Virus record (IMG/VR): IMGVR_UViG_2534681999_000018 | Location: 1-14,827 of that record | DNA: 14,827 nucleotides | Direction: 5' to 3' (one strand) | Source of the DNA: a virus | Taxonomy: Duplodnaviria; Heunggongvirae; Uroviricota; Caudoviricetes | Shown: in pieces, positions 1 through 14,827 of the stretch | How positions within the stretch are numbered: the first letter of the stretch is position 1 | Layout of the letters: each line of letters starts with the position of its first letter | Program-made: the position numbers and the translations under genes | Notes under the pieces: generated by a model | What the model was told of the DNA's origin: nothing | What the model saw: the letters and a program-made list of their open reading frames with translations, nothing else | Databases searched by the model: none

Positions 1-7901: not shown

Positions 7902-8153
7902 ATGACCCAAAAACGCAGAGACAGAACAGAGCCAAAATATAAAGCGTTAGACATGACTGAGCACACCTTAAAGGTGGCAATCAGAACGATAGACCGCCAC
8001 ACGCGGGAAGGATACGCGAAGGAACATCCCGACCTGATAAGCGCATTCATGACCACGGCGGCGGCAAACTTTGCCACGCTGACAGAACGGGAGATTGCCG
8101 AAGCGGAACAGGTAACAACCATCAACGTTAAAACCGGAGAGGTGGAATTATGA
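7902..8153 (+). CDS. Hypothetical protein
   Basis: Track ORF 7872..8153 begins with GTG inside the iterons; ATG at 7902 preferred; stop overlaps the ssb start (ATGA). Confidence 0.45.
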   Translation: MTQKRRDRTEPKYKALDMTEHTLKVAIRTIDRHTREGYAKEHPDLISAFMTTAAANFATLTEREIAEAEQVTTINVKTGEVEL

Positions 8154-8560
8154 CGGCACAGATAGCCGCTTACGGGCGGCTGGTGGACGACCCGCAGGTA
8201 AAACAGACCAGCAAGGGCACACCGATGACGCTGGCGCGTATGGCGGTATCTTTGCCATGCAGCCAGGCACAGGACGGACAGGCGACGTTATGGTTATCGG
8301 TCATCGCATTTGGCAAACAGGCCGGCTTCCTGGCTAAACATCAAAAAGGCGATGTTGCCAGCGTATCCGGCACGATGCAGGTAAGCCAGTGGACCGGACA
8401 GAACGGAGAAACGCGGCAGGGCTGGCAGGTTATCGCAGACAGCGTAATCAGTGCCCGCGCGGCACGTCCAGGCGGGAACAGACGCAAAACCACAGGCACA
8501 CAGGGTAATCAGCCACCAGCGGGAGGCGATGACCCTTACGGTGATGATATTTCGTTCTGA
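8150..8560 (+). CDS. ssb: Single-stranded DNA-binding protein (SSB)
   Basis: 136-aa ORF; OB-fold-like N-terminal region, Gly/Pro/Gln-rich linker and acidic C-terminal tip DDPYGDDISF resembling the SSB DDDIPF tail. Confidence 0.8.
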   Translation: MTAQIAAYGRLVDDPQVKQTSKGTPMTLARMAVSLPCSQAQDGQATLWLSVIAFGKQAGFLAKHQKGDVASVSGTMQVSQWTGQNGETRQGWQVIADSVISARAARPGGNRRKTTGTQGNQPPAGGDDPYGDDISF

Positions 8561-8570
8561 GGGGGTGACG

Positions 8571-8843
8571 ATGGTACATGACCGCATAGCGGAGGAACTG
8601 GAGGCGAAAGGCTTTTACCGGAGGGCGGCGGCGCGATGGGGTGAAGTCATGCAGCTGGTGGAGACAGACAAGGAACGGCATCACATCACGATGCGACGGC
8701 TGGAATGTTCAAGGAAGGCACAGAGGGCACCGGAGCCGCCGGATAATTTCGGAGACCTGAAAAAGGCAGTCGATCGCACTTATGCCGAAATGGGTATAGA
8801 TGGTGCTGGTGATGAAATATGGCGCAATTACCAGGACAGCTAA
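8571..8843 (+). CDS. PerC/Pch-family transcriptional activator homolog
   Basis: 90-aa product from ATG 8571 (GAGGGGG RBS); N-terminal MVHDRIAEELEAKGFYRRAAARW matches the recalled PerC-family signature. Confidence 0.6.
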   Translation: MVHDRIAEELEAKGFYRRAAARWGEVMQLVETDKERHHITMRRLECSRKAQRAPEPPDNFGDLKKAVDRTYAEMGIDGAGDEIWRNYQDS

Positions 8844-8849
8844 TCAAAC

Positions 8850-8873
8850 AGCCGGAGAAATCCGGCTTTTTTT
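8850..8873 (+). terminator. Rho-independent terminator, copy 1 of a repeated terminator motif
   Basis: GCCGGAGAAATCCGGC hairpin followed by 7 T, just after the perC-like stop. Confidence 0.75.
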
Positions 8874-8969
8874 GCACCAGTTGAAACGGTATGGCGCATT
8901 ACCGGGTTTTCGTCACGGTCAGGCATAGTTACTATCTGAAACAAACAGACACAACAGAGGAAAAAAACA

Positions 8970-9194
8970 ATGCCGATGAAATTTGATGAGATATTAAAAC
9001 AGCGTGATAAATACCATGCTGACAACATGGAGACGATGAGCATCAATGATTATCGCGCATTCCTGGAGACGGGCGCACTGATTGAAAAGGATCAGCATGG
9101 TTTTGTGAGATGTGCTCTATCCGGTGAAATGCTGGCGGTAAATCCTGAACAGATAGATGCATTGATAGAATTTCTGAAAGAGATCAGAGACTGA
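8970..9194 (+). CDS. Hypothetical protein, moron-like (own unit between two terminators)
   Basis: 74-aa ORF with GAGGAAAAAAACA upstream of the ATG; flanked by terminators at 8850-8873 and 9215-9236. Confidence 0.5.
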   Translation: MPMKFDEILKQRDKYHADNMETMSINDYRAFLETGALIEKDQHGFVRCALSGEMLAVNPEQIDALIEFLKEIRD

Positions 9195-9214
9195 GCCAGC
9201 ACACAGCACACATA

Positions 9215-9236
9215 GCCGGAGCAATCCGGCTTTTTT
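9215..9236 (+). terminator. Rho-independent terminator, copy 2 of the repeated motif
   Basis: GCCGGAGCAATCCGGC hairpin followed by 6 T; one loop mismatch relative to copies 1 and 3. Confidence 0.75.
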
Positions 9237-9248
9237 GCGCCCAAAAAA

Positions 9249-9284
9249 AGCCCGATAAGGTCAGAGGGTTCTTATCGGGCTTTT
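9249..9284. terminator. Second hairpin, potentially bidirectional terminator
   Basis: AGCCCGATAAG / CTTATCGGGCT stem flanked by an A-run upstream and T-run downstream. Confidence 0.5.
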
Positions 9285-9360
9285 GCATATGAGGTTTTTG
9301 GATGCACTGGCGTTCGTGATCGGGATAATCATTTCATAATTTGCAACATAACTCAATATC

Positions 9361-9411
9361 ATTGCATAAAATGCAATTCTGATTATAATCAGGACTGGAT
9401 AAACATCCAGT
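9361..9411 (+). promoter_or_regulatory. Promoter upstream of the capsid operon overlapped by three palindromes
   Basis: TTGCAT (9362-9367), 16-bp spacer, TATAAT (9384-9389); palindromes ATTGCATAAAATGCAAT (9361-9377), CTGATTATAATCAG (9379-9392) and ACTGGATAAACATCCAGT (9394-9411). Confidence 0.55.
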
Positions 9412-9445
9412 TATGATTTTTTTAGTCGAAGAGGAATTTCTTACT

Positions 9446-9652
9446 ATGGCTGAAGAGAAAAAAAGCGGTGTTTCGGTGTACATAAGCCCCGAAATCGTGG
9501 AGGTGCTCAAGCAGCGCCACAAAAAAAACTATGAAGCTGGCGTTGCGGCTGGACTGGATCCGCTGATGACGCCGGAGCCGTCGATAGGTTCACTTGTACG
9601 CTCTTATTTACTTGCGGCGCTTGGGATGCATAAAAATTATGGGGGTGAATAA
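9446..9652 (+). CDS. Hypothetical protein
   Basis: 68-aa product from ATG 9446 (GAGGAA RBS); stop overlaps the capsid gene start (TAATG). Confidence 0.5.
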   Translation: MAEEKKSGVSVYISPEIVEVLKQRHKKNYEAGVAAGLDPLMTPEPSIGSLVRSYLLAALGMHKNYGGE

Positions 9653-10707
9653 TGGCAGGCAAAGCAACGGCACTTAACACTAACCAGCTTTTCATGTACC
9701 TGAATCGCGGGGATATTGCGGATTTTAAATTCAGCCCTCTGTTTACCACGCTGTTTTTCCCGAACGTGGCGACATTCAGCACGCAAAACATCATGCTGGA
9801 TACCCTGGACATTGAAGAAGTCACCATGTCGGCGTTTTGTTCGCCTATGGTGGGTAGCCAGGTTCAGCGCGATAAAGGGTACGAAACCAGCACAATCAAA
9901 CCTGGCTACATGAAGCCAAAGCACGAAATCGATCCAACGAAAACCATCATGCGCATGGCTGGAGAAGATCCGGCACAGCTTAACGACCCTACCTATCGCC
10001 GTATGCGCCTGATTACTGGCAACATGCGCCGCCAGATAAACGCCATTAAGGCACGCGTGGAATGGCTGGCGGTGAATGCGGTAACGACCGGAAAAAACAT
10101 CATTGAGGGCGAAGGCATAGAACGCTATGAAATCGACTGGAAAATACCGGAAAACTGCATCATAGAGCAGGCCAAGGGTAAAAAATGGTCCGAGCAGGAT
10201 AAAGACATGCACGACCCAATCTATGACATCGAGCTTTATGCTGATCAGGCTGGTTGCCCCGCAAACGTCATGATTATGGGCGCTGAGGTATGGCGCACAT
10301 TACGCAGCTTTAAAAAATTCCGTGAGCTGTACGATCTTTCCCGTGGTTCAGAATCCGCCGCCGAACTGGCCTGTAAAAACCTGGGCGAAGTGGTGAGCTT
10401 TAAAGGCTATCTTGGTGATCTGGCCCTTATCGTCTATTCCGGCAAATACACTGACAGCGATGGTACCGAAAAATATTTCCTTGAGCCTGATTTGCTGGTC
10501 CTGGGTAACACCAACAATAAAGGGCTGGTGGCCTATGGTGCGATAATGGATCAGGAAGCGGTAAGAACGGGCGCAACACAAAACATGTTTTACCCGAAAA
10601 ACTGGATTGAGGACGGCGATCCGGCGATTGAGTACGTGCAGACACACAGTGCACCGCAGCCGGTACCGGCAGATATTCGCAAATTTGTTACCGTCAAAAT
10701 TGGTTAA
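9652..10707 (+). CDS. Major capsid protein, lambda gpE family
   Basis: 351-aa product aligns by eye along its whole length with lambda gpE (341 aa), e.g. FKFSPLF, PGYMKPKHEIDP, DPTYRRMRLI, YSGKY, LVLGNT, YPKNW, HSAPQP. Confidence 0.9.
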   Translation: MAGKATALNTNQLFMYLNRGDIADFKFSPLFTTLFFPNVATFSTQNIMLDTLDIEEVTMSAFCSPMVGSQVQRDKGYETSTIKPGYMKPKHEIDPTKTIMRMAGEDPAQLNDPTYRRMRLITGNMRRQINAIKARVEWLAVNAVTTGKNIIEGEGIERYEIDWKIPENCIIEQAKGKKWSEQDKDMHDPIYDIELYADQAGCPANVMIMGAEVWRTLRSFKKFRELYDLSRGSESAAELACKNLGEVVSFKGYLGDLALIVYSGKYTDSDGTEKYFLEPDLLVLGNTNNKGLVAYGAIMDQEAVRTGATQNMFYPKNWIEDGDPAIEYVQTHSAPQPVPADIRKFVTVKIG

Positions 10708-10719
10708 CGGGGGGATTCT

Positions 10720-11055
10720 ATGGACACTCCATACATTGAGTTATTTGCAGGCAGTCAGCAGGTATCCACGACGTTGGTACATTTTGCCGCTGATGCTGGC
10801 GTTATTCAGGAATTTACCCCGCTGATGCTGGCAGACAATGGCGAGTTTAAGCCGTGGGATGGTCAGGAATCTGGCAAGGCTGTTTATCTGACCTCGTACC
10901 CTGTGGACACGTCAAAGCAGAAATCAGCACAGTGTTACAAGACGGGGATATTCAATATTGCCGCCGTTAACTGGCCTGAGAGCGTCGACACCGATGCGAA
11001 AAAATGCGCCGCCTTTGCGGGTTCCGGCGTATCCGTTCAGCCGCTGGCCCGATAA
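10720..11055 (+). CDS. Head decoration protein, lambda gpD family
   Basis: 111-aa product (lambda gpD is 110 aa) with TPLMLA, YKTGIFN, WPE and AAFAG segments matching gpD; GGGGGG RBS. Confidence 0.85.
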   Translation: MDTPYIELFAGSQQVSTTLVHFAADAGVIQEFTPLMLADNGEFKPWDGQESGKAVYLTSYPVDTSKQKSAQCYKTGIFNIAAVNWPESVDTDAKKCAAFAGSGVSVQPLAR

Positions 11056-11067
11056 GCAGGGGGAACG

Positions 11068-11481
11068 ATGGCAACGAATGAAAGCATCATGACGCTACCG
11101 CTGGCGAGTAAATTTAAAGTCGAAGCGCGGGCAATGGCTGACAGAGGTTTATCAACCTATGAGGCCGTATATCAACTAAACAAACTGGAAGAGCAGGACA
11201 AGCCGTGCGCTGATGCGATTATGGCGCTTCATGAGCATAAAGACTATCAGCCGCTGTTGCGTGCAATGGCAAACGTGCCTTGTATCGATGTTGGTACGGC
11301 TAAAAGCATCCTTAGCATGACCATAGAGCAGGAACGTCCGAAGGTTGCGCCGGAACTTACCGCAGCCTTTGAAAACTTTATGGACATGCACAGCCCGCAA
11401 GCCGTATCAGCTGGCATGGCATACGATGGCAGAAACCAGGGCGATGACGGCGACATCGATCGCATACTGAAAACCATCTGA
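11068..11481 (+). CDS. Hypothetical protein in the capsid/packaging module
   Basis: 137-aa ORF with AGGGGGAA RBS; no recognisable motif; between the gpD-like gene and cos. Confidence 0.55.
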   Translation: MATNESIMTLPLASKFKVEARAMADRGLSTYEAVYQLNKLEEQDKPCADAIMALHEHKDYQPLLRAMANVPCIDVGTAKSILSMTIEQERPKVAPELTAAFENFMDMHSPQAVSAGMAYDGRNQGDDGDIDRILKTI

Positions 11482-11486
11482 GACAA

Positions 11487-11509
11487 GGCCGGAGAAATCC
11501 GGCTTTTTT
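11487..11509 (+). terminator. Rho-independent terminator, copy 3 of the repeated motif
   Basis: GCCGGAGAAATCCGGC hairpin followed by 6 T, identical to the copy at 8850-8873. Confidence 0.75.
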
Positions 11510-11510
11510 A

Positions 11511-11580
11511 CGGGTCCTTCCTGGAATTATGGCCCGTTACGGGGCGGCGACCTCGCGGATTTTCGCTATTTATGAGCCTT
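11511..11580 (+). other. Lambda-type cos site, copy 1 (cosN GGGCGGCGACCT at about 11542-11553)
   Basis: CCCGTTACGGGGCGGCGACCTCGCGGATTTTCGCTATTTATGAG matches the recalled lambda cos junction (…CGTTACG|GGGCGGCGACCTCGCGGGTTTTCGCTATTTATGAA…) almost base for base; lies about 150 bp upstream of the Nu1-like gene as in lambda. Confidence 0.8.
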
Positions 11581-11686
11581 TTCAGGGTGGTGGTGGTGGT
11601 TTTGTTGTTTGATCTATCTTTATGAATGAAAAGGGAAAGATGCAAGCAATACACCAACCTGAAGCAGTAATTAAGTTGGTGTATTA

Positions 11687-12229
11687 ATGAAATCTCATCT
11701 GATGAACAAAAAAAACATGGCGAAAAGCTGCCGTGTAAGTGCGACAGCGTTCGACAAGTGGGGAGTAACTCCCGTTGAGCGTAAAGGCCGTGAGGCGTTT
11801 TATGATGTTGCCAGCGTGATAGAAAATAGGGTTAACAATGCAATTAGCCAGCTTATAAACGACAAAGGCGAGATTGACGATGATGAACTTTTACGAGTCA
11901 GGATCAGATTACTGACAGCACAGGCAGAGGCGCAGGAACTTAAAAACGATCGCGATCGCGGTGACGTGATTGATACTGAGTTTTGCCTGTACGCGCTTTC
12001 AAAGCTGGCGAGTCAGATTTCATCAATCATGGACAGCCTCCCGCTTACTATGCAAAGGAGCTTCCCACAGATTACCCCCGCCATGCTGGACAGGCTTAAA
12101 AGGGAAGTGGTTAAAGCCTGTAATGCCAGTGCCAGAGTTGCCGACAACCTCCCACAGATACTGGCTGATTACTTGAAAGAAACAACCGGAAACGTACCGG
12201 AAAAGTTGCTACAGAAGAAAGGCGAGTAA
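11687..12229 (+). CDS. Terminase small subunit, lambda Nu1 homolog (element-encoded)
   Basis: 180-aa ORF (alternative start ATG 11702, MNKKNM...); alignable with lambda Nu1 over the whole length (NKK, FYDVASVIE, LLTAQAEAQELKNDRDRGDVIDTEFCLYALSKLASQISSIMDSLPLTMQRSFPQ, PQILADYLKETTG); weak RBS. Confidence 0.85.
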   Translation: MKSHLMNKKNMAKSCRVSATAFDKWGVTPVERKGREAFYDVASVIENRVNNAISQLINDKGEIDDDELLRVRIRLLTAQAEAQELKNDRDRGDVIDTEFCLYALSKLASQISSIMDSLPLTMQRSFPQITPAMLDRLKREVVKACNASARVADNLPQILADYLKETTGNVPEKLLQKKGE

Positions 12230-12257
12230 CAGACGCGCAATTATTGAACAAAAATGA

Positions 12258-12319
12258 GAAAGGATCTGATAATGGCATTTTCTGGCTAAAATGCCTCGTG
12301 TCAGATCCTTTCTTTTTTT
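12258..12319 (+). terminator. Compound hairpin terminator after the Nu1-like gene
   Basis: Outer stem GAAAGGATCTGA / TCAGATCCTTTC enclosing inner stem GGCATTTT / AAAATGCC, followed by 7 T. Confidence 0.6.
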
Positions 12320-12379
12320 AATATTTTCATTGTTAAACAGTCTGTTACAGAGAAGAAGATCGGATCTGACTTTTGCCGG

Positions 12380-12451
12380 AAAATTCTCATAAACAGATAA
12401 AAACCGCGAGGTCGCCGCCCCGTAACGGGCCATAATTCCAGGAAGGACCCG
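12380..12451 (-). other. Lambda-type cos site, copy 2, inverted (cosN reverse complement AGGTCGCCGCCC at about 12409-12420)
   Basis: 12404-12451 is the exact reverse complement of 11511-11558 (48 bp); further lambda-like sequence (TTTATGAGAATTTTCCGG on the minus strand) continues toward the Nu1-like gene. Confidence 0.75.
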
Positions 12452-12484
12452 ACGACACCAGACTATCAGAGCGATGGGGGCACA

Positions 12485-12766
12485 ATGACAGAAGCCGAAC
12501 TACTGGGATTAATCCGCCGCGTCGCCGGAATCAGCCAGCAGCATGACGAACAGGCCACACAGCCGGACAGCGTGACCGCTGAAAATTATGTGCGTGTTGT
12601 AGCGGAAGTGATGCGCCGTGATGGTATAGAACTTAATGGCGTTGATATGCGCAACATACGGAACCGCGTTCTTGAAATGCTGGCCTACAATCGCCGCGTT
12701 GAACTGTATCGGGAGAAAGAAAAAATAACGTACCACTGGAAGAAGCCGGAACGGCTGCGGCGGTAA
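12485..12766 (+). CDS. Hypothetical protein
   Basis: 93-aa ORF with GGGGG RBS; outside the inverted cos pair; no recognisable motif. Confidence 0.5.
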   Translation: MTEAELLGLIRRVAGISQQHDEQATQPDSVTAENYVRVVAEVMRRDGIELNGVDMRNIRNRVLEMLAYNRRVELYREKEKITYHWKKPERLRR

Positions 12767-13366
12767 CTTGCTGATATTCCCGATAACGCAAAATTGCGCT
12801 GGCTACATCCTCACATCTGAGGACTGTTAATCAGAAGGCCGGAATATATTCACAAACTACGAAATTTTCGTAGTTTAATTAATGGTCAGATTAATCGCTA
12901 ACCCGCTGATATTTTCGGAAACCTCAATTTGAGGAAGTCGGAAGCGTCACCCTTCATATTCTGAATGGTCATAATGACCACGCAGACCATCAAGGCAACC
13001 ACAACGAACATCGTTACGGTTGGAGCTTTTACCCCACTGGGGGAAAGGTATTACGATAATCATAACACCTACCGAACAGGTAAAACCCACCAGCCTGATT
13101 AACAGTTAACCGGAAAAAAAATCCGGTAGCCCCGTTATGGGGATCCCCATATCGACATTAACGCCCCTCATGAATTGGTGCGCTTCCCCCTGGAAAGATT
13201 ACCCGCCTGTATATTTCTTGTGTCTATTTGTTCCACGTTGTTTCATACAGTGCACCGAACGGTGTAGTTAATGGTGTAGTCAATTTGCTGTTTTTAGCAC
13301 TTTTTGCAGTGTGGGTTGTTTAATTAAATCAATGGGTTGCCTTGCTGTGGTGATAAAAGGACATAT

Positions 13367-14827: not shown

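Follow-up and report, generated by a model that had tools for sequence, protein, structure and literature searches.

pchE of the Escherichia coli O157:H7 island OI-51/Sp7 as an optional satellite cassette and a candidate modulator of H-NS-type silencing

The PerC/Pch regulators are named for activation of the LEE, but this activity is unevenly spread over the family. On a ler fusion, PchA, PchB and PchC raised expression 4- to 8-fold, PchE raised it less than 2-fold, although significantly, and PchD had no effect (PMC5931665). Pch proteins of groups 2 and 3 are dispensable for LEE expression and adherence (PMC6265319), and the passage on Porter 2005 in PMC11773190 gives no effect on LEE1 fusions for the PerC-like genes of EcCIEDL933 and EcCICFT073, a null result that we take as covering PchE. 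By these published data, the activity that gave the family its name is not a property of PchE. Over-expression of pchE instead has ler-independent repressive effects on csgD, curli, biofilm and HEp-2 adhesion, and raises fliC, the flagellar operons and motility (PMC6265319, PMC7369912); the repressive phenotypes include csgD, eae and lpfA1 (PMC7369912). These phenotypes were obtained by over-expression from plasmids, and biofilm was unchanged in the regulator deletions tested (PMC6265319).

The gene, ECs1588, lies within an island that is called OI-51 or CP-933C in strain EDL933 and Sp7 or S-loop 78 in strain Sakai, spanning ECs1574-ECs1600 (PMC1890555, PMC2323221, PMC3378721), and the name pchE has been in the literature since 2004-2012. 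Since earlier work already covers the gene with its family, island, transcript and phenotypes, what we describe here is in the main already known. Our additions are modest: statistics on the presence and absence of PerC genes, the cassette structure of the junction where pchE sits, and the breadth of the similarity between PerC and ANR proteins. The best explanation of the whole, to which we give a probability of about 0.6, is that the gene is pchE of OI-51/Sp7, carried as an optional cassette by a phage satellite and acting as a modulator of silencing that alters traits of the host.

The pchE gene and its satellite island

The window, that is the whole stretch of 14,827 nucleotides that was analysed, contains on the + strand an open reading frame of 273 nt, from an ATG at 8571 to a TAA at 8841-8843, which encodes 90 amino acids. 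A Shine-Dalgarno-like GAGGGGG lies 5 nt 5' of the ATG, immediately past the ssb stop codon (8558-8560), and the start codon agrees with RefSeq WP_000233304.1. The first-pass annotation had assigned the product to the PerC family, an assignment that would have fallen had a profile search given no match. The Pfam profile PerC (PF06069) matched strongly, with an E-value of 3.9e-43 and 146.1 bits against a gathering cut-off of 22.6, over the full length (residues 1-89 aligned to positions 1-89 of the 90-position profile), and the assignment stands. PHROG phrog_994 matched as well (E 3.2e-47), and all the invariant or nearly invariant residues of the family are kept (A7, L10, E11, G14, R17, R18, A19, R22, W23, C46 and G75, in an alignment of 56-57 homologues). 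Public collections list the identical protein, under the name 'PerC family transcriptional regulator', from at least 1000 contigs. Among the more diverged pchE alleles of related islands (11-22 nt differences), dN/dS lies at 0.14-0.32 and internal stops are absent; pchE is a real gene under selection.

By its sequence this open reading frame is pchE (ECs1588), a group 3 Pch of the O157:H7 island OI-51/Sp7. No difference from ECs1588 was seen (100% identity to the O157:H7 locus), and a partial protein 94% identical to PchE carries the source name 'PchE'. A longer frame in the mechanical list, starting from a GTG at 8451, overlaps with ssb and does not represent the gene. RefSeq also places a 42-aa hypothetical protein, WP_001301569.1, at 8800-8928; since this frame shares sequence with the 3' end of pchE and extends across the terminator hairpin, it is probably no real gene. 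The word-indexed homologue search returned close relatives only (at least 62% identity), and tblastn with PchE against the phage collection only 7 weak matches. PchE, orf74 and seven further small proteins of the island had no match among the PADLOC defence models, and an Rfam scan found no RNA family anywhere in the window.

The gene and its immediate 5' and 3' neighbours, all read on the + strand, are as follows.

7701-7901, + strand: intergenic region past the RepA-helicase gene with AAAGTGAG(G) iterons, the probable island origin (sequence read directly)
7902-8153, + strand: ECs1586, first cistron, 83 aa (RefSeq WP_000192401.1; phrog_1231, E 3.3e-53; PMC7369912)
8150-8560, + strand: ECs1587, single-stranded DNA-binding protein (ssb), second cistron (Pfam SSB, E 9.3e-16; TIGR00621)
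8571-8843, + strand: pchE (ECs1588), 90-aa PerC-family protein, group 3 Pch (PF06069; identity to the O157:H7 locus; distance from the transcription start)
8850-8874, + strand: intrinsic terminator ending the pchE cistron, hairpin 8850-8867, AGCCGGAGAAATCCGGCT followed by a T run (terminator scan)

pchE is thus placed as the third and final cistron after ECs1586 and ssb, and the terminator at 8850-8874 ends the unit. Andreozzi and Uhlich placed the start of the pchE transcript at a G that precedes ECs1586 by 10 nt and pchE by 675-680 nt, with RNA spanning at least ECs1586, ECs1587 and pchE (PMC7369912). In the window this start corresponds to about position 7892, since ECs1586 begins at 7902, and the distance from there to 8571 is 679 nt; the published transcript geometry therefore fits. 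The pchE promoter had weak activity without induction and roughly 3-fold lower activity with an SOS inducer (PMC7369912); expression is low and constitutive and drops on SOS induction.

In the region 7701-7901, immediately 3' of the helicase gene, AAAGTGAG(G) occurs at least six times, with one copy in inverted orientation. Satellite origins sit 3' of the replication gene (PMC6092414), and by this rule we place the putative origin of the island in this region. The published transcript start of pchE, at about 7892, also falls among these iterons, and because of this, binding of the replication protein and transcription of pchE may interfere with each other.

From 4882 to 13300 the window is 100% identical to the phoQ-adjacent island of many E. 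coli O157:H7 genomes, and all proteins from orf154 through orf93, the last island gene, are 100% identical to those of that island. For phage-inducible chromosomal islands (PICIs), the published criteria are that int and alpA share one orientation at one end, that an iteron origin follows the replication gene, and that lysis and tail genes are missing (PMC6092414). Here int (2329-3567) and an alpA-like gene (3560-3784) are co-directional, the gene for a RepA-type helicase (6301-7701) is followed by the AAAGTGAG iterons, and past ssb the structural genes of the island are limited to capsid E-like, decoration D-like, scaffold-like and Nu1-like genes, without tail or lysis genes. By these features the island is a phage satellite, a Gram-negative PICI of the EcCICFT073 type, a class for which induction and high-frequency transfer by a helper phage form a further, experimental criterion.

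The window is a hybrid in its left part. Only the phoQ right end agrees with the placement of Sp7 between roxA (ycfD) and phoQ, and the Sp7 integrase arm is replaced. The left flank carries a prophage lysis gene, a DUF1441 gene and a truncated large-terminase gene, and the left 5 kb lies outside Sp7 and agrees at 99.8% with the left arm of a related island, one that in other strains interrupts a lambdoid prophage within its large-terminase gene. The junction between the two arms (about 4880-5100) was absent from all 5,426 complete E. coli genomes searched, which points either to recombination or inversion involving two islands or to a chimeric assembly. In NZ_AP026097.1 (locus L002, 12160-13164 and 23570-24700) a lambdoid prophage has its large-terminase gene cut in two by a related satellite of about 10 kb, in which ssb is not followed by PerC and a protease/capsid fusion gene takes the place of the E/D head module.

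The island carries another regulator with a published role.

6005-6304, + strand: rgdR (ECs1581), 99 aa, with RGD at residues 20-22 (translation; DUF4222 annotation; PMC3378721)

RgdR, a protein of 99 aa and 11.7 kDa with an RGD motif at R20, is the published LEE1 activator of OI-51 (PMC3378721), so the known link of the island to virulence regulation runs via rgdR and not via pchE.

Predicted fold, similarity to ANR proteins and silencing

An AlphaFold model of PchE made with an alignment of 56 homologues had five helices, a pLDDT of 84 and a pTM of 0.50, and was used in place of a single-sequence model (pTM 0.35), which was set aside. The fold it predicts would be all-helical and TPR-like, without a helix-turn-helix. 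A sequence search of solved structures gave only chance-level matches to F-BAR proteins, with E-values of 0.01 or weaker. Residues 7-52 of PchE aligned to the ANR model NF033650 with 20.4 bits and an E-value of 3.3e-4, short of the curated cut-off of 32, and the same model matched 42 of the 56 PerC family members, the best with an E-value of 3e-7. The relationship to ANR proteins is thus a property of the PerC family. We do not count PchE itself as an ANR protein, given a score below the cut-off and 90 aa with five predicted helices as against about 60-70 aa with three.

Work on the relatives gives these similarities a possible meaning. ANR proteins lack the ability to bind DNA and work through AraC-type regulators and H-NS, both of which are bound by the family member Aar (PMC5570504, PMC4983702). 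PchA activates LEE1 through relief of silencing by H-NS, StpA and Hha; its sites fall within H-NS-bound regions, and together with Ler it reduces H-NS occupancy at the LEE (PMC4764244). The authors of that study, Fukui et al., found no homology of PchA to known DNA-binding proteins and regard Pch as a DNA-binding protein from ChIP (PMC4764244), so that PchE, too, may touch DNA directly. The loci that respond to PchE include csgD, stpA, ler and flhDC (PMC7369912).

The helical fold without a helix-turn-helix, together with an N-terminal half related to ANR proteins, suggests that PchE probably modulates silencing of the H-NS type. All four of the responsive loci are classical H-NS-influenced loci. 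The raised motility is unlike what simple H-NS antagonism would predict from hns mutants. The most likely course of events, in our analysis, is that PchE, a small TPR-like helical module with an ANR-related N-terminal half, alters transcription by remodelling silencing complexes of the H-NS/StpA/Hha type at AT-rich promoters. We favour, by analogy with its relatives, a small adaptor working by protein-protein contacts over a protein with a classical DNA-binding domain. The known outputs are traits of the host, with csgD, curli and adhesion lowered, flagella raised and no meaningful activation of LEE1.

Two other readings start from the same similarity. In the first, PchE would be an anti-activator of the ANR type that binds and inactivates a regulator of the AraC/XylS family and so lowers expression of virulence genes and adhesins. 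The alignment of residues 7-52 and the matches across the family are what such a reading would expect, as is the repression of csgD, eae and lpfA1, and the repression of LEE1 in Citrobacter rodentium by EcCIMP1_025, the PerC homologue of another PICI, led its authors to raise the same idea (PMC11773190). However, the score of PchE lies under the ANR cut-off, its five helices exceed the three of Aar, no match to AraC/XylS was found among the island proteins scanned with Pfam, NCBIfam and PHROG profiles, and PchE also activates genes, namely the flagellar regulon. We regard this reading as unlikely.

The second reading is broader, and we hold it to be doubtful. It makes the entire PerC family an extended branch of the ANR proteins, a TPR-like helical module with which phages and satellites reprogram H-NS/StpA/Hha silencing by protein contact, with LEE activation as a host-specific side effect and PchE helping the island as well. 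If this were true, PchE might relieve silencing of the AT-rich packaging promoter or tune the helper phage. The family-wide ANR similarity and the lack of a DNA-binding fold offer a testable lead to how PerC/Pch proteins may act.

A cassette between replication and packaging genes

Downstream of pchE the window continues with a second small gene, two further hairpins and the packaging genes.

8970-9194, + strand: orf74, second optional cassette gene (phrog_1957, E 2.3e-42)
9214-9236, + strand: second, near-identical copy of the AGCCGGAGnAATCCGGCT terminator, past orf74 (terminator scan)
9243-9284, unstranded: third hairpin (9250-9280), GCCCGATAAG...CTTATCGGGC, with an A run on one side and a T run on the other, in the shape of a bidirectional terminator (sequence)
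9329-9411, + strand: putative promoter/operator region of the capsid operon (sequence; conservation)
9446-12229, + strand: capsid/packaging operon (Pfam Phage_cap_E, HDPD and Phage_Nu1; phrog_53 C-terminus; RefSeq), comprising the next five genes
9446-9652, + strand: small open reading frame, first operon gene (RefSeq annotation)
9652-10707, + strand: major capsid protein, E-like (Pfam Phage_cap_E)
10720-11055, + strand: decoration protein, D-like (Pfam HDPD)
11068-11481, + strand: scaffold-like protein, 137 aa (phrog_53 C-terminus)
11687-12229, + strand: small terminase, Nu1-like (Pfam Phage_Nu1)

For the first operon gene, the mechanical open reading frame starts at 9413, while RefSeq and a conserved ribosome-binding site, AAGAGGA, favour the ATG at 9446 and a product of 68 aa. 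The 137-aa protein matches only the C-terminal end of the head-maturation protease phrog_53 (positions 495-567 of 583). In phage lambda the scaffold Nu3 is nested in the C gene, and the restricted match, recalling that arrangement, makes the product of 11068-11481 probably a scaffold protein.

Three hairpin terminators lie between pchE and the capsid operon, and the GCCCGATAAG/CTTATCGGGC hairpin is conserved in all related islands (53 distinct sequences aligned). Past them, the stretch upstream of the operon is AT-rich (30-36% G+C) and holds TTGCAT (9362-9367) and TATAAT (9384-9389) separated by 16 nt, a perfect -10 hexamer with a poor -35, along with three conserved palindromes within 9329-9411 (TTGCATAAAATGCAA, TGATTATAATCA and CTGGATAAACATCCAG). 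In 80 islands, PerC-positive and PerC-negative alike, the 173-nt region 5' of the operon is 75-100% conserved, most of all in the hexamers and the palindromes. We infer from these features that 9329-9411 functions as a promoter, and the poor -35 suggests a need for an activator other than PerC. The hairpin at 9393-9412 was also considered as a leader terminator for antitermination; its stem begins at the predicted start of the transcript and the T run lies 6 nt off, and it is more likely an operator palindrome.

Our sample consisted of 80 IMG/VR loci whose capsid protein is 92-100% identical to that of the window. Of these, 72 contained ssb as well as the first capsid-operon gene, and PerC genes were counted between these two. 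PerC was present in 38 of the 72 islands and absent from 34, where the gap between ssb and the operon was only 208-388 nt. orf74 occurred in 15 of the 38 PerC-positive islands and in no PerC-negative one. Reading the junctions gave four variants: empty, a cos-like 171-nt segment, PerC, and PerC with orf74. In the PerC-bearing variants that were read (the window and locus L028), a AGCCGGAGnAATCCGGCT terminator ends each cassette; in the PerC-less variants it stands directly 3' of ssb, and the cos-like segment lies past it. One shared hairpin trails ssb, pchE or orf74 across the related islands. In the window orf74 is bracketed by the near-identical hairpins AGCCGGAGAAATCCGGCT (8850-8867) and AGCCGGAGCAATCCGGCT (9214-9231). 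Since in related islands this hairpin ends any cassette that occupies the junction, it could supply the homology for cassette exchange.

The 171-nt segment, found in many PerC-negative islands (for example at L026 3412-3582), is 87% identical to positions 448-618 of the window, 5' of the prophage terminase genes, and is probably a cos region copied from phages of the helper type. A second copy was not found within the island of this window.

The presence or absence of PerC at a fixed junction argues that pchE is an interchangeable passenger, and that the capsid promoter is independent of PerC in cis. Its occurrence in about half of otherwise near-identical islands speaks against a core role in the life cycle, and we would see pchE as a swappable, optional cassette where the replication and packaging modules meet.

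PerC genes also occur in settings that lack this capsid operon. In satellites of E. albertii, Atlantibacter, Kluyvera, Shimwellia and Enterobacter, PerC is preceded by an SSB gene, directly in several genera and with one open reading frame between in E. albertii. In Pantoea, Erwinia and Lonsdalea PerC comes after a P4-type primase, in lambdoid prophages it is located past the lysis cassette, and 138 plasmid records carry it, including the perB-perC locus of pMAR2.

These distributions bear on the suggestion, made in the first-pass annotation, that the element uses PchE as its own late activator. In that role PchE would switch on the capsid/packaging promoter (9362-9389) once the replication operon has been expressed. 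The order of replication genes, pchE, three terminators and an AT-rich promoter with a poor -35 and palindromes is cascade-like, and the PerC family is annotated as transcriptional activators. However, the 34 islands without PerC at this junction keep the same capsid operon and the promoter region, conserved in them at about 75-90%, and an obligatory role of this kind is thereby left without support. In addition, both allele types of the promoter and first operon gene (orf79) are found with and without PerC, satellites without this operon (those of E. albertii, Enterobacter, Pantoea and Lonsdalea) and lambdoid prophages carry PerC all the same, and the pchE promoter is on in the uninduced state and falls with SOS (PMC7369912). 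We consider late activation by PchE improbable. Perhaps the PerC-less islands are served in trans by other PerC copies of the same genome, and an optional or in-trans late role might exist.

Comparison with known regulators

To our knowledge, most genera with PerC-bearing satellites or prophages, such as Pantoea, Lonsdalea and Enterobacter, which hold close relatives of PchE, are not known to carry the LEE. LEE control cannot, for this reason, be the general role of the PerC family, and this also speaks against PchE as a LEE activator. That PchE boosts Ler in LEE-positive hosts, as EPEC PerC and PchA/B/C do, is a reading that could draw on the shared Pfam family, the identity to EPEC PerC, the small but significant effect on the ler fusion and the lower LEE expression when OI-51 is deleted, but the last effect was mapped to RgdR (ECs1581), not to PchE (PMC3378721), the EcCIMP1_025 homologue acts in the opposite direction, and with the published reporter assays largely refuting it we find this reading very improbable. 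The first-pass statement that PerC/Pch proteins activate the LEE is right for EPEC PerC and PchA/B/C and does not extend to PchE. Its further idea that the element feeds into host virulence regulation survives in another form, as repression of csgD, curli and adhesion and induction of flagella under over-expression, and not as LEE activation.

Among the described systems, the PchE locus of Sp7/OI-51 shares with the window its sequence, its neighbours (ECs1586 and ssb on the 5' side, the capsid operon on the 3' side and phoQ at the right) and its transcript geometry. The window differs in the left arm (int, alpA and a Bro-N gene, 2329 to about 4900), which comes from another island, and in the left flank, where a split phage terminase gene stands in place of the roxA of Sp7/OI-51.

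EPEC PerC (pMAR2/pEAF) is 41% identical to PchE, and identities to EHEC PchA/B/C and PerC range over about 41-44%. These proteins have in common with PchE the Pfam family, the AE-LE--G-YRRAA-RW motif, carriage on mobile elements and a similar size, PchA/B/C being somewhat longer (a 315-bp gene). They act strongly on LEE1, in contrast to the effect of less than 2-fold seen with PchE (PMC5931665), and their genes are set differently: EPEC perC in the perABC operon, a prophage homologue, probably of the PchA/B/C type, past the lysis cassette, and pchE past ssb in a satellite. EcCIMP1_025 is a PerC-family gene on an E. coli phage satellite that is likewise treated as an accessory gene, with an identity of about 40% given by its authors; the LEE1 repression in C. 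rodentium is a result for EcCIMP1_025 (PMC11773190).

The ANR proteins Aar, Cnr and Rnr resemble PchE in being small and all-helical, with no recognisable DNA-binding domain, and the relation in sequence covers the first three helices. PchE is longer than these proteins (90 aa and five helices, as against 63 aa and three in Aar), with two extra C-terminal helices and no gene for an AraC partner nearby.

Follow-up and report, generated by a model that had tools for sequence, protein, structure and literature searches.

We read three near-identical hairpins as one Rho-independent terminator that closes three gene units and also forms the joint of a modular accessory region, in which a cassette carrying a 74-aa gene (g74) is optional. 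We give this reading a probability of roughly 70%. It draws on the anatomy and predicted folding of the hairpins, on variation confined to the loop, on their restriction to part of E. coli and on their coincidence with mosaic breakpoints. An initial annotation had proposed that a repeated terminator marks module boundaries and that a moron-like gene lies between two copies, and this interpretation is largely supported. The feature belongs to a known kind, that of terminators and mosaic joints.

[quoted passage not shown] The window (the whole stretch of DNA analysed, 14,827 nucleotides) is a PICI of the EcCICFT073 family, adjoining phoQ in E. coli O157:H7. It carries an integrase, an alpA-type regulator and a replication gene with an ori, co-oriented in about 10-12 kb with no lysis or tail genes, together with helper-type cos motifs (cosQ and cosN at 11512-11553, and an inverted copy at 12376-12451). 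Its DNA is 92-94% identical to parts of the ZH063 island, whose annotated proteins have the same accessions as those of EcCICFT073, an island for which helper-phage-dependent induction and transfer have been shown (PMC6092414). No record in a phage database contains this region, apart from a 45-nt cos match, and in the two 'plasmid' matches the island stands between two chromosomal genes, roxA and phoQ. From alpA to the end every gene points the same way, and several strong terminator-like hairpins interrupt the series. Finding three such hairpins in one co-oriented gene string raises the question of how the downstream genes are expressed. The features discussed below are as follows, in window positions.

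8571..8843, + strand: perC-family regulator gene, accessory (Pfam PF06069, E = 3.9e-43; RefSeq annotation)
8850..8873, + strand: hairpin 1, AGCCGGA-GAAA-TCCGGCT + T7, intrinsic-terminator-like, predicted to close the ssb-perC unit
8874..8969, + strand: g74 leader, no strong sigma-70 promoter detected
8970..9194, + strand: 74-aa ORF g74, optional cassette gene (RefSeq hypothetical protein; phrog_1957, function unknown)
9214..9236, + strand: hairpin 2, AGCCGGA-GCAA-TCCGGCT + T6, terminator-like, joint between the accessory region and alternative packaging modules
9246..9284, strand '.': second hairpin, A7 + 14-bp stem + T4, bidirectional-terminator-like, opens the capsid module
9285..9412, + strand: capsid-module regulatory leader, with palindromes ATTGCATAAAATGCAAT and TGATTATAATCA and TTGCAT-16 nt-TATAAT at 9362-9389
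9413..11481, + strand: capsid module (79-aa ORF, capsid, decoration, 137-aa ORF; Pfam, PHROGs, RefSeq)
9652-10707, + strand: lambda-gpE-type major capsid protein (Pfam PF03864 / PF02924 in module)
10720-11055, + strand: gpD-type decoration protein (Pfam PF03864 / PF02924 in module)
11068-11481, + strand: 137-aa ORF (g137), last capsid-module gene
11487..11509, + strand: hairpin 3, GGCCGGA-GAAA-TCCGGCT + T6, terminator-like, ends the capsid module 2 nt before cosQ
11510..11586, + strand: lambda-type cos (cos1), by comparison with the lambda right end; cosQ GGGTCCT at 11512-11518, cosN-like GGGCGGCGACCT at 11542-11553
11687..12229, + strand: Nu1-type small terminase gene, terS (Pfam PF07471; phrog_57)
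12251..12319, + strand: a different stem-loop + T7, after terS
12376..12451, - strand: cos2, inverted second cos copy with no adjacent hairpin (76 nt, 91% complementary to 11511-11586)

The initial annotation had described a near-identical hairpin used three times, and we confirmed its positions, strand and T-runs. The copies share the consensus (A)GCCGGAG[A/C]AATCCGGC followed by 6-7 T and occupy 8850-8873, 9214-9236 and 11487-11509, all on the + strand. A pattern search of the window placed GCCGGAGAAATCCGGC at 8851-8866 and 11488-11503 and the one-base loop variant GCCGGAGCAATCCGGC at 9215-9230, again on the + strand, with T7, T6 and T6 directly 3' of the stems of hairpins 1, 2 and 3. At two mismatches or fewer the window holds three matches, compared with a mean of 0.01 in 200 dinucleotide shuffles, and three were reached in 0/200. 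In repeat analysis the common unit of the family is only ~22-25 nt, with unrelated flanks.

All three repeats fold as predicted stem-loops, with minimum free energies of -13.3, -15.9 and -18.3 kcal/mol computed on 46-nt windows (z = -3.3 to -3.9). A GC-rich stem of 7 bp, five of them GC pairs, a GNRA tetraloop and a U-tract make up each hairpin, and hairpins 1, 2 and 3 start 6, 19 and 5 nt past the stops of the co-oriented genes perC, g74 and g137. In stem, U-tract and co-oriented gene-end position they match the anatomy of intrinsic (Rho-independent) terminators, and a terminator scan picked up copies 1 and 2. Judged from their sequence, they probably terminate transcription in vivo. Hairpin 1 would close the ssb-perC unit, hairpin 2, backed by the bidirectional hairpin, would close the g74 unit, and hairpin 3 would close the capsid operon 2 nt before cosQ. 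Searching the whole window against Rfam at E up to 1 gave no match.

Loop position 2 is the sole common variation among the hairpins of relatives. In 61 distinct-context copies, taken from loci not selected on the hairpin, it is A in 36, C in 21 and T in 4 (GAAA, GCAA and GUAA); GGAA and a 5-nt GAAAA loop are seen too. Among look-alikes that keep the stem, stem changes are singletons. One look-alike, AGCGGCAGAAATGCCGC + T7, differs by two compensatory pair flips, and we rejected it as evidence of covariation: it sits elsewhere, between int and alpA, in other islands. Each hairpin position also keeps a signature of its own (G or A before the stem, A or C in the loop), which indicates that exchange within the hairpin is too infrequent to homogenise the copies.

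The hairpin sequence occurs in 1,012 of 5,426 E. coli genomes, at a median of 2 copies per genome, and is missing from ~81% of them. About the same number of E. coli genomes, 1,043, contain the queried PICI region. Of 110 copies of the identical 22-mer in unrelated bacteria, 86 lie at most 80 nt downstream of a long ORF, compared with 13.8% of random positions, so it behaves as a generic terminator. The hairpins thus resemble known intrinsic terminators in their GC-rich 7-bp stem, GNRA loop and 6-7 T, in their placement 5-19 nt after co-oriented stops and in the occurrence of an identical sequence at the gene ends of unrelated bacteria. They differ in that three near-identical copies lie within 2.7 kb here, and in that their spread in E. 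coli about equals the genome number of one satellite family.

Architectures and breakpoints were counted in 80 relatives anchored on SSB and not selected on the hairpin. Their accessory regions read ssb-HP, ssb-perC-HP or ssb-perC-HP-g74-HP (HP, hairpin), and what comes next is a second cos type or a capsid module, either lambda-type or HK97 (capsid-forming). Both perC and perC+g74 occur with the lambda-type capsid module and with the HK97 module; all four pairings are represented, and a single hairpin copy makes the join in each. Downstream of perC or ssb, the same hairpin leads into the g74 leader, a lambda-E-type capsid module, an HK97 module or the second cos type. The HK97 module follows hairpin 2 in L005 and many other loci, and the swap between E-type and HK97 modules takes place there next to left flanks that are 93.9% identical (L005). 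Since the same 22-25 nt recur amid such differing surroundings, the hairpin would also be the joint of the modular accessory region.

Between 7800 and 12800 of the window, internal BLAST segment ends number 218, and 65 of them lie no more than 12 nt from hairpin 1 or hairpin 2, in zones covering 2.8% of this interval; the counts are descriptive and not a statistical test, because the loci are phylogenetically non-independent and mostly from E. coli. Segment ends lie at 8871/8872, in hairpin 1, in 25 relatives, and at 9214/9215 and 9235 for hairpin 2. Hairpin 3, which abuts cosQ, moves together with the capsid module and is no breakpoint; the breaks in that area are at 11575-11587, inside cos. 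The proposal that the terminator marks module boundaries is supported at hairpins 1 and 2, where segment ends gather and alternative modules meet.

The hairpins might instead be ordinary terminators and nothing else, with junctions that coincide with them only since, after illegitimate recombination, selection spares the recombinants broken between genes, each cassette having brought its own terminator of common descent. Other junctions in the same islands do lie at gene boundaries without a hairpin (8139/8153, 8560, 8794, 11575-11587 and 12485), the packaging-module swap ends on its right-hand side at a start codon with no hairpin, and selection for intergenic junctions could explain part of the breakpoint pattern. 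The flank and loop signature kept at each position points the same way, as does a sequence that is a generic good terminator, arising repeatedly in unrelated bacteria. However, the junction falls inside the 22-25-nt element, and flanking BLAST segments overlap by exactly one hairpin, for example in L135. Moreover, one upstream gene is joined via the hairpin to four unrelated downstream contexts, and in perC-HP-capsid islands the loop is found with all four letters (A, C, T, G), which would be expected for crossovers on either side of it. On balance we consider such an account possible but doubtful.

If the terminator is also a joint, exchange would proceed through recombination at short homology inside the hairpin, as might happen between co-resident PICIs while a helper phage grows. 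That the 22-25-nt terminator is an actively used short-homology crossover point, perhaps for helper-phage recombinases acting on co-resident replicating satellites, is a tentative proposal that we would place well below even odds.

The 74-aa ORF that the initial annotation placed at 8970-9194, between copies 1 and 2, is present and is annotated in RefSeq as a hypothetical protein. It had been suggested as an accessory gene that might vary in related elements, and it does: g74 together with one hairpin is present or absent between otherwise collinear flanks, and the many islands that lack g74 include ZH063 and the model EcCICFT073. These two islands and ~19 IMG/VR loci have perC-HP-capsid, whereas this island has perC-HP-g74-HP-capsid. 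The GC content of g74 is 42-45%, compared with 57-59% upstream (ssb/perC). The four combinations of perC or perC+g74 with a capsid module, each joined by one hairpin, and the g74-less EcCICFT073 identify g74 and one hairpin as an optional, low-GC, moron-like cassette, a view that is largely supported, with hairpin 2 as its predicted terminator. perC, which stops 6 nt before hairpin 1, is itself optional among relatives.

Close homologues of g74 are found in E. coli only, and there is a small set of further matches near 40% identity. In other satellite-like islands, remote homologues are found in this same position, following the replication gene, so g74 represents a satellite-associated gene family and not random cargo. 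Pfam gave only a sub-threshold match to DUF7189, PADLOC gave no match, and a PDB sequence search with g74 found nothing significant. An AlphaFold2 model (pLDDT 83.4) consists of a helix, a second helix, short strands and a helix, and Foldseek, searched with this model, returned nothing from the PDB at E up to 0.001. Our guess, based on the position of homologues between replication and capsid genes in other satellites, is that g74 might act in satellite-helper interplay or in control of the packaging module. In a consensus scan of 8874-8969 no promoter site passed, and only weak hexamers could be seen by eye. We also considered this leader as a degenerate cos remnant and rejected the idea: its local alignments to two cos regions were equalled or beaten by 111 and 57 of 500 shuffles.

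Morons of lambdoid phages were reportedly described by Juhala and colleagues and by Hendrix and colleagues, both in 2000. Like them, g74 is an additional gene, with a predicted terminator, lodged between genes that neighbour each other in relatives, and it differs from those around it in base composition. For g74 the scan turned up no convincing promoter, and unlike morons it sits in a satellite instead of a phage. Given its homologues in the same slot of distant satellite-like islands, g74 may belong to satellite biology and not be host-benefit cargo.

Downstream of hairpin 2, the additional hairpin that had been placed at 9249-9284 is real, with fully complementary 14-bp arms at 9246-9259 and 9271-9284 (100%), and it is kept at the start of every E-type capsid module. 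The leader that follows is conserved across 46 distinct variants, and its TTGCAT-16 nt-TATAAT at 9362-9389 (-10 = TATAAT, 9384-9389) is a candidate promoter. This leader bears on the idea that the hairpins are punctuation read through on induction by a processive antiterminator, for which the island's AlpA-type activator and the helper's Q protein are candidates, so that the island is silent when quiescent and one long unit with a helper. The co-orientation of the genes from alpA onward, with several strong terminator-like hairpins between them, would suit it. So would the findings that AlpA is the activator needed for EcCICFT073 induction (PMC6092414) and that AlpA of Pseudomonas aeruginosa acts as a processive antiterminator, in E. 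coli too (PMC7969949). However, the capsid module has its own conserved promoter-like leader. When the PDB was searched with phmmer, the sole structure matched by PICI AlpA was an 'AlpA family phage regulatory protein' (8c3t, E = 2e-6); no AlpA chain from P. aeruginosa came up, even at E up to 1, and the window's own alpA-like ORF gave nothing significant. As these searches found no homology to Pseudomonas AlpA, antitermination stays speculative, and we think it unlikely.

Hairpin 3 stands beside cos1, a region with a 95.6% match to E. coli phages, and the order g137-hairpin-cos holds in relatives with intact g137. EcCICFT073 has two cos sites, of which cos1 is essential (PMC6739421). The hairpin could accordingly be a DNA-level part of the packaging signal, an inverted repeat and T-run needed beside cosQ, and not primarily an RNA terminator. 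A cosQ-like GGGTCCT does lie 2 nt after about half of 190 hairpin copies (in hairpin-selected loci, with two cos types), and at exactly this position the cos sites of lambda and of most lambda-type phages show another palindrome with a T-run. That phage palindrome, however, has an AT-rich sequence unrelated to the hairpin. No cos lies beside hairpins 1 and 2 or beside the copies that precede HK97 modules, inverted cos2 copies have no hairpin, and variation limited to the free GNRA loop position points to selection on an RNA hairpin. We regard a packaging role as very improbable.

Integron cassettes combine an IntI integrase with an imperfect attC hairpin of ~57-141 nt. The gene-hairpin-gene-hairpin array and its optional cassettes resemble this arrangement, but no more than resemble it, and we dismiss site-specific cassette sites (attC-like) and a small mobile repeat (REP/MITE-like) in view of anatomy and distribution: the hairpin is a perfect 18-nt stem-loop with a T-run, far shorter than and unlike attC in architecture, the only integrase is not of the IntI type but a P4/arm-type tyrosine enzyme at the island end (arm-binding domain and Phage_integrase domain), and, unlike REP/BIME elements with many copies across the core genome, the hairpin has the sparse E. 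coli distribution given above and no Rfam match.

As a putative terminator and joint, the hairpin has a counterpart in the conserved 'linker' or boundary sequences that Susskind and Botstein in 1978 and Clark and colleagues in 2001 are said to have proposed for modular exchange in lambdoid phages. Both are short conserved sequences at module boundaries, with unrelated flanks, in a mosaic family of mobile elements. The hairpin differs in being itself a functional-looking terminator of only ~22-25 nt, and in joining the packaging modules of classical and capsid-forming PICIs. EcCICFT073 and EcCIEDL933 are the models of these two classes (PMC6092414, PMC6739421, bioRxiv 10.1101/2022.09.08.507074), and the word 'terminator' does not occur in these three papers. 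The island shares with these model PICIs the phoQ-side attachment site for its right-hand part and the backbone of DUF4222, rep, ssb and perC, and with EcCICFT073 also the capsid-E/D module and cos1/cos2. It shares perC-g74-hairpin 2 with L005, a capsid-forming PICI located between roxA and phoQ, with an HK97 packaging module. Unlike EcCICFT073, it has the g74 cassette, a left end from a prophage-embedded PICI, and a Nu1-type terS in place of a 144-aa rppA-sized gene. Compared with solved structures in a search for RppC or Nu1, the small terminase gave no match.

PICIs disseminate genes for virulence, defence and interference, and they are also being engineered as delivery vehicles. If the terminator is a standard joint, it would explain how classical and capsid-forming PICIs at one chromosomal site can combine unrelated packaging modules with backbones that are over 90% identical, and it would mark where new cargo can be expected or inserted. 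Otherwise, the hairpins would be ordinary terminators within a known element. The hairpin also provides a simple sequence tag for finding PICI satellites, and the candidates for g74 are narrowed to a small satellite-associated family between replication and capsid genes. Were the hairpin in fact a crossover point, perC, g74, extra cos sites and entire packaging modules would be exchanged like cassettes at a standard joint, and a single backbone could pass from a classical (lambda-capsid-type) satellite to a capsid-forming (HK97-type) one and back.

A pattern search for GCCGGAG[A/C]AATCCGGC followed by a T-run returned three plus-strand copies in the window, one of them with a loop variant, in agreement with the initial annotation:

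8851-8866, plus strand: hairpin 1 core, then T7 to 8873
9215-9230, plus strand: hairpin 2 core with a GCAA loop, then T6 to 9236
11488-11503, plus strand: hairpin 3 core, then T6 to 11509

With up to two mismatches allowed, the window contains three matches against 0.01 expected; none of 200 dinucleotide shuffles gave three. The unit common to the hairpins (repeat-finder family D2) spans only about 22-25 nt, and the flanks are unrelated. Every copy is predicted to fold into a 7-bp stem with a four-base loop, and copies 1 and 2 are listed as terminator-like by a consensus scan. All three are co-oriented with the genes they follow, 6 nt past the stop codon of perC, 19 nt past that of g74 (a 74-aa ORF, 8970-9194) and 5 nt past that of g137, the last capsid-module gene. 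As had been noted, g74 sits between copies 1 and 2 and is followed by another hairpin, which repeat finding and folding both recover. Its 14-bp arms (9246-9259 and 9271-9284) form a long A7-stem-T4 structure no more than 10 nt after hairpin 2.

Given the GC-rich stem, GNRA loop, U-tract and placement just past stop codons, we infer that the repeats are most likely Rho-independent-type transcription terminators that would act in vivo. Variation was compared in 61 distinct-context copies from 80 listed loci retrieved by ssb, a selection independent of the hairpin. Loop base 2 is the sole commonly varying position (A 36, C 21, T 4, giving GAAA, GCAA and GUAA), and stem changes are singletons once five differently placed look-alikes are set aside; rarer loop forms, GGAA and a 5-base GAAAA, are also present. 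Tolerance of different bases at the N position of a GNRA tetraloop is in keeping with selection acting on an RNA hairpin.

Unrelated bacteria contain at least 120 exact occurrences of the 22-mer, against about 0.1 by chance on our own estimate for that collection; in 86 of 110 such cases it lies within 80 nt past a long ORF, compared with 13.8% of random positions. Because it follows long ORFs in unrelated bacteria, the sequence is, judging by this distribution, a generically good terminator that has presumably arisen repeatedly. The 22-mer GCCGGAG[A/C]AATCCGGCTTTTTT is found singly in Bacteroidota, Bacillota, Pseudomonadota and others (L007-L126), mostly directly past ORF ends, a putative example of convergent terminator sequences. 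Among the matches listed, 1,012 of 5,426 complete E. coli genomes carry the hairpin (median 2 copies), close to the 1,043 with this PICI (phage satellite) region; the hairpin is no core-genome element of E. coli. Another terminator-like hairpin with a GNRA loop at 3798-3823, ACCCCGC-GTGCAAT-GCGGGGT plus T5, follows an alpA-like ORF, and a look-alike with two base pairs flipped, AGCGGCAGAAATGCCGC plus T7, lies between int and alpA in other islands (L006, 2419-2445).

The repeated terminator had been proposed to mark module boundaries, and for hairpins 1 and 2 comparison with relatives supports this. Partial matches to the window in E. coli genomes stop at the hairpins, and 65 of 218 internal BLAST segment ends in 7800-12800 fall no more than 12 nt from hairpin 1 or 2, zones that take up 2.8% of that interval; the figure is descriptive rather than a statistical test, the loci being akin and mostly from E. 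coli, and segment ends are approximate breakpoints only.

Architectures of 80 ssb-anchored IMG/VR loci among the matches listed (locus numbers approximate; HP, hairpin; E-type, lambda-gpE-type capsid genes; HK97, alternative packaging genes of capsid-forming cf-PICIs)
ssb, then perC-HP-HK97 module: ~15 loci
ssb, then perC-HP-g74-HP-HK97 module: ~13 loci
ssb, then perC-HP-g74-HP-E-type capsid module: ~20 loci
ssb, then perC-HP-E-type capsid module: ~19 loci
ssb-HP (GAAAA loop)-capsid module, no perC: ~7 loci
ssb-HP, then a second cos type: rare

These counts show that perC, alone or with g74, is combined with E-type or HK97-type packaging in all four ways, with a single hairpin at each joint. 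In the distinct-context table, the hairpin links window-type perC to one of four partners, namely g74 leader, capsid module, HK97 module or cos; E. coli Nissle 1917 has ssb, hairpin and the second cos type, with its capsid module after that cos. Where islands lack g74, the flanking BLAST segments have precisely one hairpin in common (L135, for example), and the related island ZH063 aligns in the order perC, single GCAA-loop hairpin, capsid module. In another O157:H7-like strain the roxA-phoQ site carries an HK97-module cf-PICI that shares 93.9% identity with 7900-9235 and is unrelated to the window directly past hairpin 2. On its right-hand side, the E-type/HK97 swap ends at the start codon of a 93-aa gene rather than at a hairpin.

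Hairpin 3 is itself no breakpoint; nearby breaks fall at 11575-11587, the cosN/cosB boundary, where terS (small terminase) is swapped for the 144-aa gene of the related island EcCICFT073, also present in ZH063. The reported size of rppA matches this gene (PMC6739421). The lambda-type cos1 (11511-11586) and its 76-nt inverted copy cos2 (12376-12451; 91% complementary) bracket the Nu1-type terS, and cos2, beyond terS, has no hairpin. Two nucleotides past hairpin 3 lies GGGTCCT, which we take to be the cosQ heptamer of lambda, and 23 nt further on GGGCGGCGACCT, the lambda cohesive-end sequence. Among the hairpin-selected loci listed, a cosQ-like GGGTCCT follows about half of the 190 copies; it belongs to the lambda type or to a second type, whose homologue in the window is the left-end prophage's cos region (448-650). 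Lambda-type phage cos sites carry the AT-rich palindrome TGATAATNATTATCA plus a T-run where PICI cos1 has the GC-rich terminator. A packaging role beside cosQ could account for this frequent proximity and for the palindrome that phages keep at the same distance, but hairpins 1 and 2 lack cos and cos2 copies lack the hairpin. The two are thus separable, and we therefore rank a packaging role as minor beside termination.

Two nucleotides upstream of cosQ, the window prophage (424-458) has TGATAATCATTATCA, a perfect 7-1-7 palindrome, with a T-run, as do lambda (J02459, 48452-48479; L246) and most IMG/VR lambda-type phage cos sites listed; the palindrome presumably fits the Fur-box consensus.

The gene between the terminators does vary among related elements: g74 is optional, present or absent across the 80 ssb-anchored loci and missing from ZH063, and is bracketed by two direct-repeat hairpins. 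Its GC content is 42-45%, against 57-59% upstream. This indel behaviour, a putative terminator of its own and its base composition support the label of candidate accessory moron; no promoter for it passes the consensus scan. Close homologues occur in E. coli only, and an exhaustive HMMER search adds only a few remoter matches, with ~40% identity. Genomic context is informative for three homologues: two directly follow a primase or RepA gene in satellite-like islands, and one is placed between ori iterons and an HK97 capsid gene, where hairpins are absent. Nothing significant came from PADLOC or from a PDB sequence search, and the confident AlphaFold2 model (pLDDT 83.4) matched no solved fold.

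Within the window, 8560-11700 matches E. coli O157:H7 chromosomes at 100% identity, and 4845-14827 is 99.85% identical to the strain 4276 island between roxA and phoQ. Backbone genes (DUF4222 protein, RepA-type helicase, ssb, perC) stand alongside packaging functions, with genes for a lambda-gpE-type major capsid protein, a gpD-type decoration protein and a Nu1-type small terminase, and for two inverted cos copies, a predicted content that matches the Gram-negative PICI family and its model member EcCICFT073 (PMC6092414, PMC6739421). EcCICFT073 shares the phoQ site and capsid module and has two hairpin copies. Direct repeats of AAAAGTGAGG-like units at 7700-7911, in the gap that separates the RepA-type helicase gene from the following ORF, are probably replication-origin iterons. 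From 4845 onward the window corresponds to the phoQ-site island; its left end (1-5100) is something other than the roxA flank of that island:

~448-650: prophage cos region
687-1163: DUF1441 small-terminase-like gene
1160-2167: gpA-type large terminase, N-terminal ATPase half, cut off shortly before the integrase
2329-3567: integrase

By its predicted genes, this layout is the helper-embedded PICI configuration of PMC10111431. No complete E. coli genome among the best matches listed spans 1-5300 (the best covers 1-5102), so the window appears to be a composite of two PICIs, by rearrangement or assembly join.

Just upstream of hairpin 3, g137 (137 aa, 11068-11481; phrog_1999) matches the C-terminal end of head-maturation-protease profiles (phrog_53, positions 495-567 of 583), a region whose lambda counterpart we take to be the Nu3 scaffold. 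On this ground the island may code for scaffold-like as well as capsid and decoration proteins.

The island belongs to a satellite family already known, and the concepts of intrinsic terminator, moron and linker-type mosaic boundary are likewise established. Because the word "terminator" is absent from PMC6092414, PMC6739421 and bioRxiv 10.1101/2022.09.08.507074, a repeated PICI terminator that joins accessory cassettes to alternative packaging modules appears to be undescribed in those PICI papers.

Several strong terminators in a co-oriented gene string imply separate promoters or antitermination. In Pseudomonas, AlpA acts as a processive antiterminator (PMC7969949); phmmer against the PDB detected no homology between it and PICI AlpA, and AlpA-type antitermination of the island terminators is speculative. 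A separate promoter for the capsid module is plausible. The leader 3' of the long hairpin (9285-9412), conserved across 46 distinct variants, holds the palindromes ATTGCATAAAATGCAAT and TGATTATAATCA, the latter containing a perfect TATAAT, together with a promoter-like TTGCAT-16 nt-TATAAT and a stem-loop plus T7 directly before the first ORF, and it looks like an operator-controlled promoter.

Follow-up and report, generated by a model that had tools for sequence, protein, structure and literature searches.

Which signal opens the capsid/packaging operon of IMG/VR virus record IMGVR_UViG_2534681999_000018 is the question raised by the short, repeat-rich region that precedes it. For this analysis we used the whole 14,827-nt stretch of the record, hereafter the window. 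A first-pass annotation had placed a strong TTGCAT-16-TATAAT promoter there, overlaid by three different perfect palindromes and kept off by one or more dimeric regulators, with the nearby PerC-like protein or a helper factor as candidates. All of the quoted strings and both hexamers were found in this region, which is indeed AT-rich (29% GC for 9320-9445, 49% for the whole window) and follows two terminator hairpins (9214-9231 and 9246-9284). From its sequence, 9328-9445 is predicted to form a compound sigma-70 promoter and leader for the capsid/packaging operon of a phage-inducible chromosomal island (PICI), and the sequence supports the notion of a dedicated operon promoter whose -35 (P1) and start site (P3) are covered by repeats resembling operators of dimeric repressors. 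The features are collected in Table 1.

Table 1. Features of the capsid-operon promoter region and the neighbouring genes (window coordinates)
Feature	Positions	Strand	Description
perC	8571-8843	+	Upstream of the promoter
Terminator 1	9214-9236	+	Hairpin 9214-9231 AGCCGGAGCAATCCGGCT, then T-run; ends the upstream perC/74-aa ORF unit
Terminator 2	9246-9288	Both directions possible	14-bp arms AAAAGCCCGATAAG (9246-9259) and CTTATCGGGCTTTT (9271-9284)
O2, upstream operator-like repeat	9328-9347	+	ATCATTTCATAATTTGCAAC; degenerate P1 copy TTTCA-N5-TGCAA, centred about -57
P1	9361-9377	+	ATTGCAT-AAA-ATGCAAT = ATTGCATAAAATGCAAT; 7-bp arms, 3-nt spacer
-35 TTGCAT and -10 TATAAT	9362-9367; 9384-9389	+	16-nt spacer; overlain by P1-P3
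P2	9379-9392	+	14-bp palindrome CTGATTATAATCAG; contains the -10
LexA-box-like 20-mer	9393-9412	+	GACTGGATAAACATCCAGTT; PWM score 20.8 bits
P3 repeat	9394-9411	+	ACTGGAT-AAAC-ATCCAGT = ACTGGATAAACATCCAGT; 7-bp arms, 4-nt spacer
Leader	9413-9445	+	Conserved T-run ATGATTTTTTT; ribosome-binding site GAGGAA 9431-9436
First operon gene	9446-9652	+	68-aa protein, phrog_3255
Major capsid gene	9652-10707	+	Lambda gpE-like
Decoration gene	10720-11055	+	gpD-like
Scaffold-like ORF	11068-11481	+	
Small terminase gene	11687-12229	+	Nu1-like

The element that carries this promoter is an EcCICFT073-type PICI (OI-51/CP-933C). On its plus strand the window reads integrase, AlpA-like HTH, Bro-N, RepA-type helicase, SSB, PerC, two terminators and the capsid operon, after which phoQ follows on the opposite strand; EcCICFT073 has the same gene order, with c1499 as the capsid and c1500 as the decoration gene. 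The hallmarks of an EcCICFT073-type PICI were all present, namely integrase, AlpA-type regulator, primase/helicase, unidirectional transcription, capsid and decoration genes, a Nu1-like gene and an attachment site, the AlpA-type match being weak (HTH_17, E = 0.005, below the Pfam cutoff). Starting at 4882, the window and E. coli O157:H7 PV15-279 are 99.9% identical, and over most of its right half the window is 89-94% identical to EcCICFT073, which lies at roxA-phoQ in CFT073, the site also used in PV15-279. The element was identified as O-island 51/CP-933C/Sp7, a Gram-negative PICI (PMC3378721, PMC6092414), and the window shares with it and with EcCICFT073 the phoQ-adjacent site, the gene order and this promoter. 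Positions 1-4881, unmatched in the PV15-279 island copy, hold a DUF1441 gene, a truncated gpA terminase ATPase gene, a different integrase, an AlpA-like gene and a Bro-N gene. Since identity begins only at 4882, the island is a mosaic, bordered here by a prophage remnant. The promoter was present in 602 of 5426 complete E. coli genomes (~11%), EcCICFT073 included, and EcCICFT073-type islands occur in about one ninth of complete E. coli genomes, among them O157:H7, CFT073 and Nissle. These islands carry the virulence regulators RgdR and PerC and block helper phages. A search of genome contigs with the capsid protein or its alignment gave no matches.

The clustering of P1-P3 exceeds chance. With arms of at least 7 bp and spacers of at most 5 nt, the window contains 14 inverted repeats against 5.0 +/- 2.3 in Markov shuffles; P1-P3 span 51 nt, and a cluster of three repeats within 60 nt appeared in none of 300 Markov shuffles of the window, nor did at least three repeats appear in any of 5000 simulations under the local AT-rich composition. 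The claim of three perfect palindromes was correct for P2, which is the only strict palindrome, but not for P1 and P3, which are perfect inverted repeats with short spacers. This perfection is moreover lineage-specific: the outer pairs of P2 and P3 vary among promoter variants, and the perfect 7-bp arms of P1 are confined to the O157 lineage, most variants having 6-bp arms. As for the promoter itself, both sigma-70 hexamers are found at a 16-bp distance, within the usual 16-18 bp; the -10 matches the consensus at 6/6 positions and the -35 at 3/6 (TTGCAT vs TTGACA, TTG kept), which is why the promoter was absent from a consensus promoter scan. From this hexamer pair, transcription is predicted to start at ~9396.

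Within P2 the inner TGATTATAATCA is nearly invariant among the promoter variants, and the outer pair is A-T (n=21), C-G (n=12) or A-G (n=6); ATTATAAT is self-complementary in any case. We infer that P2 chiefly represents the -10 hexamer, its flanks being symmetric. As TATAAT reads alike on both strands of this palindrome, it might also drive a leftward antisense transcript through P1/O2 to terminator 2, an sRNA of ~130 nt for whose sake O2 and P1 would be kept as RNA. The minus-strand RNA 9376-9240 does fold well (-34.8 kcal/mol, z = -3.9), and A- and T-runs border terminator 2; however, an acceptable minus-strand -35 is absent, Rfam matches on this strand stayed far below threshold (AsxR 18 bits vs 63; AgvB 16 vs 56), and the geometry of motif and -35 is kept in Edwardsiella and the E. 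coli locus L179, which fits an operator better. We therefore regard an antisense RNA as highly improbable and treat P1 and O2 below as DNA sites. P2 was also rejected as a LexA site, its CTG-N8-CAG having the wrong spacing. Comparison by eye with the motifs of sigma-54, CRP, Fur, IHF and Fis gave no good fit; for CytR, likewise judged by eye, the GTTGCATT octamers resemble P1 half-sites, but the flanking CRP sites are absent.

For the repeat at the start site, the evidence tips toward a regulator that the first-pass annotation had not considered, namely host LexA, to which P3 would offer a dimer operator. The core 16-mer of P3, CTGGATAAACATCCAG (9395-9410), has the form CTG-N10-CAG with an A/T-rich centre, begins 6 nt past TATAAT and covers the predicted +1. 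We scored the window with a LexA matrix of 25 E. coli boxes, 18 of them being verified in Table 4 of PMC3009722. At 20.8 bits, P3 lies within the range of true E. coli LexA sites (12.9-26.6), the runner-up in the window reaching 7.2, and in 5 Mb of random sequence of matching composition a single site reached 17.5 bits, with none reaching 19.7. Position 4 of the box is G and position 13 is C, a feature shared with the ruvA and cho boxes. Such CTGG/CCAG-type boxes are weaker LexA operators. Both the ruvA and the cho box are listed with this CTGG...CCAG form in PMC3009722 Table 4; ruvAB (CTGGATATCTATCCAG) and cho (CTGGATAGATAACCAG) resemble P3 further in their ~20 bits and their place in the promoter region, but they belong to chromosomal repair genes, are weakly induced and are proven to bind LexA.

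Conservation of P3 follows the LexA consensus. Among 45 distinct promoter variants, CTG, GAT, CAT and CAG of P3 are the same throughout, and drift is seen at the three central bases; A9394, an outer position, varies with no compensating change, and the sole arm change, C9407A (3 variants), creates the consensus ACAG and breaks the hairpin. Of 80 loci sampled by their capsid protein, and thus independently of the motif, 79 have a box of 17.5 bits or more exactly 259 nt upstream of the capsid gene, the exception having a 1-nt insertion. EcCICFT073 carries an equivalent box of 21.9 bits, and the Salmonella relatives have CTGGAT-GAAA-ATCCAG (19.7 bits) in a promoter block 79% identical to that of the window, the third codon positions of the capsid gene being 46% identical. 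A Lelliottia satellite has CTGTTTTTTCATACAG, a canonical CTGT-N8-ACAG box (21.3 bits) that lies as far from the start codon of its small ORF as the box of the window does; its arms have changed and are no longer self-complementary (CTGTTT vs ATACAG), yet the LexA consensus is retained, which argues against an RNA hairpin or another palindrome-specific protein and for LexA. The LexA-like box is missing in Edwardsiella, in the E. coli L179 clade and in the capsid-forming PICI (cf-PICI) L008. P3 combines the CTG-N10-CAG form, a score in the known range, rarity and conserved consensus positions, features expected of a LexA box.

The same symmetry could also act in the transcript, P3 serving as a 5'-terminal stabilising stem-loop or, with the T-run, as an attenuator or terminator of upstream read-through. 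A terminator scan did list 9393-9412 plus ATGATTTTTT, the leader fold including the P3 hairpin reaches -20.3 kcal/mol (z = -4.2), and the T-run is conserved. Nevertheless, the stem has 3 G-C pairs only, the T-run is offset by 4-5 nt, the predicted start falls inside the 5' arm, and among the variants there are zero compensatory pair changes, while three break pair 4. P3 and the T-run thus lack the G+C-rich stem, adjacent U-tract and compensatory changes of an intrinsic terminator or attenuator, and with the asymmetric Lelliottia site also speaking against it, we consider a role as RNA very unlikely and continue with P3 as a putative LexA operator. As a separate observation on the leader (9413-9460), a predicted pairing joins its conserved U-run to the A/G-rich beginning of the 68-aa ORF and encloses the ribosome-binding site, which could provide translational control.

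The only expression data found, which are published ones for EDL933 under ciprofloxacin, bear on LexA control and conflict with it in part. RNA-seq of EDL933 after 2 h of ciprofloxacin gave a -1.8x change for the CP-933C capsid mRNA (PMC11125564 S1 Table), and the capsid protein was detectable without the drug and essentially unchanged by it (PMC11125564), which makes the earlier claim that the promoter is kept off doubtful. In the same data set the island primase rose 5.3x and recA and sulA rose 4x and 4.6x, while ruvA/ruvB were not differentially expressed (PMC11125564); Stx-phage RNA dominates the ciprofloxacin samples. These data count against both strong SOS induction and a silent promoter, and they form a real objection to LexA control; the objection is not decisive, since in so compressed a data set, with recA up only 4x and ruvAB flat, the LexA model is weakened and not excluded. 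They would suit an essentially constitutive promoter, in which the LexA-like box is too weak or misplaced to matter and the repeats are kept for promoter strength, DNA shape or leader function, as also suggested by the perfect -10 and by the G/C at box positions 4 and 13 that P3 shares with the weakly induced ruvAB box. However, several patterns are hard to square with a constitutive promoter: every box-bearing variant from E. coli and Salmonella has the same CTG/CAG, Lelliottia has a canonical box at the same position, and the right arm of P1 is conserved despite lying in the promoter spacer, which normally varies. Weighing both, we rate constitutive expression as rather unlikely, and LexA gating remains the account we lean to.

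Around the -35 lies a second conserved motif. The conserved core of P1, TTGCA-N5-TGCAA (at -27), spans the -35 and reaches halfway into the spacer, and position 9367 is C in 29 of 42 variants, which leaves exactly this core. The O2 core TTTCATAATTTGCAA (9332-9346) lies 30 bp upstream of P1 with one mismatch to TTGCA-N5-TGCAA; O2 is part of a 20-nt direct repeat, is identical in Salmonella at 19/20 positions and is retained in L008. Salmonella, Lelliottia, Edwardsiella and the divergent E. coli L179 clade all have TTGCA-N5-TGCAA. Edwardsiella carries two perfect copies, and both there and in the L179 clade the two copies are 30-32 bp apart and go with an unchanged -35/-10 geometry, which in L178 and L179 reads TTGCAx-16-TA[T/A]AAT. 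As the motif lies over the -35 and half of the spacer, its position is that of a repressor and not of a classical activator, and P1 is probably bound by a dimeric repressor. Elsewhere in the element no promoter carries the P1/O2 20-mer, which leaves an AlpA-type regulon unsupported.

The distribution of the motif points to a candidate for this repressor. TTGCA-N5-TGCAA is present in 5 of the 6 lineages having the small first ORF, is absent from three capsid-first satellites without it, and occurs only as degenerate copies in L008; from this co-occurrence we propose the 68-aa protein as the P1/O2 binder. That it does bind P1/O2 as an autoregulator is, on this evidence, a tentative suggestion whose chances we put well below even. 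The protein may, speculatively, be a small DNA-binding autoregulator, and it is at most a candidate ribbon-helix-helix regulator, the structural evidence being weak; the small protein of the Lelliottia satellite is 31% identical to it. The conserved TTGCA-N5-TGCAA pair offers a concrete handle for finding the missing regulator.

PerC of the satellite or a helper-phage protein had been the original candidates for binding the palindromes and switching the promoter on late. The position of perC upstream of the promoter would suit this, and alpA expression in EcCICFT073 depends on a helper phage (PMC6092414). However, perC is not found next to the promoter in the relatives L004, L005, L007, L096 and L097, so PerC is unlikely to be the P1/O2 binder and, judged from these loci, is not required in cis; in addition, a repressor had been proposed, yet PerC is described as an activator. 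As for a helper factor, the promoter sequence was not found in any phage record, so it is no mimic of a helper late promoter, and the confinement of the P1/O2 motif to this one promoter likewise speaks against either protein. We give little credence to PerC or a helper protein as the regulator and retain LexA and a separate P1/O2 repressor as the working candidates.

The arrangement that these observations best suit, with somewhat better than an even chance, is a LexA-gated, doubly locked promoter. From TTGCAT-16-TATAAT, RNA polymerase would start transcription unless blocked by a LexA dimer on P3, across the start site; because P3 spans the start, DNA damage, through RecA-stimulated LexA cleavage, would open the promoter by the same signal that induces a helper prophage. 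P1 and O2, 30 bp apart, would form a second operator pair occluding the -35, on which a dimeric repressor, possibly the 68-aa first product of the operon acting as autoregulator, would set the second lock. The full version with two independent locks, LexA at the start and the 68-aa autoregulator at P1/O2, is considerably less likely. Colicin promoters are doubly locked, with two overlapping LexA boxes plus a known second repressor. The promoter described here resembles them in its strength and in having a putative LexA operator just downstream of the -10 and a separate operator for another repressor, but it has a single predicted LexA box, and its P1/O2 binder is only a candidate.

Among satellites, the closest parallel is operon I of the staphylococcal SaPIs, which is reported as LexA-controlled (Ubeda 2007 Mol Microbiol 65:41, as cited in PMC6739421 and PMC6092414). 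In both cases a packaging/capsid module of a satellite has its own promoter with a LexA operator, a predicted one here, so that host SOS induction would coincide with induction of the helper prophage; SaPIs differ in being Gram-positive, with another LexA consensus, unrelated genes and control shown experimentally. As the LexA logic is known from SaPI operon I, the feature would be a predicted SOS-box promoter on a mobile element, of a known kind, beyond which the element appears to carry a conserved P1/O2 operator-like pair not previously characterised. Literature searches on E. coli PICIs did not turn up a LexA box, and the passages found on these PICIs mention LexA only via the Ubeda 2007 citation. 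Work on EcCICFT073-type islands has described AlpA-dependent induction and Rpp-mediated packaging (PMC6092414, PMC6739421, PMC3378721), and these three papers do not describe a promoter, LexA box or operator of the capsid operon, LexA appearing in them by citation only. The AlpA work leaves expression of the operon with the capsid homologue and the Nu1-like gene unexplained. The packaging-redirecting protein Rpp maps to this part of EcCICFT073. All published PICI transfer assays known to us used mitomycin C, so LexA control would have escaped notice. If the LexA operator is real, the interference/packaging module would answer host DNA damage directly and independently of a helper, by the same logic as in SaPIs; if both locks are, Gram-negative PICIs would have converged on LexA control in the style of SaPI operon I, supplemented by a feedback loop of their own.

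Several further observations concern related sites and the surroundings of the promoter. In EcCICFT073 (L100) a second, weaker LexA-like site, TACTGTTTTTTTATACACTG (13289-13308, 16.9 bits), lies between int and alpA; alpA expression is reported to be SOS-independent (PMC6092414). Terminator 2, flanked by an A-run and a T-run and for that reason possibly bidirectional, is kept in the aligned E. coli relatives, and the Salmonella relatives have other upstream terminators. Near-identical terminator hairpins at 8850-8867 (AGCCGGAGAAATCCGGCT) and 9214-9231 bracket the 74-aa ORF (8970-9194); in EcCICFT073 and other relatives there is a single terminator and the ORF is missing, which suggests an insertion with terminator duplication.

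L008 (NZ_AP045172.1, 3090-3160) belongs to a capsid-forming PICI with HK97-type capsid, protease and portal. It matches the window at the terminator, O2, a degenerate P1 and the -10 up to about +1 and then diverges, so that it shares part of the promoter and not the box, which indicates that the promoter module recombines between satellite types. In the perC-less relatives L005, L007, L008 and L098, a lambda-like cos region (ACGGGTCCTCCTGG...GGGGCGG...) lies directly upstream of the promoter, before terminator 2; the cos-like sequence of the window itself is downstream of the promoter, at ~11510. There, inverted repeats of ~75 nt (~91% identical; 11511-11586 and 12379-12451) flank the Nu1-like gene, and the cos-like ACGGGTCCTTCCTGG is present in both. 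In EcCICFT073 these repeats enclose another gene, one of 144 aa, which makes the segment look like an exchangeable or invertible cassette. Finally, the prophage remnant at the left end holds a perfect inverted repeat with 7-bp arms, AATGATAATCATTATCATT (431-449), which we take to be a close match to the Fur-box consensus, and a cos-like GCGGGTCCTCCTGGT (453-467) adjoins it.

Follow-up and report, generated by a model that had tools for sequence, protein, structure and literature searches.

The capsid operon and the packaging genes

We analysed a DNA stretch of 14,827 nucleotides (hereafter the window; coordinates refer to it, and features are on the plus strand unless stated otherwise). At 9446-11512 it carries an operon of four genes: a 68-aa ORF, a gene for a lambda gpE-type major capsid protein (E), a gene for a gpD/SHP-type head decoration protein (D), and a 137-aa ORF (orf137), the latter three parted by gaps of 12 nt. 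A terminator-like hairpin of repeat family D2 stands at each end of the operon: the 5' hairpin (9210-9239), found by a terminator scan, is one of three near-identical copies (another lies at 8846-8875), and the hairpin that ends the operon (11483-11512) was read from the sequence. The 68-aa ORF (9446-9652; 79 aa with the start at 9413) matches phrog_3255 and contains no Pfam domain; its stop codon overlaps the start of E by one base (TAATG), and the gene appears to be translationally coupled to E. The small ORF is also located upstream of E in most of the related PICIs examined.

The E protein (9652-10707, 351 aa) is the ortholog of c1499 of strain CFT073 (97% identity) and matches Pfam Phage_cap_E (E=5.5e-50) over 313 of the 329 profile positions with 170.7 bits (gathering cut-off 22.9). 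It shares 43% identity with lambda gpE over 327 aa, the E-loop region being strongly conserved between the two proteins, and superposition of its AF2 model (pLDDT 82) onto the structure of lambda gpE gives a TM score of 0.83-0.87; the protein is thus a full-length member of the Phage_cap_E family with an HK97-like fold. A crystal structure of c1499 is available (PDB 3BQW). The D protein (10720-11055, 111 aa), the ortholog of c1500 (98% identity), was assigned to the Pfam family HDPD (E=5e-18; 65.7 bits against a gathering cut-off of 29.1) and is 36% identical to lambda gpD; its best solved relative in the PDB is SHP of phage 21 (1TD0, E=1.7e-13), and lambda gpD was matched with E=4e-9. In lambda, D (5747-6079) precedes E (6135-7160), the opposite of the order in the element. 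An earlier note on this DNA had described full-length E and D homologs in the order E-D-orf137, reversed relative to lambda, and the ORF lengths, the Pfam matches and the gene order confirm this description.

The gene orf137 (11068-11481; 96% identical to c1501) encodes a protein homologous to the Nu3 scaffold portion at the C-terminus of lambdoid gpC, and its role as a scaffold is putative. No Pfam domain was found in orf137, a PDB profile search gave no significant match, and a direct BLASTP comparison with lambda gpC/Nu3 produced no match, so that the link to Nu3 surfaced only via PHROGs, tblastn against phages, and profile comparison. Among the PHROGs it aligned with the C-terminal portion of the head maturation protease family, phrog_53 (E=4.7e-9). 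Its identity is 39% to residues 416-493 of gpC/Nu3 from phage PhiR12_2_star, a protein of 501 aa (BLASTP E=3e-11), and 37% to gpC of the icd prophage of CFT073, likewise of 501 aa (BLASTP E=3e-10), and hhalign matched it to a lambda/PhiR12 Nu3 alignment with a probability of 95.9% (E=6e-9). Its C-terminal tail (FE.FM..HSP.AV..G...DGD.D) is common to gpC of the phage-21/PhiR12/CFT073-prophage type, whereas lambda Nu3 has no such tail. The AF2 model is all-helical and of low confidence (pLDDT 48). That orf137 might be scaffold-like had been guessed in the earlier note, and the homology to the gpC/Nu3 C-terminus backs this guess. An assignment of orf137 to gpFI, considered because FI follows E in lambda, was dropped since BLASTP against lambda gpFI was empty. 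The element proteins share folds or families with lambda Nu3/C, D and E and with SHP of phage 21, at identities of only 36-47%; however, the lambda order C/Nu3, D, E is reversed to E, D, Nu3-like, and the scaffold homolog stands alone and lacks the S49 protease domain.

Head genes were searched by tblastn in all six frames of the window with lambda Nu1, A, W, B, C, D, E, FI and FII as queries, supplemented by a portal protein, a protease-MCP fusion and a gpA C-terminal fragment from a second lambdoid prophage. Within the element only Nu1, D and E gave matches; no portal, protease, large terminase, HNH or head-tail adaptor gene was found in any of the six frames, and the gpA match was confined to 1217-2095, in an interrupted prophage gene that flanks the element to the left of the integrase. 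The stated lack of portal, protease and large terminase genes in the element therefore holds, but not the accompanying statement that it has no scaffold gene, because of the Nu3-type homology of orf137. The inventory also has to be corrected for a full-length Nu1-type small terminase (TerS; 11687-12229, 180 aa; Pfam Phage_Nu1 E=3e-23, phrog_57 E=8e-53), which is 36% identical to lambda Nu1 from end to end. The TerS gene is enclosed by two inverted arms of 76 nt, cos1 (11511-11586) with the exact lambda cosN 12-mer at 11542-11553, and cos2 (12376-12451, minus strand) with cosN at 12409-12420, also on the minus strand. Two cosN sites have been published for EcCICFT073, the equivalent sites being functional there, and cos1 of the window corresponds to the functional cos1 of EcCICFT073.

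With capsid, decoration and scaffold-like proteins and a small terminase encoded, the element could be taken for a capsid-forming PICI (cf-PICI) that assembles heads itself and steals nothing but tails. This reading, to which we assign a next to negligible probability, is refuted by gene content: the definition of cf-PICIs demands the very genes that the tblastn search found absent, and the largest unassigned ORF in the window ORF list is shorter than 200 aa. The cf-PICIs of the EcCIEDL933 type share with the window the family of the integrase/alpA/replication backbone and the possession of capsid genes; however, they encode an HK97-type capsid protein, protease, portal, adaptors, HNH, TerS and TerL, whereas the window has only E, D, the Nu3-like protein and TerS. 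An equation of the window with EcCIEDL933 itself was rejected, as the latter is a different element of 15.4 kb with a full head gene set.

Identity and mosaic make-up of the element

The region 9446-11512 is firmly identified: the element belongs to the EcCICFT073 family of classical Gram-negative PICIs, and the region is the capsid operon of its late zone. The element that carries E and D had been regarded as a satellite in the earlier note, and its gene content, that of a classical Gram-negative PICI, supports this view. A tyrosine integrase (2329-3567; Pfam Arm-DNA-bind_3, Phage_int_M and Phage_integrase) is situated at the left end and is followed by an AlpA-like HTH regulator (3560-3784), which matches HTH_17 weakly, is annotated as an HTH regulator in locus L002, and corresponds in position to PF05930 (Phage_AlpA) in related PICIs. 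The element has its own replication module, consisting of a DUF4222 gene (6005-6304) directly before a RepA/AAA_25 replication helicase (6301-7701; Pfam AAA_25 E=2e-43; 'helicase RepA family protein' in RefSeq), and a single-strand DNA-binding protein (8150-8560; Pfam SSB E=9e-16). A PerC-family regulator follows (8571-8843; Pfam PerC E=1e-42), its coordinates coinciding with a RefSeq CDS in locus L001, and the late zone ends with a conserved 93-aa ORF (12485-12766; phrog_1561, no Pfam domain) that is also present in CFT073, in locus L005 and in the satellite of locus L002. Every assigned gene is on the plus strand except for one small YlcI/YnfO ORF. The distance from integrase to attR is about 11 kb, within the range of about 10-15 kb expected of PICIs, and lysis, tail, portal and large-terminase genes are absent. 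Redirected packaging would be provided for by the helper-type cos sites and TerS. The late zone is orthologous to that of the EcCICFT073-type element (96-98% identity for E, D and orf137), which is also integrated at the phoQ-side site.

The right end is marked by attR of the phoQ-side PICI (13211-13285), which contains the exact common block CGGTGTAGTTAATGGTGTAGT at 13260-13280 and was located through the direct repeat D1, which lies on both sides of the element in O157:H7 TW14359 and was transferred to the window with an offset of 4119; the right end of the element and the phoQ stop codon are some 80 bp apart. At the left end the satellite is inserted into a gene outside the satellite itself, represented by an N-terminal (ATPase) fragment of the large terminase gpA of a lambdoid prophage (1160-2167; Pfam GpA_ATPase E=6e-82), whose sequence is labelled in RefSeq as a terminase pseudogene without C-terminus; in locus L002 the C-terminal half is found beyond the satellite. 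The insertion position agrees with a published site of helper-embedded PICIs (HE-PICIs), A:Terminase_1:245 (PMC10111431).

Positions 4882-14827 are 100% identical to the PICI between roxA and phoQ in E. coli O157:H7 strains (e.g., TW14359 and EC4115), and the identical stretch takes in E, D, orf137, TerS, both cos sites and attR. We take this phoQ-side island to be the one named SpLE2 in strain Sakai; a literature search on SpLE2 yielded nothing useful. The roxA-phoQ element of O157:H7 was entered as a PICI in a 2018 supplement (PMC6092414). Positions 1-4881, however, are foreign to the O157:H7 element, the window having instead another integrase module and the prophage gpA fragment; this module (integrase, AlpA and Bro-N, the left third) is 99.8% identical to an embedded PICI of strain 57_142493. 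Since the right junction is chromosomal (phoQ), where an embedded PICI would have the second half of gpA, the window represents a mosaic of one embedded and one chromosomal PICI. Its mosaic junction was absent from all 5,426 complete E. coli genomes searched.

Among the closest known systems is EcCICFT073 of E. coli CFT073, which serves as the model for Gram-negative PICIs and for which helper-dependent induction, excision, replication and high-frequency transfer have been demonstrated experimentally (PMC6092414, PMC6739421). It shares with the window the right-hand attachment site on the phoQ side, the late zone (PerC, small ORF, E, D, 137-aa ORF, cos1, packaging gene, cos2, 93-aa ORF) and two exact cosN sites at matching positions. 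The two elements differ in the packaging slot, which holds RppA (c1503, 144 aa) in EcCICFT073 and the Nu1-type TerS of 180 aa in the window, with no detectable similarity between the two proteins, and in the left third, which in the window derives from another, prophage-embedded PICI. The HE-PICIs (e.g., 11capE; PMC10111431) resemble the window in the left junction inside a lambdoid gpA and in carrying the E-D pair, but they are defined by both ends lying co-oriented in one prophage late gene, whereas the right end in the window adjoins phoQ.

Distribution of and selection on the E-D pair

The cassette, 3.4 kb in length, was recovered from 493 of the 5,426 complete E. coli genomes. The arrangement E then D was found in every PICI context examined (Escherichia, Salmonella and Serratia), down to 51% identity, whereas the phages examined had D then E and none showed E then D; on sequence grounds, the E-D pair appears to constitute a PICI-specific lineage. 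The nearest phage E is 47.5% identical to that of the window, with none higher in the phage collection searched, and identities to phage and helper E proteins amount to 43-47%. The ORFs are intact in four divergent alleles, and the dN/dS of the E gene is 0.13-0.17 at dS values of up to 0.32, which indicates purifying selection. Capsid genes have been reported in 21 of the 29 reference Gram-negative PICIs (2023, PMC10111431). The third gene of the module differs among PICI lineages, being Nu3-like, AlpA-like or absent.

These data bear on the possibility that the genes are decaying remnants. Their source could be the head operon of a prophage, as raised in the earlier note, or a capsid-forming PICI that was formerly complete. 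The partial head gene set revealed by tblastn would agree with such decay, as would the cycles of late-gene capture and subsequent loss proposed by Williams and colleagues (PMC10111431). However, since the ORFs are intact and E is under purifying selection, the pseudogene alternative is rejected; the E-then-D order shared by PICIs across genera but by no phage examined, the distance to the closest phage E, the tight operon spacing with flanking terminator-like hairpins, and the fact that the CFT073 protein folds and was crystallised also speak against a remnant, and we consider this explanation highly improbable. The intact alleles, the dN/dS values, the spread through E. coli, the cross-genus E-D arrangement and the conserved E-loop region instead suggest that a function has been retained.

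Published tests and the role of the shell genes

The occurrence of E and D in a satellite is real but already known: publication of the gene pair dates back to 2018 and that of a structure to 2008, and knock-out strains have been made. In 2018, Fillol-Salom et al. identified c1499 as the capsid and c1500 as the decoration gene and deleted both (PMC6092414); transfer and interference with lambda were unchanged (PMC6092414, PMC6739421), and the authors found no phenotype for c1499 (PMC6092414). Islands with c1499::cat or c1501::tetA still transfer (PMC6092414, PMC6739421), c1501 having been used only as a marker insertion site, and c1499::cat, in which c1500 and c1501 are intact, transfers better, not worse (PMC6739421). 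When genes were expressed singly, c1503 (RppA) alone blocked lambda (PMC6092414, PMC6739421), and single overexpression of the capsid-operon genes did not inhibit lambda, phage 80 or HK97. The DNA in EcCICFT073 particles was phage-sized, the size having been looked at with lambda only (PMC6092414, PMC6739421), and no PICI monomer band was seen upon induction of CFT073 (PMC6092414). Among the papers accessible to a literature search, no later one on the function of c1499 was found.

The earlier note had proposed that a satellite which supplies shell and decoration subunits and borrows portal, protease and large terminase would follow a different hijacking strategy. This proposal is contradicted by the published persistence of transfer without the E-like or the D-like gene; transfer unaffected by deletion of the E-like gene had been set beforehand as a refutation, and this is what was reported for delta-c1499 (PMC6092414). 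The claim of novelty relative to known satellite strategies does not stand either, as the systems considered left out SaPIbov5 Ccm and the EcCICFT073 genes c1499 and c1500. Ccm of the staphylococcal satellite SaPIbov5, like E of the window, is a satellite homolog of the helper major capsid protein in a cos-packaged island without portal and TerL. It redirects capsid size and blocks the helper, whereas the c1499 ortholog did neither (with lambda and a c1501::tetA island); moreover, it has no sequence relationship to E of the window and no decoration or scaffold partner.

Because the islands from which E and D were deleted in the published work carried c1501::tetA, the results say less than they seem to about an inactivity of the intact three-gene module. 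In this context, E, D and orf137 might form one unit which, like SaPIbov5 Ccm or SaPI1 CpmB, builds an alternative, possibly smaller PICI shell on the portal of a cognate helper, the Nu3-like protein engaging the capsid protein by its helper-like C-terminal tail. The three proteins would then be active jointly, not singly, and solely in combination with helpers whose gpC has the tail of the phage-21/PhiR12/CFT073-prophage type, and the resulting shell would be PICI-specific; the published null result would be explained because c1501 was already interrupted by tetA and sizing was done with lambda, whose Nu3 lacks the tail. Although the insulated operon shared by E, D and orf137 and the small capsids made by PmCI172, a PICI with a capsid homolog (PMC6092414), would fit such a unit, we regard it as unlikely, in its functional restriction as well as in the kind of shell it predicts: the particle DNA of EcCICFT073 is phage-sized and CFT073 induction yields no monomer band, the c1499::cat island transfers better with c1500 and c1501 intact, the single-gene overexpressions inhibited none of the three phages, and many PICI lineages have E-D without a Nu3-like gene.

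The capsid homologs might also serve in interference or defence, co-assembling with and poisoning the heads of competing non-helper lambdoid phages. PICIs often interfere with phages, an E protein as diverged from phage E as that of the window could act as a dominant-negative subunit, and purifying selection without a transfer phenotype is compatible with such a role. However, deletion of c1499 or c1500 did not relieve the interference with lambda, overexpression left the plaquing of lambda, phage 80 and HK97 unreduced, RppA explains the interference, and a decoration protein and a scaffold fragment would be superfluous for poisoning, so that we find this explanation quite improbable.

We consider it fairly probable that E, D and the Nu3-like protein are accessory, dispensable shell subunits of an EcCICFT073-type PICI and do not represent a separate hijacking strategy; since published data show transfer without these genes, an independent strategy of 'own shell, borrowed portal' is not indicated. 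According to this scheme, a lambdoid helper would induce the PICI, the PICI TerS (Rpp in EcCICFT073) would steer the helper gpA terminase to the PICI cos sites, and PICI concatemers would fill full-size lambda-type heads that are nucleated by the helper portal and matured by the helper protease. The E, D and Nu3-like proteins of the PICI would be able to join or supplement helper assembly but would not be needed when the helper provides its own shell proteins, and the genes would be retained by selection because their payoff is limited to some situations, e.g., when the capsid gene of the helper is interrupted (as in helper-embedded PICIs), defective, limiting or poorly matched. What counts against the accessory-shell reading is that co-assembly with helper subunits or on the helper portal would have to work at an identity of only 43-47% to helper E, and that the third gene varies among lineages.

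What the present analysis adds is the homology of orf137 to Nu3, the purifying selection on E, the apparently PICI-specific E-D lineage, and the recognition that c1501::tetA was present in the islands used for the deletions. The Nu3-type neighbour, the selected PICI-specific lineage and the scaffold-disrupted background of the deletions sharpen the question of the role of the module, namely why most enterobacterial PICIs keep an old, selected and structurally complete capsid/decoration pair despite null assays. If functional, the module would be intermediate between cf-PICIs, which assemble heads of their own, and satellites whose action is limited to remodelling the capsids of helpers.

A conditional backup role of the accessory shell genes is suggested by PICIs that are inserted in the E gene of the helper itself (loci L011 and L012; cf. 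PMC10111431) and carry the E-D pair. It is likewise suggested by a sister PICI, located in gpA of a prophage with heads of the protease-MCP-fusion type, which has its own protease-MCP fusion, 52% identical to that of the prophage. One Salmonella PICI with the E-D pair, however, lies within a P2-like prophage, which has another type of head, and thus fits poorly with a simple backup role in which the satellite matches its helper.

Composition of the window and its relation to EcCICFT073

The source organism of the DNA is E. coli, and all genes assigned to the left of phoQ (13367-14827, minus strand) lie on the plus strand. At the left end, a DUF1441 protein gene (687-1163) is followed by the N-terminal ATPase fragment (335 aa) of a gpA-type large terminase (1160-2167), whose nuclease half is missing from the window; the left junction lies inside this prophage large-terminase gene and agrees (1160-2167, 2168-2328) with the published helper-embedded PICI site A:Terminase_1:245. 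The genes for a tyrosine integrase (2329-3567), an AlpA-like regulator (3560-3784), a Bro-N protein (3844-4422), a DUF4222 protein (6005-6304), a RepA/AAA_25 helicase (6301-7701) and an SSB (8150-8560) come next. Two satellites are joined in the window: 1-5102 matches, at 99.8% identity, a PICI that strain 57_142493 carries inside the gpA terminase gene of a lambdoid prophage, and 4882-14827 matches, at 100%, the chromosomal roxA-phoQ PICI of many O157:H7 genomes. The two elements making up this mosaic have about 220 bp in common around an Icd-like gene. Because O157 genomes have both elements in opposite orientation, recombination between them (a large inversion) would yield the window's junction, which was absent from all 5,426 complete genomes searched.

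EcCICFT073, the model Gram-negative PICI of E. coli CFT073, occupies the matching phoQ-adjacent position, and its layout is that of the window: PerC, small ORF, capsid, decoration, 137-aa ORF, packaging gene and 93-aa ORF (12485-12766 in the window). Protein identity to CFT073 is 97% for the capsid protein (E), 98% for the decoration protein (D) and 96% for the 137-aa protein, and since lengths and order agree we assigned the orthologs as c1499, c1500 and c1501. It is near certain that the element is a known EcCICFT073-type PICI; the island of O157:H7 EC4115 already figures as a PICI in the supplement of Fillol-Salom et al. 2018 (PMC6092414). The PerC-family regulator gene (8571-8843) closely precedes the capsid operon, an arrangement shared with other E. 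coli PICIs; publications conflict over whether such PICI PerC homologs activate, repress or ignore the LEE virulence island.

Shell genes, a scaffold-like gene and their lineage

The earlier note had described gpE-like and gpD-like genes, in an order reversed relative to lambda, in an element lacking portal, protease and large terminase, and this description was borne out. The 351-aa protein (9652-10707) matches nearly the entire Pfam profile Phage_cap_E (E=5.5e-50) and is 43% identical to lambda gpE, the 111-aa protein (10720-11055) matches Pfam HDPD (E=5e-18) and is 36% identical to gpD, and E precedes D, the reverse of lambda. Structure prediction for E gave a concordant result: the AF2 model (pLDDT 82) agrees with PDB 3BQW, the crystal structure of the CFT073 capsid protein (released 2008; 97% identical to the window's E), and with lambda gpE at a TM of 0.83-0.87. 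A six-frame tblastn search with lambda Nu1, A, W, B, C, D, E, FI and FII, and additionally with portal, protease-MCP fusion and gpA C-terminal fragment from another lambdoid prophage, matched only Nu1, D and E within the element, and no portal, protease or large terminase; gpA matched solely at 1217-2095, to the left of the integrase, in the broken gene of the neighbouring prophage. A cf-PICI would account for E and D and would call for the rest of a head gene set as well, and we regard this reading as barely credible.

The guess that the ORF following D (orf137, 11068-11481) may encode a scaffold holds through homology to the C-terminus of gpC/Nu3. PHROGs aligns its residues 46-119 with the head maturation protease family, at the C-terminal end (E=4.7e-9), and its tblastn matches in phages all fall at the 3' end of C/Nu3-annotated genes. 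In BLASTP it aligns with the 501-aa gpC/Nu3 of phage PhiR12_2_star at residues 416-493 (39% identity, E=3e-11) and with the corresponding part of the CFT073 icd prophage gpC (37% identity, E=3e-10), and its family profile matched the lambda/PhiR12 Nu3 alignment with 95.9% probability. By eye, the alignments show apparently two copies of a helix-turn motif in orf137, one in lambda Nu3 and three in the 501-aa gpC, and a C-terminal tail common to orf137 and the 501-aa gpC type that lambda Nu3 does not have. The structure model is helical and of low confidence. Taken together, the alignments identify orf137 as a homolog of Nu3-type scaffolds and thus a putative scaffold.

That the capsid genes are a pseudogenised remnant of a head operon, with which an incomplete head set would agree, is very improbable: the genes are intact in four alleles from different islands, and dN/dS of E among these is 0.13-0.17 (dS up to 0.32). 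For D and the 137-aa ORF dN/dS is below 1, with few substitutions. These substitution patterns indicate that selection maintains the capsid genes. The 3.4-kb cassette occurs in 493 of 5,426 complete E. coli genomes. No E in the phage collection searched was more than 47.5% identical to the window's E, and that of the CFT073 helper-type prophage is 45% identical; homologs from 86% down to 51% identity come from Escherichia, Salmonella, Edwardsiella, Lelliottia, Serratia and others. All contexts examined (islands at several chromosomal att sites, others inside a helper's E gene, and one in a P2-like prophage) are PICIs with E then D, and the phages examined have D then E, a distribution that points to the E-D pair being an old PICI-specific lineage. 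The third gene is variable: some PICIs have a Nu3-like one of 137 or 141 aa, others an AlpA-like ORF, and others none.

A decayed PICI of E. coli O121 (positions 1929-12079 of its own locus), with its integrase truncated beside IS21 and its primase split by an IS110-family element, has intact E, D and 137-aa ORF. One 463-aa predicted protein with both Phage_cap_E and HDPD domains, an apparent E-D fusion, is encoded on a single short contig of an assembly and is possibly a sequencing artefact. In a PICI of the type inserted in the helper's E gene, residues ~165-260 of its own E (10001-11041 of that locus) are far more lambda-E-like than the remainder, a pattern suggestive of patchwise exchange with capsid genes of helpers.

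Operon layout and packaging unit

The stop codon of the 68-aa ORF (9446-9652) shares one base with the E start codon, and E, D and orf137 are spaced by 12-nt gaps; these four genes form a compact unit. A terminator-like hairpin (AGCCGGAGnAATCCGGC, then a T run) is present in three near-identical copies at 8846-8875, 9210-9239 and 11483-11512, after PerC, a 74-aa ORF and orf137, respectively; the last two bracket the capsid unit, and the three mark off insulated units within the late zone. An AT-rich stretch (9330-9412) ahead of the capsid operon has a weak promoter-like site (9333-9362) and a palindrome, TGATTATAATCA, seen by eye at ~9381-9392; the operon may have a promoter and operator of its own here.

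Exact lambda cosN 12-mers occur at 11542-11553 (plus) and 12409-12420 (minus), and none of the shuffles of the window reached as many matches. They lie within 76-nt inverted arms (11511-11586 and 12376-12451; 91% complementary) that flank terS, and the packaging gene between oppositely oriented cosN sites has the geometry of rppA in CFT073, where both cos sites are published as functional. Whereas EcCICFT073 has RppA (c1503) in this slot, the window has a full-length Nu1-type small terminase (11687-12229), unrelated to RppA in sequence comparison, 36% identical to lambda Nu1, with the similarity running through the C-terminal gpA-binding region.

Published genetics and the possible role of the shell genes

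The earlier note rested on the premise that a satellite either does no more than reshape its helper's capsid or brings a complete head gene set; this fails in view of the EcCICFT073 capsid genes and the negative deletions published for them. PMC6092414 names c1499 as a putative capsid gene and c1500 as one for head decoration; a satellite with near-identical capsid genes has been in print since 2018, and the cassette is already known. According to the same paper, deletion of c1499 or c1500 neither restored lambda plaquing nor changed island transfer by resident prophages, islands marked c1499::cat and c1501::tetA still transfer, the authors found no phenotype for c1499, and packaged DNA was all phage-sized. 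Transfer unchanged by loss of the E-like gene had been named in the earlier note among the outcomes that would refute its idea, and it is published for this near-identical ortholog. A 2019 review likewise gives EcCICFT073 a capsid homolog but normal-sized capsids, and a 2023 paper (PMC10111431) reports a major capsid gene in 21 of 29 reference Gram-negative PICIs, dispensable for transfer. The earlier interpretation is thus partly supported: gene content and scaffold guess hold, novelty and functional necessity do not.

Overall, this known PICI probably carries accessory, dispensable shell subunits; in the mechanism we have modest confidence. For the ortholog island others have shown that a lambdoid helper induces it, the island replicates, and helper terminase packs its DNA from island cos sites into phage-sized heads. 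In the window's element, the island TerS would replace or join helper TerS, bringing helper gpA to cos1, and E, D and the Nu3-like protein would be accessory shell subunits that could assemble on the helper portal and undergo helper protease processing. They would be unneeded if helper shell genes work, and useful if these are interrupted, defective or limiting.

An alternative shell that depends on the whole module is unlikely. In its favour, and as a caveat on the published negative results, the c1499 and c1500 deletions were built in the c1501::tetA island, which disrupts the 137-aa scaffold-like gene, so the strains were perhaps already module-null if the three proteins work as a set; particle DNA was sized there with lambda, whose Nu3 is without the tail common to orf137 and the 501-aa gpC type. 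An interference device, in which the shell proteins would act against competing, non-helper lambdoid phages, is improbable: when each gene downstream of the origin was cloned, only c1503 blocked lambda (2019, PMC6739421).

With the preferred reading of accessory shell subunits, a Salmonella PICI (GCA_005980655.1, 3292-10812 of the locus) does not fit neatly as matching its helper: its lambda-type E-D pair (E 51% identical) sits among tail genes of a P2-like prophage with a different head type. A putative helper-related shell role finds some support in the E-D pair of PICIs interrupting a helper's E gene, and in a sister PICI in the gpA of a prophage with protease-MCP-fusion heads, whose own ClpP-protease/MCP fusion is 52% identical to that of its host prophage (29776-31665 versus 35401-37380 of that locus). 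This fusion is a second diverged satellite copy of a helper shell gene, of a different head type.

Follow-up and report, generated by a model that had tools for sequence, protein, structure and literature searches.

Why should a single small terminase gene lie between two lambda-type cos sites that face each other? The question was raised by a 14,827-nt stretch of viral DNA (hereafter the window), in which the original prediction had noticed a Nu1-like terS bracketed by two inverted cos sites and had called the arrangement abnormal. Insertion site, gene order and homology identify the element as an allele of the E. coli PICI EcCICFT073; it is inserted at the same roxA/phoQ site, here in E. coli O157:H7. 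Far from being abnormal, inverted cos sites around one gene are the standard cos1/cos2 layout published for EcCICFT073-type islands (Fillol-Salom et al., 2018, ISME J, PMC6092414; Fillol-Salom et al., 2019, Mol Cell, PMC6739421), and CFT073 carries cos1 (+), rppA and cos2 (−) in the same inverted order as the window.

The packaging of EcCICFT073 was treated in these papers and by Murialdo and Feiss (2022, PMC9026076). Its cos1 is essential and Rpp-dependent (PMC6092414, PMC6739421), its cos2 is dispensable and its deletion leads to higher transfer by lambda and phi80 (PMC6092414), and both sites work on plasmids (PMC6092414, PMC6739421). Helper-dependent induction, excision, replication and high-frequency transfer are experimental findings for EcCICFT073 only (PMC6092414). 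The available text of the EcCICFT073 papers finds no phage cosB in either site and leaves open why there are two. No statement on the inverted orientation of cos sites in PICIs was found in the text of this literature, and it may be drawn in figures.

Anatomy of the island and its cos pair

The gene layout corresponds to that of Gram-negative PICIs of the EcCICFT073 type, as compared by terminal integrase, AlpA-type regulator, replication module, unidirectional genes, a length of about 10-15 kb and the lack of tail and lysis genes. The integrase gene (2329-3567, Pfam) encodes the sole recombinase of the island, and the annotation of an identical O157 element lists an HTH regulator, Icd-like genes, a RepA helicase (6301-7701), SSB and PerC, all on the + strand, in a gene-for-gene parallel with CFT073. 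In place of the Rpp of EcCICFT073-type PICIs, a Nu1-family TerS was found. The same architecture was also found at further integration sites, namely narP/yejO, clpS, smrA and mdtJ. Taken whole, the window joins parts of two islands, with the hybrid junction at 4640-4881, and this combination is matched by no complete genome. The features of the packaging region are as follows.

9652-10707, + strand: gpE-like major capsid protein gene (Pfam Phage_cap_E, 5.5e-50; RefSeq annotation of the identical O157 element)
10720-11055, + strand: gpD-like head decoration protein gene (Pfam HDPD, 5.1e-18; same RefSeq annotation)
11068-11481, + strand: 137-aa ORF (same RefSeq annotation, and CFT073)
11483-11510, + strand: hairpin GGCCGGAGAAATCCGGC resembling a terminator, with a T run after it, directly before the cosQ of cos1; direct repeat family D2
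11511-11586, + strand: conserved arm of cos1, with cosQ, cosN and a lambda-like stretch to bp 45 after the cosN start (repeat finder and motif search)
11586-11686, + strand: candidate cosB of cos1, proposed as the site of the island TerS from its co-variation with the cassette protein
11687-12229, + strand: terS, 180 aa, full-length Nu1-family small terminase (Pfam PF07471 and alignments)
12230-12408, − strand: complex, phage-type cosB of cos2 (R cores CAGATCC and homology to the SerU-LTIIb cosB)
12262-12268: R1 of cos2, bp 153-159 from cosN (8-mer at 12262-12269)
12302-12308: R2 of cos2, in opposite orientation, bp 113-119 from cosN (8-mer at 12301-12308)
12362-12368: R3 of cos2, bp 53-59 from cosN (8-mer GGATCTGA at 12362-12369)
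12376-12451, − strand: conserved arm of cos2, with cosN at 12409-12420 and the cosQ core at 12444-12450; its inner 33 nt overlap the cosB of cos2
12485-12766, + strand: 93-aa ORF without Pfam match, the right boundary of the invertible cassette

Both copies are lambda-type cos sites, each with a 12-nt cohesive-end cosN and a 7-bp cosQ upstream of it. The repeat finder returned an inverted repeat (I1) with 76-nt arms at 11511-11586 and 12376-12451, 91% complementary and spaced by 789 nt, and the perfect 48-bp repeat described earlier was read directly as its exact core (11511-11558 against 12404-12451). The window has exactly two copies of the cosN sequence GGGCGGCGACCT, 11542-11553 on the + strand and 12409-12420 on the − strand; with one mismatch allowed, 0.08 matches were expected by chance, and none of 200 shuffles reached two. 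The cosQ core GGGTCCT is conserved at 11512-11518 (+) and 12444-12450 (−), with a gap to cosN of 23 nt in both copies, which is the spacing of a lambda-type Stx1 phage cos. Both arms continue beyond cosN with a lambda-like stretch, and the cosB side of each site faces inward. The repeat, the two cosN copies and the PF07471 match of the enclosed gene thus bear out the predicted pair of inverted lambda-type sites around a Nu1-family terS. Initiation of packaging requires cosN and cosB, and termination requires cosQ and cosN (PMC4669245).

An assembly artefact, which the original prediction had named as what would overturn it, is ruled out as the origin of the second copy. The hybrid nature of the whole window would favour it, but a complete O157:H7 chromosome matches the segment 4882-14827, in which both copies lie, at 99.94% identity, and at least 80% of 11300-12800 is present in one piece in 486 of the 5426 complete E. 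coli genomes. The same segment is matched at 99% identity or more by 224 records, and the published EcCICFT073 has the same layout.

The genes around the pair are those of related islands. The gpE-like, gpD-like and 137-aa genes (9652-11481) form the same trio 5′ of cos1 in EcCICFT073, and the 93-aa ORF, which lies beyond cos2 in EcCICFT073 as well, is the conserved final gene of many E. coli islands, capsid-forming ones among them. The hairpin GGCCGGAGAAATCCGGC occurs three times in the island (8846, 9210 and 11483); a promoter and terminator consensus scan of 11000-12900 did not flag the copy at 11483.

The cassette gene and the specificity of the two sites

The slot of rppA in EcCICFT073 is filled here by terS. 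Its product matched Pfam Phage_Nu1 (PF07471) with an E-value of about 3e-23 (3.2e-23); the score was 82.6 bits where the cut-off is 30, and residues 33-148 cover profile positions 35-162 of 164. No similarity to RppC was found in this protein, whereas the cassette protein of island locus L005 and of CFT073 matches RppC at 5e-31. Alignments with lambda Nu1, a 21-like TerS and N15 gp1 indicated conservation of the oligomerisation region and of the C-terminal part that binds TerL. The winged-helix domain is of the N15 type (SATAFDKWGV vs SVQAFDKWGV in N15) and aligns with N15 gp1 residues 1-50, with a nearly identical recognition helix; N15 gp1 (Feiss et al., 2015, PMC4669245) is also the closest phage TerS at 44% identity. 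Among 50,697 phage records no TerS at least 60% identical to that of the island was found, and a PDB sequence search with the TerS gave nothing significant.

When species-representative genomes were scanned with the single TerS protein, no matches were obtained; a second scan with a TerS alignment gave 36 loci, of which 22 were analysed and 20 of these were phages. These 20 phages carry an N15-type TerS; none of the loci has an inverted second cos, and in all of them terS overlaps a TerL ORF of roughly 580-680 aa. In the island, unlike in N15, terS is followed by the 93-aa ORF, and there is no TerL gene. The missing TerL partner is expected, because the element is a satellite. The island further differs from N15 in its cosN, which is that of lambda.

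At cos1, phage genomes align to the arm only (window 11505-11587) and not to the DNA past it. The adjoining segment 11586-11609 consists of (GGT)5 followed by TTTGTTGTT and covers bp 48-59, the position of R3 (GAGGTTGTTGTT) in phage N15; the period-3 G-K-T motif at these positions recalls the simple cosB of N15, although the putative R3-like sequence departs from it at 5 of 12 positions. An inverted pair lies further in, with TACACCAAC at 11650-11658 and GTTGGTGTA at 11675-11683. The evidence for a cosB, namely the N15-like motif at bp 45-68 and this pair, is weaker than at cos2. The motif is constant wherever TerS is island-type, relatives in Kosakonia and Superficieibacter with 54-55% identical TerS included. 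In rpp-type islands GTGAAGGTGACACCACCACC takes its place, and island L015, which has a chimeric TerS, carries a 21-like cosB at cos1. The cosB of cos1 and the cassette protein thus co-vary in three classes over 14 loci, two other genera included. On this co-variation cos1 looks like the private site of the island, and together with the sequence conservation it suggests that the island TerS may bind both cos1 and the TerL of a helper.

At cos2, cosQ, cosN and three R cores with R2 inverted reproduce the complex cosB of lambda and 21 (R3-I1-R2-R1). The R cores of lambda lie at bp 53-59, 114-120 and 154-160, so the register of cos2 agrees within 1 bp, and a 21-like prophage of CFT073 has the same register as cos2. 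The 8-mer GGATCTGA was found in the window at 12262, 12301 (− strand) and 12362, with an unrelated copy at 2680; these 4 occurrences compare with 0.42 expected, and 4 was reached in 0 of 200 shuffles. The cosB of cos2 is 72% identical over 146 nt to that of the lambdoid phage SerU-LTIIb, whose R sequences (GCAGATCC, GGATCTGG and GAGATCC, then the Nu1 start) match those of cos2. Unlike a lambda- or 21-type cos, cos2 is not followed by the start of a terS and instead abuts the terS 3′ end tail-to-tail; it also lies on a satellite and is inverted relative to a second cos. CAGATCC-type cosB regions of the SerU-LTIIb kind with a Nu1 gene occur in phages of 38 of the 5426 E. coli genomes. The cosB of the O157 Stx1 and icd prophages is lambda-type, and among the matches listed there was no O157 helper with a CAGATCC-type cosB, so no matching resident helper was found.

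The GGATCTGA motifs had been proposed as cosB R-like elements for the island TerS. They are R-type elements, as the lambda register and the SerU-LTIIb match indicate, but they are evidently not sites of the island's own TerS, because over five loci the TerS DNA-binding domain is invariant and the cosB of cos1 stays constant, while the cosB of cos2 varies between CAGATCC-, 21- and mEp460-type and a truncated form. The co-variation rules out that assignment.

The same site is found in the published island: the cos2 of the window matches the EcCICFT073 cos2, located at L008:8298-8309 on the minus strand. The two islands differ in their cosB sequences, with CACCACCACC at cos1 there and (GGT)n/GTTGTT here, and a ATGTCCGG-type at cos2 there and the CAGATCC-type here; the third repeat of the CFT073 cos2 is oriented opposite to the canonical R1. 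Among islands cos2 occurs in at least four phage-like types, SerU-LTIIb-like, 21-like and mEp460-like ones among them. The mEp460/phi458-like cos2 is 86-88% identical over 164 nt, and one mEp460 genome record begins at about the aligned cosN. Of 13 E. coli island loci read, 12 have an intact cos2, which extends from cosQ over a full-length cosB region; in the CAGATCC-type and 21-type versions its three R cores are in phage register. Locus L003 has a truncated cos2, and the relatives in Kosakonia and Superficieibacter lack the site.

Exchange and inversion of the cassette

By comparison of the loci, the specificity gene is a swappable cassette that encodes rpp, the island TerS or a chimeric phage/island TerS. 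Locus L015, with its chimeric TerS and 21-like cosB, clearly indicates that the packaging module recombines with phages, and the outer cosQ parts of the arms are homogenised.

Recombination or inversion between the cos copies had been suggested from the window, and flipped cassettes were indeed found in nature. The terS-type cassette is flipped in 6 genomes vs 486 unflipped and the rpp-type in 24 vs 67, with both orientations occurring for three cassette types; flips were verified in loci L013, L014 and L016. In the oppositely oriented loci L016 and L005 the cassettes are 100% identical and the flanks 99.6-99.7% identical. What the comparison adds to the published description is twofold: judged by alignment, cos2 has all the parts of a helper-phage-type cos, and in some natural strains the DNA between the cos sites is flipped.

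It is doubtful, though conceivable, that the cos-bounded cassette is itself a functional module driven by terminase, invertible and exchangeable through its cohesive ends. Cutting both inverted cos sites would give a cassette with two identical left-type ends and a backbone with two identical right-type ends, and the released cassette could re-anneal either way round. If so, and given a private cos1 and a helper-type cos2, the satellite would hedge its own against helper specificity, reverse its packaging polarity and swap modules with lambdoid helpers.

Possible function of the second cos

With moderate confidence, we favour the explanation that the region is a packaging-specificity module, in which one specificity gene lies between two complete, inverted lambda-type cos sites that differ in specificity and each serve as a separate key. 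The comparison demonstrates how the region is built, that it is homologous to EcCICFT073, that cos1 co-varies with the cassette protein, that cos2 has phage-type geometry and that flips occur in nature; which proteins act at each cos in this allele, how cos2 benefits the island and why the sites are inverted is inferred.

At cos1, the island TerS would probably recruit the TerL of the helper directly, because it keeps the C-terminal TerL-binding region. With a full-length Nu1/N15-type TerS in place of Rpp, the TerS of the helper should not be needed at this site. TerS and TerL would cut cosN, and packaging of island concatemers would run rightward between successive cos1 sites. Rpp, which fills this slot in EcCICFT073, achieves the same by turning the TerS of the helper to a new target. 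SaPI TerS(S) offers a parallel, as a satellite small terminase that works with the large subunit of the helper and diverts packaging to the satellite; SaPIs, however, use headful packaging with a single pac site whereas the island is cos-type, the TerS families are unrelated, and no Ppi-like partner was identified in the island.

At cos2, an unmodified helper terminase of matching specificity would probably start at this site, with its full R3-I1-R2-R1 cosB, and package leftward, from cos2 to cos2. The site would thereby be a second key and also a sink for helper terminase; its action as a decoy that titrates this enzyme, as raised in the original prediction, is a possible part of the explanation. 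The dependence of termination on cos orientation is familiar from lambda. Because termination needs cosQ ahead of cosN, direct-repeat cos sites would delete the module; with two active sites some 870 bp apart, only an inverted layout would keep packaging begun at one from being terminated at the other. As side effects, the inverted repeat could allow gene conversion from arm to arm over the perfect 48-nt core, occasional inversion of the cassette and exchange with phages or other islands.

Rather less probable, though to be taken seriously, is that cos2 is a functionless, near-neutral relic of recombination between island and helper at cos, with inversion merely the arrangement that survived. 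Two observations agree with this and run counter to a second key: cos2 is costly in EcCICFT073 with lambda and phi80, where transfer rises upon its deletion (PMC6092414), and it is dispensable in evolution, as seen in the truncation in L003 and its loss from the two distant relatives. The phage recombination seen in L015 would also be expected of a relic. Against it, the intact sites in 12 of 13 loci with R cores in phage register, and the at least four phage-like types, look like repeated functional replacement and not like decay, and plasmids are transduced with either of the EcCICFT073 cos sites (PMC6092414). A programmed high-frequency switch of terS/rpp expression or of packaging direction is improbable. 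The natural occurrence of both orientations in three cassette types, with one nearly identical pair, would suit it, but no invertase gene lies beside the cassette: the cassette encodes terS only, the neighbouring 137-aa and 93-aa ORFs have no recombinase domains, and the integrase is the only recombinase of the island. All near-identical O157-type copies among the matches listed (224 records at 99% identity or more) have a single orientation, the terS-type ratio is 486 to 6, and the homogenised outer cosQ parts point to ordinary homologous recombination.

That packaging in both directions mobilises the flanking chromosome, as the original prediction had proposed, appears about equally improbable; packaged in situ, the DNA carried along would include phoPQ to the right and that of the roxA side to the left. 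A co-oriented lambda-type cos does lie in the icd prophage downstream of cos1, at 16.0 kb in O157 PV15-279 and at 37.2 kb in CFT073. The lambda head takes far more DNA than 16 kb, and 37 kb is about the least that it accepts. Helper terminase does package the chromosome from an upstream to a downstream cos, but packaging stalls and leaves tail-less, non-infectious particles unless another co-oriented cos follows about one head-length away (PMC4669245). Moreover, cos phages do not engage in lateral transduction (PMC12829572), and the same architecture occurs at the other integration sites named above.

Through PICIs, virulence and defence genes pass between enterobacteria, and the way in which these islands capture the helper packaging machine decides what gets transferred. 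Under the favoured explanation of a packaging-specificity module, the locus and its relatives suggest a testable reason for two cos sites, one private and served by Rpp or TerS, the other public and copied from helpers, with an inverted layout that would stop the two from cutting the module out. Swapping and flipping of the cassette would matter for predicting which phages can mobilise an E. coli O157:H7 island, and in PICI-based delivery vehicles an unnoticed second cos may lower titres.

The inverted cos pair and its island

The repeat finder located an inverted repeat in the window with arms of 76 nt (11511-11586 and 12376-12451), which were 91% complementary and separated by 789 nt. The inverted repeat of the original prediction was therefore borne out, with arms longer than the 48-nt core first named, which could be read directly in the sequence as the exact part. 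The cosN sequence GGGCGGCGACCT occurred exactly twice in the window, at 11542-11553 (+) and 12409-12420 (-), while 0.08 copies at up to one mismatch would be expected by chance. Both arms also contained the 7-bp cosQ core GGGTCCT and lambda-like bases after cosN, and the cosB sides of both sites faced inward. The Nu1-family terS proposed to lie between them was confirmed by Pfam.

Features of the cos module
11511-11686, + strand: left site, cos1
11687-12229, + strand: terS ORF, Nu1-family small terminase (Pfam, 3.2e-23)
12230-12451, - strand: right site, cos2

Since the stretch with both cos copies was present in one piece in 486 of 5426 complete genomes, the two-cos layout is not an assembly artefact. 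Window positions 4882-14827 were 99.94% identical to a complete O157:H7 chromosome, in which an island of approximately 11 kb lies between roxA and phoQ. Its gene order is integrase, HTH regulator, Icd-like genes, RepA helicase, SSB, PerC, gpE-like capsid, gpD-like decoration protein, 137-aa ORF, cos1, terS, cos2, and 93-aa ORF. The published phage-inducible chromosomal island (PICI) EcCICFT073 of E. coli CFT073 occupies the same chromosomal site with the same gene order, with a cos at L008:7559 (+), rppA at 7660-8094, and a second cos at 8298-8309 (-). According to the published accounts (PMC6092414, PMC6739421), EcCICFT073 has two cos sites that are each functional on plasmids, its cos1 is essential and recognized by the RppA-TerS complex, its transfer rises on deletion of cos2, and the authors found a phage cosB in neither site; no mention of the inverted orientation was found in their accessible text. 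Two convergent cos sites, called abnormal in the original prediction, are thus a known, published feature of a known satellite family, and the window holds a variant of this system with a complete N15-type TerS in place of Rpp. The interpretation in the original prediction is supported in part.

Window positions 9652-11055 encode homologues of lambda E (major capsid protein) and D (decoration protein), which EcCICFT073 has as well. Although it encodes these homologues, EcCICFT073 is reportedly packaged in phage-sized capsids (PMC6739421).

The window as a whole is a hybrid of two islands (1-4639 and 4882-14827, junction 4640-4881). Its first part matched (98.1%) another PICI (L018) at that island's left end; L018 lies inside gpA (terL) of the lambdoid prophage at mlrA, and the switch occurs in an Icd-like stretch of approximately 560 bp common to both islands. 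Since the junction was found in one piece in 0 of 5426 complete genomes, it represents either a large chromosomal rearrangement between the two islands or a misjoin.

Other features of the window
687-1163: DUF1441 gene, with the truncated terL directly ahead of the island integrase (2329)
1160-2167: gpA-type large terminase, truncated after 335 aa, directly before the integrase at 2329
7700-7743, 7771-7794, 7868-7911: AAAAGTGAGG-rich direct repeats, immediately 3' of the RepA helicase gene (6301-7701)
8846-8875, 9210-9239, 11483-11512: hairpin GCCGGAG-AAT-CCGGC plus T run, three copies, after successive island genes

Positions 687-2167 carry the signature of a helper-embedded PICI, a type described in PMC10111431 that inserts in late genes of prophages. 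The AAAAGTGAGG-rich repeats are likely iterons of the island replication origin, which PMC6092414 places 3' of the replication gene. The three hairpins are probably intrinsic terminators; the third directly adjoins the cosQ of cos1. The consensus scan, which covered only this third copy, did not flag it.

The cassette protein and the two cosB types

The gene between the cos sites is a swappable cassette. The 180-aa TerS was encoded in the window and in the comparison loci L002, L003, L004, and L006, and the cassette protein of L005 and CFT073 was Rpp, with an identical 144-aa sequence (same RefSeq protein accession; RppC match 5e-31). The island TerS aligned end to end with lambda Nu1 and the 21-like TerS, including the C-terminal region, which in lambda TerS binds the large subunit (PMC4669245). 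Its closest phage relative was N15 gp1 (44% identity), with a nearly identical recognition helix (SATAFDKWGV in the island, SVQAFDKWGV in N15), and no TerS of at least 60% identity was found among phage records.

At cos1, (GGT)n followed by TTGTTGTT began at about bp 45 after cosN in every island-type TerS locus compared, and Kosakonia and Superficieibacter elements kept this pattern though their TerS was only 54-55% identical. At bp 48-59, the coordinates of N15 R3 (GAGGTTGTTGTT; PMC4669245), the window cos1 reads GGTGGTGGTGGT. The rpp-type islands carried GTGAAGGTGACACCACCACC in place of (GGT)n/TTGTTGTT, the island with a chimeric TerS (L015) had a 21-like cosB, and phage genome matches to cos1 covered the conserved arm only, excluding cosB. 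Because the cosB of cos1 co-varies with the cassette protein, we infer that cos1 is its private site; such recognition has been demonstrated experimentally for RppA only.

Counted from cosN, the first and third CAGATCC cores of cos2 (bp 53-59 and 153-159) run forward and the second (bp 113-119) is inverted; the lambda cores lie at bp 53-59, 114-120, and 154-160, and the CFT073 21-like prophage shares the register of the window. This is a complex cosB as defined by Feiss and colleagues, with three R sequences of which R2 is opposite in direction to the other two. The lambdoid phage SerU-LTIIb has a homologous cosB, in which these three repeats precede the Nu1 start codon. By its sequence, cos2 is a helper-phage-type cos, and its type varied among islands with one common TerS DNA-binding domain.

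Types of cos2 among the islands
CAGATCC-type: window, L013, L015
21-type: L002, L014
mEp460/phi458-type, 86-88% identity over 164 nt, different cosN (GGGCGGGAGCAT): L004, L006
ATGTCCGG-type: CFT073, L005, L016
truncated inside cosN: L003:3693-3766 (E. coli ETEC-2264)

One mEp460 genome record begins at about the cosN position in the alignment with L004/L006 cos2. The L003 remnant comprises approximately nine cosN bases and the cosQ side, fused straight to the terS stop codon, which places the deletion end-point within cosN. The GGATCTGA motifs at 12262, 12301 (minus strand), and 12362 (four copies in the whole window versus 0.42 expected) were correctly proposed as cosB R elements and stand in phage register, but, contrary to the original prediction, they are not sites of the island TerS, since the cos2 type differs while the TerS DNA-binding domain stays.

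No inverted second cos was found in 20 control phage loci with N15-type TerS, all of which had an overlapping TerL. Two distant satellite-like loci, L020 (Kosakonia sp. S29) and L021 (Superficieibacter sp.), also lacked cos2, with no inverted second cos in the approximately 1.5 kb downstream compared; the minus strand of the 5.5-kb loci likewise showed nothing resembling cosQ-cosN. Both have the gene order of the island (capsid-like, decoration-like, 127-128-aa ORF, cos, TerS of 54-55% identity) and share a GGTGGTGGTGTTGTTGTT motif after cosN.

Inversion and exchange of the cassette

Inversion was searched for with the predicted junction, consisting of the left flank, cosQ, and cosN, followed by the cos2 cosB and the reversed terS 3' end. 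The terS-type flipped junction was present in one piece in six genomes, versus 486 unflipped, and the rpp-type cassette was flipped in 24 genomes versus 67 in the CFT073 orientation. In L013 and L014, terS lies on the minus strand, with a phage-type cos at the left and the private cos at the right pointing left. At the same phoQ site, L016 and L005 had flanks 99.6-99.7% identical and 813-bp cassettes 100% identical in reverse, which indicates that the cassette inverted cleanly and recently. In all, these cases document no fewer than three independent flips. Within a clone flipping is rare: all near-identical O157-type copies among the matches listed share a single orientation, and overall 486 terS-type genomes are unflipped against 6 flipped.

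The two arms usually differ in their outer cosQ parts (left TTTCCGGCATATGGACCC, right TTCCTGGAATTATGGCCC). The window, L005, and L016 carry the right-hand version in both arms, so the 48-nt perfect core arose by gene conversion of one arm by the other. Ordinary homologous recombination thus seems enough to account for the flips. The geometry would also permit a terminase-based flip, since the excised cassette would have the same cohesive end at both ends, but the data do not require one. Recombination or inversion between the cos sites, one option of the original prediction, agrees with the flipped cassettes and homogenized arms found.

The flanks of L015 and L013 were 99.5% identical, yet the TerS of L015 (L015:1164-1934; E. 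coli RM10466) was chimeric, with an island-type C-terminal half and a phage-like N-terminus sitting behind the 21-like cosB. This natural chimera, in which a phage 21-like DNA-binding N-terminal domain is joined to an island-type C-terminal half, resembles the laboratory-made hybrid terminases that Feiss described (PMC4669245). It demonstrates exchange with phages via cos on one side and the conserved terS 3' half on the other.

A proposed dual-specificity packaging module and its alternatives

We propose that the region is most likely a dual-specificity packaging module. Rightward packaging, from one cos1 to the next, would use the island TerS together with a borrowed TerL. Leftward packaging, from one cos2 to the next, would use helper terminase in its unmodified form, provided that its specificity matches; cos2 would also divert helper terminase from the phage. 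Initiation requires cosN and cosB, and termination requires cosQ and cosN (PMC4669245). Two active sites 870 bp apart could, as direct repeats, end packaging on each other, with loss of the module. Inverted sites, as may be reasoned from established lambda biology, could not.

The main rival is that cos2 is merely left over from recombination with phages and has been tolerated. Any benefit of cos2 is hypothetical, since EcCICFT073 transfer rises without it. That rise also fits mutual interference, with the specificity of the helpers (lambda, phi80) not matching cos2. Mobilization of the flanking phoPQ by packaging in both directions, as originally suggested, is unlikely: in situ packaging from a lone cos yields tail-less dead particles (PMC4669245), cos phages take no part in lateral transduction according to a 2026 paper (PMC12829572), and the same module is also present at several other chromosomal sites. 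Helper terminase is nevertheless able to package between successive chromosomal cos sites (PMC4669245), and the icd prophage downstream of the island carries a lambda-type cos co-oriented with cos1.

Positions of the icd-prophage cos
L017:6243 (NZ_AP018488 position 1505242), O157 PV15-279: 16.0 kb downstream of cos1
L008:44745, CFT073: 37.2 kb downstream of cos1

Packaging that started at the island cos1 and ended at this cos could in principle take in phoPQ-purB-icd. The CFT073 distance of 37.2 kb is near the lower limit of the lambda head.

Several observations are added here, no statement of them having been found in the accessible published text: cos2 has a phage-type geometry and varies in type, cos1 co-varies with the cassette protein, and the cassette is inverted in nature and exchanged.
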